From: Planctomycetota bacterium
GTDB lineage: Bacteria > Planctomycetota > UBA1135 > UBA2386
Assembly: GCA_965228735.1 (NCBI GenBank)
Contig: OZ245838.1
Location: 2,528,001-2,592,000 of the forward strand
Length of the DNA: 64,000 bases
Reading direction: 5' to 3'
The notes beneath the pieces were generated by a model, which saw only the letters and a program-made list of their open reading frames with translations, had not been told where the DNA came from and did no database searches. Positions 1 through 64,000 of the stretch are shown here, in pieces (the first letter of the stretch is position 1; the number at the start of each line of letters is the position of its first letter). The position numbers were made by a program, and so were the translations under genes.

Positions 1-2402
1 GGCATGCGCCCGACCTCCTCGCCATCGCGCAGGAACACGGCGCTCGCAGCCCCCTCGCCGAGCGACAGCACCTCGGTTCTGCCGTCGACGATCGTCGCGG
101 AGCTGTTCGTGTGTGACGACTGCCCGCGCATGATCCGCAACCGCATCGGCCGGCCGTCGGTGCCGAGCACTCGCACGCGATCGGCGCGATCGCGCGGCTC
201 GGCGAGTTCGATCTGCAGGTGCACCCGGCGGTCGACCTCGAGCACGAAGTCCGTCGGGTCACACCCGGGCTCGACCATGCGGCCCTTGAACTGGATCGGG
301 TCGCCGATCGCGAAGACCTCGACACCGGTTTGGGGCACGTTCTCGAAGCGGAAGCTGCCGTCCGGGCCGGTCGTCGTCGGCGACCTCGGGAACCACTCGT
401 CCCGCGTGCCGCCCGGAACGCGGACCTCGAGCGCCGGACGCTGCAGCGTCACGGACACCCCGGCGATCGCCGTGCCGTCGCGCGCGACGACGCGCCCGCG
501 CAGTTCCTCGTGGACGGCACCGTCGAGGGTCAACGTGCAGTCGGTCGTCCCGGCCGGCACTGCCGGCAGCGCGGCGGCAACGAGCGTCCGCGGGTCGAGC
601 GCGCGCACTTCGTACGCGCGATTGCCGAGGCCAGGGATCACGAATCGGCCACCGGTGTCGGTCGTGACGAACGCCCAGAACCCCGGCTCGCGGCGCGCGA
701 CCACCGACTCGGCGAGGAGCACGTCACCCTCCGAACCGATGACGAGCGGATCACCGATCCAGACGCGTGCACCTTCGACGGGTCGGCCGACACCGTCGAC
801 CACGCGACCTGCGATGGTGAGCGGCGCCGCGCCGAGGCGCATGACGATTCGTTCGGGCCAGGCCGTCTGACCGCCCGCGCCGACCGGCGGTTCGAACGTC
901 GCCGGCTGCATTCCCGGCGCGACCGCGACGATGCGACCGAGGTGCCGCCCGCCGTCGGCGGCGAGGTCGACCGTGAACTCGCCGCGGTCGTCGGTGCGCG
1001 ACACGGCGCGACCGGCGCTGACCCGCGCCCCCGCGACCGCGGCGCCGAACGCGTCGACGACGATGCCACCCACGAGGGTCGCACCGGGACCCGGTCGTTC
1101 GAGCTCGAGCTCGAGCAGACTCGTGCTCGCTCCCGGCAGCGGCACGATCGTCGGCAGGTAGCCGCCCAGTTCGGCGACGAGCGAGCCGCCGGCGACGGCC
1201 GGCACGTCGCGAAGCACGAAGCGCCCGTCGGCGTCACAACGCACCTGCCACACCTCGGTGATCGAGTAGTCGAGCGCCACGCCGAGGTCCGCGCCGAGAT
1301 GCGATGGCAAGTGGACCGCGACACCCGCGCCCGGCAGCGGGCTGCCGTCGGGGTCCGTGACGCGGCCCGCGAGCTCGAGGCTCGGTGCCACGACCACCGT
1401 GCTGACGTTGGCGGTCGCGACTCGCGCGGAGCCTGCGAGCACGGTCGCCCACCGTTGGTCGGTCGAGCGGATCCGATCCGTCGCCAACGTCGCGGGGAAC
1501 TCGAACGCGCCGCCGGCACCGCTCGCCGCGAGTCCCGAACTCAACGCGACGCCCTGGATCCCCGTGCCGTGAACGTCGATCACGCGGCCCCGCCGGTTCG
1601 GGTCCGTTGCTGCGCCACCGTCCGCCAGCGACGAGTCGGCGCTCACGGGCCCGATGGCGACGGCCGTCCGATCGTCGACGCGCGCCGCCGGGTCGGCCGG
1701 CCCGGCGGGGTCGACGTCGGCGCCGGAGTCGGACGTCGCGCCGACCGCCTCGACCGGCGCGGTGACTTCTTCGCCCTGGTAGAGGAACGCAGCGACCGCG
1801 ACGGCCGCGATCACGAGACACGATGTCAGCAGGATCTTCATGAGCGAAACGGCGAGCAACGACGACGTCGACCAGGTCGTGCCGACGAGGGGCGCCAGCG
1901 TCAGCGGCCACTCGTCACCGCAGGCGCGCCGCAGGGCCTCACGCAGCCGCGCGAGGCCGCGCTGCAGGCGGCTGTGGACGGTCGGGACGGGAACACCGAG
2001 CCGCGCGGCGATCTCGCGCGGCGGCAGGTGCTCGAAGAAGCGGAGCAGCACGGTCGTCCGATACGGCTCCGGCAACTCGCGGACCGTGCGGACGAGGCGC
2101 TCGTGCACTTCGGCCTTGGCGACGACGTCGACCGTCGCGGCTGCCGCCCCCGCGGGCCGCGCACGCAGGTAGGCAGCCCGCCGCGAACGCCGAGCCCGCA
2201 GGACGTCGAGCGCCCGATTGCGAACGATCGAACGCAGCCACGCACGTGCCGTCGAACCCGTTCGCGGCCCGTGCTGGCTCGCGACGTGCAGCGTTTCCTG
2301 CACGATGTCCGCGGCGTCCTCGGCGTCGTCGACGAGACGACGCGCGAGGTCGGTCAGCCAACGGGAGTCCCCGAGCAGCGGATCGAGATCGACGGTGGCC
2401 AC
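1..2402 (-). CDS. ECF sigma-70 factor fused to a TM segment and long extracytoplasmic extension (carboxypeptidase-regulatory-like repeats); 3' end outside window
   Basis: Manual translation from GTG 2402: LARRLVDDAEDAADIVQETL...AWLRSIVRNRALD (region 2), LPEPYRTTVLLRFFEHLPPREIAARLGVPVPTVHSRLQRGLARLR (region 4), then hydrophobic MKILLTSCLVIAAVAVAAFLY. Same frame at window edge; absent from ORF track because no stop is reached. Confidence 0.85.
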   Translation of the reverse strand, partial: MATVDLDPLLGDSRWLTDLARRLVDDAEDAADIVQETLHVASQHGPRTGSTARAWLRSIVRNRALDVLRARRSRRAAYLRARPAGAAAATVDVVAKAEVHERLVRTVRELPEPYRTTVLLRFFEHLPPREIAARLGVPVPTVHSRLQRGLARLREALRRACGDEWPLTLAPLVGTTWSTSSLLAVSLMKILLTSCLVIAAVAVAAFLYQGEEVTAPVEAVGATSDSGADVDPAGPADPAARVDDRTAVAIGPVSADSSLADGGAATDPNRRGRVIDVHGTGIQGVALSSGLAASGAGGAFEFPATLATDRIRSTDQRWATVLAGSARVATANVSTVVVAPSLELAGRVTDPDGSPLPGAGVAVHLPSHLGADLGVALDYSITEVWQVRCDADGRFVLRDVPAVAGGSLVAELGGYLPTIVPLPGASTSLLELELERPGPGATLVGGIVVDAFGAAVAGARVSAGRAVSRTDDRGEFTVDLAADGGRHLGRIVAVAPGMQPATFEPPVGAGGQTAWPERIVMRLGAAPLTIAGRVVDGVGRPVEGARVWIGDPLVIGSEGDVLLAESVVARREPGFWAFVTTDTGGRFVIPGLGNRAYEVRALDPRTLVAAALPAVPAGTTDCTLTLDGAVHEELRGRVVARDGTAIAGVSVTLQRPALEVRVPGGTRDEWFPRSPTTTGPDGSFRFENVPQTGVEVFAIGDPIQFKGRMVEPGCDPTDFVLEVDRRVHLQIELAEPRDRADRVRVLGTDGRPMRLRIMRGQSSHTNSSATIVDGRTEVLSLGEGAASAVFLRDGEEVGRM

Positions 2403-2517
2403 AACGCCGTTCCAGACGTATCCCGCGGCCGATCCGATGCAGCGAAGATCCGAAAAACGTCGCCCCGCTGCTCCGGCGAATCACCCGACCGCCCGCCCCT
2501 CGGGTCGCCGAACTCCG

Positions 2518-3009
2518 TCAGCGCGATTCGGTCACCGACCCGGCCGGTGCCAGCCGGTCGCCGCGCAGCACGAGATCGCGGCCGCCGAACCGGTCCTCCC
2601 CGTTCTCGTCGAGCAGTTCCACGTCCATCGTGCCTGCCGGGCCGTGCACCTTGACGTTGTGGTCGTCGATCCAGACGGACGTGTCGCCGATGACGAGCTC
2701 GACGAACTTCAACCCGATGCGCCCGCGATACCCCGACAGGCCGGTGAGGATGAAGCGCCGCGCCCGGTCGCTGTCGATGCGCGTGACGATCGTGTCCTGA
2801 CCGACGGTGTCCACGCGCATGCCGCTCATCGAGATGCGCGTGCCCACTCGCATCGTGAGCGTCAGCTCGTTGGGCCCGGTCGTCTCCTCCCCGACGAACA
2901 CGCCGTTCCCCTGGAACGGATTCGACTCGCACGCCGAGGCGAGCCCGAAGACCAACGTCGCCACCACCGCGCAAAGGCCCGCACCGCGGCCTCTCGATCT
3001 CGCTGTCAT
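2518..3009 (-). CDS. Hypothetical lipoprotein
   Basis: C-terminal part of ORF 2518..3855; ATG 3009 gives a signal peptide ending LASAC (lipobox-like). Confidence 0.65.
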   Translation of the reverse strand: MTARSRGRGAGLCAVVATLVFGLASACESNPFQGNGVFVGEETTGPNELTLTMRVGTRISMSGMRVDTVGQDTIVTRIDSDRARRFILTGLSGYRGRIGLKFVELVIGDTSVWIDDHNVKVHGPAGTMDVELLDENGEDRFGGRDLVLRGDRLAPAGSVTESR

Positions 3010-3086
3010 CCCGGCGAGGCTACGGGCGCACCGCGATCGATGCACGCGTCGGGAAACGTGCCCGGCGCGCAGCGGGACGCCGTTCT

Positions 3087-4796
3087 CTAGTAGTTCGCGA
3101 TCGCCGTCCCGATGGCCGGGCCGAGCATGATCGTGCCGGTCGACAGGTCGAACGCGACGGCCTGCGCCGCGAACGGCAGGCCGAGCCAGACGCCGTTGTT
3201 GGGGATCGCCAGGCCGTAGGGATAGCGCAGGCACGGGTCCGCGGCGACGACGACGCCGAGGCTCGGTGACGTGGCTGGGATGAAACCCTCGCAGTTCGGC
3301 GCGAACGGCGGCGACGGCTGCAGCACCGGCGGCCCGAGCGGGCCGATGGTCGCGACGATCGCGCCCAGGCCGCCGGCCGGCAGGTCGCGGATCTCGAGGT
3401 CGAAGCGGCCGCCGAGCGTCGGGTTGCGCGTCGCGACGAGACCGACGTTGCGGCCGCCGGGCGCGAACGGACCGACGCCCCCGCTCAGATCCGCGGAGAC
3501 GAGGCCGGCCCCGCTCGTGCCGTTGTGGAAGCCGACGATGCTCTCGTCGAACGGCGAGCTCGCATCGTACCGACACACCATCTGGGTCGGCTTGATGACG
3601 ACCTGCAACGTCACCGGCGTCGACGTACCCCAGAGGAAGACCCGGTCGAACGTGATGACGGCATCCGTGCCCAGCGAGACGTCGGCATGGATCGTCCCGC
3701 CGCCGCCGCCGCCGACCGGTCGGAGATCGCGCCAGAACGCGCAGAGCCGCGCGCGGTTCGTCGCGAGTTCGCCGAGCGTCGGCGAGTAGTCGCTCTCGCC
3801 GATGTCCCCGAGCCAGATGCAGCCGTTCGAGTCGACCGCGATGGCGTCGACGCATGGCAGGCCGAACGCCCCGAGATCGAACCCGAGGGGGATCAACGCG
3901 GACACGTCGTCGTCCTGCAGGCCGAGCGGCCCGGTGAGGGGCGGGACGATCGCGGTGCCGCCCGGCACGGTCGCGACGCTCACGCTACCGCTGCCGCTGT
4001 TGCCGCTGATGACGAGGTCGCTCGTGATCGACAACGCGGGGTCCGAGAAGTCCCACGCGTTGGTCATGTCGAACTCCTCGGCCGCCGACACCGCCACGCC
4101 GCCGCAGCCCGAGCCCGCGACCACGTGCGACGACTCGATGCAGACCTGCCCCCCCGGCGACGGCGTGACGGGCGTGGTCGCGATGTCGTAGTCGAACACG
4201 AGGTTCGCGACCCGCGGGCCGAAGAGCTGGCCGGAGTACGCGGTGCTCGCCGCGACCCCGGCGGTGAACGTGAACCCCGGCGCGCTGCCGGTCTGGTTGG
4301 CCCCGACGCCGTTGGTGTAGTCGTGATCGAAGTTGCCGCCGCCGATCGCGAGCAGGTGCTGCCCCATCGGCAGGTCGATCGAACCCGTGCCGTTCAAGAC
4401 CAGAAGCGGCGACGGCAACAGCGGTCCGCGCCCGGCACCGGAGAGGCACGCGACCGTGCGCCAGTCCGCGCCCGTGTTGTTCGTCCCGGAGAGTTGTGAC
4501 CAGTCGCCGATGGACTGATGCACTTCGACGCGGCAACCGATCTGGTTCGCCACGGTCGACGTGTGGACCGCGATCCCGCAGATGCGCACGCCGTTCGGCG
4601 CGGTCACGTCGAGCGACACGTAGACGAAGCCACCCACGTCACCGCCATTGTCGGCGACGAAGTTCGGCGGCGTGACGTATTGCGCGGCGCCACACTGGGC
4701 GACCGCGCTCGCGCCCAAGGTGGCGATCAGGGTGGTGATCAGGGCGGCGGCCAGAGCGGCGGCCGGAGCGGGGGACGAGAACGGGCGGGCAGGCAT
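3087..4796 (-). CDS. Secreted beta-rich hypothetical protein with possible nidogen-like segment
   Basis: Signal peptide AAALAAALITTLIATLGASAVAQ; Gly/Asn/Thr-rich body; IPLGFD...DSNGCIW...AFWRDL segment. Confidence 0.75.
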   Translation of the reverse strand: MPARPFSSPAPAAALAAALITTLIATLGASAVAQCGAAQYVTPPNFVADNGGDVGGFVYVSLDVTAPNGVRICGIAVHTSTVANQIGCRVEVHQSIGDWSQLSGTNNTGADWRTVACLSGAGRGPLLPSPLLVLNGTGSIDLPMGQHLLAIGGGNFDHDYTNGVGANQTGSAPGFTFTAGVAASTAYSGQLFGPRVANLVFDYDIATTPVTPSPGGQVCIESSHVVAGSGCGGVAVSAAEEFDMTNAWDFSDPALSITSDLVISGNSGSGSVSVATVPGGTAIVPPLTGPLGLQDDDVSALIPLGFDLGAFGLPCVDAIAVDSNGCIWLGDIGESDYSPTLGELATNRARLCAFWRDLRPVGGGGGGTIHADVSLGTDAVITFDRVFLWGTSTPVTLQVVIKPTQMVCRYDASSPFDESIVGFHNGTSGAGLVSADLSGGVGPFAPGGRNVGLVATRNPTLGGRFDLEIRDLPAGGLGAIVATIGPLGPPVLQPSPPFAPNCEGFIPATSPSLGVVVAADPCLRYPYGLAIPNNGVWLGLPFAAQAVAFDLSTGTIMLGPAIGTAIANY

Positions 4797-5035
4797 GGCG
4801 GAGTCGGGGGGAGGAAGTGTAGCGCGGTCGCGGCCGCGCTGTCGCGGCGCTCGATCCCCGGATGCCGTGCCGTCTCGCCGCGCGCCCGGGCCGTCTTCCG
4901 GAGTTCCTGTCGCCGCGACGGTTGCCGCCATGGCACCGCCGGATCACGGGCCCCGATCGCCGGCGGTTCGACTCCGAATCGTCGGTCGACCGTCACCGAC
5001 TCGCGGCCGGACGCGCGCTATGTTCGGGGCCGACG

Positions 5036-5554
5036 ATGCTCGAAGACCCGACCAGGTTCCCCTTCGTTGCGGAGCTCGAGGCGCTCTACCCGGTGATCCG
5101 GGCCGAGGTCGAGCAGCTCCCGAGCGCAGCGTGGCTGCCGTGGACGGCCGGCAATGCCCAGGGCGTGCGGGTGTTTCCGCTGCTGATGACGTATCGGCCA
5201 CCGTGGATCGACGACGACTTCGAACGCCGGCGTTCGTTGTGCCCGCAGACGTGGGACTGGATCCGCCAGCAGCCGTCGATGTTCGCGGCCGTCGTGTCGG
5301 CGCTCGAGCCGGGGGGCCGCATCCTGCCACACCGCGACCTGGAGGAACCCGAGTCCGTGCGCTGTCACCTCGGCCTGTCGATGCCGACTGCCGGCGCCGC
5401 GACGTTTCGGGTCGGTGATGCGACGTTCGAGTGGCGCGCCGGTCGCTGCGTCGTGTTTCACGCGTGTCACGAACACGAGGGGCAGAACGACGGCGACGGG
5501 CCGCGGATCATCCTCGTCGTCGACGTTCGGCCAACGGACCCTCAGGCGAGGTAG
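5036..5554 (+). CDS. Aspartyl/asparaginyl beta-hydroxylase-domain protein (Fe/2OG oxygenase)
   Basis: LEPGGRILPHRD, RCHLGL, WRAGRCVVF, HEHEGQNDGDGPRIILVVD motifs. Confidence 0.85.
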   Translation: MLEDPTRFPFVAELEALYPVIRAEVEQLPSAAWLPWTAGNAQGVRVFPLLMTYRPPWIDDDFERRRSLCPQTWDWIRQQPSMFAAVVSALEPGGRILPHRDLEEPESVRCHLGLSMPTAGAATFRVGDATFEWRAGRCVVFHACHEHEGQNDGDGPRIILVVDVRPTDPQAR

Positions 5555-6987
5555 GTGCGCGGCAATCCGACCGTCGCCGTCTGCCGGAACACCGACCGAT
5601 CGAACGGCCAGCGCAGAAAACCGCTGCGGCTCCGCCAACGCGCGATGGTCGCGAGCGCCCGTCGCCGCCGCCCACCCCCCCCGCCACAGAGCGCGTCGTC
5701 GTAGGCCAGCGGCAGCACGTATTCGACGAGGAATCGCACGCGCCGTTCTGCGGACCGCGAGAGCCACGGCAACCGCCGGTCGTCGTCCTCGCGATAGGCC
5801 CGCAGCTCCGCGAGATCGTGCGGCAGCGCGGGCAGCAGCGCGAGTGCCCGCTCCCCCATCGTCGTCGACGGAATCGCCTGGTAGATGCGGAAGTTGAACC
5901 GCATCGGCACTCTGCTGCGATGGAGGCGACCGATCAGCCGTTCGGTCGCGCGCTGGTCGGCGCGGGTCTCACCGGGCCAGCCGAACACGAAGTTGTAGAC
6001 CGGGGTGATGCCGTTCTGGACGAGGCGCGCATGCGCCGTCAGCGAGTCCGCCGTCGTGAACTTCTTGCCGAGCCGGCGCAGCGCCGCATCGCTGCCGGCT
6101 TCGAGGCCGAGCTCGAGCGTCACGCACCCGCTCGCCGCGAGCAGCGCGAGTTCGTCGTCGGTCAACTGCAGGAGATCACCGACGGAGCCGAGTGCGAACC
6201 AGCGGACGACGAGCCCACGATCCACGAGGCCGCGCGCCACGTCGACGGCCCGGCGGCGGCTGGCCAGGAAGTCGAGGTCTCCGAACAGGAACTGGGACAC
6301 GCCGTAGCGTTCCTGCATGGCGGCGACGAGGTCGACGACCCCGCTCGCCGGCAGCACCCGCCACGGGCTGCGCTCGTAGAAGCAGAACGAACAGCGTTTG
6401 CCGCAGCCCGCCGCCGTCGGGAGCTGCAAGGACGGCTCGTCGTTCCCGAACAGCATCGCCTCGGGCCGCAGGAACGGGCGCAGGTCGAGCTGCCACATCG
6501 CGTCGACGTCGAACGGCGCCCGGTCGCGCTGGTCGCCGGCGCTGCCCGTGAGGTGGGCGCTCAGCGCATCGACCTCCTGCCCGGCGATGATCGCATCCGT
6601 CAGCGGCGCGAGCTCGAGTCGCGGCGGTGGCAACAGCGCGAAGAACCCGCCACCCGCGATCCGCTGGATGCTCGGGTCGGTCGCGCGCGTGAACTCGAGG
6701 AACGCCAGCAGCCCCGGCACCTGGATGCCCGGGTTGAGCTCGGCGCACCACGCGACCGCGGCCGCGCAGCCCAGCAAGCGGTCGCGCAGTTCGTCGCCGA
6801 CGACCCCGTCGTGGACCTCGGTGAAGAGGTCGACCGCGTATCCGTTCGCCGTCAGCGAAGACAGCACGGGGATGACGCGGTAGGGCAAGCCGGACGGTGA
6901 CGAGGCCTCGAGCCAGCGCGGCACGAAGACGACGACGCGACCGCGCGGGCGATTGCGGGCGGGCAGCCGTTGCATGGCGGCTGGCAC
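5542..6987 (-). CDS. B12-binding-type radical SAM protein
   Basis: GCGKRCSFC (CxxxCxxC), GLEAGSD, FVFGWPGET; N-terminal Rossmann-like domain with IAGG. Start may be 6975. Confidence 0.85.
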   Translation of the reverse strand: MPAAMQRLPARNRPRGRVVVFVPRWLEASSPSGLPYRVIPVLSSLTANGYAVDLFTEVHDGVVGDELRDRLLGCAAAVAWCAELNPGIQVPGLLAFLEFTRATDPSIQRIAGGGFFALLPPPRLELAPLTDAIIAGQEVDALSAHLTGSAGDQRDRAPFDVDAMWQLDLRPFLRPEAMLFGNDEPSLQLPTAAGCGKRCSFCFYERSPWRVLPASGVVDLVAAMQERYGVSQFLFGDLDFLASRRRAVDVARGLVDRGLVVRWFALGSVGDLLQLTDDELALLAASGCVTLELGLEAGSDAALRRLGKKFTTADSLTAHARLVQNGITPVYNFVFGWPGETRADQRATERLIGRLHRSRVPMRFNFRIYQAIPSTTMGERALALLPALPHDLAELRAYREDDDRRLPWLSRSAERRVRFLVEYVLPLAYDDALCGGGGGRRRRALATIARWRSRSGFLRWPFDRSVFRQTATVGLPRTYLA

Positions 6988-7017
6988 CGTAGCAAGCCGC
7001 GTGCCACGGGTGGACCG

Positions 7018-8775
7018 TCAGCGGTCGCTGATGCGCCGAGTGGTCGCGAAGTAGGCGCCGTGCACCTTGCCATCCGGACGATGCAGCTCCGTCCGCAGCA
7101 TCGCCGGGCCCGCCGGCAGGTCGAGCTCGAATTTCGCGTGGGTCGCATCTGCGCCGACCTCCGCGGCAGCCTCGCGATCCCCGATCGCGACGCGGGCGCG
7201 CACGCAACCCATCGCCCGTTCGAGGTGCGGCGGCCAGCGATACAACGTGATCTCGTAGCGCCCTGCCACGCGCACGTCGACGGCCCACGGGCCGTTGCCG
7301 ACGAAGCCTTTCCGCACGTGATTCTGGTGCCACGGCGTGCCCTTGTCGTTCGTGTGCCAGTCGTGCGACATCAGCAGCGGGCGCTCCTCCGCGCCGCCGA
7401 GATGAATGCGCACGTAGTCGTCGAACACGGGCTCGAGTGATTCCCACCAGCGCAGGTAGGCGTTGCGCAGCCGCGCCACGACGGCCGGATGCAGCGCCGC
7501 GAGGTCGAGCTGCTGCCCGGGATCCGCGACGATGTCGTAGAGCTCCTCGCCGTTGACGAGCCGGAAGCGGTCGGTCATCACCGCGCACTTGCGCCACTGC
7601 CGCGGCTGCTCGACGCGTTGCGAATGAACGAGCAACGTCCGGTTCTTCGGCGCGGGGCCGCGATCGCGGAGCGCCGCAGCGAACGACGCGCCGTCGAGCT
7701 CGAGACCCGCCGGCACCGGCACGTCACAGAGCTCGGCGAGCGTCGGCAGCACGTCGATGTGCGCCGCGAGCTCGTCGATGTCACGCCCGCCCGCAGCGCC
7801 ACCCGTGACTCCACCTGCGGGCCAGTGCACGAACATCGGGACGCGATGCCCGCCGTCGTACTCCGACCCCTTCTTGCCGCGCATCCCCGCGTTGAACCCG
7901 CGCCAGCTGCCGCGATCGCGCTGGCGCACGACGTGACCCGCCGCAGTGCCATTGTCCGTCGTGAACACGAAGATCGTGTTCTCCGCGAGGCCCTGCTCCT
8001 GCAGCCACGCGCGCAGCCGCCCGACGTTCTCGTCGATGTTGGTGATCATCCCGTAGAACTTCGCCATCGTCGCGTGCACGCCGGCCTCGACGTACGGCTC
8101 GGAATACTTCGCATCGACGAGATACGGCCCGTGCGGCGCGTTCGTCGCCAGGTAGACGAAGAACGGTCGCGCGTCCTCGCGCGCGATGAACTCCGTCGCC
8201 TGCTCGAACCACACGTCGGTGCAGTAGCCCTGAAACGCCCGCCACTCGCCGTCGACCTCGTAGTGGTCGTCGAAGTAGTCGTTGTCCCAGTAGTCCGGCC
8301 CCTGGCCCACGCCGCCGCCATGGTGCCAGACGACGCGCTCGAAGCCCTGGTCCTGCGGCCGGCACGGCGCGTTGTCGCCGAGGTGCCACTTGCCGAACAT
8401 CCCGGTGCGATAGCCGGCGTCGCGAAACACCTCGGCGATGGTCGTCTCCTCCGCGCTCATCAGCGACCGCCCCATGATCGTGTGCCAGACGCCGGTGCGC
8501 GTCGAATACCGCCCGCTCATCAGCGCGCTGCGCGTCGGCGAGCACGTCGGGTCGACGTGGTAGTCCGTGAGCCGCACGGACTCGCGCGCGAGCTGATCGA
8601 GATTGGGCGTCCGGATCATCGTGTTGCCGTGCACGCCGAGGTCGCCGTAGCCCTGATCGTCGGTGATCACGAGCACGACGTTGGGGCGCCGAGACTCCTG
8701 CGCCGGCAGCGCAGCTGCCGCCGTGGTGGCGAGAACGAGACCGAGAACTGCAGCGGAGTGAGATCGGAGGTTCAT
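7018..8775 (-). CDS. Arylsulfatase (formylglycine-dependent), secreted
   Basis: Signal peptide, RPNVVLVITDDQGYGD, CSPTRSALMSGR, GKWHLG. True start ATG 8775; the ORF-track extension is antisense to the neighbouring gene. Confidence 0.95.
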   Translation of the reverse strand: MNLRSHSAAVLGLVLATTAAAALPAQESRRPNVVLVITDDQGYGDLGVHGNTMIRTPNLDQLARESVRLTDYHVDPTCSPTRSALMSGRYSTRTGVWHTIMGRSLMSAEETTIAEVFRDAGYRTGMFGKWHLGDNAPCRPQDQGFERVVWHHGGGVGQGPDYWDNDYFDDHYEVDGEWRAFQGYCTDVWFEQATEFIAREDARPFFVYLATNAPHGPYLVDAKYSEPYVEAGVHATMAKFYGMITNIDENVGRLRAWLQEQGLAENTIFVFTTDNGTAAGHVVRQRDRGSWRGFNAGMRGKKGSEYDGGHRVPMFVHWPAGGVTGGAAGGRDIDELAAHIDVLPTLAELCDVPVPAGLELDGASFAAALRDRGPAPKNRTLLVHSQRVEQPRQWRKCAVMTDRFRLVNGEELYDIVADPGQQLDLAALHPAVVARLRNAYLRWWESLEPVFDDYVRIHLGGAEERPLLMSHDWHTNDKGTPWHQNHVRKGFVGNGPWAVDVRVAGRYEITLYRWPPHLERAMGCVRARVAIGDREAAAEVGADATHAKFELDLPAGPAMLRTELHRPDGKVHGAYFATTRRISDR

Positions 8776-8829
8776 GTTCGGCGAGGTTGATGCGACCATT
8801 CGTCGTGAGTCTGCCCGACCGAGCCGCCC

Positions 8830-10314
8830 ATGCCCACCCGAACGTCGCTCTCGTTCCTCCTCCTCGGCCTGTTGCCGCTGGCCCCGCTCGCCGCCCAGGA
8901 TCGGCAACGGCCCAACGTGCTCTTCATCCTGGTCGACGACCAGTCGCCGTTCGACCTGTCGATCTACGACAGCGCGTCGCCGTGTCGCACGCCCGTGCTC
9001 GATGAGATCGCGGCGGCCGGCACCGTGCTCGACGCGGCGTATCACATGGGGTCGTGGTCGGGCGCCGTGTGCACGCCATCCAGGCACATGATCATGAGCG
9101 GGCGCACCGTGTGGCACCTGCCGCGCCGCGGCATCCGCGGCGAGCAGCAGAATCCGAACTGCCCCACCGATCTCGCCGAGCACACGCTCGGGGCCGTCTT
9201 CCGGCGCGCGGGCTACGACACGATGCGCACGTGCAAGAAGGGTAACAGCTACAAGGCGGCGAACGCGCAGTTCGAGGTCGTGCACGACAAGACGTGCCGG
9301 CAGGCTGACCCCGAACGCGGCTCGCCGTGGCACGCCGATCGCGTGCTCGACTTCCTGACGGCGCGCGAGGAGCGCGGCGACGACGACCCGTTCCTGATCT
9401 ACTTCGGGTTCTCGCACCCGCACGACCCGCGGCACGCGCCCGACGAACTGCTCGGCAACTACGGCGCGAGCAACGAAGGCCCTGCCGGCGAACCGCCGGA
9501 CGACGCGCCGCCGCTGCCTGTCAACTACCTGCCCGCCCACCCGTTCCATCACGGCCACCCGCGGCTGCGCGACGAGGTCAACGTGCAGGGCGTCAAACGC
9601 CGCCGTGACGCGGCGACGATCCGGAACGAGCTCGGCCGTCAGTTCGCGTGCAACGAGAGCATCGACCAGCAGATCGGCCGCGTGCTCGATCGGCTGCGGC
9701 AGAGCGGCGAGCTCGACAACACGATCGTGATCTACACCGCCGATCACGGCATGGCGATCGGGCGCCACGGCCTGCAGGGCAAGCAGAACCTCTACGAGCA
9801 CACCTGGCGCGTGCCGTTCATCGCCATGGGGCCCGGTATCCCGCGGGGGCGTCGCGCTGCCGGCAACGTCTACCTGCTCGACGTGCTGCCGACGCTCTGC
9901 GACTTCGCCGGTATCGAGCCGCCGGCGACCGTCGAGGGCAAGAGCATGCGCGCGGTTCTCGAGGGCAAGGCGGAAACGATCCGCGACGTGCTCTACGGCG
10001 TGTACGCGGGCGGGACCAAGCCGGGCATGCGCTGCGTCAGGAAGGGCAACTGGAAGCTCATCCAGTACGACGCGCTCGACGGCTTCGTGCGGGAGACCCA
10101 GCTGTTCGACCTCTCGGCCAACCCGAACGAACTGCTCCGCGAGCACCACGTCGACGTGGTCGAGTTCCTGACCAAGAACGACCCGCAGCGCGCGCAGGTC
10201 AACCTCGCCGACGATCCCCGCTTCGCGGTCCAACGCCGCGAGATGGAGGCGCTGCTGCTCGCCGAGATGCAGCGCCTCGATGATCCGTACCGGCTGTGGA
10301 CGCAGGAGCGGTAG
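8830..10314 (+). CDS. Sulfatase (choline-sulfatase-like), secreted
   Basis: Signal peptide, RPNVLFILVDDQ, CTPSRHMIMSGR, TADHG, GKQNLYE. Confidence 0.93.
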   Translation: MPTRTSLSFLLLGLLPLAPLAAQDRQRPNVLFILVDDQSPFDLSIYDSASPCRTPVLDEIAAAGTVLDAAYHMGSWSGAVCTPSRHMIMSGRTVWHLPRRGIRGEQQNPNCPTDLAEHTLGAVFRRAGYDTMRTCKKGNSYKAANAQFEVVHDKTCRQADPERGSPWHADRVLDFLTAREERGDDDPFLIYFGFSHPHDPRHAPDELLGNYGASNEGPAGEPPDDAPPLPVNYLPAHPFHHGHPRLRDEVNVQGVKRRRDAATIRNELGRQFACNESIDQQIGRVLDRLRQSGELDNTIVIYTADHGMAIGRHGLQGKQNLYEHTWRVPFIAMGPGIPRGRRAAGNVYLLDVLPTLCDFAGIEPPATVEGKSMRAVLEGKAETIRDVLYGVYAGGTKPGMRCVRKGNWKLIQYDALDGFVRETQLFDLSANPNELLREHHVDVVEFLTKNDPQRAQVNLADDPRFAVQRREMEALLLAEMQRLDDPYRLWTQER

Positions 10315-10364
10315 CGCCATCGACCCTGGCGTTAGCGTCCGGACCGACCCATAGTCAGGGGCCC

Positions 10365-21952: not shown

Positions 21953-23035
21953 TCACGCGTCGTCGCTCGCCACGAGGTAGCCGAACTCGCCGGGCTCCCA
22001 ATCCACGAACTCGCGCAGCGCGTGGTTGTCGGCCTGGAACTTCGCGGTCAGGTGCTCGCGCACTGGGGCCGGCAGCTTCGCGAACGGATCGCCCCGCCGC
22101 GCGAACCACCGCAACCCGAGACGATCGAGTCGCGGCATCACCTTCTTCGCGAGCCAGCGCTGCGCGTAGTCGCTGATCAACGCGCGCCGATAGTGCGGAT
22201 TGCCGCGCGCCACCGGCGGCTCGGCCGAGAACGTCTGGAGCAGGTGGGCGATCGGCTTCGGCCCGTACCGCACGTGACGCCGCGTGTGGAACAGGTAATT
22301 GCAGAGTCGCAGCACGGCGAGTGCCGGGCCGGACAGCTGCACGTTGGCCTGCTGCGGCGGCGGGTCGTGCGGCTCGACCCCGAGGAAGCGGCAGATCCCG
22401 CCGACGAACGCGGCCGGGTCGCGCTGCAGCCGCTCCATCGGCAGGACCAGGACGCGGTCCGGACCGAACGCAGCGCGATACGCCTGCACGATCGGCGCAT
22501 AGGTCACGTTCCCGAGCACCGCGGTGCTCATGGGATGACCCACGGGATCGCCGCCGACGGCCGGGTCGAGCACGAAGCGCTCGAACGACAGCGTGCCGCC
22601 CATCCGCACGAACTCGCGCCAGCTCGACGCGAGGGCAGCGCGCTGCTCGCGCACGACGAGCAGCACGGCAGCCCCGGGGAACAGCTCGCCGAGGCGACGC
22701 GCGAGGAAGCCCGAGTTGCGCGGCGCCGGCCAGGCGCCGACGAGCGACTCGTGCGACAGGCCGACGACGCGGGCAGTCGGCGCGCGGGCGGCGCGTTCGA
22801 CGACGAGTTCCGCGAGGTCCGTGCCGGGCGACGGCGCGAGGTCCGAACCCTGCACGAGTCGCTCCACCGCGACGACGAACCGGCGCGCCAGATCCTGCTC
22901 CGCGTCCTCCGGCCCGAGGATCGCGAGCTCGGGGTGCGACGCGAACCAGACGTTCTGCAGCCACGTCGACGCGGCCTTGGGCATCCCGGGATGCAGCAGT
23001 TGCAGCGGTTCGTCGCGCGCGGATCGGGACGCCAT
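21953..23035 (-). CDS. Sulfotransferase-family protein
   Basis: HPGMPKAASTWLQ (PAPS-binding loop), GLSHESL, VVREQ. Confidence 0.85.
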   Translation of the reverse strand: MASRSARDEPLQLLHPGMPKAASTWLQNVWFASHPELAILGPEDAEQDLARRFVVAVERLVQGSDLAPSPGTDLAELVVERAARAPTARVVGLSHESLVGAWPAPRNSGFLARRLGELFPGAAVLLVVREQRAALASSWREFVRMGGTLSFERFVLDPAVGGDPVGHPMSTAVLGNVTYAPIVQAYRAAFGPDRVLVLPMERLQRDPAAFVGGICRFLGVEPHDPPPQQANVQLSGPALAVLRLCNYLFHTRRHVRYGPKPIAHLLQTFSAEPPVARGNPHYRRALISDYAQRWLAKKVMPRLDRLGLRWFARRGDPFAKLPAPVREHLTAKFQADNHALREFVDWEPGEFGYLVASDDA

Positions 23036-23167
23036 CGGCGGCGCAGGCTATCACCCGCGGGGGCCGCGGACGAACAAGGATTGCGGGACGGCGAAGCCCG
23101 CGCGATTCCCCGACGGAATCAACGCGTTGGCCGGAAGGTATGCTGGCTGGAACCCGTCCATCCCGTG

Positions 23168-24685
23168 ATGCGCCTCCTCGCCCGGACCCTTCTCGCCGGC
23201 GCCCTCGCCGCGGTCGTCGCCCCCACGCGCGCGGTTGCGCAGGCAGCCGACACCGATCCGCAGGCCGTCGTGTTCCTGCCGTTGACCGAACGCGGTGCCG
23301 GCGCGCCCGGAGCGGACACGGTCGACGATCTCGTCGTGCTCGACGGCCTGCCGCGCCAGAGTGACTACCGCGAGGTCCTCGAAGTGCTCGCGACGAAGCG
23401 CCCGAGCGCGGTGCTCCGGTTCGACCCGGCGAAGCTCGAGCCGGTGTTCGAGAAGCTCGCGCGCAGCCGACCGGGGAACGTGATCGTCGTGCTCGAGCCC
23501 GCGGCCCTCGATGTGAACTTCCACTTCGAGTTCCTCGAACGCGCGGCGCGGCTCGACGCCGACCCGTTCGTCGACTTCGCGTTCGGCTACATGACGGGGG
23601 CAACGGCCGCCGAGGCCGTCACGTTCTGCAAGGGCAGCATCGGCGCGCACAAGGAGAAGCTGCCGCGGTCCGTGCTCGAGTTCGGCCCGAGCAGCCGCCC
23701 AGCCGAGCCACAGCGCAGTCCGCACGGCTGGGCGAAGAAGTTCGACCTGACGCGATACTCGCATGCCGAGGACGCGAGCGACGTCGCGGAACGCCTCACG
23801 AAGATCGCGAAAGGCGTCGGCGTGCTGAAGGCCTGGGGTCACGGCATGCCCGACGGCGTCGACCACGGCATGTCCGGCCGCAGCCTGCGCGACAGCGATC
23901 TCGACCTCTACCCGGCGCTCTACTTCAGCGGGCCGTGTTACTGCGGGGTGCCGTCCGCGTGGTACGGCAACGAACGCGGCAAGATCGCGCGCAAGGCAGT
24001 CGCGCCCGAGGACTCGTTCGTGCTCGCGCTGATCGAGTCGCGCGCGGCCGGCATCTTCGCGGGGCTCGACCCCGACCGCGGCGAGACCAACTTGCACGAG
24101 TTCGAACACCTGTTGCTCACCGGCGAAGCGCTCGGGAAGGCGAGCAAGTCGACCTATGACGACGCCGTCGTCGCCTACCGTCGCGACGAGCTCGTCCTGC
24201 CGCGCTACGAACCCGGCGGGCGCGACCCGCATCGCAACATCGCCGACACGATGATCGCCGGCGGCGCGTGCCGCGCGCTGTTCGGTGATCCGACCCTGCA
24301 GCCGTTCGACGTCGCCGGCGACGACCCGTTCGCCGTCAAGTCGAAGTGGCGCAAGAAGGAGCTCGTCGTCACGTGGCGCGGCGGCGACGATCTCGGCAAG
24401 TACTGGACGCCGGTCGACGTGTTTCGCGCGCAGGGCCGCTGGACCCACCGCATCCGCTTCCGCCTCGAGGTCCCGGCCGACAAGGCCCGGTCGCTGCGGT
24501 CGTTCGCCGTGACGTCGGTCACGAAGGACGGCGACGACCTCGAGTTCTGCTTCCCGACCGCGGCGGTCGAACTCTGGGGCGGCAAGGCGCGGATCCACGG
24601 GCTCATCGTGTTCCCCGTCGACCCGCAGAACCGCGCGCTCTGGGGCGGCAAGGAGTACGCGGCCGAGTTCCGGTTCGGGCGCTGA
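23168..24685 (+). CDS. Secreted C25 (gingipain)-like cysteine peptidase-fold protein
   Basis: Signal peptide; WGHG, FSGPCYCG, ALFGDPTL motifs. Confidence 0.6.
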   Translation: MRLLARTLLAGALAAVVAPTRAVAQAADTDPQAVVFLPLTERGAGAPGADTVDDLVVLDGLPRQSDYREVLEVLATKRPSAVLRFDPAKLEPVFEKLARSRPGNVIVVLEPAALDVNFHFEFLERAARLDADPFVDFAFGYMTGATAAEAVTFCKGSIGAHKEKLPRSVLEFGPSSRPAEPQRSPHGWAKKFDLTRYSHAEDASDVAERLTKIAKGVGVLKAWGHGMPDGVDHGMSGRSLRDSDLDLYPALYFSGPCYCGVPSAWYGNERGKIARKAVAPEDSFVLALIESRAAGIFAGLDPDRGETNLHEFEHLLLTGEALGKASKSTYDDAVVAYRRDELVLPRYEPGGRDPHRNIADTMIAGGACRALFGDPTLQPFDVAGDDPFAVKSKWRKKELVVTWRGGDDLGKYWTPVDVFRAQGRWTHRIRFRLEVPADKARSLRSFAVTSVTKDGDDLEFCFPTAAVELWGGKARIHGLIVFPVDPQNRALWGGKEYAAEFRFGR

Positions 24686-24831
24686 GCCGCGGGTCGCGCC
24701 GGTCGCAACCATCCGATGGCACCGGGCCCGGCGCCGGCCCCGGGAGGCCCTCCCTTAACCGAAACAGCGTGCTACCTTAACCGGGGATTCCTCCCGCCCC
24801 TCCCAGCCCACGACCCGCCCTCCCTTCGCAC

Positions 24832-26484
24832 ATGCGCCCAGGTCCGGCCCCACTGCGTCTGCTCCCAGTCCTCGGTCTCGCGGCCCTCGCGCTCGCCTTC
24901 ACGGCGTGCAGCGACAGCAACTCGACGGCCACGGTCACGCCGCCGGACCTCGCGTTCGTCGGCAGCGTCACGATCGCGCCCAACGACAACCCCTGGGTAC
25001 CGCAAGCGGCGATCATCTCGTGTGAGACGAGTGTCGCGTGCCAGATCCTGCTGCGTATCTTCGACGGCGTCGAGACCAAGGAGGTGCTCGCGAGCAAGGG
25101 CTTCGCGACGAGTCACGCGCGCGTTCCCGCGACCGGCATGCGCCCCGACACGGACCACACGATCGAGGTCGTCGCGCGCGATGCCGACGGCCGCACGCTC
25201 GCGGCCACGACGGCGCTCGACTTCCGCACGCCGCCGCTGCCGGCGTGGTTCCCGCCGCTCGAGATCCAGACCGCGCAGCCGCAGTACATGGAGGACGGCG
25301 TCACGCTGCTGACGATGCTCACCGACGCACCCGGCTGCGTCCCGGCTCTGCTCGACGCCGAAGGCAACGTGCTCTGGTACTTCGACTGCAGCACCTCGGG
25401 CCTCGGTCAGGAGCAGGTCACGGCGTGGCCGCTGCGGAACGGCAACCTCATGCTGCTCGCCGCGACCTCGCTGCTCGTCGAGGTCAACCTGCTCGGCGAT
25501 GTCGTCGAGATGTTCTGGGCCAACGGCCTCGGCGGCTCGGTGCCGGGCGCGACGTCGATCTACACGGAGAGCTTCCACCACGAGATCGTCGAGATGCCCG
25601 AAGGCAGCGATTCGGACTACGCCGTGCTCGGCACCGAGCTGCGCGTCTTTGCCGACTACCCGGCCGACGTCGTCGACCCGACGCAGACCGCGCCGTTCAC
25701 GAACGTGATCGGCGACGAGATCGTCGAGTTCAGGCGCGACGGCACGGTCCTGCGCCGCATCAGCCTGTTCGACGTGCTCGACCCGTACCGGATGGTCTAC
25801 GACTCCCTGAACAACTTCTGGGACGACCACTACGGCGCGCCGACGGCGGACTGGACCCACGCCAACGCGCTCGTTCTCAACGAGAGCACGGACAGCTGGG
25901 TCGTGTCGCTGCGCCACCAGGACTGCGTGTTCCAGGTCGGCCGGAAGACGGGTGAGCTCGAGTGGATCCTCGGCGACCCGGCGCGCTGGAACGCGCCGTG
26001 GAGCAACAAGCTCCTCGCCCCCGTCGGCGCCAACTTCGAGTACCAGTACCACCAGCACGCACCGCAGCTGCTGCCCGACGGCACGATGATGCTGTTCGAC
26101 AACGGCAACCACCGCGCGATTCCCCCGACGCCGCAGATGCCGTTCCCGCAGTCCTACAGCCGGGCCGTCCAGTACCGGGTCGACGAGATCACCCAGACCG
26201 TCGAACAGGTCTGGCACTACGGTGGCCCACCCGGTGGCACGGAACCGTCGTTCTTCTCGTTCTTCGTGAGCAGCGCGTTCCGCCAGCCGAGCACCGGCAA
26301 CGTGCTGATCTGCGACGGCGGCAAGGGCGGCCCGGGCGGCTCGATCTGGGGGCGCGTGCTCGAGATCACGACCGAACCGACGCCGCAGGTCGTGTTCGAG
26401 TGCAGCGTGCAGGCCGACGGCGTCACGAACATGGAGGATTACTTCATGTATCGCGCCTACCGCCTGAGCGGCGTCTACCGCTGA
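24832..26484 (+). CDS. Aryl-sulfate sulfotransferase (ASST family) lipoprotein
   Basis: Lipobox FTAC; FHHE, DWTHAN, SLRHQD, YHQHAP, LFDNG. Confidence 0.9.
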   Translation: MRPGPAPLRLLPVLGLAALALAFTACSDSNSTATVTPPDLAFVGSVTIAPNDNPWVPQAAIISCETSVACQILLRIFDGVETKEVLASKGFATSHARVPATGMRPDTDHTIEVVARDADGRTLAATTALDFRTPPLPAWFPPLEIQTAQPQYMEDGVTLLTMLTDAPGCVPALLDAEGNVLWYFDCSTSGLGQEQVTAWPLRNGNLMLLAATSLLVEVNLLGDVVEMFWANGLGGSVPGATSIYTESFHHEIVEMPEGSDSDYAVLGTELRVFADYPADVVDPTQTAPFTNVIGDEIVEFRRDGTVLRRISLFDVLDPYRMVYDSLNNFWDDHYGAPTADWTHANALVLNESTDSWVVSLRHQDCVFQVGRKTGELEWILGDPARWNAPWSNKLLAPVGANFEYQYHQHAPQLLPDGTMMLFDNGNHRAIPPTPQMPFPQSYSRAVQYRVDEITQTVEQVWHYGGPPGGTEPSFFSFFVSSAFRQPSTGNVLICDGGKGGPGGSIWGRVLEITTEPTPQVVFECSVQADGVTNMEDYFMYRAYRLSGVYR

Positions 26485-26544
26485 ACTCCTCACACCCGGG
26501 CGCGCGCCACAGCGGCACCGCCCCATCGTCGGGGCTGGCCCGCT

Positions 26545-27612
26545 TCAGTCGTCGCCGAGATACCGCCGCCGCAGCTCGCCCCACGCTTCGCTCTCGAGCG
26601 CCGCGAGCAGGGCCTGGTTGACCGACTGGCGCAGTTCACTGCCGTGCGCGAACGCGAACGCGTAGCTCTCGCGCCGCAGGATGTGCGGCAGCACGTGCAC
26701 CTCCCCGCCATCGCTGGTGAGCGATCGCAGGATCGGTTGGTCGTAGACGACGGCGTCGAGCTCGCCGGCTTCGAGTTGCTGCATCGCGGCCGGCACGTCG
26801 AGAAAGCCCGTGAACTGCAGCCGGCGGTCCTCGAGCCAGCGCGCCGCGGCCGACCCCGTGACCGTGCCGACCCGCGCCGTCGGCAGATCCTGCGGTCCGC
26901 GCACGACGCCCGTCATGCTGTCGACGGTCAGGGCGGACGCGATCGCCGCCGTGTAGCTCGAGATGATGATGATGCTCGCGAACATCCAGATCAGCGCCAC
27001 GATGCGACCGCCGAACGTCTTGGGTGACTTGTCGCCATAGCCGACGGTCGTCATCGTCACCGCGGAGAACCACAACCCGGCGCCGACACCCGCCAGACCC
27101 TTGCCGCCGAACTCCTCGGGGTTCTGTCTCCGCTCGAGCAGCCACACGACGACGCCGCAGATCGCGAGCACGAGCAGCAGCCCGAGCAGCGCATTGAGGA
27201 AGCTCGCGGACACCAGACTGTCGAGCACGGCGAGCACGACGTTCTGCTCGTGCGCGCGGGTCGCGATCCCGAGCCCGGATGTCAGGAACGGGTGCGAGAA
27301 GTCGATCGTCTCCGCCCGTTCGGCCGTCACCGTGGTCGCCGCGACCGCGACGTCCACCGTCCCGGCCGCCGTGTCCGCGAGCATTGCCTGCAGATCGCGC
27401 TCCACGAACTCCGTCGTGCGCCCGAGTCGCTCGGCGACGAGCCGCCAGAGCTCGATGCTCAGGCCCGTCCATTGGCCATCCTCGCCCTTGATCGCGAACG
27501 GCGGCGTCGGCTTGGTCGCGACCGTCAGCGCGTTCGGACCGGTCGCGGTCTCTTGCGCCGGCAGCGCGGCGAACGAGAGGAGGACGAAGAGGAACCAGCG
27601 CAGATCCCGCAT
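26545..27612 (-). CDS. Substrate-binding domain / K+ channel fusion (GluR0-like ligand-gated channel)
   Basis: Signal peptide, SBP family 3 domain split by TM-pore-TM with TMTTVGYGD filter. Confidence 0.9.
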   Translation of the reverse strand: MRDLRWFLFVLLSFAALPAQETATGPNALTVATKPTPPFAIKGEDGQWTGLSIELWRLVAERLGRTTEFVERDLQAMLADTAAGTVDVAVAATTVTAERAETIDFSHPFLTSGLGIATRAHEQNVVLAVLDSLVSASFLNALLGLLLVLAICGVVVWLLERRQNPEEFGGKGLAGVGAGLWFSAVTMTTVGYGDKSPKTFGGRIVALIWMFASIIIISSYTAAIASALTVDSMTGVVRGPQDLPTARVGTVTGSAAARWLEDRRLQFTGFLDVPAAMQQLEAGELDAVVYDQPILRSLTSDGGEVHVLPHILRRESYAFAFAHGSELRQSVNQALLAALESEAWGELRRRYLGDD

Positions 27613-27698
27613 TGGCGAGAGCCTAACCCGCTTCGCTCACCAGGATCACGCGCCACCACGCCGTAATCGCCCGTGAGCCGGGAGATCGCGACGCAGAA

Positions 27699-29261
27699 TC
27701 ACTCGGGGCGACTGCGCGCCGGGACCCGCACACCGAGCCACTCGCGGCGCCAGTGCGCGCCGGTCGCGCGCCCTTCTGCCGACGCATACTCGTAGCGATA
27801 CCATGCGATCCGCACCCAGCGCGGCGGGGCTTCGAACGGCCGCGACCAGAACAACCGTTCGACGGCAGGTTCCCCGGCGAGCAGGCGCTGTTGCAGCGCG
27901 CCGAGCCAGGCGTCCTCGCTCGGCGGACAGAAGCCCGCGAACCACAGGCGGAACCCGAGATAGTCGTGATAGGGCGCGAAGAAGGTCGGTGCCCGGTCGA
28001 CGGCTGCCGGCGGCCCGAGGAGTTCGTAGTCCCGCCAGTCGCTGCCGTCCTCGCTGCCCTGCACGACGAGCACGAACCGCTCCTGCGGCATGAGGCAGAA
28101 CATCGTGTAGCACGACGACAGGCGCAGCGGCTGCAGCGCGTTCGCGACGCGCGCCCCCGCCGGCCAGTAGTCCGCGAGCTCGAGCCGCACCGGGATGAAG
28201 CACGGGCCGAGGCTGGCCGCGAAGTAGACGAACGCAGCGCCCCATACACCCCATCGCAGGATCAGCCCGCCGCGTTCGCGTTCGGCATCCGGCTGTCGGT
28301 CGACGGCCAGGTCGAAGCCCGGTTGGCCGGCCCCTACGCCCGACCGTCTGCCGAGCCAGCAGCGCATGCGACCGAACACTCGTCGCAACGCGCCGTCGTC
28401 CCACATGAAGAGCAACAATGCTGCGGTGAGTGGCTGGAAACCGCGGATGTTGCAGACGAGCTGGATCCCGACCATGAGACCGAGGCAGACCGCGGCGGCG
28501 AGGCGGCGAGGCCAGCCCGGCACGAAGAACAACCACGGCAGCACGACCTCACAGAGCAGCGTGAACGCCGTGAGCGCTTGCAGCCAAGGGGCGCCGAGGT
28601 CGTGGAACCAGGCGGCCCACGGCGTCGGATGCGGCATCGTCAGCAGGAAGTCCGAGACGGCGGACAGATCGCGCCACGGCTCGTGGTAGAGCACCTTCGC
28701 GAGACCCGGGCCGAACAGCAACCGGAACGCGAACCACACGACGAGCCACCGCGCCCAGCGCGGCAACCGCGCATCGGCGCGCCACAGCAGCGCGTTCGCG
28801 GGCGCCACGAAGAACCCGAGGACGAGCAGCTCGGTCTGCAGATCGTCGAACGGGTAGTTGAACCACCGCACCATCCCGGGCTCGATCGCACGGAACGACA
28901 ACCACGCGACATAGCCGACGAGACAGCACGCCCGCGGGAACACACCAACCGCGAGCAGACCGCCAGCGACGACGCCGGCAGCGATCACCGCGCGCACGAA
29001 CCACGACGCGCTCGTGAGCCAGAACAGCGACGGGGCCTGCCAGATCGCAGCCGCCGACCCGTGCCCCCCGCGTTCTCGCAAGTCCGCCATGATGTCGGCG
29101 AGCGGCGTGATCCCACGCGGCCCGATCAGCCCCGGCGCCTGCAGCCACAAGGCGACGAACGCCACGACGAGCCCGAGCCCGAGGCAACGCAGATAGACCG
29201 ACCGCGCGATCCCGAACGTCGGCTCGCCGGCTGCCGGTTTTGGCACCGACCCCATCGTCAC
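27699..29261 (-). CDS. Lipase maturation factor family protein
   Basis: GLIGPRGITP, WFAFRLLFGPGLAK, MPHPTP, FRLWFA. Confidence 0.85.
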   Translation of the reverse strand: MTMGSVPKPAAGEPTFGIARSVYLRCLGLGLVVAFVALWLQAPGLIGPRGITPLADIMADLRERGGHGSAAAIWQAPSLFWLTSASWFVRAVIAAGVVAGGLLAVGVFPRACCLVGYVAWLSFRAIEPGMVRWFNYPFDDLQTELLVLGFFVAPANALLWRADARLPRWARWLVVWFAFRLLFGPGLAKVLYHEPWRDLSAVSDFLLTMPHPTPWAAWFHDLGAPWLQALTAFTLLCEVVLPWLFFVPGWPRRLAAAVCLGLMVGIQLVCNIRGFQPLTAALLLFMWDDGALRRVFGRMRCWLGRRSGVGAGQPGFDLAVDRQPDAERERGGLILRWGVWGAAFVYFAASLGPCFIPVRLELADYWPAGARVANALQPLRLSSCYTMFCLMPQERFVLVVQGSEDGSDWRDYELLGPPAAVDRAPTFFAPYHDYLGFRLWFAGFCPPSEDAWLGALQQRLLAGEPAVERLFWSRPFEAPPRWVRIAWYRYEYASAEGRATGAHWRREWLGVRVPARSRPE

Positions 29262-30262
29262 CCCGTCGCCGTGCGAGGCGGCGAACCGGCAGCCGATGGC
29301 CGGCCGGCGGGTGGCCGCTCACCGGACGGAGCGTCCGCCGACGGGGTATCTGCGGACGTTGTAGCCGCGGACGATGTATCCGCCGACGTTGTAGCCGCTG
29401 ACGTTGTAGCCGGTGATTCGGGCGCGCGGCGTGGCCGCGCGTAGCCGCCGACCGTTGCCGCCCGCCGCCGCGCGAACTCCGGCAACTCCGACCAGTGCAC
29501 GCCGGGAAAGTCGTGGTGCTCGGAATGGTATCCGATCTCGAACATCGTCCGGTTGTAGAACGGCAGCAGGAAGTCGTTGGAGTGCCGCGGCACCTTGCCG
29601 CTCGGCCAGTCCTCGCACCCGGCATGCTGCACGTGCATGCCGCGCCCCATGGTAATGCAGTTCGCGCACCACTGCGGCAGCAGCCACAGACACAGTCCCA
29701 TGACGGGGTCGATCCAGAACGGCACCGGCCATACCACCGCGAACCAGAACAGCTCCGTCCACGCCTCGCGCGGCTCGAAGCGCCCGGCGCGCGCGTCCGC
29801 GACGATGTGGTAGTAGTGCCGCCACGGCCAGTGGCGGATCATGAAACGCCGGCAGCTCTCGATCCGACCGTCGGGCAGTCGCTGCAGCACACTCCAGTCG
29901 TTCGGGCCGAGCAGGTACTTGTGGTGCACCGCGACGTGCAGATGCCGCCACCACCGCGCCGGCCAGCCCGCGAACGGGGTCCACAACCGCTCGAACCAGC
30001 GGTTGACCGCGCGGCTGCGGAAGATCGGCCGATGCGCGTGATTGTGGTAGTTCACGCCGAGGTCGATGCCGCTGATCCAACCGAGCAACGGAGCAGCCGC
30101 CAGAACGAACACGGCCCGCGACCAGACACCGCTGAGTCCCGCGAGGTCGGGCAGCAGCCAGCAAGTGAACGCGAGGCCGTACGCCACGACCACGAACAGA
30201 TGATAGGTCGCGCAGTGGGCATCCGCCGGCCGCGCGAACAGGCGAGTGAGAACGGGCTTCAT
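29258..30262 (-). CDS. Fatty acid desaturase-family protein
   Basis: His boxes HNHAH, HVAVHH, HSEHH; low-complexity C-terminal tail. Confidence 0.85.
   Translation of the reverse strand: MKPVLTRLFARPADAHCATYHLFVVVAYGLAFTCWLLPDLAGLSGVWSRAVFVLAAAPLLGWISGIDLGVNYHNHAHRPIFRSRAVNRWFERLWTPFAGWPARWWRHLHVAVHHKYLLGPNDWSVLQRLPDGRIESCRRFMIRHWPWRHYYHIVADARAGRFEPREAWTELFWFAVVWPVPFWIDPVMGLCLWLLPQWCANCITMGRGMHVQHAGCEDWPSGKVPRHSNDFLLPFYNRTMFEIGYHSEHHDFPGVHWSELPEFARRRAATVGGYARPRRAPESPATTSAATTSADTSSAATTSADTPSADAPSGERPPAGRPSAAGSPPRTATG
29325..29414. repeat. Six degenerate 15-bp tandem units (GACGTTGTAGCCGCN-like) encoding ATTSA/DTPSA
   Basis: Read directly from the sequence. Confidence 0.85.
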
Positions 30263-30495
30263 CGGACTTCCCGGACGAGCCCGGCACTCCGGTCCGGGCA
30301 ACGGCCTTCCTTCGGGACCGAACGCGCGCTACACGAAATCCGCGCGCGGAGGCAATCGCCGGCTCGATGCGCTCGACCGCGCCCCGAGTCGGCCATGGCA
30401 ACCCCGCGATCGACGCGATCACCCGCATCGGCCCCCAGCGACCGAATCCGGCCCTCGAGGTGGCCCCCCGGCCGATCGACGCAACAATCGTCGCC

Positions 30496-32595
30496 ATGGA
30501 TCCCCGCCGTCATGCCGGACCGGCCCTGGCGCTGGCCGTCGCCACCCCGTTCTTCCTCTGCTGTGCCGCCTCGCCGGCCCAGGCGCAGCCCGCCGGCGAA
30601 CGCCGGCCGACCACTCACGAAGACGTCTGGCTCATGCGTCGCGTCGGCACGCCCGTGCTCGACCCCGCCGGCGCTCGCGCGATCGTGGCCGTGACCGAAC
30701 CGTCGTACGACAGCGACGAGACGATGCGCGACCTCTGGCTCGTCACGACGGATGGCAGTGCGCCGCCGCGCCGCCTCACCTCGACCCCGGGCGGCGAGAG
30801 CGCCGTGTCGTGGCGCCCGGACGGCGCGCAGATCCTGTTCGCCGCGCGGCGTGGCGACGACGAGAAGTCGCAGGCCTACGTGCTCGACATGAACGCGCCG
30901 GGCGAGGCGCGACGGGTCACGTCGCACGGCGGCGGCGTCAGCAATCCGCGCTGGAGCCCCGACGGCCGTCACCTGCTCTTCGAGAGCACGGTCGACGCCG
31001 ACGACGGCACCGACCTGGACGCCGACGTCGCGGCCAGCGCGTACGACACCTTCCCGATCCGCTACTGGGATCGCTGGCTCGACGACCGCCAGGTCCACGT
31101 GTTCGTGCAGCCGATCGACGGCAGCACGGCGCCCCGCGACCTGCTCGCCGGCACGAAGCTCGTGGGGCACCGCGGGTTCAGCGCGTCGCCGGGCCGCGGG
31201 CAGGATTCGCTGCAGGCCTGCTGGACTCCGGACGGTGACGAGATCCTGTTCGTCGCCACGACCGAACGGGATCGCAGCGCGTTCGACCGCGTCCGCTACC
31301 ACATCTACCGGGTGCCGGTCGCGGGCGGCGAACCGCGGCGGCTGACGGGCGACCCGGACGGCAGCGAGTCGGGGCCGCGCTTCGATGCGACGGGACAACG
31401 GCTGCTGTTCATGCGGTCACCGAAGACGAAGTTCGTCTACGACCACGCGCAGCTGATGCTCATGCCGTGGCCCGGCGACGGCTCGAGCCGGCGACTCGCG
31501 AGCGACTTCGACCGCCCGATCCACGACTTCGCGACGCACGGCGACCGCCTCTGGGTCGTCGCCAGCGAGCACGGCCGCCGCCGCATCTTCACGGGCGTGC
31601 TCACGTGGGACGCCAAGGAACTGCGCCTGCTCGACCCCGCATCGCGCGGCGTCTACGCGGGCATCGCGGTCGGCGGCGACGAACCCGTGCTGCTCGCGCG
31701 CTGGGAGGACTCGACGCATCCGGCCGAGGTCGTCCGCGTCGAACCGACGGGCGGTCACCGGCAACGCCTCACCGAGTTCAACGTCGCCCGCGCGGCCGAG
31801 CTCGACCGCCAGCCGTTCCGCGAGTTCTGGTTCGAGAACGCGGCCGGCAACCGAATCCACTGCTGGCTCGTGTTGCCGCCGGCCTTCGACGAGACGAAGA
31901 AGTATCCGCTGCTGACCTGGATGCACGGCGGCCCCCACAGCACGTCGCTCGACGCCGATCACGTGCGGTGGAGTCCACACCTCATGGCCGCGCCGGGCTA
32001 CGTCGTCGTGCTCGTCGACTACACCGGCTCGGTCGGCTACGGCGAGGCGTTCGCGCGCGCGATCCAGGGCGACCCGCTGCGGACCCCGGGCCACGACCTG
32101 CTGCACGCCGCCAGGGCCGCGGCCGAGAAGTTCGCGTTCGTCGACCTCGAACGCCAGGCCGCGCTCGGCGCGAGCTACGGCGGCCACCTCGCGAACTGGA
32201 TGCTCGCGACGACCGACCACTTCCGCTGCCTCGTCGGGCACGCCGGCCTCGTGTCCCTCGAAGGGCAATGGGCAACGAGCGACGTCATCCACCACCGCGA
32301 GCTCAACAACGGCGGCCCGCCCTGGGGCGACAGCACGATCTGGCGCGAGCAGAGTCCGTCGACGTTCGCCGCGAACTTCAAGACACCGACGCTGCTGACC
32401 GTCGGTGAATCGGACTATCGCGTGCCGCTCAACCAGACGATCGCCGCGTGGTCATACATGCAGCGCCAGCAGTGTCCGGGCCGCCTCATCGTGTTCCACA
32501 AGGCCAACCACTGGATCATGCGCGGCGCCGACGCACGCTACTTCTGGAACGAGGTGCACGCCTGGCTCGCGCAGCACCTCGCCGCCGGGCGGTAG
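30496..32595 (+). CDS. S9 family peptidase, secreted
   Basis: WD40/TolB-like repeats (WSPDG), HGGP, GASYGG, DYRVP, NHW. Confidence 0.93.
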   Translation: MDPRRHAGPALALAVATPFFLCCAASPAQAQPAGERRPTTHEDVWLMRRVGTPVLDPAGARAIVAVTEPSYDSDETMRDLWLVTTDGSAPPRRLTSTPGGESAVSWRPDGAQILFAARRGDDEKSQAYVLDMNAPGEARRVTSHGGGVSNPRWSPDGRHLLFESTVDADDGTDLDADVAASAYDTFPIRYWDRWLDDRQVHVFVQPIDGSTAPRDLLAGTKLVGHRGFSASPGRGQDSLQACWTPDGDEILFVATTERDRSAFDRVRYHIYRVPVAGGEPRRLTGDPDGSESGPRFDATGQRLLFMRSPKTKFVYDHAQLMLMPWPGDGSSRRLASDFDRPIHDFATHGDRLWVVASEHGRRRIFTGVLTWDAKELRLLDPASRGVYAGIAVGGDEPVLLARWEDSTHPAEVVRVEPTGGHRQRLTEFNVARAAELDRQPFREFWFENAAGNRIHCWLVLPPAFDETKKYPLLTWMHGGPHSTSLDADHVRWSPHLMAAPGYVVVLVDYTGSVGYGEAFARAIQGDPLRTPGHDLLHAARAAAEKFAFVDLERQAALGASYGGHLANWMLATTDHFRCLVGHAGLVSLEGQWATSDVIHHRELNNGGPPWGDSTIWREQSPSTFAANFKTPTLLTVGESDYRVPLNQTIAAWSYMQRQQCPGRLIVFHKANHWIMRGADARYFWNEVHAWLAQHLAAGR

Positions 32596-32607
32596 CCGGT
32601 TGCCGGC

Positions 32608-33540
32608 TCAGGTCAGCGACGCCGAACCGAGCAGCGAGTTCACAAGCTGCAGCACGCCGAACGCGACGGCCCCGAAGCCGAGCAGCACGGCCAGCGCGAC
32701 GAACGCCTGGCTGTTGGAGACCCGGTGCACCGCGCGGTAGAGCACGAGCGCGAAGATCGAGTTGCCGGCGATCATCACGCCGGTCGCGGCGTTCGTGTCG
32801 GGCACGGCCGCGATCTGCACACCGGCGAGGATCATCGTGACGACCGCGAGGCCGACGCTGCGGCCGAAGGCCGGATGCTCCGCGCCCGCTACGAGCACCG
32901 AGCTCTGGATCATCAGCGACAGTCCCGAGAACAGCAGCAGCCCGAGGCTGATCCACTGGAACGGGCTCGTCGGCCGGAGCCATGGGTACTGGCGTTCGAC
33001 GGCTTCGATTCGGCGACCGAACCGCGTCGTCGCGGCCGGCTTCGGCGTCGCCGGTTCGTTGGTCGGACGCGCAGCCGCGCCCTTCGCAGGATTCTTCGCC
33101 GCAGGATCACCCGCGGCAGCCGCGTCGGACTCCGACTCGGAGCCGTCCGACCCGTCGGCCTCGGTCGCCGGGTCATCGCCCTCGCCCTCACCTTCACCCG
33201 CCGGCACGGCGACCTCGCCGGCAGGCGCAGCCGGTGGCTGCGCCGCAGGATCGGTCGCGGGCCGCGGATCCTGAGAGCCGGACGGTTCGGCGGTCTCGGC
33301 CGCCGGGTCCGCTCCCGCCGCCGGCGCCGGCATCGGTTCGAAGCGGCACTGCTTGATGTCGCCCGCCGGGATCGTGACGATCTTGTTCCCGACGACGAGT
33401 TCGAGACCCTTCAGGTCCATGCCGACGACGCGGCCGACGACCTCGTTGCCGTTCTCGAGCAGTACATGAGCCCGGCGTTCCTGGGCTACCGCAGGCAACG
33501 ACAACCCGAGCAACATCGCGAACAGGATCCAGGCGCGCAT
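32608..33540 (-). CDS. Hypothetical membrane protein
   Basis: Signal peptide, VLLENGNEVVG small domain, Pro/Ala/acidic linker, four C-terminal TM segments. Confidence 0.7.
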   Translation of the reverse strand: MRAWILFAMLLGLSLPAVAQERRAHVLLENGNEVVGRVVGMDLKGLELVVGNKIVTIPAGDIKQCRFEPMPAPAAGADPAAETAEPSGSQDPRPATDPAAQPPAAPAGEVAVPAGEGEGEGDDPATEADGSDGSESESDAAAAGDPAAKNPAKGAAARPTNEPATPKPAATTRFGRRIEAVERQYPWLRPTSPFQWISLGLLLFSGLSLMIQSSVLVAGAEHPAFGRSVGLAVVTMILAGVQIAAVPDTNAATGVMIAGNSIFALVLYRAVHRVSNSQAFVALAVLLGFGAVAFGVLQLVNSLLGSASLT

Positions 33541-33595
33541 GTCCACAATTTCGGCAGATACCCCAACCAGCCTGAGCGCCTTGCGCTTGGACCCC

Positions 33596-34510
33596 ATGCG
33601 AACGTTCTTTGCGACCCTGATCTCCGGCCGCCTATGTCCGGGTCTCGTCCTTCTGGGCCTCGTCCTGGTGGGCGGCCTCGCGGCGCCGATGGCGGCGCAG
33701 GAACAGGGCCCCGAGAAGCCCGCCGATCTGGCCGCGCTCGCAGCCCTCGTCGACCGCGCCCACCACCCCGACGGGCCGGTCGAACCGATCGTCGGGTTCA
33801 AAGCCGCGTTGTCGATCGAGCTCGTGGCCGCCGAAGCGGAACAGGCCGGCCAGGTCGACCTCGGCGTGCGCTACCTGCGCCACCAGAGAGAGGGCCGCAA
33901 GCGCGCCACGCACTTCATCCGCTATGACGTGAAGGGCACGGACCGCGAGATCGAGCGCGGGTTCGACGCCTATGGCCCGTGGCAGCTCGAGCAGGGCAAA
34001 GCCGCGAACATCACGGAGGCCGACACCGAGGACCGCGCGGCATTGCGCGAGCACACGATGCTCGCGCGTCAGCTCGTGCGGTTCCTCGATCCGGCCGCGG
34101 TGCTGCGGTCGCTCGGTGACCCGACGCCGATCGCTGCTGGCGAGTACACCGTCGGGCGCCGGCAGGGGATTCCGTGCTGGGTCGTCGAAGGCAGCCTCGA
34201 GCGCTTCCCGCTGCAGCGCCTCGGCGGCGCCGAGCAAGCGGTCCGGCTCGAGGTCCTCGTGCGACAGAGCGACGGCCGCCTCATCGCCGTGCGCGCCACG
34301 CCCGTCGTGGCCGGCAAGCCGATCCCGGCGCAGGCCGAGATGGTACGGTTCGACAACTACAAGCCGAAGAACGGCCTGCTCGTGCCGAAGGGCCTCCTCG
34401 TGTCGCACCTCGATGCCGCCGGCAAGTGGCGATCGCAGTCGCGGGTGCTCGTCACGGAACTCGACCTTCGCCCCGAGCTCACGCCGGACGACTTCGCGCG
34501 GCCGAAGTAG
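33596..34510 (+). CDS. Secreted hypothetical protein, possibly LolA-like
   Basis: Signal peptide; ends RFDNYKPKNGLLVP...LTPDDFARP. Confidence 0.6.
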   Translation: MRTFFATLISGRLCPGLVLLGLVLVGGLAAPMAAQEQGPEKPADLAALAALVDRAHHPDGPVEPIVGFKAALSIELVAAEAEQAGQVDLGVRYLRHQREGRKRATHFIRYDVKGTDREIERGFDAYGPWQLEQGKAANITEADTEDRAALREHTMLARQLVRFLDPAAVLRSLGDPTPIAAGEYTVGRRQGIPCWVVEGSLERFPLQRLGGAEQAVRLEVLVRQSDGRLIAVRATPVVAGKPIPAQAEMVRFDNYKPKNGLLVPKGLLVSHLDAAGKWRSQSRVLVTELDLRPELTPDDFARPK

Positions 34511-34527
34511 CCCGATCCTCGCGCGGG

Positions 34528-36396
34528 TCAGCAGCGCCGTCGGAAGTAACGCTCGAGCTCGGCGCTGCTGAACGTGAGCACCGTCGGCCGCCCGTGCGGG
34601 CAGTTGTGCGGGTGCTCGAGCGTCGCGGCTTCGGCGAGCAGCGCCTCGATCTCGGGCTGCGTCAGGCGATCCCCGCTCATGATCGCGGAGCGGCAGGCCA
34701 TCGAGTGGAAGCGTTCGTGAATCTGGTCGTCGAGCTTGTTGCGGCCCTCGCCCGGCTCACCGTCGAGCAGTGCGCGCACCAGCTTCTCCGGGTCGGCGCG
34801 GTGCAGCACGGCCGGCAGCCCGTAGACCCCGACCGCGGCCGGGCCGAGCTGGTCGAGCAGCAGACCCGATTCGGCGAACGCGTCCTTGCACTCGAGCAGC
34901 CACTGCAGCTCGGTCGGTGAGACCTCGACGGGAGCTGGCGTCACGAGCCGCTGCACCGCGACGTTCTGCTCGGCGTGCGCGCGCTGCAGGCGTTCGTACA
35001 TCACGCGTTCGTGCAGCGCGTGCTGGTCGACGACCATGAGGCCGTCGGGGCCCTCGAGCAGCACGTAGAGGTCCATGATCTGCAGGAATCGCTGCACGCC
35101 GTGCTCGAACGGGTTGGGGCGGGCGGACTCCGCGCCCGGCGCCGGAGCCGCGGCCCCACCGCTCGCAGCCCCACCGCCAGCAGCGCGGTGCAGCGGCCGC
35201 TCGGCGGCCGCCGTCTCGCGTACGGTCGCCGCGCCGTCCGCGCCCGCGCCGGGACTCGACGCCGAACGCGACGGCATCGCCGGGTCGCCGAAGAGCCCGG
35301 CCGGCAACGGCCCAGGCGGAGACGTTGCGGCCGGCAGCTGCCCGCGGGGGAAGCCGGAGTGCGCGCGCGGCCGATCGGCATCGAGCACGACGCCGCCGGC
35401 CGACTGATGCAGACCGCGATCGGCGAGCGCTGCGCGCACGGTCTCGTGCAGGCACCCGGCGACGGCGCGCGAGTCGACGAAGCGCACCTCGGCCTTGCGC
35501 GGATGGATGTTCACGTCGACCTGCTCGGGCGGCAGCGTCACCTGCAGCGCGTAGATCGGGAAGCGCCCGCCCATCAGGTACTCGCGGTAGGCCTGCCGGA
35601 TCGCGAAGAACGCGCTCTTCTCGCGCGCGAGTCGGCCGTTGACGTAGCACAGCTCGAGCTTGCTGTCGCGGCGCGCGAGGTCGGGCTCGCCGATGATGCC
35701 CTCGACGGACAGCTGCGAGAACTGGCGCGACACCGGCAGCAGGCCCTTGCCGAGCCGCTGGCCGAAGCATCGCGTGAACCGTTCGGCGAGCGTCGCGTCG
35801 GCCGGCAGCCGCAGCACCTCCTTGCCCTCGACGACGAGCGTGAAGCCGACGTCGAGGCGCGCGAGCGACACCTCGGCGAGCATCTCCTGGACGCGCGCCT
35901 TCTCCGCGCCGGCCGTCTTGAGGAAGCGTCGTCGGGCCGGCACGTTGAAGAACAGGTCGCGGATCTCGATCGTCGTCCCGGTCGGGCAACCGCACGGCGC
36001 GGGCTCGGTCTCGCGCCCGCCCTCGGTGCGCACCTCCCACCCTTCGTCGTTGTCCGCGCGCCGGCTGCGGATCGTGGCGCGCGAGACGGCGCCGATCGAC
36101 GCGAGCGCCTCGCCGCGGAAGCCGAGGCTCGCGATGTGATCGAGGTCGTGCACCTCCGACAGTTTGCTCGTCGCGTGGCTCGCGAACGCGAGCGGCATGT
36201 CCTCCGGCAGAAAACCGTGCCCGTCGTCGATGATCCGGATGAGCTCCGCACCGCCTCCGGCGATCTCGATGCGCACCGACCGCGCGCCGGCGTCGAGCGA
36301 GTTCTCGACGAGCTCCTTCACGACGGAGCTCGGCCGCTCGACGACTTCGCCCGCCGCGATCTGGTTCACGACGGCCGTTGGCAGCTTCCTGATCAC
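34528..36396 (-). CDS. mutL: DNA mismatch repair endonuclease MutL
   Basis: IAAGEVVERP, LGFRGEAL, DQHALHER, ACR, CPHGRP. Confidence 0.98.
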   Translation of the reverse strand: MIRKLPTAVVNQIAAGEVVERPSSVVKELVENSLDAGARSVRIEIAGGGAELIRIIDDGHGFLPEDMPLAFASHATSKLSEVHDLDHIASLGFRGEALASIGAVSRATIRSRRADNDEGWEVRTEGGRETEPAPCGCPTGTTIEIRDLFFNVPARRRFLKTAGAEKARVQEMLAEVSLARLDVGFTLVVEGKEVLRLPADATLAERFTRCFGQRLGKGLLPVSRQFSQLSVEGIIGEPDLARRDSKLELCYVNGRLAREKSAFFAIRQAYREYLMGGRFPIYALQVTLPPEQVDVNIHPRKAEVRFVDSRAVAGCLHETVRAALADRGLHQSAGGVVLDADRPRAHSGFPRGQLPAATSPPGPLPAGLFGDPAMPSRSASSPGAGADGAATVRETAAAERPLHRAAGGGAASGGAAAPAPGAESARPNPFEHGVQRFLQIMDLYVLLEGPDGLMVVDQHALHERVMYERLQRAHAEQNVAVQRLVTPAPVEVSPTELQWLLECKDAFAESGLLLDQLGPAAVGVYGLPAVLHRADPEKLVRALLDGEPGEGRNKLDDQIHERFHSMACRSAIMSGDRLTQPEIEALLAEAATLEHPHNCPHGRPTVLTFSSAELERYFRRRC

Positions 36397-37589
36397 AGTT
36401 CGAGGTCCTTGCTGGTCGGAACGGGCGTGCCTTCGAACCAGTGCGACAAGAACCGCTCCAGCACGATCTCGGGGTCCTCGCCCTGCATGCGGATCATGCG
36501 CTGGCCGTGATGCAACGCGAGCAGGCCGCGGCGCAGCTGCGCGAGATCGTTCTTCTTCACCCCCGCGACGAAGCGCTCCTGGAACGCGCGCACGCCCATT
36601 CGACCGGCGAGGTCGCGCGACGACACGCCGCCGTCGAGCATCACGCGGCCCTCGTAGGTCTGCGCGAGCTGCTGGTAGAGCCAGCTCGACGCGAACGGGA
36701 ACAGGCCGCCGGCCTCCATCTTGCTGCCGTCGCGGCTCTTGACCCCGCGTGCGAACATCGCGGTGAGCGACCGCTGCGCGGCGCGGCGATCGCCTGCGAG
36801 CACCGCCTCGGCGAACTCGAACGGCGTCGATTCGAAGCCGATGTTGAGGTGCGCCTTGAGGTCGTCGGGCCGCAGCGCCGGCCGATTCTTGTCGCTGCCG
36901 AGCACGTCGCGCAGGCGGTGCAACTCGGCCACGAGTTCACCGGGCTGTTTGCTCACGCGGGCGACGATCGTCCACGCCGCCTCGGGCGTCAGCGGAATCC
37001 CGAGCCGCTTCGCGCGCGTCTCGACCCAGCCGCAGAGTTCGCCCTCGAGCGGGCCGCGCGCGCGGTCGTACGGCATCTCCCAGAGGTCGCGGAACTCGAA
37101 CACCGACCCCTTCTCGGTCCAGTGTTTGAGGAACGCCGAAACGGCGCGCTTGCGCTTCTCGAACTTGGGTGCTTCGAGGATCACGCCGCAACCCTCGCCG
37201 AACGTGTCGGCCTGTTCGACGAGCGTCGTCGCGAACTTGCCCCACCAGTTCTTCGCCCGCCGGACGCAGAGGAAGGCGCGCTTGGCGAAGAGGCCGCCAC
37301 CGCGGAGATCGAGCAGCTCCGGGCAGTCGCCGATGCCGACCTCGCCCGCGCTCGTCGCCGGCGCGTCGTCCTCGGCATCGTCGTCGTCGCTGCCGCCACG
37401 CGCCGGCCGCAGCTCCTGCGCATCGATGACGCGGAGGTCCGCTTCCTCGCCGACCGATGCGAGCAGGAGGTCGAGGGCCTCGCGGCGGAAGAAGTCGTTG
37501 CTGCCCATGATGACCGTGACCGCGGGCAGCCCCTGCTTGCCGAGCCGGGCAACGCGTTTCAGGACTTCTTCGGGGTGCGGAACGGCCAT
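36393..37589 (-). CDS. holA: DNA polymerase III subunit delta
   Basis: GSNDFFRREAL, GLFAKRAFLCV, GIPLTPEAA, ELHRL, FEFAEAVL; overlaps mutL start. Confidence 0.75.
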   Translation of the reverse strand: MAVPHPEEVLKRVARLGKQGLPAVTVIMGSNDFFRREALDLLLASVGEEADLRVIDAQELRPARGGSDDDDAEDDAPATSAGEVGIGDCPELLDLRGGGLFAKRAFLCVRRAKNWWGKFATTLVEQADTFGEGCGVILEAPKFEKRKRAVSAFLKHWTEKGSVFEFRDLWEMPYDRARGPLEGELCGWVETRAKRLGIPLTPEAAWTIVARVSKQPGELVAELHRLRDVLGSDKNRPALRPDDLKAHLNIGFESTPFEFAEAVLAGDRRAAQRSLTAMFARGVKSRDGSKMEAGGLFPFASSWLYQQLAQTYEGRVMLDGGVSSRDLAGRMGVRAFQERFVAGVKKNDLAQLRRGLLALHHGQRMIRMQGEDPEIVLERFLSHWFEGTPVPTSKDLEL

Positions 37590-38512
37590 CAGCGGAGCGG
37601 GGCGACGACGTAGAGATCGAGGCAGGCCGTGAGGAACAACACGACCGCGATCGCACCGTTGGCCGTGAAGAACGCGGCCTGGATGCGAGAGAGATCCGTC
37701 GGGCGCAGCAACCGATGTTGCCAGACGAGCAGGCCGGCGCCAAGCAGCAGCCCGACCGCGTAACCCGGGCCGAGCGGCGCCTGGTAACCGAACGCCGCAA
37801 ACAGCGCGAACGCCACGACGTGGAGCGCCCGACTGATCCACATGGCCCCGCGCGCGCCGAGGCGGGCCGGGATCGAGCGCAGCCCGTTCCGCTGATCGAA
37901 CGCGAGGTCCTGGCACGCGTAGAGGATGTCGAAGCCCGCGACCCAGAGCGCGACCCCGCCGCCGAGCATCACGGCGAGCCAGGTGGCTTCCGAGAGTTCG
38001 CCGGTGACCGCGACCCATGCCGCAACCGGCGAGATCCCGAGGGCGACGCCGAGCCACAGATGGCAGAGCGCGGAGAAGCGCTTCACATGGCTGTAGGCGA
38101 GCAGCCAGCCGAGCGTCGGGATCCCGAGCCAGAAGCACAGCGGCGCGAGCAGCCAGCAAACCGCGAGGAACACCGCGCCACTGACGAGCGTGAGCAGCAG
38201 CGCCTGCCGCGGGCGAATCACCCCGGCCGGAATCTCGCGGCCGGCGGTGCGCGGGTTCGCCGCGTCGATCGCACGATCGGCGTAGCGGTTGTAGGCCATG
38301 GCAGCCGTGCGCGCACTGACGACGGCGGCGACGACGAGCAGGAGCGTGCGAAAGCCCGGCGCCCCCGCCGATGCCACGAGCAACGCGAGCAACGCGAATG
38401 GCAACGCGAAGATCGAGTGCGAGAGCTTGACCAGTGACGCGTAGTCGCGCAGGCCGGGCCGACCCGACCCCGCACGCTCGTTCTGCGCGACGTTCGAATC
38501 GGCAGCGCTCAC
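37589..38512 (-). CDS. ubiA: UbiA-family prenyltransferase (MqnP-like)
   Basis: HSIFALPF, MAYNRYADRAIDAANPRT, GFDILYACQD. Confidence 0.9.
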   Translation of the reverse strand: MSAADSNVAQNERAGSGRPGLRDYASLVKLSHSIFALPFALLALLVASAGAPGFRTLLLVVAAVVSARTAAMAYNRYADRAIDAANPRTAGREIPAGVIRPRQALLLTLVSGAVFLAVCWLLAPLCFWLGIPTLGWLLAYSHVKRFSALCHLWLGVALGISPVAAWVAVTGELSEATWLAVMLGGGVALWVAGFDILYACQDLAFDQRNGLRSIPARLGARGAMWISRALHVVAFALFAAFGYQAPLGPGYAVGLLLGAGLLVWQHRLLRPTDLSRIQAAFFTANGAIAVVLFLTACLDLYVVAPLR

Positions 38513-39177
38513 TCGTCCTCGCCCTCCTGGAACGGCGAACCATCGCGCGCGGTCGGGGTCTTCCACCGCCGGAACAGCTCGTGTTCGAGACCCAGGCGAT
38601 CGAGGATCTTGCCGACGACGAAATCGACGAGCTCGCCGATCGACTGCGGCCGGTGGTAGAAGCCCGGCATCGCGGGGAGCACGACGACGCCGAGCCGCGC
38701 GAGCTTGAGCATGTTCTCGAGGTGGATGACCGACAGCGGCGTCTCGCGCGGCACGACGACGAGCGGTCGCCCTTCCTTGATCGCGACGTCCGCGGCGCGT
38801 TCGACGAGGTTGCTCGACCAGCCGTGCGCAACGCGCGCGAGCGTGCCCATGCTGCACGGCACGATGACCGTGGCGTGCAGCCTGGCGCTGCCCGACGCCG
38901 GCGTCGACTCCACGGCTCCGAGGGCGTGGACGGTGAGCCGCGACCGCAACGCGGCCGGGAAGAGCGCCGCGAGGTCGTGGACGTCCTCGACGCCGGCTTC
39001 GTGACGCAGCACCCGCCGCGCGGCGCCCGTCGCCGTGAGGTGCACCTCGTGACCGAGCTCGAGCAGGGCCTCGACGAGGCGCTGGCCGTAGGCGACGCCG
39101 CTGCCGCCGCTCCAGCAGACGGCGAAGCGCTGCGGGCTCGCCGCCGGTCGGTCGGTCACGTTCGTATCGTCGACCAT
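38509..39177 (-). CDS. ubiX: Flavin prenyltransferase UbiX
   Basis: SGGSG, PASGS, PCSMGTL, VPRETPL, PAMPGFY. Confidence 0.95.
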   Translation of the reverse strand: MVDDTNVTDRPAASPQRFAVCWSGGSGVAYGQRLVEALLELGHEVHLTATGAARRVLRHEAGVEDVHDLAALFPAALRSRLTVHALGAVESTPASGSARLHATVIVPCSMGTLARVAHGWSSNLVERAADVAIKEGRPLVVVPRETPLSVIHLENMLKLARLGVVVLPAMPGFYHRPQSIGELVDFVVGKILDRLGLEHELFRRWKTPTARDGSPFQEGEDE

Positions 39178-39182
39178 TCGAC

Positions 39183-40001
39183 TCACGCGGGCTGGGTCAG
39201 GTAATAGTGCACGTCGTAGAGCGTGTGCGTGTAGACGCAGACACCGTAGCCCCGGAACCACATGAGCAGGCCGAGCAGGATGCCGGCCATCGTGCGGAAC
39301 ACGAAGCGTGTCTGGTCGAACGGCTCGCCGCACAGGTGGTGGAACCACGAGAACACGAGCGCGCTGCCCAGCACGGCGAGGACGCCGACGATCCACTTCG
39401 GCAGGCTCCACGCGCGGATCGCGCGCACGCCGATCCACACGAGCACGGACATGAGGCCGAGTCGGAACACCAGTTCTTCGAAGATGCCGGCGCCGAGCGA
39501 TCCGACCAGGTCGAGCACGAGCTCGTTCGAGTCTCCGATCGGACCGGGGACGGCTGCGTTCCCGAACGGGGCGCCGATCTCGAGCAACCGAACGGCAGAC
39601 GACGTCATCGCGGCCGCACTCGGGCCGAGCAGCAGGCCGTAGACGGTGCCTTCGAGCGCGAGCACGGCGGCGACGCGCAGCCATGGCACGTTCCGGCGCA
39701 GCAACGAGCGCGCGGCGAGGAACAGCAGCACGGCGAAGCTCACGCGCAACGCGAGCAGTCCGTACCAGCCGAGCCGACCGACCTCCTGCAGGAGCAGGAC
39801 CTCGGCGCCGTTGCGATCCTGTGGCGCGAGCCAGAGGCGCAGGCTCTCGTAGAGCACCCACAGCGGCAGCACCGCGAAGAGCCCGACCGCCGGGTCCGCC
39901 GACCAGGCGAGGTAGCCAGTCGCTGGCCGGGCAATCTGACCCTTGCCCTTGGCCTTGGCGCGGCCACCCGTCGCCTGCTTGTCAGCGCGTGACTTCGCCA
40001 C
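39183..40001 (-). CDS. CPBP-family intramembrane glutamic endopeptidase
   Basis: AGIFEELVFR, FSWFHH, HTLYD. Confidence 0.88.
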   Translation of the reverse strand: MAKSRADKQATGGRAKAKGKGQIARPATGYLAWSADPAVGLFAVLPLWVLYESLRLWLAPQDRNGAEVLLLQEVGRLGWYGLLALRVSFAVLLFLAARSLLRRNVPWLRVAAVLALEGTVYGLLLGPSAAAMTSSAVRLLEIGAPFGNAAVPGPIGDSNELVLDLVGSLGAGIFEELVFRLGLMSVLVWIGVRAIRAWSLPKWIVGVLAVLGSALVFSWFHHLCGEPFDQTRFVFRTMAGILLGLLMWFRGYGVCVYTHTLYDVHYYLTQPA

Positions 40002-40701
40002 GGTAGAGGGCCGCGATGCCGCCCGTGAGGATCGACTGCCGCGGCGCCGAGAGTCCGGCGGCGGTCATGAGCTCGAGGAACCGTTCACGTTCGGGGAACG
40101 CCTGCACCGAGTCGTGCAGGTACTGATACGCATCGCACCGCGCCCCGGAGATCCAGCCGCCGAGCTTCGGCAACACGCGGTTGAAGTAGAACGAATAGAC
40201 CGAGCGGAACACGGGCGCCTTCGGCCGACAGAACTCGAGCACGAGCACGCGCCCACCGGGCTTCACCACCCGCGCCATCTCACGCAGCCCGGCCAGCGGA
40301 TCCGCCACGTTCCGGATCCCGAACGCCACGGTCGCGAAGTCGAACGTCGAATCGCCGAACGGCAACGCCAGCGTGTCCGCCGCGAGAAACTCGGGCGGCC
40401 CCGCGACCACCGAACCGGCAGCCGCACTGCGCACCACCCCCCGCTTGTCGTGCGCCCGCACCAGCATCGGCGCACAGAAGTCCGTCGCGATCACCCGAGC
40501 GCCGGCCCGCTCCAGAGCGAACGCCAGATCCCCGGTCCCCGAACACGCATCGAGTCCCAGCTCCCCCGCCTTCGCCCCGACGAACCGCACCGCCCGCCGC
40601 CGCCAATACCGATCGACCCCGAACGACAGCGCCAGATTGGCCCGGTCATACCCCGGCGCCACCTCGGCAAACATCCGCTGAATCGTCCCGCCATCCGGCA
40701 T
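39982..40701 (-). CDS. ubiE: Ubiquinone/menaquinone methyltransferase UbiE/MenG
   Basis: YDRANLALSFG, LDACSGTGDLA, AFGIRNV, MARVVKPGG. Confidence 0.95.
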   Translation of the reverse strand: MPDGGTIQRMFAEVAPGYDRANLALSFGVDRYWRRRAVRFVGAKAGELGLDACSGTGDLAFALERAGARVIATDFCAPMLVRAHDKRGVVRSAAAGSVVAGPPEFLAADTLALPFGDSTFDFATVAFGIRNVADPLAGLREMARVVKPGGRVLVLEFCRPKAPVFRSVYSFYFNRVLPKLGGWISGARCDAYQYLHDSVQAFPERERFLELMTAAGLSAPRQSILTGGIAALYRGEVTR

Positions 40702-40822
40702 CGTCGAACCACCATAAGCCGAGACCAAACCCGATCCCAGGCACCCCCGGACAACCCGCAACCACCCCCCGAATTCCGGGGGCGGGCGGGCGGGACGGAA
40801 AGAGAGGAGGCCAAACCAACAG

Positions 40823-40863
<41 letters not shown>

Positions 40864-41110
40864 TGGCCACGCCCCGTAAGCCTCCTACTCCCCCCGGCGC
40901 CTGCGCCGCAGCCTCCTGCCGCGCGCGTTCCACGAGCCCCCCACCCGCGCCCCGGCCCGCCAAAACCCAAAGCGCGCGCCCACCCGCAAGCAAGGTGGAA
41001 CGCGCGCACCCGTCACTGCGTGCGGGCGCCAGTTGCTCTAGCTCCCCGCCGAGTGGGCATTCGCCCAGCAGTGACGACAATCGCAGTAACGATCGCGCGA
41101 AGCGCGAGCG

Positions 41111-44100
41111 TTACTGCCGCCAGTAGTCCGCCACCACGCGAACACCCGGCACATCGATCGTCGCGATGCGCGTGCCGGTCTCGACCTCGATGACGTCGAC
41201 CTTGCCGACGTCCGAGAGCGCGATGAACAGGAACTGCGGGACGTTCGCGATGATGGCTGCGTTGATGCCCTGCTTGACCACGTGCTTACCCGAGTGGTTG
41301 TACGGGGTCGTCGTGAACGCTGCCGAGAACGGCGTCGTCTGACCGAGCAGGCCACCGCTGTTGAACAGGTTGTCGGTCCCGATATCGATGATCGAGTTGC
41401 CGCTGAGGAACTGCCCCGAAGCGACGGTCGAGTTGCTGCCACCGAACCGCTGCGTGACGGTCCATTCCTTCTGGCGATACGTCGGCGGCAGGATGAAGCC
41501 ACCGATGTTCGGGTTGAGCGGCTGCTGACCGACCGGCGTGCTGGTCAGCCACAGACGCGACACCTGACCGAGGCCGGTGTCGTCGATGTGACCGACGAGG
41601 ACGCCGCCCTGCGTGGCCTGGTGATCGAACTGCAGCGCGCGCGCCCGCGGGAACGAGACGTTGGTCACGGCACCGACGATGTCGTTGAACCCGTAGCCGT
41701 TGATGCCGTCCGGGCCGGACTCGTAGATCGCGACCGTGCCGGTCTCGTTGAGGATGTAGGCGTAGTAGACGCCCGACAGGTTGCCGGTCAGCTGGTAACG
41801 CTCCGTCGCGACGATGTCGATCGGGCGATTCATGAAGCCCGACACCGTGCGCCTGACCGTGAAGTCGAACGCACTGATGACGGTCATCGCGTTGGCGTCC
41901 GTCGAGACGACGAGAATGTCCTCGCCATCCGGCTGCCAGGCCACGGCCGTCGGGCCGCGCTCGACGGAGGTCTCGGTGACCACCGTGTTGAAGTTCTGGC
42001 TCAGCGGGTTGATGTCGATGAAGCTGACCGACGCGCTCGCGAAGTTGGTGACCGCGAGGCGAGTCATGTTCGGCGACATCGCCATGCTGACCGGGTCCGA
42101 CAACGGGATCGTGTCGAGCACCGTGAAGCGGTTGCTGTTCACGACGACGACCTGGCGGTTGTCGCGATCGAGCACGTAGAGGAAGTGACCGATCTGCTGC
42201 CGCGCGGTGAACGGGCAGAACGGCGGCGGCGGCGGCGGCGAGCCGGGCGGCGGCTGCGGGCCGACGAACACGCCGGTGAACTGCGTGCCGAAGATGCCGA
42301 CCTGCCCCTGCTGGTTCGCGAACGGGTTGCCCACGACCAGTGAGTTCAGCGGCGAGACGATGCAACCAGCCGGCGGACCACCGGTCACGAGCGTGCCGAT
42401 CGGGCCCGTCGCCGACGCCGTCGTCGGCTCCTCACCGAAGATCGCGCGGTTGGGGTTCGGCGGCGGGAACACGAGCCGCGGCGGGTTCGGGATCGGCGGC
42501 TGGTGGATCGTGTTGCCCGGCTCCTGCGTGCCCAGCAGCTGGTTGATCTGGTTGAAGCGGGCCGCGTTGCGGTTGATGTTCTCGTTGTTGAACACGAGAT
42601 CGAGCGGCGCACCGATGTGGATGTCGGTCACGTCACCGACGACCGGATCGCGCAGCAGACGCGTCTCGCCGTTGGTGTCCTGCGTCAGCGTGAAGACGCC
42701 CGCACTGCCCGCGTCGAGGTTGCTCGTGCCCGGAGCCAGCGGCGGCGTGACGCCCGTGATGCCGATGTTGGGGTTGAGCGGGAACCGCGTGTTGTTGATG
42801 TCACCCGTGCCCTGGCCGAGGCCGTTGAGGTCGATGACCGACACGCCCGGCTCCGCGCCGCCGATGCCGACGTAGACCGCCTCGGGCGCGACCGGCGCGT
42901 TGACGATGCCCGGGCCGGTGCCCGTCGTGAACTGGGTCGTCACCGGCTGACCGACGGTCATGCCGGTGAGGCTGTTGATCGTCGTGTTCTGGACCTGGAT
43001 GTCGACCGGCGAGTTGCCCGGCAGGCTGTAGGCCGGCGTGATGTTGTAGTTCATCAGGTCGCCGAAGCTGACCGGATCCGCGTGATAGAGCACCGCGAAG
43101 GTGTTCGCCGCGGCGGTCACCTGCAGCGTCAGGCCGCCCGTCGCCGGGGTGAACTGCGCGGGATCGAAGAACGAGCCGACCTCACCCGGCTGCACCGGCT
43201 TGTTGAACCGGACGAGGATCGTCGACGTCGGATCGATGCCCGTCTGGCCGTTGCCCGGGATGATCTGCGGCGTGTTGAGGAAGCCGAGCACCTGCGGCGG
43301 GTTGGTGTCGACACCAACCGTCGTGGCGACACCGACCTCCGCGTCGAGGATGTCGTTCTCCGTGTCGCGCACCGCGTTGGTGACGACGATGCGGATCAGC
43401 CGGTTGGCCGGGAACGTCTCGATGGACGTCAGATCGTTGTTGGTGTCCGCGACGAACACGAACGACTTCTTGCCGACGAGGTCGGCCGCGCCCGCGTAGG
43501 ACGGGAAACCGTTCGCCCGCGCATCGAGCACCCGGATACCGCTGCCGTCCGCCTCGACCGCCTGGACCTTTTCCAGCACGCCACCCACGTTGTAGTAGGT
43601 GAAGCCGTTGACGAAGCCACGGCCCCGGAGCGTCGTCGACGTCTCGGTCGCCGGATCGTAGGCCAGCAGGTTGAGCGCACCCGTCAGCCCCGAGTTGCTC
43701 TGGTTGGCGAGCAGGTTGCTGAGGATCGAGTCCACGTCGAGCTTGTGGCTGAACGTGAAGTGCAGGAAGTGGTTGCCGGGGTTGCCGTCGGGCAGCAGCG
43801 CGGTCGTCGCGAGCGCCGCGACCGGGAGCACGCCGTTGCTGCCGTTGACGTTGTCCTGCAGCTGCGTCTCGGTCTCGATGTTGATGACGTTGGTCGTCGG
43901 GTTACCGAACGAGTCGACGGTGCGGATGCGGTACGGATACACCGCGCCCGTGCCCGTGCTGATGCTGACAACTTTGAAATCGCCGCGGTTGTCCGGGTCA
44001 CCCTTGGTGCCGCCTTCACAGCCGCCGAGGGCGAGCGGCAGCGAGAGCGAGGCGAACAGGGCCAAACCGGCGAGAGAGCGCGCGGGCGATCTGGATTGGG

Positions 44101-44113
44101 AAGGTGCGTTCAT
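41111..44113 (-). CDS. Large surface lipoprotein, Ig-like domains plus YncE-like beta-propeller (paralog 1)
   Basis: Lipobox LGGC; ILVRFNKPVQP Ig-like segment; polyproline tract; propeller repeats (AMSPN, AWQPDG). Confidence 0.85.
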   Translation of the reverse strand: MNAPSQSRSPARSLAGLALFASLSLPLALGGCEGGTKGDPDNRGDFKVVSISTGTGAVYPYRIRTVDSFGNPTTNVINIETETQLQDNVNGSNGVLPVAALATTALLPDGNPGNHFLHFTFSHKLDVDSILSNLLANQSNSGLTGALNLLAYDPATETSTTLRGRGFVNGFTYYNVGGVLEKVQAVEADGSGIRVLDARANGFPSYAGAADLVGKKSFVFVADTNNDLTSIETFPANRLIRIVVTNAVRDTENDILDAEVGVATTVGVDTNPPQVLGFLNTPQIIPGNGQTGIDPTSTILVRFNKPVQPGEVGSFFDPAQFTPATGGLTLQVTAAANTFAVLYHADPVSFGDLMNYNITPAYSLPGNSPVDIQVQNTTINSLTGMTVGQPVTTQFTTGTGPGIVNAPVAPEAVYVGIGGAEPGVSVIDLNGLGQGTGDINNTRFPLNPNIGITGVTPPLAPGTSNLDAGSAGVFTLTQDTNGETRLLRDPVVGDVTDIHIGAPLDLVFNNENINRNAARFNQINQLLGTQEPGNTIHQPPIPNPPRLVFPPPNPNRAIFGEEPTTASATGPIGTLVTGGPPAGCIVSPLNSLVVGNPFANQQGQVGIFGTQFTGVFVGPQPPPGSPPPPPPFCPFTARQQIGHFLYVLDRDNRQVVVVNSNRFTVLDTIPLSDPVSMAMSPNMTRLAVTNFASASVSFIDINPLSQNFNTVVTETSVERGPTAVAWQPDGEDILVVSTDANAMTVISAFDFTVRRTVSGFMNRPIDIVATERYQLTGNLSGVYYAYILNETGTVAIYESGPDGINGYGFNDIVGAVTNVSFPRARALQFDHQATQGGVLVGHIDDTGLGQVSRLWLTSTPVGQQPLNPNIGGFILPPTYRQKEWTVTQRFGGSNSTVASGQFLSGNSIIDIGTDNLFNSGGLLGQTTPFSAAFTTTPYNHSGKHVVKQGINAAIIANVPQFLFIALSDVGKVDVIEVETGTRIATIDVPGVRVVADYWRQ

Positions 44114-44390
44114 GGGATGAGCTCCGTCCAGCCGACTGCCCCTGGCATGGTTCCCAGTGAGGCGGGAACCAGCGAGGGCGGCGACCATCGACGGCATAGG
44201 GTCTGCTCCGGAAGCGTCCAGTCTCGGGAGACGCAGCACGTTACAGCGTGCGGAGATCCATTCAACGCCGGAGAAAGCGTGAAGGGCCGATGCCGTGAAG
44301 GGTCGATGCCATCGACCCGCCATCGGCCCACCACGCTCCACCCCCGACGAGGGAGCGGATCTTGCGTCCACCGACACGGAGCCGGCAGTT
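44114..44390 (-). promoter_or_regulatory. Long structured 5' leader (candidate cis-regulatory RNA)
   Basis: Nested hairpins at 44284-44329 and 44124-44194; the latter overlaps the GGAG RBS. Confidence 0.4.
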
Positions 44391-44401
44391 GTCCAAGGGC
44401 C

Positions 44402-44417
44402 CGCAAACAGAGTACCT
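44402..44417 (-). promoter_or_regulatory. Possible sigma-54 promoter of paralog 1
   Basis: Minus strand AGGTAC-TCTGT-TTGCG (GG-N10-GC). Confidence 0.5.
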
Positions 44418-44540
44418 CGGGCGCCTCAGGCCGGCCATTTTCTTCAAACGCCGGGCGGGCGCGGTCGCCTTCGCCCCATGGATCAACTCAAATCACTGCA
44501 ATAGCGAGTCTTCCGCATGTTTCTGCTCTTCCGCAACAGA

Positions 44541-44577
44541 GCCGTGCGCATCCGCTCGTCGAGCGGATGCGCACGGC
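44541..44577. repeat. Perfect 18-bp inverted repeat (terminator or REP-like)
   Basis: GCCGTGCGCATCCGCTCG-T-CGAGCGGATGCGCACGGC, about 55 bp after the paralog 2 stop. Confidence 0.8.
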
Positions 44578-44631
44578 GGTCTGCACAGCGCAGCGAACGC
44601 GGCCGGGACGCTGGCCCGGCCGCGAGCCAGG

Positions 44632-47600
44632 TCACTGCCGCCAGTAGTCGGCGACGACCCGGACTCCGGGCACGTCGATGCTGGCGATCCGGGTGCCGGT
44701 ACCGATCTCGAGCACGTCGATCCGCCCGGCGTCGGACAGCGCGACGAACAGGAAGCGCGGCAGGACCGCCGGGGCGACCGTGGTCGTCACCTGCTTCACC
44801 GTGTGCTTGCCGGAGTGGAAGTACGGCGTCGTCGCGAACGGCGACGAGAACGACGTGATCTGCCCCGGCAGGCCGCCGTAGTTCGTCAGGTTGTCCGTGC
44901 ACAGATCGATGACGGAGTTGCCGCTGAGGAACGGCGCGTTCGCCGCCGTCGAGTTCGTGCCGCCGATGCGCTGCGTGACGGTCCACTCCTTCTGGCGGTA
45001 GGTCGGCGGCAGCACGAAGCCACCGATGTTGGGGTTGAGCGGCGAGACGCCGAGCGGCGTGCTCGTGAGCCCGAGCCGCGAGACCTGCCCGAGACCGCTG
45101 TCGTCGATGTGGCCGATCATGACCCCGCCGAACGTCGCGCCGTGATCGTAGATCATCGACTTGCTGCGCGGGAACGCGACGTTGGCGACCGTGCCGATCA
45201 CGTCGTCGAACCCGATGCCGTTCACGCCGTCGGGACCCGATTCGTAGATCGCGACCGTGCCGTTGTCGTTGAGGATGTAGGCGTAGTAGACGCCGGCGGC
45301 GTTGCCGCTCGTCTGGTAGCGCTCCGACACGATGATCTCGACCGGGCGGTTGAGGAATCCGGCGACCGAGCGCCGGACCGAGAAGTCGAGCGCCGAGATG
45401 ATCGTGACGACGTTGGCATCGGTCGACGCGACGAGCACGTCCTCGCCATCGGGCTGCCACGAGATCGCGGTCGGCCCCTGTTCGACGGTCGTCTCCGCGA
45501 CGACCTGGTGGAACGTCGGACTCAGGGGATCGATGTCGATGAAGCTGACCGTCGCACTCGCGAAGTTGGTCACCGCGAGGCGGGTCATGTTCGGCGACGT
45601 CGCCATGCTGATCGGGTCGGACAGCCGGATCGTGTCGAGCACCGTGAAGCGGTTGCTGTTGACGACGACGATCTGCCGGTTGTCGCGATCGAGCACGTAG
45701 AGGAAGTGACCGATCTGCTGCCGCGAACTGAACGGGCAGAAGGGCGGCGGCGGCGGCGGTGAGCCCGGCTGCGGCTGGGGGCCGACGAACAGACCCATGA
45801 ACGCCGTGCCGAACACGCCGACCGTGCCGATGGAATTGGCGAACGGGTTGCCGACGACCAGCTGGTTGAGCGGCGAGACGATGCACCCGGCCGGCGGCCC
45901 GCCCGTCACGAGCGTGCCCGTGGGGCCGTAGCTCGACGTCGTCGTCGGCTCGGCGCCAAAGATGGCGCGATCCGGGTTCGGCGGCGGGAACACGAGCGGC
46001 GGCGGGTTGGGCACGGGCGGCACGGTGATCGTGTTGCCCGGCATCGCGGACCCCGTGAGCGGGTTCACCTGGTTCGCGCGCGACGCGTTGCGGTTGATGT
46101 TCTCGTTGTTGAACACGAGATCGAGTGGCGCGCCGATGTGGATGTCGTTGACGTCGCCGACGACCGGGTCGCGCAGCAGTCTGGTCTCACCCGTCGTGTC
46201 CTGCGTCAACGTGAGCGCACCCGCGCTGCCCGCATCGAGGTTGCTCGTGCCGGGCGCCATCGGCGGGTGGAGACCCGTGATCTGCAGGTTGGGGTTGAGC
46301 TCGAACCGCGAGGTGGCGAGATCGCCCGTGCCCTGACCGAGACCGTTGAGGTCGATGACGCCGACCCCGGGGGTCGCGCCACCGAACCCGACGTAGATCG
46401 CCTCGGGCGCGACGGGCGCGTTGACGATGCCCGGCCCGCGGCCGGTGCGGAAGTTCGTCGTCACGGCCGTGCCGAGCCGGTCGCCGGAGAGGCCACGGAT
46501 CGTCGTATCGAGGATCGCGATCTCGATCGGCGAGTCCCCGGGGAGGCTGTAGGCCGGCGTGATCACGTAGTTCATCAGGTCGCCGTAGCTCACGGGATCG
46601 GCGTGGAACGGCACCGGGAACGTGCGCGCGGCCGCGGTCGCGGACAGCGACAGACCGCCGGCGGGCGGCGTGAACTGCGTCGGATCGAAGAACGAACCGA
46701 CGTCGGCCGGCTGCACCGGCTTGTTGAAGCGCACGAGGATCGTCGTGCCCGGGTCGATGCCGGTCTGCGAGTTGCCCGGGATGACCTGCGGCGTCGTGGA
46801 GAAGCCGAGCACCTGCGGCGGATCCGGGTCGACGCCGACCGTCGTAGCCGTCGAGACCTCGGCTTCGAGGATCCCGCCTTCGCTGTCCTGCACAGCGTTG
46901 GTCACGACGAGCCGCAGCAGACGGTCGCTCGGGAACGTCTCGATCGTCGTGAGATCACCGTCACTGTCCGCGACGAACGTGAACGACTTCTTCGAGACGA
47001 GGTCCGCCGCCCCGGCGAACGCGGGGAAGCCCGCGGCGCGCGCGTCGACGACTTCGATGCCGTCGCCGCTCGGGCGCACGGCCTGGACCTTCTGCAGCTG
47101 CCCACCGTCGTTGAAGTAGGTGTAGCCGTTCACGAAGCCGCGACCCTTGACCGTCGTCGCGGTCTCGGTCGCCGGATCGTAGGCCAGCAGGTTGAGGGCA
47201 CCCGTCAGACCCGAGCTGCTCTGGTTGGCCAGTTGATCGCTGAGGATCGAGTCGATGTCGAGCTTGTGGCTGAACGAGAAGTGCAGGAACTGGTTGCCCG
47301 GGTTGCCGTCCGGCAGGATCGCCGTCGTCGCGAGCGTCGCGACCGGCAGCACGCCGTTGGTCCCCGAGACGTTCGCCTGCAGTGTCGCGGTGCTCTCGAT
47401 GTTGAGCACCTGGTTGGTCGGGTTCCCGAGCGGATCGACCGCGCGGACGCGGTACGGATAGACCGCGCCGGTGCCCGTGCTGATGCTGACGACCTCGAAG
47501 TCACCGCGGTTCTCGGGATCACCACCGGAGCCGCCGGCACACCCCGCGAAGGCGGCGAACGCCGTCGTGAGAAGCAGCGTGGATCCGGGCAGCGACCGCG

Positions 47601-47667
47601 GGATGGAGAGCAGGCAGGCCGGATCGCGGCTGCGATCGGCGGGCCCCTGGCGTGGGAGTCTGTTCAT
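44632..47667 (-). CDS. Large surface lipoprotein, Ig-like domains plus beta-propeller (paralog 2)
   Basis: Lipobox FAGC; colinear with 41111..44113 and identical C-terminus DVPGVRVVADYWRQ. Confidence 0.85.
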   Translation of the reverse strand: MNRLPRQGPADRSRDPACLLSIPRSLPGSTLLLTTAFAAFAGCAGGSGGDPENRGDFEVVSISTGTGAVYPYRVRAVDPLGNPTNQVLNIESTATLQANVSGTNGVLPVATLATTAILPDGNPGNQFLHFSFSHKLDIDSILSDQLANQSSSGLTGALNLLAYDPATETATTVKGRGFVNGYTYFNDGGQLQKVQAVRPSGDGIEVVDARAAGFPAFAGAADLVSKKSFTFVADSDGDLTTIETFPSDRLLRLVVTNAVQDSEGGILEAEVSTATTVGVDPDPPQVLGFSTTPQVIPGNSQTGIDPGTTILVRFNKPVQPADVGSFFDPTQFTPPAGGLSLSATAAARTFPVPFHADPVSYGDLMNYVITPAYSLPGDSPIEIAILDTTIRGLSGDRLGTAVTTNFRTGRGPGIVNAPVAPEAIYVGFGGATPGVGVIDLNGLGQGTGDLATSRFELNPNLQITGLHPPMAPGTSNLDAGSAGALTLTQDTTGETRLLRDPVVGDVNDIHIGAPLDLVFNNENINRNASRANQVNPLTGSAMPGNTITVPPVPNPPPLVFPPPNPDRAIFGAEPTTTSSYGPTGTLVTGGPPAGCIVSPLNQLVVGNPFANSIGTVGVFGTAFMGLFVGPQPQPGSPPPPPPFCPFSSRQQIGHFLYVLDRDNRQIVVVNSNRFTVLDTIRLSDPISMATSPNMTRLAVTNFASATVSFIDIDPLSPTFHQVVAETTVEQGPTAISWQPDGEDVLVASTDANVVTIISALDFSVRRSVAGFLNRPVEIIVSERYQTSGNAAGVYYAYILNDNGTVAIYESGPDGVNGIGFDDVIGTVANVAFPRSKSMIYDHGATFGGVMIGHIDDSGLGQVSRLGLTSTPLGVSPLNPNIGGFVLPPTYRQKEWTVTQRIGGTNSTAANAPFLSGNSVIDLCTDNLTNYGGLPGQITSFSSPFATTPYFHSGKHTVKQVTTTVAPAVLPRFLFVALSDAGRIDVLEIGTGTRIASIDVPGVRVVADYWRQ

Positions 47668-47681
47668 GACGACCCGCATTT

Positions 47682-47697
47682 CGCAAACGCGGTGCCC
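47682..47697 (-). promoter_or_regulatory. Possible sigma-54 promoter of paralog 2
   Basis: Minus strand GGGCAC-CGCGT-TTGCG; unusually close to ATG 47667. Confidence 0.45.
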
Positions 47698-47905
47698 GAC
47701 CGCCGAACTTTGGCAAACGACCCGGACCGCCCCGCTCCGGGCTCGGGCATCGCGAATCTCGAACCGTGCAAGCCATTCCCCTCGTTTGGTTTAGGATGGC
47801 GCGAGCGAGTTCCGCCGGATCCCGAGCGATGTCGCTCTGGAGCGGAGGCGCTCGCGATCGCTCGCAAACCGCGGCGGTTTCGGGCCGCTGCGCGACCGCG
47901 CCACG

Positions 47906-49942
47906 ATGACCGATCCGCTCGAGCAATACCGCGACAAGCGCGACTTCGACAAGACGCCGGAGCCGGCCCCGAAGCCGCTGCGGCCGGGCGTCGATCGGGT
48001 CTTCGTCGTGCACCGTCACGAGGCGCGCAACCTGCACTACGACCTCCGACTCGAGCGCGCTGGCGTGCTGTGTTCGTGGGCCGTGCCGCGCGGGTTCAGC
48101 TACGACCCGAGCGAGAAGCGACTCGCGGTGCGCACCGAGGACCATCCGATCGAGTACGAGCACTTCCACGGTCGCATCCCCAAGGGCGAGTACGGCGCGG
48201 GCACGATGACGATCTGGGACCGGGGTCACTACGAGCTCGTCAAGATCACGGACTGGGACGAGGCGATCGCGCGCGGCGAGGTGAAGGTGCGACTCTACGG
48301 GCGCCGGCTGCGCGGTGAGTGGCACCTGGTTCGCACGACGCAGAGCAAGAACAGCTGGCTCCTGTTCAAGTCGCGCGACCTGTTCTCGGGGCCCGCGCGC
48401 GACAGCGCCCTGGGCGTCGATCTGACGACGGCCGGACGGGCGGGCGCGACCGACGAGCTGCAGCCGATGCGGGCCGGCGCCGAACCTCGCCAGGTGTTCA
48501 CCGACCCCGCGTGGGTGTTCGAGATGGAGTTCGCCGGCCAGCGCGCGTTCGCGAGCAAGACCGATGACGCGGTCGGACTGCATGGCGTTCCCGACGTGCC
48601 GGCGCCGCTCCTCGACGCGCTCCGGCAGCTGCGCTGCGACCGCGCGGTGCTCGATGGCGTGCTCGTCGCTCTCGGCGACGACGGTCGCCCGGATCGCGAA
48701 GCACTGACGCAAGCGCTGCATGGCGGCAACGCCGACCGGATCGCCTACTACGCGTTCGACCTCGTCCACTGGGAGGAGTTCGACCTGCGGACATTGCCGC
48801 TGTTCGACCGCAAGGCCGCGCTGCGCACGCTCGTGCCCGACGATCCGCGACTGCTCTACGCCGATCACGTCGCGGGCAACGGCCCCGCCCTGCTGCAGGC
48901 GATCCGCGACGCCGGCCTGCCGGCGGCGATCGGCAAGCGCGGGGCGAGCCCGTACTCGGGCGGAGAGTCCGAGGACTGGGTGCGCATTCCAGCGGACGGC
49001 GCAGCCGCTGCGCCGAACGAACCGGAGTCATCGAAGGAGTCCCGCCCGCTCAACGTGCGCTTCCGGCCGACCAACCTCGCCAAGGTCTACTGGCCGGCCG
49101 AGGGCCACACCAAGGGCGACCTGCTCGCCTACTACCAATCGATCGCGGACGTGCTCCTGCCCCACCTGCGCGACCGACCCGTGCACCTCAATCGCTATCC
49201 CGACGGCATCGACGGCAAGTCGTTCTACCAGCGCGAGGCCAAAGAGGGCACGCCGGACTGGGTGCGCACCGTGCCCATTCCGCACGACGACGAGACGGTG
49301 CCGCATCACGTCATCGACGACGTCGAGACGCTGATCTACTGCGCCAACCTCGGCAGCATCGATCTGCACCCCTGGTTGTCGCGGTATCCGACCATCGACA
49401 CGCCCGACTACGCCGTCCTCGACATCGACCCGAAGGAGGCGCCGTTCACCCACGTCGTCCGCATCGCGAAGGCCGCGGGGCGCCTGCTGCGCGGCATCGG
49501 CCTGCGCCCGGTGCTCAAGACCTCGGGCAAGAACGGCATGCACGTCTTCGTGCCGCTGCTGCCGCAGTACACCTACGACCACGCGCGGATGTTCACCGAA
49601 GCCGTCGCCCGCGTCCTCGCACGCGAGCTCCCCGACATCGCGACGACCGAACGCGTGCCGAGCCAACGCGACGGCAAGGTCTACCTCGACTTCCTGCAGA
49701 ACCGGAGGTCACAGACGATCGTGCCGGTCTACTCCGTTCGCCCCGTCCGCGGCGCCACCGTGTCGACGCCGCTGATGTGGGACGAGCTCGAGAACGGCGA
49801 CCTGTCGCCGAAGAACTTCACCATCCACACCGTCCCCGAACGCGTGATGCAACACGGCGACCTCTTCCGCAACGCGCTCGAGGACCACCAGGACCTGATG
49901 GCGGCGATCGGTGCGTTGGAGGACGTGCTGAAGAACGGGTGA
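47906..49942 (+). CDS. ligD: LigD-type NHEJ protein: phosphoesterase, degenerate ligase domain, primase-polymerase
   Basis: YRDKRDFDKTPEP, HYDLRLE, TEDHP (PE); RYPDGI, LDIDP, KTSGKNGMH, DFLQN (POL); ligase motif I reads EMEFAGQR. Confidence 0.93.
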   Translation: MTDPLEQYRDKRDFDKTPEPAPKPLRPGVDRVFVVHRHEARNLHYDLRLERAGVLCSWAVPRGFSYDPSEKRLAVRTEDHPIEYEHFHGRIPKGEYGAGTMTIWDRGHYELVKITDWDEAIARGEVKVRLYGRRLRGEWHLVRTTQSKNSWLLFKSRDLFSGPARDSALGVDLTTAGRAGATDELQPMRAGAEPRQVFTDPAWVFEMEFAGQRAFASKTDDAVGLHGVPDVPAPLLDALRQLRCDRAVLDGVLVALGDDGRPDREALTQALHGGNADRIAYYAFDLVHWEEFDLRTLPLFDRKAALRTLVPDDPRLLYADHVAGNGPALLQAIRDAGLPAAIGKRGASPYSGGESEDWVRIPADGAAAAPNEPESSKESRPLNVRFRPTNLAKVYWPAEGHTKGDLLAYYQSIADVLLPHLRDRPVHLNRYPDGIDGKSFYQREAKEGTPDWVRTVPIPHDDETVPHHVIDDVETLIYCANLGSIDLHPWLSRYPTIDTPDYAVLDIDPKEAPFTHVVRIAKAAGRLLRGIGLRPVLKTSGKNGMHVFVPLLPQYTYDHARMFTEAVARVLARELPDIATTERVPSQRDGKVYLDFLQNRRSQTIVPVYSVRPVRGATVSTPLMWDELENGDLSPKNFTIHTVPERVMQHGDLFRNALEDHQDLMAAIGALEDVLKNG

Positions 49943-50025
49943 ACATACCGAACCCGGCATCTTTGTCTCACCCCAGCGCCTCCGGCGCTGGGGTGAGACA
50001 AAGATGCCGGGTTCCGTATGTTCAC
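49939..50025. repeat. 87-bp palindrome (42-bp arms, one mismatch, 3-nt loop)
   Basis: GTGAACATACCGAACCCGGCATCTTTGTCTCACCCCAGCGCC-TCC-reverse complement. Confidence 0.92.
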
Positions 50026-50028
50026 GGC

Positions 50029-51897
50029 ATGCGCTTCCTCTTGCTGCTGTTCGCTGCCACCCTCGCCGGCACCCTCAGCGCCCAACGCACGGATCACCTG
50101 GTCCTCGTCGAGGCCGAGTCGTTCCACGACACGGGCGGCTGGGTCGTGGACCAGCAGTTCATGGACTTCATGGGCTCGCCGATGCTGCTCGCGCACGGGC
50201 TCGGCATTCCGGTCGAGGACGCGGTCACCGCGGTCACGTTCGACCATCCCGGGCGCTATCGCGTCTACGTCCGCACCCGCGACTGGGTCGCGCCGTGGAA
50301 CGCGCCGGGCGCGCCCGGCCGCTTCAAGATCCGCGTCGACGGCGTCGAACTCAGCACGACGTTCGGCATCGAGGGCGCGGACTGGCACTGGCAGAGCGGC
50401 GGCAGCGTCACGGTCGGCGAACGCGCGACGGTCGCGCTGCACGATCTCACGGGCTTCGAAGGGCGGTGCGATGCGATCCTGTTCGTGCACGGCGACTCGC
50501 AGTTCACGCCGCCCGACGGCGGCGACGAGCTCGCCGAGCTGCGCGGCAAGCTGCTCGGTTGGGACCGGGCGCCGGAGGACGCCGGCCCGTTCGACCTCGC
50601 GGTCATCGGCGGCGGCATCGCGGGCACGGCCGCGGCGATCACGGCCGCGCGCCTCGGGCTCACCGTCGCGCTGATCCAGGACCGGCCCGTGCTCGGCGGC
50701 AACGGCAGCTCCGAGGTGCGCGTCTGGCCCGAGGGTCACACCAACCACGAGCCCTACCCGCACATCGGCGACGTCGTGCGCGAGCTCGTGCGCAAGAAGG
50801 GCCGCGGCGACGGCAACGCACGAAACGCGGACATCTACGAGGACCGCCGCAAACTCGACCTCGCGCGCGCCGAACCCAACCTCACGCTGCTGCTCGAGCA
50901 TCGTGCCAACGCGGTGACCGGCAGAGACCGCGAGCACATCGACGCGGTCATCGCACAGCACACGCGCAGCGGCCGACGAAAGCGCGTCGCGGCCCGCTGG
51001 TTCTGCGACTCGACGGGCGACGGCGTGATCGGCGCGCTCGCCGGGGCCGCGTTCGACATGACCGAGACCGGTCACATGGGCGTCAGCAACCTGTGGAACG
51101 TCGGCAACGTCGAGAAGAACGAGTATCAGCTGCGCTGCGAGTGCGAGGACCCCGACGACCCGCTGTCGCTCAACTTCGTCACGTCGAACGAGCCCGCGCC
51201 GTTCCCGCGCTGTCCGTGGGCCGTCGACCTGTCGGACAAACCGTTCCCCGGCCGCAAGGACGGCAACCTCGGCCAGCTCGGCGGCTGGTTCTGGGAGACC
51301 GGCTTCGACCGCCACCCGATCACCGATCTCGAACGCATGCGCGACCAGAACCTGCGCGCGATGTACGGCGCCTGGGACGCGCTCAAGAACGTCGACGGGC
51401 GCCACCCCAACCATCGGCTCAAGTGGGCCGCGTTCATCGCCGGCAAACGCGAGTCGCGTCGCCTGCTCGGTGACGTGTTGCTCACGGGCGAGGACTTCCA
51501 CGATCAGAAGGAATGGCCCGACGCCGCGTTCCCGTGCACGTGGCACATCGACCTGCACTTCCCGAAGGCGGCCTACGCGGAGGGCCACGCTGGCGACGAG
51601 TTCATCTCCGACTACACGCGCGGCAAGGGCTACAAGTACCAGGGGCCGTACTGGGCGCCCTACCGCGCGCTCTACAGCAAGAACATCGACAACCTGTTCA
51701 TGGCCGGCCGCGACATCAGCGTCACGCACGAGGCGCTCGGCGCGGTGCGCGTCATGCAGACGTGCGGGATGATGGGCGAGATCGTCGGCATGGCCGCGAG
51801 CCTCTGCAAGACGCACGACTGCAGTCCGCGCGCGGTCTACGCCCAGCACCTCGACGAACTGAAGGCGCTGATGCGGCGCGGCGCGGGCCGCCAGTAG
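50029..51897 (+). CDS. Secreted FAD-dependent oxidoreductase
   Basis: Signal peptide, VIGGGIAG, LGGNGSSE, DSTGDG, KRESRR, RVMQTCG. Confidence 0.9.
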   Translation: MRFLLLLFAATLAGTLSAQRTDHLVLVEAESFHDTGGWVVDQQFMDFMGSPMLLAHGLGIPVEDAVTAVTFDHPGRYRVYVRTRDWVAPWNAPGAPGRFKIRVDGVELSTTFGIEGADWHWQSGGSVTVGERATVALHDLTGFEGRCDAILFVHGDSQFTPPDGGDELAELRGKLLGWDRAPEDAGPFDLAVIGGGIAGTAAAITAARLGLTVALIQDRPVLGGNGSSEVRVWPEGHTNHEPYPHIGDVVRELVRKKGRGDGNARNADIYEDRRKLDLARAEPNLTLLLEHRANAVTGRDREHIDAVIAQHTRSGRRKRVAARWFCDSTGDGVIGALAGAAFDMTETGHMGVSNLWNVGNVEKNEYQLRCECEDPDDPLSLNFVTSNEPAPFPRCPWAVDLSDKPFPGRKDGNLGQLGGWFWETGFDRHPITDLERMRDQNLRAMYGAWDALKNVDGRHPNHRLKWAAFIAGKRESRRLLGDVLLTGEDFHDQKEWPDAAFPCTWHIDLHFPKAAYAEGHAGDEFISDYTRGKGYKYQGPYWAPYRALYSKNIDNLFMAGRDISVTHEALGAVRVMQTCGMMGEIVGMAASLCKTHDCSPRAVYAQHLDELKALMRRGAGRQ

Positions 51898-51908
51898 GCC
51901 CAGCTGAC

Positions 51909-51939
51909 GGCGGTACCGAACCCGCTTCGTTTCCGCCAC
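51909..51939 (+). repeat. REP-like hairpin, intact copy of the intron target
   Basis: GGCGGTACCGAACCCGCTTCGTTTCCGCCAC; the inverted copy is split by the intron into 53998-54012 and 51990-52005. Confidence 0.8.
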
Positions 51940-52005
51940 CGCCGATCCAGCGCAGGGCCTGGATGGACGCCAGGATGCCACCCACACGTGTGGCGGATTC
52001 GAAGC

Positions 52006-53997
52006 GCCGGGTGGCCCTGGGGGTCTCCCCCCAGGGCTCCCACAGATCCGGACGTGCGCGGCTAACGCATCCGGCTCGTCAGCGACAAGGGCTCGCTGCG
52101 TAGACCGACCGGGTCAGCCGGGGCGGAGGAAGCGGGTATGCACGCAGCAGTTGCTCGAAGCGGGCCCACGACATGTAGGCCGCCCGCGAGCGCCGGCTCA
52201 GCCACCGATGCCAGATGCGACGGGCCTCGTACCATACGCGACGTAACGCAGCAGAGTTGCCGGTCACGCCGAAGTAGAGGTAGTGCCCCCGTAGCTTCGA
52301 GCACAGGGTGGAGTACTGGACGCGGACCTTGTCGTGCCGATTGCGACGGCACCAATCCCGTAGCCCAGTCAGGGTACGGGTCACGACGTGTCGTGTGGTG
52401 CGCCGCTGCACGGTCCATCGGCCGCGCCGGGAGCGTGACCAGTGATGGGTGAAGCCCAGGAAGTCGAAAGTGCCGCTCCCCGCCGCGCCGTCTTCGGGCG
52501 GTTGGAAGCGGACTAACCGGGTCTTGTCCGGATGCAGTGTGAGGCCGAAGCGCCCGAGCCTTTGGGCCAGGATCGACGACATCGCACGTGCATCGGCTTC
52601 GACGGCAAACAGGATCACGAAGTCGTCCGCATAGCGGACCAACTCCGCGCGACCGGCAAGCCTCGGCTTGACTTCCTCGACAAACCAACGGTCCAGCACT
52701 GCGTGCAAATAGATGTTCGCCAGCAGCGGCGAAATCACGCCTCCTTGTGGGGTGCCTTTGCGAGAGCGATGCAGCGCACCGTCCTCCTGCACCCCCGCCT
52801 TCAGCCACTTGTCGATCAGTCGACGGAACACTCCGTCGCGCACCCGCTGGTCGAGGATCGCTCGCAGATGGGTCGGCTCCAGGTTGTCGAAGAAACCTTG
52901 GATGTCGACTTCCAACAGCCAGCCGCCACCCATCGACATCGCATGCTTCCAAAGCGATTCCAGTGCCGTGTGCGGCGAGCGACCGGGACGGAAGCCGTGC
53001 GAGCAGTCCAAGAAGTCCTGCTCATATACCGCCTCCATCACTTGCGTCACCGCCCGCTGCAAGACCTTGTCCTCCAGCGTCGGCACTCCGATTGGACGCG
53101 TGCCACCCTTCCCTTTCGGGATGTGCACGCGCCGGACCGGTGGTGCGCGATAGCGCCCTGACTTCGCGCGTTCGTGCAGGTCCGCGAGGTTGCCCTCGAG
53201 ATCCTGCTCGTAGTCGCGAGCCGTGACGCCGTCGACACCAGGAGCTTTGGACTTCTGCGTGCGGCGATACGCCTCCCGCAGAAGCGCGATGTCCATGTGG
53301 TGTGCCAGTGTGGTCAGGACCAGGTCTGGTCGCTGCCTCGCCAGCTCCGCTACCCGCCGGAGTTTCGTGGAGACCTGCTCGGAGCCCGTCGTCTCCGTGG
53401 TCGGTCCGTCCAGCGGTTCCTTGTCGCCGGTGACGCCCTTCCCTCCGCCGGGTCCCCGTGGGGCGGGTTCCCCGGACTCTTTGGTACTATGACGCACTCC
53501 GACTCCCTCGTTGGCGTCCCGCGTCGCTTCGTTTCCTTCGCTCGGCGGTACCGGCCGTGTGTCCGGATTCCTTGACGGCACCGACGCGGACACGACGTCG
53601 CGGCCCTGGAGAGTTGGTTTCCGGGCCCCAGCCGGAGTTGACGATCGGACCAATCGAGGGGATCCCAGGTTCCTGGGGAGTCCGATGGATGCGTGCGGTC
53701 GTTCTCAGGACCCCGGAGAGACTTCCGGGCCAAGCCGGTTGCGGCCCTTCCATGTTGCCTTCCGATGAACCCACCACGTCGGCTCTCTCGCTGTCGGTAC
53801 TTTCGGGGCTCAGTCGCGCCGCCCACATCCTCGCTGTCTACGCTTCGCAGCGGCGGTTACCCGGTCGCCACGCAAGACTCGCTTCCGGCTGGTGGCTAGC
53901 CTTCGCCGGGCGGGTTTCGTCACCCGCGGGACTCCAATACGGGGTTCTCATTCCTGTCAGGTCATGATTTCTCCCGTCCAGGCTTCGCCTGGCGCAA
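52006..53997 (-). mobile_element. Complete group II intron (IIB-like, probably bacterial class E), 1992 nt
   Basis: 5' TTGCGCCAGG; domain V GAGCCGGATGCG...CGCACGTCCGGATC; domain VI CCCTGGGGGAGACCCCCAGGGCCACCCGGC; EBS1 and EBS2 complementary to the 5' exon. Confidence 0.92.
52079..53497 (-). CDS. ltrA: Group II intron reverse transcriptase/maturase without endonuclease domain; start uncertain
   Basis: APGVDG, RPIGVPTLEDK, GFRPGRS, GTPQGGVISPLLANIYL, RYADD, FDFLGF, LRGHYLYF. Confidence 0.93.
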   Translation of the reverse strand: MRHSTKESGEPAPRGPGGGKGVTGDKEPLDGPTTETTGSEQVSTKLRRVAELARQRPDLVLTTLAHHMDIALLREAYRRTQKSKAPGVDGVTARDYEQDLEGNLADLHERAKSGRYRAPPVRRVHIPKGKGGTRPIGVPTLEDKVLQRAVTQVMEAVYEQDFLDCSHGFRPGRSPHTALESLWKHAMSMGGGWLLEVDIQGFFDNLEPTHLRAILDQRVRDGVFRRLIDKWLKAGVQEDGALHRSRKGTPQGGVISPLLANIYLHAVLDRWFVEEVKPRLAGRAELVRYADDFVILFAVEADARAMSSILAQRLGRFGLTLHPDKTRLVRFQPPEDGAAGSGTFDFLGFTHHWSRSRRGRWTVQRRTTRHVVTRTLTGLRDWCRRNRHDKVRVQYSTLCSKLRGHYLYFGVTGNSAALRRVWYEARRIWHRWLSRRSRAAYMSWARFEQLLRAYPLPPPRLTRSVYAASPCR

Positions 53998-54017
53998 GGG
54001 TTCGGTACCGCCACTCT

Positions 54018-54893
54018 CTACGACGTCGGCTGCTCGCCGTTGATCTGCAGGTAGCGGCGGACCTGATCGGCCCAGCGACTGTTCGGATCGAACGACAGGT
54101 AGGCCCGCCAGTGGCGGCGCGCCCTTTCGAGGTCCCCGGCGACGGCGAGCGCCTCGGCGAGGTTGTAGTGCGCGTCGGCGTAGTGCGGCACGAGCGCGAG
54201 CGCGCGCTCGAGCGCCGCGATCGCGCCTTCGCGATTGCTCAGCTCGCCGCGCACGACACCGAGGTTGTTCCACGCCTCGGCGTAGTCCGGGCTGATCTCG
54301 ACCGCGGCCTCGAAGCACGCGCAGGCTTCGCGCCGGCGCCGCAACGTGTAGTAGCAGTTGCCGAGATTGAAGTGCGCCTCGGGGTTGTCCGTCTCGACGG
54401 CGTGCTGATACGCGCGCACGGCGTCCTCGATGCGACCCGCGGCCTCGGCCTCGACGGCGATCGCAAACCACGCCTTCGGCGACCGCATCGTCGGCAGCTT
54501 GTCGCCGCCGTGACGCTCCACGAGCTGGTCGAAGTCGAACAGCATCTGACCGCCCGGTTCGACGAGCCGGCCCTCGGACGTCCGCACGGTGACGCGACGA
54601 CGACCGATGCTCGCGAGCAGACCGGTCAGCGCTTCGTCGGGATCCTCGACGACGGTGCGCGCGAGGCGCCACGCGTGCGCGATGCGCGGCGCGGTCCAAC
54701 CCGCGCGCCACAGCTTGGCCAACGTGCGCGCGCGGCCGAGCGCCGAGAACGCGAACTTGCCGACGCTGCCACGCTGCGGCTCGATGAACTCGCGGTCGAT
54801 CCAGCGCTTGACCACCGTGCCCGGCAACCCGCACAGTTCAGCGAGTTCTTTCGCCGTGAACGAGCGTTGGGTCGCGCTGAATTCGATCGTCAT
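54018..54893 (-). CDS. MerR-like HTH plus tetratricopeptide-repeat protein
   Basis: FTAKELAELCGLPGTVVKRWIDREFIEP; TPRs AHFNLG, AWNNLG, AHYNLA; ATGA overlap with the ligase stop. Confidence 0.85.
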   Translation of the reverse strand: MTIEFSATQRSFTAKELAELCGLPGTVVKRWIDREFIEPQRGSVGKFAFSALGRARTLAKLWRAGWTAPRIAHAWRLARTVVEDPDEALTGLLASIGRRRVTVRTSEGRLVEPGGQMLFDFDQLVERHGGDKLPTMRSPKAWFAIAVEAEAAGRIEDAVRAYQHAVETDNPEAHFNLGNCYYTLRRRREACACFEAAVEISPDYAEAWNNLGVVRGELSNREGAIAALERALALVPHYADAHYNLAEALAVAGDLERARRHWRAYLSFDPNSRWADQVRRYLQINGEQPTS

Positions 54894-55822
54894 ACGCCGT
54901 CGGGGTCGACCAGCCCTTGGAACACGGGTGCGCGCAGGGCGCCGCTCGCGGTCTGCTCGACGAAGCTGACGGTACAGAAGAGCCCAGGCGTGATCCAGCA
55001 ACCGTTGAGGTCGGTTTCGACGAGCGGTCGGTCGGTGCGGCGCGCGAACATGAGCTCGCGCAGCTGCTGTTTGCTGCTCTCCGTGAGTCCCGACCCGACC
55101 CTGCCGACGCACCGCAACGTGCCGTCTAGATCCGTCGCGACGATGAGCGACTTGAAGTCCTGTTCGCCGCGCTCGTCGTCGGGTTCGTAACCCATGACGA
55201 CACAATGCACGGAACGCACCGGCTTGATCTTCTGCCACGCATCGCCGCGATCACCCGGCCGATACGGTGCGTCGATGCGCTTGCTCACGATGCCCTCGAG
55301 CCGCTGCTCGACCGCGGCTTCGAACAGGTCGATGCCGTTCGTCGCAACTCCGTCCGACAGCACGAGTCGCGCGTTTCCGACGGACTCGACCAGGGTCGCG
55401 AGCCGGGCGCGCCGCTCGAGGAACGGCAACGGCATCGTGGCCTCGAAGTCGCGATAGAGCAGGTCGAAGACGACGTAGACGACCGGACTCATCTGCGATC
55501 GACGTAACGCGTCGCCCGGACTCGCGTTCTCGCGGGACAGGATCGCGCGGAAGTCGGGCCGGCCGGCGTCGTCGAGCACGACGAGCTCACCGTCGAGCAC
55601 GGTGCCGGCGGGCAGGTCGGCCAGGAACTCGAGCTCAGGATAACGCCCGCGCAGGTCGCGGCGGCGGCGACCGTGGATTCTATGTTGACTGTTCTCCACA
55701 TAGGTGACCGCGCGCACACCGTCCCACTTGATCTCGAAGAAGTGGTCCGCCGAGTCGAACGGCTTGCCGATGCGGGCCAGCATCGGCTCGACGTGCTCCG
55801 GCAGTCGCGGCGAATCGGTCAC
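54890..55822 (-). CDS. Stand-alone ATP-dependent DNA ligase (LigD ligase-domain type)
   Basis: PMLA, FEIKWDGVR, LDGELV, VFDLL, LEGIVSK, WQKIK, OB domain GRVGSG...LRAPVF. Confidence 0.92.
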   Translation of the reverse strand: MTDSPRLPEHVEPMLARIGKPFDSADHFFEIKWDGVRAVTYVENSQHRIHGRRRRDLRGRYPELEFLADLPAGTVLDGELVVLDDAGRPDFRAILSRENASPGDALRRSQMSPVVYVVFDLLYRDFEATMPLPFLERRARLATLVESVGNARLVLSDGVATNGIDLFEAAVEQRLEGIVSKRIDAPYRPGDRGDAWQKIKPVRSVHCVVMGYEPDDERGEQDFKSLIVATDLDGTLRCVGRVGSGLTESSKQQLRELMFARRTDRPLVETDLNGCWITPGLFCTVSFVEQTASGALRAPVFQGLVDPDGV

Positions 55823-55841
55823 GCGCGGGGCGCCCCGCCGG

Positions 55842-56756
55842 TCAGTTGCCCGACGCCTTGCGCGACTTCTTCTTCGCGCCGGCACTCGGCGCGAGCTTCT
55901 TCGGCGCGTCGGCCTCGCCTTCCGCCCCATCGTCGCCACCCGACTCGCCGTCGCCCGAAACGAGCTTCGTCTGCGCCTCTGCGACGCTCTTCTTCAGCGC
56001 GTCCATGAGGTTGAGGATCTTCGGTTCCTCGTGGTCCGGCGCCTGCACGAGCTCCTCGCCCTGCACCTTGGCCTCGATCACCTTGCGGAGCTTCGCGACG
56101 TATTGATCGGTGTACTTGCCGAAGTCGAACTCCTCGATCTTGCTCGCGCCGATCAGCGTGTTGGTCAACGCGATCTCCTCGGGCTTGAACTCGATCTCGT
56201 CGACCTCGTCCTCGTAGTCGGCGGGGTTCTTGACCTTCTTCTTGTAGTGCAGGCCGGTCATCACGATCAGCTTGCCCTTGGGTCGGATCATCACGAGCTG
56301 CTCGCGTCCCGACATCACGACCTGCGCGATCGCGCAGACCTTGTTCTCGACCATGCCGTGGTGCAGCAGCGCGTACGGCCGCTCACCCGCCACGCCGTCG
56401 GGCAACAGGTAGTGCGTCTTGCCCGCGTAGTAGAGCCCGTCGATCTCGTCCTGCGGGATGAAGCCGTCGATGCCGATCGCGCGGTCCGTCTTGGTGCGCA
56501 GCTTGTCGAGCTCCTCGGGGTCGACGACGACGTACTGGTCCTTGCTGTGCTCGTACCCGCTGACGATGTTCTCGCTCTTGAGCTCACCGTGCTCGGGGCA
56601 GACCTTCTGGTACTTCACCCGACTGTGGCAGTCCTTGTGCAGCTGGTTGAGCCGCACCTCCGACGAGCTGTCGTTCGCGGTGAACGCCTTGACCGGGACG
56701 GAGACGAGGCTGAGCTTGATGAAGCCCTTCCAGGAGGTGCGTGAGGGGACGGCCAT
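55842..56756 (-). CDS. ku: Ku protein
   Basis: SWKGFIKLSLVSVPVK, GYEH, YALL, NLMDALKKSV, basic C-terminal tail. Confidence 0.96.
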   Translation of the reverse strand: MAVPSRTSWKGFIKLSLVSVPVKAFTANDSSSEVRLNQLHKDCHSRVKYQKVCPEHGELKSENIVSGYEHSKDQYVVVDPEELDKLRTKTDRAIGIDGFIPQDEIDGLYYAGKTHYLLPDGVAGERPYALLHHGMVENKVCAIAQVVMSGREQLVMIRPKGKLIVMTGLHYKKKVKNPADYEDEVDEIEFKPEEIALTNTLIGASKIEEFDFGKYTDQYVAKLRKVIEAKVQGEELVQAPDHEEPKILNLMDALKKSVAEAQTKLVSGDGESGGDDGAEGEADAPKKLAPSAGAKKKSRKASGN

Positions 56757-56922
56757 GCGGGTCCGGGGTCTCTGGGGAGCCGGTGACGGAAGCGGGGAAA
56801 CGATACCATGACGGCCCCACCAACCTGGAATCGACCGGAATCCGGCCGATCTTGACCCGCGGGCGTTCGTCGTTTGTTCGATGCCACGGCCAGCTCGGAC
56901 CGTCGGCCGAACGGCGCCACCC

Positions 56923-57621
56923 TCAGCCGAGCGCGAGGAAGCGCCGCGCGAGCGCCGGACCCGCGCACGAGTCCTCGTGCTTCATGAACACGAACGCGTC
57001 GGAGAACCCGCGTTCGACCATGCGGTCGCGCCAGCGGCGCAAGTCGTCGTCCTCGTAGCCCTCGCGCCGCAAGCGCACGTAGCACCACGACGCCGTGTCC
57101 AAGAGCTCGGGCTCGGGCTCGCCCTCCTTGTCACTCGTGACGAGCGCGACGTCGTGCTCCTTCAGCACGGCGAGCGCGTCGTCCTCGAGCCAGCTGTCGT
57201 GCGCGAACTCGAGCGCGACCTTGATGCCTGCCTGCTGGTGCGAGAGGAAGTCGCGCAGCACGTCGACGTCCTTCCGCACGTACTTCGGCACCTGGTAGAA
57301 GACGCAGCCGAGCGTGCCCTCGAGCGGCGCGATCGACCGGAACAGCCACTCGCACAGCTCACCACAGTCGACGAGCTTGGCGCTCCACGTGATGCGCTTC
57401 GTCGCCTTGACCGCGAAGCGGAAGTCGTCGCCGACCTGCCCCTTCCACTTGGCCACCGTCTCGGCCTTGGGCATGCGATAGAACGTGTTGTTGAGCTCCA
57501 CCGCCGGCAGCTGGCTGGCGTAGTACGTGAGGTAGCCGTCCTTCTTGAGGTCCTCGGGGTAGAACGCAGGCCGCCACTCGTCGTAGCTGAACCCGCTCGT
57601 GCCGACGTGGAACTTCGTCAT
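56923..57621 (-). CDS. DUF72 (YecE-like) protein
   Basis: VGTSGFSYDEW, VELNNTFYRMP, FRFAVKA, YVRLR. Confidence 0.9.
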   Translation of the reverse strand: MTKFHVGTSGFSYDEWRPAFYPEDLKKDGYLTYYASQLPAVELNNTFYRMPKAETVAKWKGQVGDDFRFAVKATKRITWSAKLVDCGELCEWLFRSIAPLEGTLGCVFYQVPKYVRKDVDVLRDFLSHQQAGIKVALEFAHDSWLEDDALAVLKEHDVALVTSDKEGEPEPELLDTASWCYVRLRREGYEDDDLRRWRDRMVERGFSDAFVFMKHEDSCAGPALARRFLALG

Positions 57622-57658
57622 CTCGACCTCTCGATCACCCGTCTGGCCCAGAACACTC

Positions 57659-60600
57659 TCAGGCCCAGAGCACCAGCCCGCGCACCTTGGCGTCGTGCGG
57701 GCCGTGACCCGGGATCCGAACGCGCATGCCGTAGCTGTACTGCCCCGAGTGCTCGACACGATACCCGCCGTCGAAGCCGTGCACCCGCGCATCGCTCTCG
57801 CCCGAGCCGTCCGGCCTCACGAGTCCGGCGTGCTGCATCGGCACGACGACCACCGCGGGGTCGTCGCCGGACCGCGTGACGACGAGCTCGACGAGCACGT
57901 CCTCCGGCGTGAGCCCCGCGAGATCCGCTTCGAGCCGGACCTCGAGGTGCTGCCCGACCTTGAAGCTCAGCAGATCGACCGTCGTCGCCGCGGTGATGCG
58001 CACCTTGTCGAACGCCGACCGCAGGCGCGCGAAGTTCTTCGCGGCCTCGCGCGCGGGCCGCTTGCGCTCGCCCTGCTCGACGAAGTAGTTCGCGGCCAGC
58101 GGTCGATACGCCCGTTCGAGGTAGTCGCCCACCATGCGATCGGTGCTGAACATCGCCGGCACGGTCGCGAGCGTGTGTCGCATCCGCTTCGCCCACTCGG
58201 TCGGCACGCCAGCGCCGTCACGATCGAAGTAGGTCGCGACGACGTCCTCCTCGAGCAACCGGTAGAGCGCCGTCGCGTCGGCTTCGTTCTGCAGCTCCTG
58301 CCGCTCGTAGACCCTGGGGCCGGCGATCGTCCAGCCGTTCTCGCCGTCGGCCGCTTCGGGCCACCAGCCGTCCGCGATCGACAGGTTGAGGACGCCGTTG
58401 GCCGCGGCCTTCATGCCCGACGTGCCGCTGGCCTCCTCCATCCGGGTCGGCGTGTTGACCCAGACGTCGACGCCCTGGACGAGCGCGCGCGCGACCGCCA
58501 TGTCGTAGTTGTCGACGAAGAACACCTTGCCGATGAACTCCGGCGACCGCGCGATCTGCACGATCGACTTCAGGATGTCCTGCCCGCGTTCGTCGCGCGG
58601 GTGCGCCTTGCCGGACACGACGATGCGCACGGGGCGCTCGGGGTCGGAGAGAATCCGCTGCAGCCGCTCCGGATCGGAGAACAGCAGATGCGCGCGCTTG
58701 TAGGGCGCGAACCGCCGGGCGAACCCGAGGTAGAGCGCGTCCTCCGCGAGGCCGGCGAGCATCGAGCTCAGGACCGTCGGACTGTCGCCGCGCGACTGGA
58801 ACGTGGTCGTGAGCACGTTGCGCACCGCGGCCAGCATGCGCGACTTGTTCTGCCGGTGCGCAGCCCAGAGCTTCGGAAGCGCGATCGACTCGGCGGCCTC
58901 GAAGTGCTGCGGCCGCACCGCGCCCACGTCGCCGCCGCGCACGAGCCGGCCGATGTCCGGGTGCGTCCACGTCGAAAGGTGCACCCCGTTGGTCACGGCC
59001 GCGACCGGGATCTCGTCCTGCAGCAGACCCGGCCAGAAGTCCGCGAGCAGCTTCTGCGACGCCACGCCGTGCAGCTGGCTCACGCCGTTCACGAAGCCCG
59101 CGAAGTTCATCGCGAGATACGTCATGTTGAAGTCCGCCGCGGAGCTGCCGCCCGTCGCCTGGCCGAGCGCGAAGAAGCGCTCCCACGGCAGCCCGACCCA
59201 CTCCTCGGCGTCGCCGAAGTAGCGTCGCACGAGATCCTCGCCGAAGCGGTCGTGGCCCGCGGGCACGGGCGTGTGGGTCGTGAACAGCGTCGTGCGCGCG
59301 ACGTACTCGCGCGCCGCGTCGAACGGCAGGCCCTCGCCGCGCACGAGGCGGCTGACCCGCTCGAGCGTGAGGAACGCGGCGTGCCCCTCGTTCATGTGGT
59401 AGACCGCCGGCCGCACGCCGAGACCGCGCAGCAGTCGCACGCCGCCGCGGCCGAGCACGATCTCCTGCTGGATGCGCATCTCCGAGTCGCCGCCGTAGAG
59501 GTTGCGCGTGATGTCGCGGTCTTCGGGACGGTTCTTCGGCAGGTTGGCATCGAGCAGATACAGCGTGACGCGGCCGACCTGCGCCTTCCACGCCTGCAGG
59601 AAGACCTCGCGCCCGGGCAACGGCACCGAAGTTTCGAACGTGTTGCCGTCCGCGTCGCGCACCGGATCGAGCGCGAGCTGCCGCGGCAGGTTCTCCTTGT
59701 CGACCGCGACCTGCTGGCCGTCGCTCGACACCTGCTGGTGCATGTAGCCGAAGCGATAGAACAAACCGACGCCCACGAGCGGGATGCCGAGATCGCTCGC
59801 GCTCTTCAGGTGGTCGCCGGCGAGGATCCCGAGCCCACCGCTGTAGACGGGCAGCGAATGGTGGATGCCGAACTCCGCCGAGAAGTACGCGACCGGGCGC
59901 TCCTGGGACAGCGCCGCGTTCCGGCCGTTCGAATCGCCGTCGTGCCCTACGGTCAGCGGCTCGTCGACCGTCGCCATGTAGTCGTCGAAGCGGGCGACCG
60001 TCGCGCGCAGCCGTTCGAGATAGTCGGCATCGGCCGCCTTGCTCTCGAGCGCCTCGAGGCTCGCCCCCTGCAGGAACGCGACCGGGTTCTCGCCACCGGC
60101 CGCAAACCCGTCGGCGAGCTCTTCGAACAGGTCACGCACGCCCGGGTTCCAGACCCACCAGAAGTTGCGCGCGAGGCGTTCGAGACCGCGCAGACTCTCG
60201 GGCAGCGTCGCGGCCGCCTCGAACGTCGACAACCGCGGCGTCTTGCTCGCCCCGATCGACGGCAGCGCGCGGCGCGGCATGCGAAACTGCACGACCCCGG
60301 CCACGCTGCGCCGCTGCACCGCGGCGATCGCCTCACCGTAGGCGGTCTCGTAGTGCGCGAAGAAGTGCTGCCACTCGGTGCGTCCCGCCGCCGCGATGCA
60401 GCGCTCGCGCAGCGCGTCGCCTGCGCCGTGCTCGCCGTCGAGGTAGGCCCGCATCGTCGTGAGGAAGGACTCCACCACCTCCGCGTACGGCGCCCGTTCG
60501 CGCGCGAGCACCGCGATGCCGTCGGCCGGCGAGAGGCCCTCCGCGGTCGCCCACCGACCGAAACCCGCGAGGTCCGTCGTGATCGTCGGCACGCCGACGG

Positions 60601-61945
60601 CGAGCGCCTCCTGCGGCGTGTAGCCCCACGGCTCGTAGAACGACGGGTAGACCCCGAGGTCCATCGCGGCGAGCACGGCCTCGTACTCGCGCCCGAACAA
60701 TCCGTCGTCCGGCCGCAGGTAGATCGGCAGCTGCACGACCAAGGCATGCGACCCGCGCGCGTTCTGCAGGCCGAGGCGTTCGCAGTGCTTGATGGTCGCG
60801 TCGTTCTCCTCGTCGAAGAGGTTGTGCGTACAGATGCCGATCGGCTCGGCGTCCTGCGCGAGGTCGCCCTCGGCGAGCCGGTCCAGCAGCTCCGCGCGAA
60901 TGCCGGAGTTGCCGGCCGGAACCAGCAGGAACGCGACGATCTTGCGGCCCGCCTTCTGCTCCTCGACCTTCGCGAGCGCGTCGAGCAGGAGCTGGATGCC
61001 CTTGTTGTGGAACTCGTAGCGCCCCGCGATCGCGACGAACGCGAAGTCGCTCACGTCCTCGCCCGCCATCGCGCTCGCGATGCGCGCGAGGTCCTGCCGC
61101 ACGGCCGCGCGGTCGTCCCCCGCGAGCTCGCCGATGACCTCGAGGTCGATGCCATTGGGCAGCAGCGGCGCGGGGCGCCGTTCGTGCAACAGCTCGGCTT
61201 CCTTGCCGGTGATCGCGCTGACGGTCGTGAACACGTCGGCCTTCCGCGCGGCAACGCCCTCGAGCGAATGCTTGGCCTGGACGTTGTGCGTCGCCGCGAG
61301 CTCGGCCGGCGTCCGACCTCCGAGGCCGTTGTCGTCACTCCCTGGGTCCGGCGTGATGCCGAGCGACGCGAGCGCGCGGCCGAGCATCGTCGCGTGCGTC
61401 GTGAACACCGTGCCGATGCTCGGGATCCGATCCTGCAGGTAGAGCAACGCCGCCGCCGTCATCCACTCGTGGGCCTGCACCACCGCGCGCTTGCGGAACG
61501 GCGCGAGGTACTCCTCCCACCAGCGCTCGATGACCATCGCCGCGGCCGTCGCAAACAGCACGGGCTCGATGTAGTCCCAGCCGCCCGCGATCGAATCGAC
61601 ACCGTGGCGCTCCCAGAGTCCGGACAGGATCCCGTCCTTTCGGTCGTAGAGCCCGGAGAACCCGACGAGGATGCAGCGCGGTCGCCCGACGATGCGCCAG
61701 CGGCCGACGCGCACGGGCACGCCGAGGTCGCGGCACGATTCGATGAATGCCTCGTGACCGGGTTCGTCGTCGAACGGCGGCTGACCGCCCGTGCCGGACA
61801 GCACCTGCGGACCGATCGTCAGGTAGTCGTCGCCGTAGCGCCTGGCGGCGGTGACGGCCTTGCTCGACAGGACGGTGTGGATCCCACCGACCTTGTTGCA
61901 GACCTCCCAGCTGATCTCGAAGAGTTGGAACGAAACGTCGGGCAT
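57659..61945 (-). CDS. glgP: Fused GT3-type glycogen synthase and GT35 alpha-glucan phosphorylase
   Basis: N-terminal EISWEVCNKVGGI, GRYEFHNKG, PSFYEPWGYTP; C-terminal YFSAEFG, YSGGLG, HMNEGH, FARRFAPYKR, EASGTSGMK. Confidence 0.93.
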   Translation of the reverse strand: MPDVSFQLFEISWEVCNKVGGIHTVLSSKAVTAARRYGDDYLTIGPQVLSGTGGQPPFDDEPGHEAFIESCRDLGVPVRVGRWRIVGRPRCILVGFSGLYDRKDGILSGLWERHGVDSIAGGWDYIEPVLFATAAAMVIERWWEEYLAPFRKRAVVQAHEWMTAAALLYLQDRIPSIGTVFTTHATMLGRALASLGITPDPGSDDNGLGGRTPAELAATHNVQAKHSLEGVAARKADVFTTVSAITGKEAELLHERRPAPLLPNGIDLEVIGELAGDDRAAVRQDLARIASAMAGEDVSDFAFVAIAGRYEFHNKGIQLLLDALAKVEEQKAGRKIVAFLLVPAGNSGIRAELLDRLAEGDLAQDAEPIGICTHNLFDEENDATIKHCERLGLQNARGSHALVVQLPIYLRPDDGLFGREYEAVLAAMDLGVYPSFYEPWGYTPQEALAVGVPTITTDLAGFGRWATAEGLSPADGIAVLARERAPYAEVVESFLTTMRAYLDGEHGAGDALRERCIAAAGRTEWQHFFAHYETAYGEAIAAVQRRSVAGVVQFRMPRRALPSIGASKTPRLSTFEAAATLPESLRGLERLARNFWWVWNPGVRDLFEELADGFAAGGENPVAFLQGASLEALESKAADADYLERLRATVARFDDYMATVDEPLTVGHDGDSNGRNAALSQERPVAYFSAEFGIHHSLPVYSGGLGILAGDHLKSASDLGIPLVGVGLFYRFGYMHQQVSSDGQQVAVDKENLPRQLALDPVRDADGNTFETSVPLPGREVFLQAWKAQVGRVTLYLLDANLPKNRPEDRDITRNLYGGDSEMRIQQEIVLGRGGVRLLRGLGVRPAVYHMNEGHAAFLTLERVSRLVRGEGLPFDAAREYVARTTLFTTHTPVPAGHDRFGEDLVRRYFGDAEEWVGLPWERFFALGQATGGSSAADFNMTYLAMNFAGFVNGVSQLHGVASQKLLADFWPGLLQDEIPVAAVTNGVHLSTWTHPDIGRLVRGGDVGAVRPQHFEAAESIALPKLWAAHRQNKSRMLAAVRNVLTTTFQSRGDSPTVLSSMLAGLAEDALYLGFARRFAPYKRAHLLFSDPERLQRILSDPERPVRIVVSGKAHPRDERGQDILKSIVQIARSPEFIGKVFFVDNYDMAVARALVQGVDVWVNTPTRMEEASGTSGMKAAANGVLNLSIADGWWPEAADGENGWTIAGPRVYERQELQNEADATALYRLLEEDVVATYFDRDGAGVPTEWAKRMRHTLATVPAMFSTDRMVGDYLERAYRPLAANYFVEQGERKRPAREAAKNFARLRSAFDKVRITAATTVDLLSFKVGQHLEVRLEADLAGLTPEDVLVELVVTRSGDDPAVVVVPMQHAGLVRPDGSGESDARVHGFDGGYRVEHSGQYSYGMRVRIPGHGPHDAKVRGLVLWA

Positions 61946-61957
61946 TGGCTGTGGAAC

Positions 61958-63382
61958 TCAGGATGAAGCGTCGCCGCCACGCGATCGTTTGGCGGGCGGC
62001 GTCTTCTTCGCGGTGCGCTTCCGGGCCTTCTTCGCGGCCCCTTTCTTCGTGGCACCCTGCGGCGGTGTGCTTTGCTGCGGTGTCTTCTGCGGTGGTGTCT
62101 TCTGCGGCGGTGTCTTCTGCGGCGGTGTCTTTCGCTGGCGCGACGGCTCGACCGTGGCAGCGACGTGCACCGGCGCCGCTTCCCCGGCCCGCGCGCGGCG
62201 GACGGCGGCGCGCAGCTCGTCGACGGCGGTCATCACCGTGACGAACGCGGCGTGCGGCGTGTCGTACGGGCTGAAGTAGTCGTGCACCTCGGCGTCGCTG
62301 TGGTGCTTCGTCGCGACGTAGTAGACGTGGTCCGATGTCGTCAGTCGGCGCCAGGCGACCAGCAGATCGGGCCGCCGGTCGGCAACGGCCAACACGTCCG
62401 AACGCAGCGCGTAGATCGCCGCGTGCGCGGCCTCCTGCATCGGGTTGCCGAGCCACGCCGTGAGATTGCGCTCCTCGTCGGCCCACGACACGTGGGTCGG
62501 GATGTCGAGTTCGGCCGCGGCCGCGCGTTCGGCCGCGACCTGGGCCGGCGTGCGGAACCGGAACTGCGAGTCGTCGAGCACCTTGTTCGGCAGATGCCGC
62601 ATGAACTCGAGGATCCCCGTGTCCTCCGCCTGGTGCTCGCCGAAGGTCTCGTAGTCCATGAAGAGACCGACGAACTGGGCGGGCGACGGCACGTCGTGCA
62701 ACCACTCGGCGAACGTGTCGGCGAACAGCGGATAGCCCGGCCACTTGCGGTTGCTGAAGCGGAACGCGATGTCGTCGGACAGCGAGTAGCTGCGCAGCAG
62801 GAGCCGCAGCCGGTCGCAACCGCGCGGCCGATACGGCACCTGCGGGCTGCGCCAACCGAGGAGCCGATCGGCGCCCTCGCCGAGCATGCAGTCGAAGCCG
62901 AGGTCCTCGACCCGCTTGCAGATCGCGTTGTCGAGGATCAGCTCCGTGTTGCGGAACGTGGTCGGCTCGCCGAACAGCTCCGTCACGACCGCCTTCTGCG
63001 CCTCGACCTGCGCGACGAACTCGTCCGGGTCACCGATCGCCGCGAGGCTGTGGTGACTGGTCTCGCATAGGAACTCGACGTTCCCCGACTCGGCGAGGGC
63101 GACGAACGTATCCAGCGCGGCCGGCACCCAGTCGCGCAGCTGCGAGATCAGCGTGCCCGACAGCGAGAACGCGCAGCGGAACTGGCCGTCCGTGCGATCG
63201 ATCTGCTCGAGCAGCAGCTCGTTCATCGGCACGTAGCAGCGTTCGGCGACGCGCTCGGCGACCAGCCGATTGAGCGGCTCGTCGTAGTAGTCCTCGCCGT
63301 GGTGGCCGATGCGATCGCCGGGCCGCCACTTGTTGAGCCGGTACGGTTGATGCGCCTGGAAGTAGAAGACGATGTCGATCAC
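61958..63382 (-). CDS. GH57 family glycoside hydrolase with repetitive basic tail
   Basis: FQAHQPYRL, ETSHHSL, FRNTEL, FMDYETFGEHQ, SDHVYY; GTG 63382 overlaps the upstream stop. Confidence 0.92.
   Translation of the reverse strand: MIDIVFYFQAHQPYRLNKWRPGDRIGHHGEDYYDEPLNRLVAERVAERCYVPMNELLLEQIDRTDGQFRCAFSLSGTLISQLRDWVPAALDTFVALAESGNVEFLCETSHHSLAAIGDPDEFVAQVEAQKAVVTELFGEPTTFRNTELILDNAICKRVEDLGFDCMLGEGADRLLGWRSPQVPYRPRGCDRLRLLLRSYSLSDDIAFRFSNRKWPGYPLFADTFAEWLHDVPSPAQFVGLFMDYETFGEHQAEDTGILEFMRHLPNKVLDDSQFRFRTPAQVAAERAAAAELDIPTHVSWADEERNLTAWLGNPMQEAAHAAIYALRSDVLAVADRRPDLLVAWRRLTTSDHVYYVATKHHSDAEVHDYFSPYDTPHAAFVTVMTAVDELRAAVRRARAGEAAPVHVAATVEPSRQRKTPPQKTPPQKTPPQKTPQQSTPPQGATKKGAAKKARKRTAKKTPPAKRSRGGDASS
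62057..62131. repeat. Five 15-bp tandem units encoding QKTPP-like repeats
   Basis: CTGCGGCGGTGTCTT-like units read directly. Confidence 0.88.
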
Positions 63383-64000
63383 GTCGTCCCTCGGGCAGGG
63401 CCGCGCGCCTTGCGGCCGGCACGGGCCTTCGGCTCGGCGGCCTCGGCCGCTGCCGAACGGACGAGCGCGAACGCGCGCAGCAGCTCGCCCGTGTTCCACG
63501 CCTGCGCGAACGTGCCGCCGGGGCGGTGCGGAGCGTCCCCGTCGAACACCTCGCTGACGTGCTCGAGCCCGGCGCGGTCCAGCTCGGTGGCGAAGCCGTC
63601 GAGCCAACGCGACAACTCGGCAACGACGTCCGCGCGTTCCCCCGGGGCTGCCGCCTGCAACGCGGCCTCGACGTAGAACCCGCCGGGCCACGGCCAGACG
63701 GTGCCCTGGTGATATGCCGCGTCGCGCGTCTCGATGCCGCCGCGGTAGCGCCCGCGGTACTCCGCGTCCCGCGGCGACAGCGTCCGCAGCCCGCACGGCG
63801 TGAGCAGCTCGGCGCGCGCCTTCTGCACGACGCCGGCGCGTTGCTCCGCGGTGAGCGGCGAACGCGCGAGGGCCGCCGCCATGAGCATGTTCGGGCGCAC
63901 CGCGGGGTCCGCGGCGCCTGCACCACCAGAACCATCGGCCAGCAGTCGATCCGCGAGGTAGCGATCCTCCGCGAGCCAGAACCGGTCGCGCAGAATCTCG
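63379..64000 (-). CDS. Amylo-alpha-1,6-glucosidase (glycogen debranching enzyme), 3' part
   Basis: RPNML, GLRTLSP, AYHQGTVWPW, SEVFDG, QAWN. Confidence 0.9.
   Translation of the reverse strand, partial: EILRDRFWLAEDRYLADRLLADGSGGAGAADPAVRPNMLMAAALARSPLTAEQRAGVVQKARAELLTPCGLRTLSPRDAEYRGRYRGGIETRDAAYHQGTVWPWPGGFYVEAALQAAAPGERADVVAELSRWLDGFATELDRAGLEHVSEVFDGDAPHRPGGTFAQAWNTGELLRAFALVRSAAAEAAEPKARAGRKARGPARGTT

What the first reader, a model, noticed from the sequence alone, without database searches (positions are those of the whole stretch)
51909..54012. Group II intron targeted to a REP-like hairpin, with an empty twin target beside it
Seen: removing 52006-53997 rebuilds, on the minus strand, GGCGGTACCGAACCC|GCTTCGAATCCGCCAC, nearly identical to the inverted intact copy at 51909-51939 (GGCGGTACCGAACCCGCTTCGTTTCCGCCAC). 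The insertion is in the hairpin loop. Intron EBS1 GGGTTC (53767-72) pairs with IBS1 GAACCC and EBS2 GTACCG (53795-800) with IBS2 CGGTAC. Inference: an endonuclease-less intron using a dispersed intergenic repeat as a multi-copy safe harbour, comparable to terminator- or attC-targeting introns.
Basis: partly seen in the sequence, partly recalled or inferred. Interest (0 to 1): 0.75.

Follow-up and report, generated by a model that had tools for sequence, protein, structure and literature searches.

The report
Intron homes into REPINs; repeats resist
A self-copying RNA intron sits in ten copies at one fixed point of a short repeated DNA hairpin element, nine times on the same replication strand, and over half of the repeat arms facing that way carry a single-letter change in the predicted docking site that likely makes them resistant, a probable genomic footprint of an arms race between two mobile elements.

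Summary
Confirmed and extended. The 1,992-bp class E, endonuclease-less group II intron has 10 near-identical copies in this genome. All sit at one point in an arm of a 115-bp REPIN-like doublet (133 arms; a RAYT-like gene is present). The 'empty twin' is the doublet's second arm. Two other studies' contigs show this exact site empty. Targeting fits ordinary EBS1/EBS2/EBS3 pairing, not class C hairpin reading. Nine of 10 copies lie in the orientation expected for insertion into the lagging-strand template.

New: single substitutions at IBS2 positions -12/-11 occur in 37 of 67 arms in that orientation but 5 of 66 in the other (paired 26:0, p=3e-8). They comprise six different changes, never two in one arm, and never occur in an invaded arm. 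A sister repeat family and homologous repeats in two intron-free relatives show no such bias. This is most simply read as strand-specific target-site escape, so the harbour is probably not cost-free; selection is inferred, not shown.

This scan noted introns in REP-like repeats before on other DNA (48 unchecked notes, at least 30 genomes). The escape signature was not found in those notes or in the papers searched.

The parts
51908..51939 (+). Intact (empty) arm of the REPIN-like doublet. It can pair fully with the intron but lies in the lagging-sense, disfavoured orientation.
51940..51989 (.). Spacer of the doublet (50 bp here; 51 bp in 53 doublets; variable sequence, symmetric CAA...TTG motif)
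51990..52005 (-). 3' half of the invaded arm (3' exon); IBS3 = G at 52005
52006..53997 (-). Group II intron, class E, 1,992 bp; one of 10 copies in the genome
52006..52077 (-). Domains V and VI (AGC triad, 5-nt domain V loop, bulged A in domain VI)
   Evidence: sequence and fold
52079..53398 (-). Intron-encoded RT/maturase, YADD, no endonuclease domain. The frame is open from 53653, but there is no ATG where most relatives start.
   Evidence: (TIGR04416 343.9 bits, cut-off 300)
53700..53918 (-). Rfam group-II-D1D4-6 match (domain I)
   Evidence: E=1.5e-34
53708..53708 (-). EBS3 (C, intron position 290), complementary to +1 G
   Evidence: covariation 30 of 35
53767..53772 (-). EBS1 GGGUUC (intron 226-231), in a terminal loop
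53795..53800 (-). EBS2 GUACCG (intron 198-203)
   Evidence: (weaker covariation)
53998..54013 (-). 5' half of the invaded arm (5' exon): IBS1 53998-54003, IBS2 54005-54010; the variable positions -11 and -12 are 54008 and 54009
54018..55238 (-). Upstream TPR-repeat gene; its stop lies 4 bp before the invaded arm, so the intron would be in its 3' untranslated region
49777..51897 (+). Convergent FAD-dependent oxidoreductase gene ending 10 bp before the empty arm (start codon not determined)

Best explanation
This is a class E group II intron with no endonuclease domain, present in ten copies at one fixed point of a REPIN-like repeat arm, which it likely finds by RNA-DNA base pairing on the single-stranded lagging-strand template, and arms in that orientation have likely been selected to carry one blocking change in the IBS2 site. 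Steps: (1) read-through from the upstream gene would transcribe the intron, which splices out with its RT/maturase (inferred); (2) EBS1, EBS2 and EBS3 are complementary to arm positions -6..-1, -13..-8 and +1 (complementarity shown; use inferred from occupancy and covariation); (3) the RNA would reverse-splice into the exposed lagging-strand template and use the nascent lagging strand as primer, as described for RmInt1 (orientation bias shown, priming inferred); (4) each doublet offers one arm per orientation, so only one is at high risk; (5) insertion probably costs the host or the repeat something, so single changes at -12 or -11, the IBS2 positions that differ between related REP families, spread at vulnerable arms (pattern shown, selection inferred).
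For: 10 of 10 copies at the same point in 10 different doublets. Intron depth about 10 times flank depth in runs X2 (211 vs 20) and X8 (60.5 vs 6.1). Empty allele of this locus in runs X15 and X16. All 10 occupied arms pair fully versus 74 of 123 empty arms (p=0.008); mismatches outside the IBS do not differ (p=0.17). Origin at 4.57 Mb by skew minimum and dnaA; 9 of 10 copies are leading-sense; among arms with GG at -12/-11, 9 of 30 versus 1 of 61 are occupied. -12/-11 variants: 37 of 67 versus 5 of 66 (p=1.8e-9), on both replichores (21 of 39 vs 3 of 35; 16 of 28 vs 2 of 31). Paired in 53 doublets: 26 versus 0, 4 both, 23 neither (p=3e-8). 17 arms at -12, 20 at -11, none at both (p=8e-4), all six substitutions seen. 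Independent of an incoming gene (20 of 40 and 17 of 27 vs 3 of 40 and 2 of 26) and of spacer similarity (p=0.62). Four variants recur in a separate assembly (L094, L096, L097, L100). Controls: sister family 2 (106 arms) has no position with p<0.05, and its 24 arms with pairable IBS1 and IBS3 but one IBS2 mismatch are uninvaded; G013, 1 variant in the 100 of 106 arms listed; G003, -11 invariant in 80 of 80 and -12 unbiased in the 53 of 80 arms oriented (p=0.40).
Against: Only 10 insertions, two of which share an identical spacer and may not be independent. 17 of 26 fully pairable leading-sense arms are still empty. One copy (2171142) is in the other orientation. Position -12 also varies in intron-free G003, with a weak trend in the same direction. 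The commonest variant (-12 C) equals the family-2 base and could come from conversion. EBS2 covariation is weak at -12 and -13. No decayed intron remnants were found, although 37 fixed changes imply a long association. No RNA or fitness data.
Confidence: 0.68

Rival explanations
1. Homing is as described, but the strand-biased variation comes from the repeat's own transposase: a RAYT acting on the lagging-strand template, with GTAC (-11..-8) as guide, makes doublets polar or selects against cleavage.
For: A single-copy RAYT-like gene is flanked by family-2 repeats and a family-1 half arm. Relatives of such enzymes act on lagging-strand templates and use a guide tetranucleotide (PMC6006769 and PMC8266576, passages). 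-11 would be the first guide base; GTAC as guide is my inference.
Against: Family 2, which flanks the RAYT gene, shows no asymmetry and has G at -11 in 106 of 106. RAYT-bearing G013 and G003 show none. -12 C is the normal base in family 2, so it is unlikely to block that enzyme. No covariation of -12/-11 with flanks was seen by eye.
Confidence: 0.14
2. The intron causes the pattern without selection: cycles of insertion, failed insertion or precise loss are mutagenic near IBS2, and the altered site is then closed to re-entry.
For: It predicts the same strand bias and one change per arm. Empty alleles of this locus exist, each with one unlocated difference in 53998-54060.
Confidence: 0.1
3. The asymmetry is neutral strand-specific mutation of guanines exposed on the lagging-strand template; insertion is harmless.
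For: The varying bases are G on the exposed strand; 54 of 59 doublets scored have a gene ending at one or both sides, so insertions are intergenic.
Against: The mirror GG in the same TGGCGG context varies in 1 of 66 exposed arms. Other G positions do not vary. Zero double mutants against about 5 expected. Non-IBS2 mismatches are balanced (77 vs 66, p=0.12).
Confidence: 0.05
4. The intron reads the DNA hairpin as structure, like class C introns at terminators and attC sites.
For: The insertion is in the loop of a predicted hairpin. Class E introns next to attC-like structures are reported (PMC7923331, passages and section 12).
Against: A 6-nt EBS1 and an EBS2 are present. The IBS lie inside the stem, so the hairpin would need to melt. 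Across 28 distinct related insertion sites, folding is not stronger than in distal flanks (6 vs 3 below z=-2, p=0.33). Ten copies of a relative in G066 sit in sites without this repeat form. A contribution of structure is not excluded, since -12/-11 changes also weaken the stem.
Confidence: 0.03

Closest known systems
Bacterial class E (IIE) group II introns, e.g. Cl.be.I2 (PMC3753933) and the class E entries on NZ_CP019949 and NC_021909 (PMC8919778, supplementary Table 3)
   Same: IEP 50-52% identical and in one clade; no endonuclease domain; EBS1, EBS2, EBS3; 5-nt domain V loop; lagging-strand bias reported for class E (section 10).
   Different: The target is a host REPIN-like family with 133 arms. 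The occupancy data suggest that EBS2-IBS2, dispensable for IIE splicing in vitro and only conjectured to matter for homing (passages), does matter for homing.
RmInt1 of Sinorhizobium meliloti (class D), a multi-copy endonuclease-less intron
   Same: Strong EBS2/IBS2 pairing requirement and lagging-template preference (36.6% vs 0.53% invasion at one site; PMC4075523, passages and section 11).
   Different: Different class; its natural target is in an insertion sequence (ISRm2011-2), not a symmetric doublet. No strand-specific target escape in the parts read.
Class C (IIC) introns at terminators and attC sites
   Same: Intergenic, hairpin-forming, multi-copy targets downstream of genes; lagging-template bias.
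   Different: IIC lacks EBS2 and reads an upstream stem-loop; here the insertion is inside the palindrome and tracks IBS2 sequence.
REP-targeting insertion sequences (ISPpu9, ISPpu10, ISPa11, ISPsy8; PMC1525189, table passage)
   Same: A mobile element using REP repeats as its landing site. That table also lists 2 of 9 Pseudomonas putida group II introns as REP-associated.
   Different: DNA transposases, not an RNA-guided retroelement; here the association is 10 of 10 at one nucleotide.
REPIN-RAYT systems (PMC3116915; PMC6006769)
   Same: Inverted doublets of fixed length with a variable spacer, extragenic, lineage-specific, with a single-copy Y1 HUH gene flanked by the repeats.
   Different: No GTAG/GGAG tetranucleotide; the transposase scores below the NCBIfam RAYT cut-off (49 vs 80 bits) and has a C-terminal helix-turn-helix; this family is parasitised by an intron.

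Membership tests
Group II intron | Ribozyme domains I, V, VI and typical boundaries | tested here: met
   Rfam RF02005 123.5 bits; domain V/VI fold; boundaries fixed by 10 copies and empty arms
Group II intron | RT/maturase IEP with YADD | tested here: met
   TIGR04416 above cut-off; YADD present
Group II intron | Splicing in vivo or in vitro | not testable with these tools
   No RNA holder listed
Bacterial class E | IEP groups with class E references | tested here: met
   Quick IQ-TREE run, SH-aLRT 96, clade holds two class E-labelled IEPs and excludes one D, one F and one G(g1) reference, all three on long branches; careful search not finished
Bacterial class E | No endonuclease domain | tested here: met
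   Only RVT_1 in Pfam; ORF stops at 52079, adjacent to domain V
Bacterial class E | EBS1, EBS2, EBS3 and 5-nt domain V loop | tested here: met
   loop feature from PMC3753933 passage
Class C (IIC) terminator/attC introns | Short EBS1, no EBS2, insertion after a stem-loop | tested here: not met
   6-nt EBS1 and EBS2 present; insertion inside the palindrome
REPIN | Inverted REP doublets at fixed spacing with variable spacer | tested here: met
   60 pairs, 52 at 115 bp by greedy pairing; 13 unpaired arms
REPIN | Extragenic and lineage-specific | tested here: met
   54 of 59 doublets adjoin a gene end; arm pattern in 0 of 60 relatives searched
REPIN | Cognate RAYT gene flanked by the repeat | tested here: inconclusive
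   Single RAYT-like gene at G000 6715991-6717019 (Y1_Tnp 26.8 bits over cut-off 23; NF047646 49 bits under cut-off 80), flanked by family-2 repeats and one family-1 half arm; orthologues in G013 and G003 are flanked by the same core; action on family 1 not shown
REPIN | GTAG/GGAG guide tetranucleotide 5' of the hairpin | tested here: not met
   Arms carry GTAC before the inner hairpin; filed as REPIN-like
REPIN | Mobility of the doublet | not testable with these tools
   One pair of identical spacers at two loci is the only hint

The most novel reading that the evidence does not exclude
A domesticated repeat family and a retroelement are in an intragenomic arms race that can be read from one genome: the intron is programmed against the conserved core of a RAYT-associated REPIN family, and the repeats have evolved orientation-specific, one-base immunity in IBS2, with the sister repeat family fully immune through the same position.
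Probability: 0.6. Interest if true: 0.85.

Novelty: new variant of a known kind. Interest (0 to 1): 0.72.

Why it matters
Each doublet is a natural paired experiment: two near-identical targets 83 bp apart that differ in exposure at the replication fork. If the escape reading holds, it shows that intergenic 'safe harbour' insertions are selected against, gives in vivo support for the open conjecture that EBS2-IBS2 serves homing in class E introns, and suggests that intact REPINs are worth protecting to the host or to themselves. The test needs only one closed genome, so it can be applied to other REP-targeting introns and insertion sequences to detect present or past parasites.

Tried and rejected
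The whole-genome Pfam search for PF01797 found no RAYT; a profile from family homologues did, so the first result was a false negative. A general class E preference for hairpins was not supported. REP targeting in relatives is patchy: G063 introns lie in a tandem palindromic repeat (3 of 4 loci; 21 strand matches vs 0 control); the L023 palindrome is single-copy; the L019 flank occurs 4 times; 10 copies in G066 are not in such repeats. No close intron relative exists in 60 related genomes (best 58-63% identity) or among the 120 proteins listed (best 64%). One search showed no joint skipping the intron in four runs, which short repeats make uninformative. No RNA holder listed. No other element splits family-1 arms; five lone 5' halves run into family-2 sequence. 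Spacers show no replication polarity beyond GC skew by eye and little hairpin signal (2 of 53 below z=-2). The PMC4028801 supplement (part 1 of 3) and PMC4853749 passages were not useful. The PDB sequence search gave no relative of the RAYT-like protein. The IS elements inside two intron copies were not assigned to families.

Full report
Observation. A 1,992-bp element at 52006-53997 on the minus strand matches Rfam group-II-D1D4-6 and encodes an RT/maturase (TIGR04416 above cut-off; only RVT_1 in Pfam). Removing it rebuilds a 32-bp imperfect palindrome, which folds as a hairpin with the insertion point in the loop. The genome is one contig of 7.19 Mb, 69% G+C; an order-level relative is titled Planctomycetota.

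Intron copies. BLAST finds 10 full copies: eight uninterrupted at 99.95-100% identity and two broken by multi-copy IS-like insertions. All 10 lie at the same nucleotide of the same repeat. Intron depth is about ten times flank depth in runs X2 and X8. In runs X15 and X16, from other studies, contigs pass from 53998 directly into the 3' exon and the intron's 5' end has no cover; X10 is probably empty here too. Insertion at this locus is therefore polymorphic and recent. A quick tree puts the protein in a clade (SH-aLRT 96) with two IEPs labelled class E in supplementary Table 3 of PMC8919778, apart from single D, F and G(g1) references on long branches.

The target. With the introns removed, the genome has 133 arms at up to 7 mismatches, against 0 in a Markov control. 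120 of them form 60 convergent pairs, 52 at exactly 115 bp by greedy pairing. The spacer is constant in length and variable in sequence. This matches the description of REPINs (PMC3116915, passages). 54 of 59 doublets scored adjoin a gene end and 29 lie between two gene ends. The arm pattern was not found in 60 related genomes. A second family of 106 arms shares the core. A single RAYT-like HUH gene, missed by the first Pfam search, lies at G000 6715991-6717019, flanked by family-2 repeats and a family-1 half arm. Its orthologues in G013 and G003 are flanked by the same core. The canonical GTAG guide is absent, so I file the element as REPIN-like.

Recognition. Covariation over 35 distinct related introns places EBS1 at 226-231 and EBS3 at 290, and supports EBS2 more weakly. 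All 10 occupied arms pair fully, two through a change at the unpaired -7 position or a wobble at -1. Only 74 of 123 empty arms do (p=0.008). Mismatches outside the binding sites do not separate occupied from empty arms (p=0.17). In family 2, 24 arms have pairable IBS1 and IBS3 with one IBS2 mismatch, 15 of them in the favoured orientation, and none is invaded. PMC3753933 (passages) found EBS2-IBS2 dispensable for class E splicing in vitro and suggested a role in homing; these counts fit that suggestion.

Strand. The skew minimum (4,570,541) coincides with dnaA. In 9 of 10 copies the intron's sense strand has the leading-strand sequence, which is the parental strand exposed as lagging-strand template. 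Among fully pairable arms, 9 of 26 in that orientation are filled against 1 of 58 in the other (p=7e-5). RmInt1 shows the same preference experimentally (PMC4075523, section 11). The empty twin in the window is in the disfavoured orientation.

The unexpected result. Substitutions at -12 or -11, inside IBS2, occur in 37 of 67 arms in the favoured orientation and 5 of 66 in the other (p=1.8e-9). The bias flips strand between replichores. Within 53 exact-length doublets, 26 have a variant only in the vulnerable arm, 0 only in the other, 4 in both and 23 in neither (p=3e-8). All six possible substitutions occur, and no arm has both positions changed (17, 20 and 0; p=8e-4). No other position of the 32 shows a bias (next lowest p=0.055). 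Variant type does not follow spacer similarity (p=0.62), which favours origin in place. The bias holds with or without an incoming gene. Four variants recur in a separate assembly. Among vulnerable arms, all 9 invaded ones are unchanged at these positions (p=3e-4).

Controls. Family 2 shows no strand bias at any position. In G013, which has no match to this IEP at E<=1e-60, the homologous positions vary in 1 of the 100 arms listed out of 106 (read by eye). In G003, also without a match, -11 is invariant in 80 of 80. Position -12 is polymorphic there, but without significant bias in the 53 arms that I could orient (20 of 28 vs 15 of 25, p=0.40). So -12 and -11 differ between REP families while the following TAC is kept, which may explain why these two IBS2 positions are the ones that change (inference).

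Interpretation and doubts. Selection for target-site escape explains the position, the strand, the diversity and the one-per-arm rule. It is inferred. Against it: 17 perfect vulnerable arms remain empty, no decayed introns record a long history, two insertions may share an origin, and the variants also weaken the outer stem. A RAYT-based polarity and intron-linked mutagenesis remain open. REP targeting is not class-wide: one relative (G063) uses a tandem palindromic repeat, others do not.

What is known. PMC4424553 (passages) lists three specificities for bacterial introns: homing sites, terminators and attC. PMC1525189 (table passage) documents REP-targeting IS elements and 2 of 9 P. putida introns near REPs. 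PMC7923331 (passages, section 12) reports class E introns beside attC-like structures. Ten literature searches gave no paper, by listing or by the passages read, on systematic REP homing by a group II intron or on strand-specific escape. The library lacks most subscription papers, and I did not read most supplements, so absence from print is not shown. This scan's own unchecked notes report introns in REP-like repeats 48 times in at least 30 genomes; three word searches for the escape or strand pattern returned nothing.

Verdict. The feature is real. Mechanistically it is ordinary class E homing aimed at an unusual multi-copy target, which makes it a new variant of a known kind. The strand-specific escape signature is the part a specialist would find surprising, and it is directly testable. 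Interest 0.72.

Noticed in passing
G000:C1 1603913-1606020 and 6838624-6840731: Two intron-filled doublets share an identical 51-bp spacer (next best pair 36 of 51), with identity ending at the outer edge of the second arm; both are supported by separate contigs L098 and L099. Likely gene conversion running from intron homology through the spacer, or movement of a filled doublet.
   Followed up: partly
window 53398-53497, minus strand: The IEP has ACC-ACG where most relatives have their ATG, and no ATG nearby; in-frame CTG (53413) or GTG (53497) could serve. An active intron with a weak start may limit its own spread.
   Followed up: partly
G000:C1 339710-344444 and 6550593-6553893: Two intron copies carry multi-copy IS-like insertions (about 1.3 and 1.4 kb); the same 1.3-kb element hit both copies. 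Families not assigned.
   Followed up: no
G000:C1 6715991-6717019 (L181): Divergent single-copy RAYT-like protein with a C-terminal sigma-4-like helix-turn-helix; orthologues in 10 of 40 relatives, several flanked by a shared repeat core without GTAG.
   Followed up: partly
window 53998-54060 in runs X10, X15, X16: Each contig without the intron has one difference from this genome that the tool did not locate; it probably lies near the contig end, in or beside the arm.
   Followed up: no
L010 about 40-78 and after 2091: A class E relative appears inserted in an attC-like site (motif recognised from memory, not tested).
   Followed up: no
L144 (G063:C4): A 748-bp intron copy lacking most of the ORF directly follows the 3' end of another copy within a tandem palindromic repeat.
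   Followed up: no
G000:C1 7172428-7173228 and 4720047-4720886: A partial RT (43% identical) without a matching domain V, and a distant RT (27%).
   Followed up: no
window 47906-49942, 54890-55939, 55842-56756: Non-homologous end-joining genes flank the locus: LigD with phosphoesterase and polymerase domains only by Pfam, a separate ATP-dependent ligase, and Ku.
   Followed up: no
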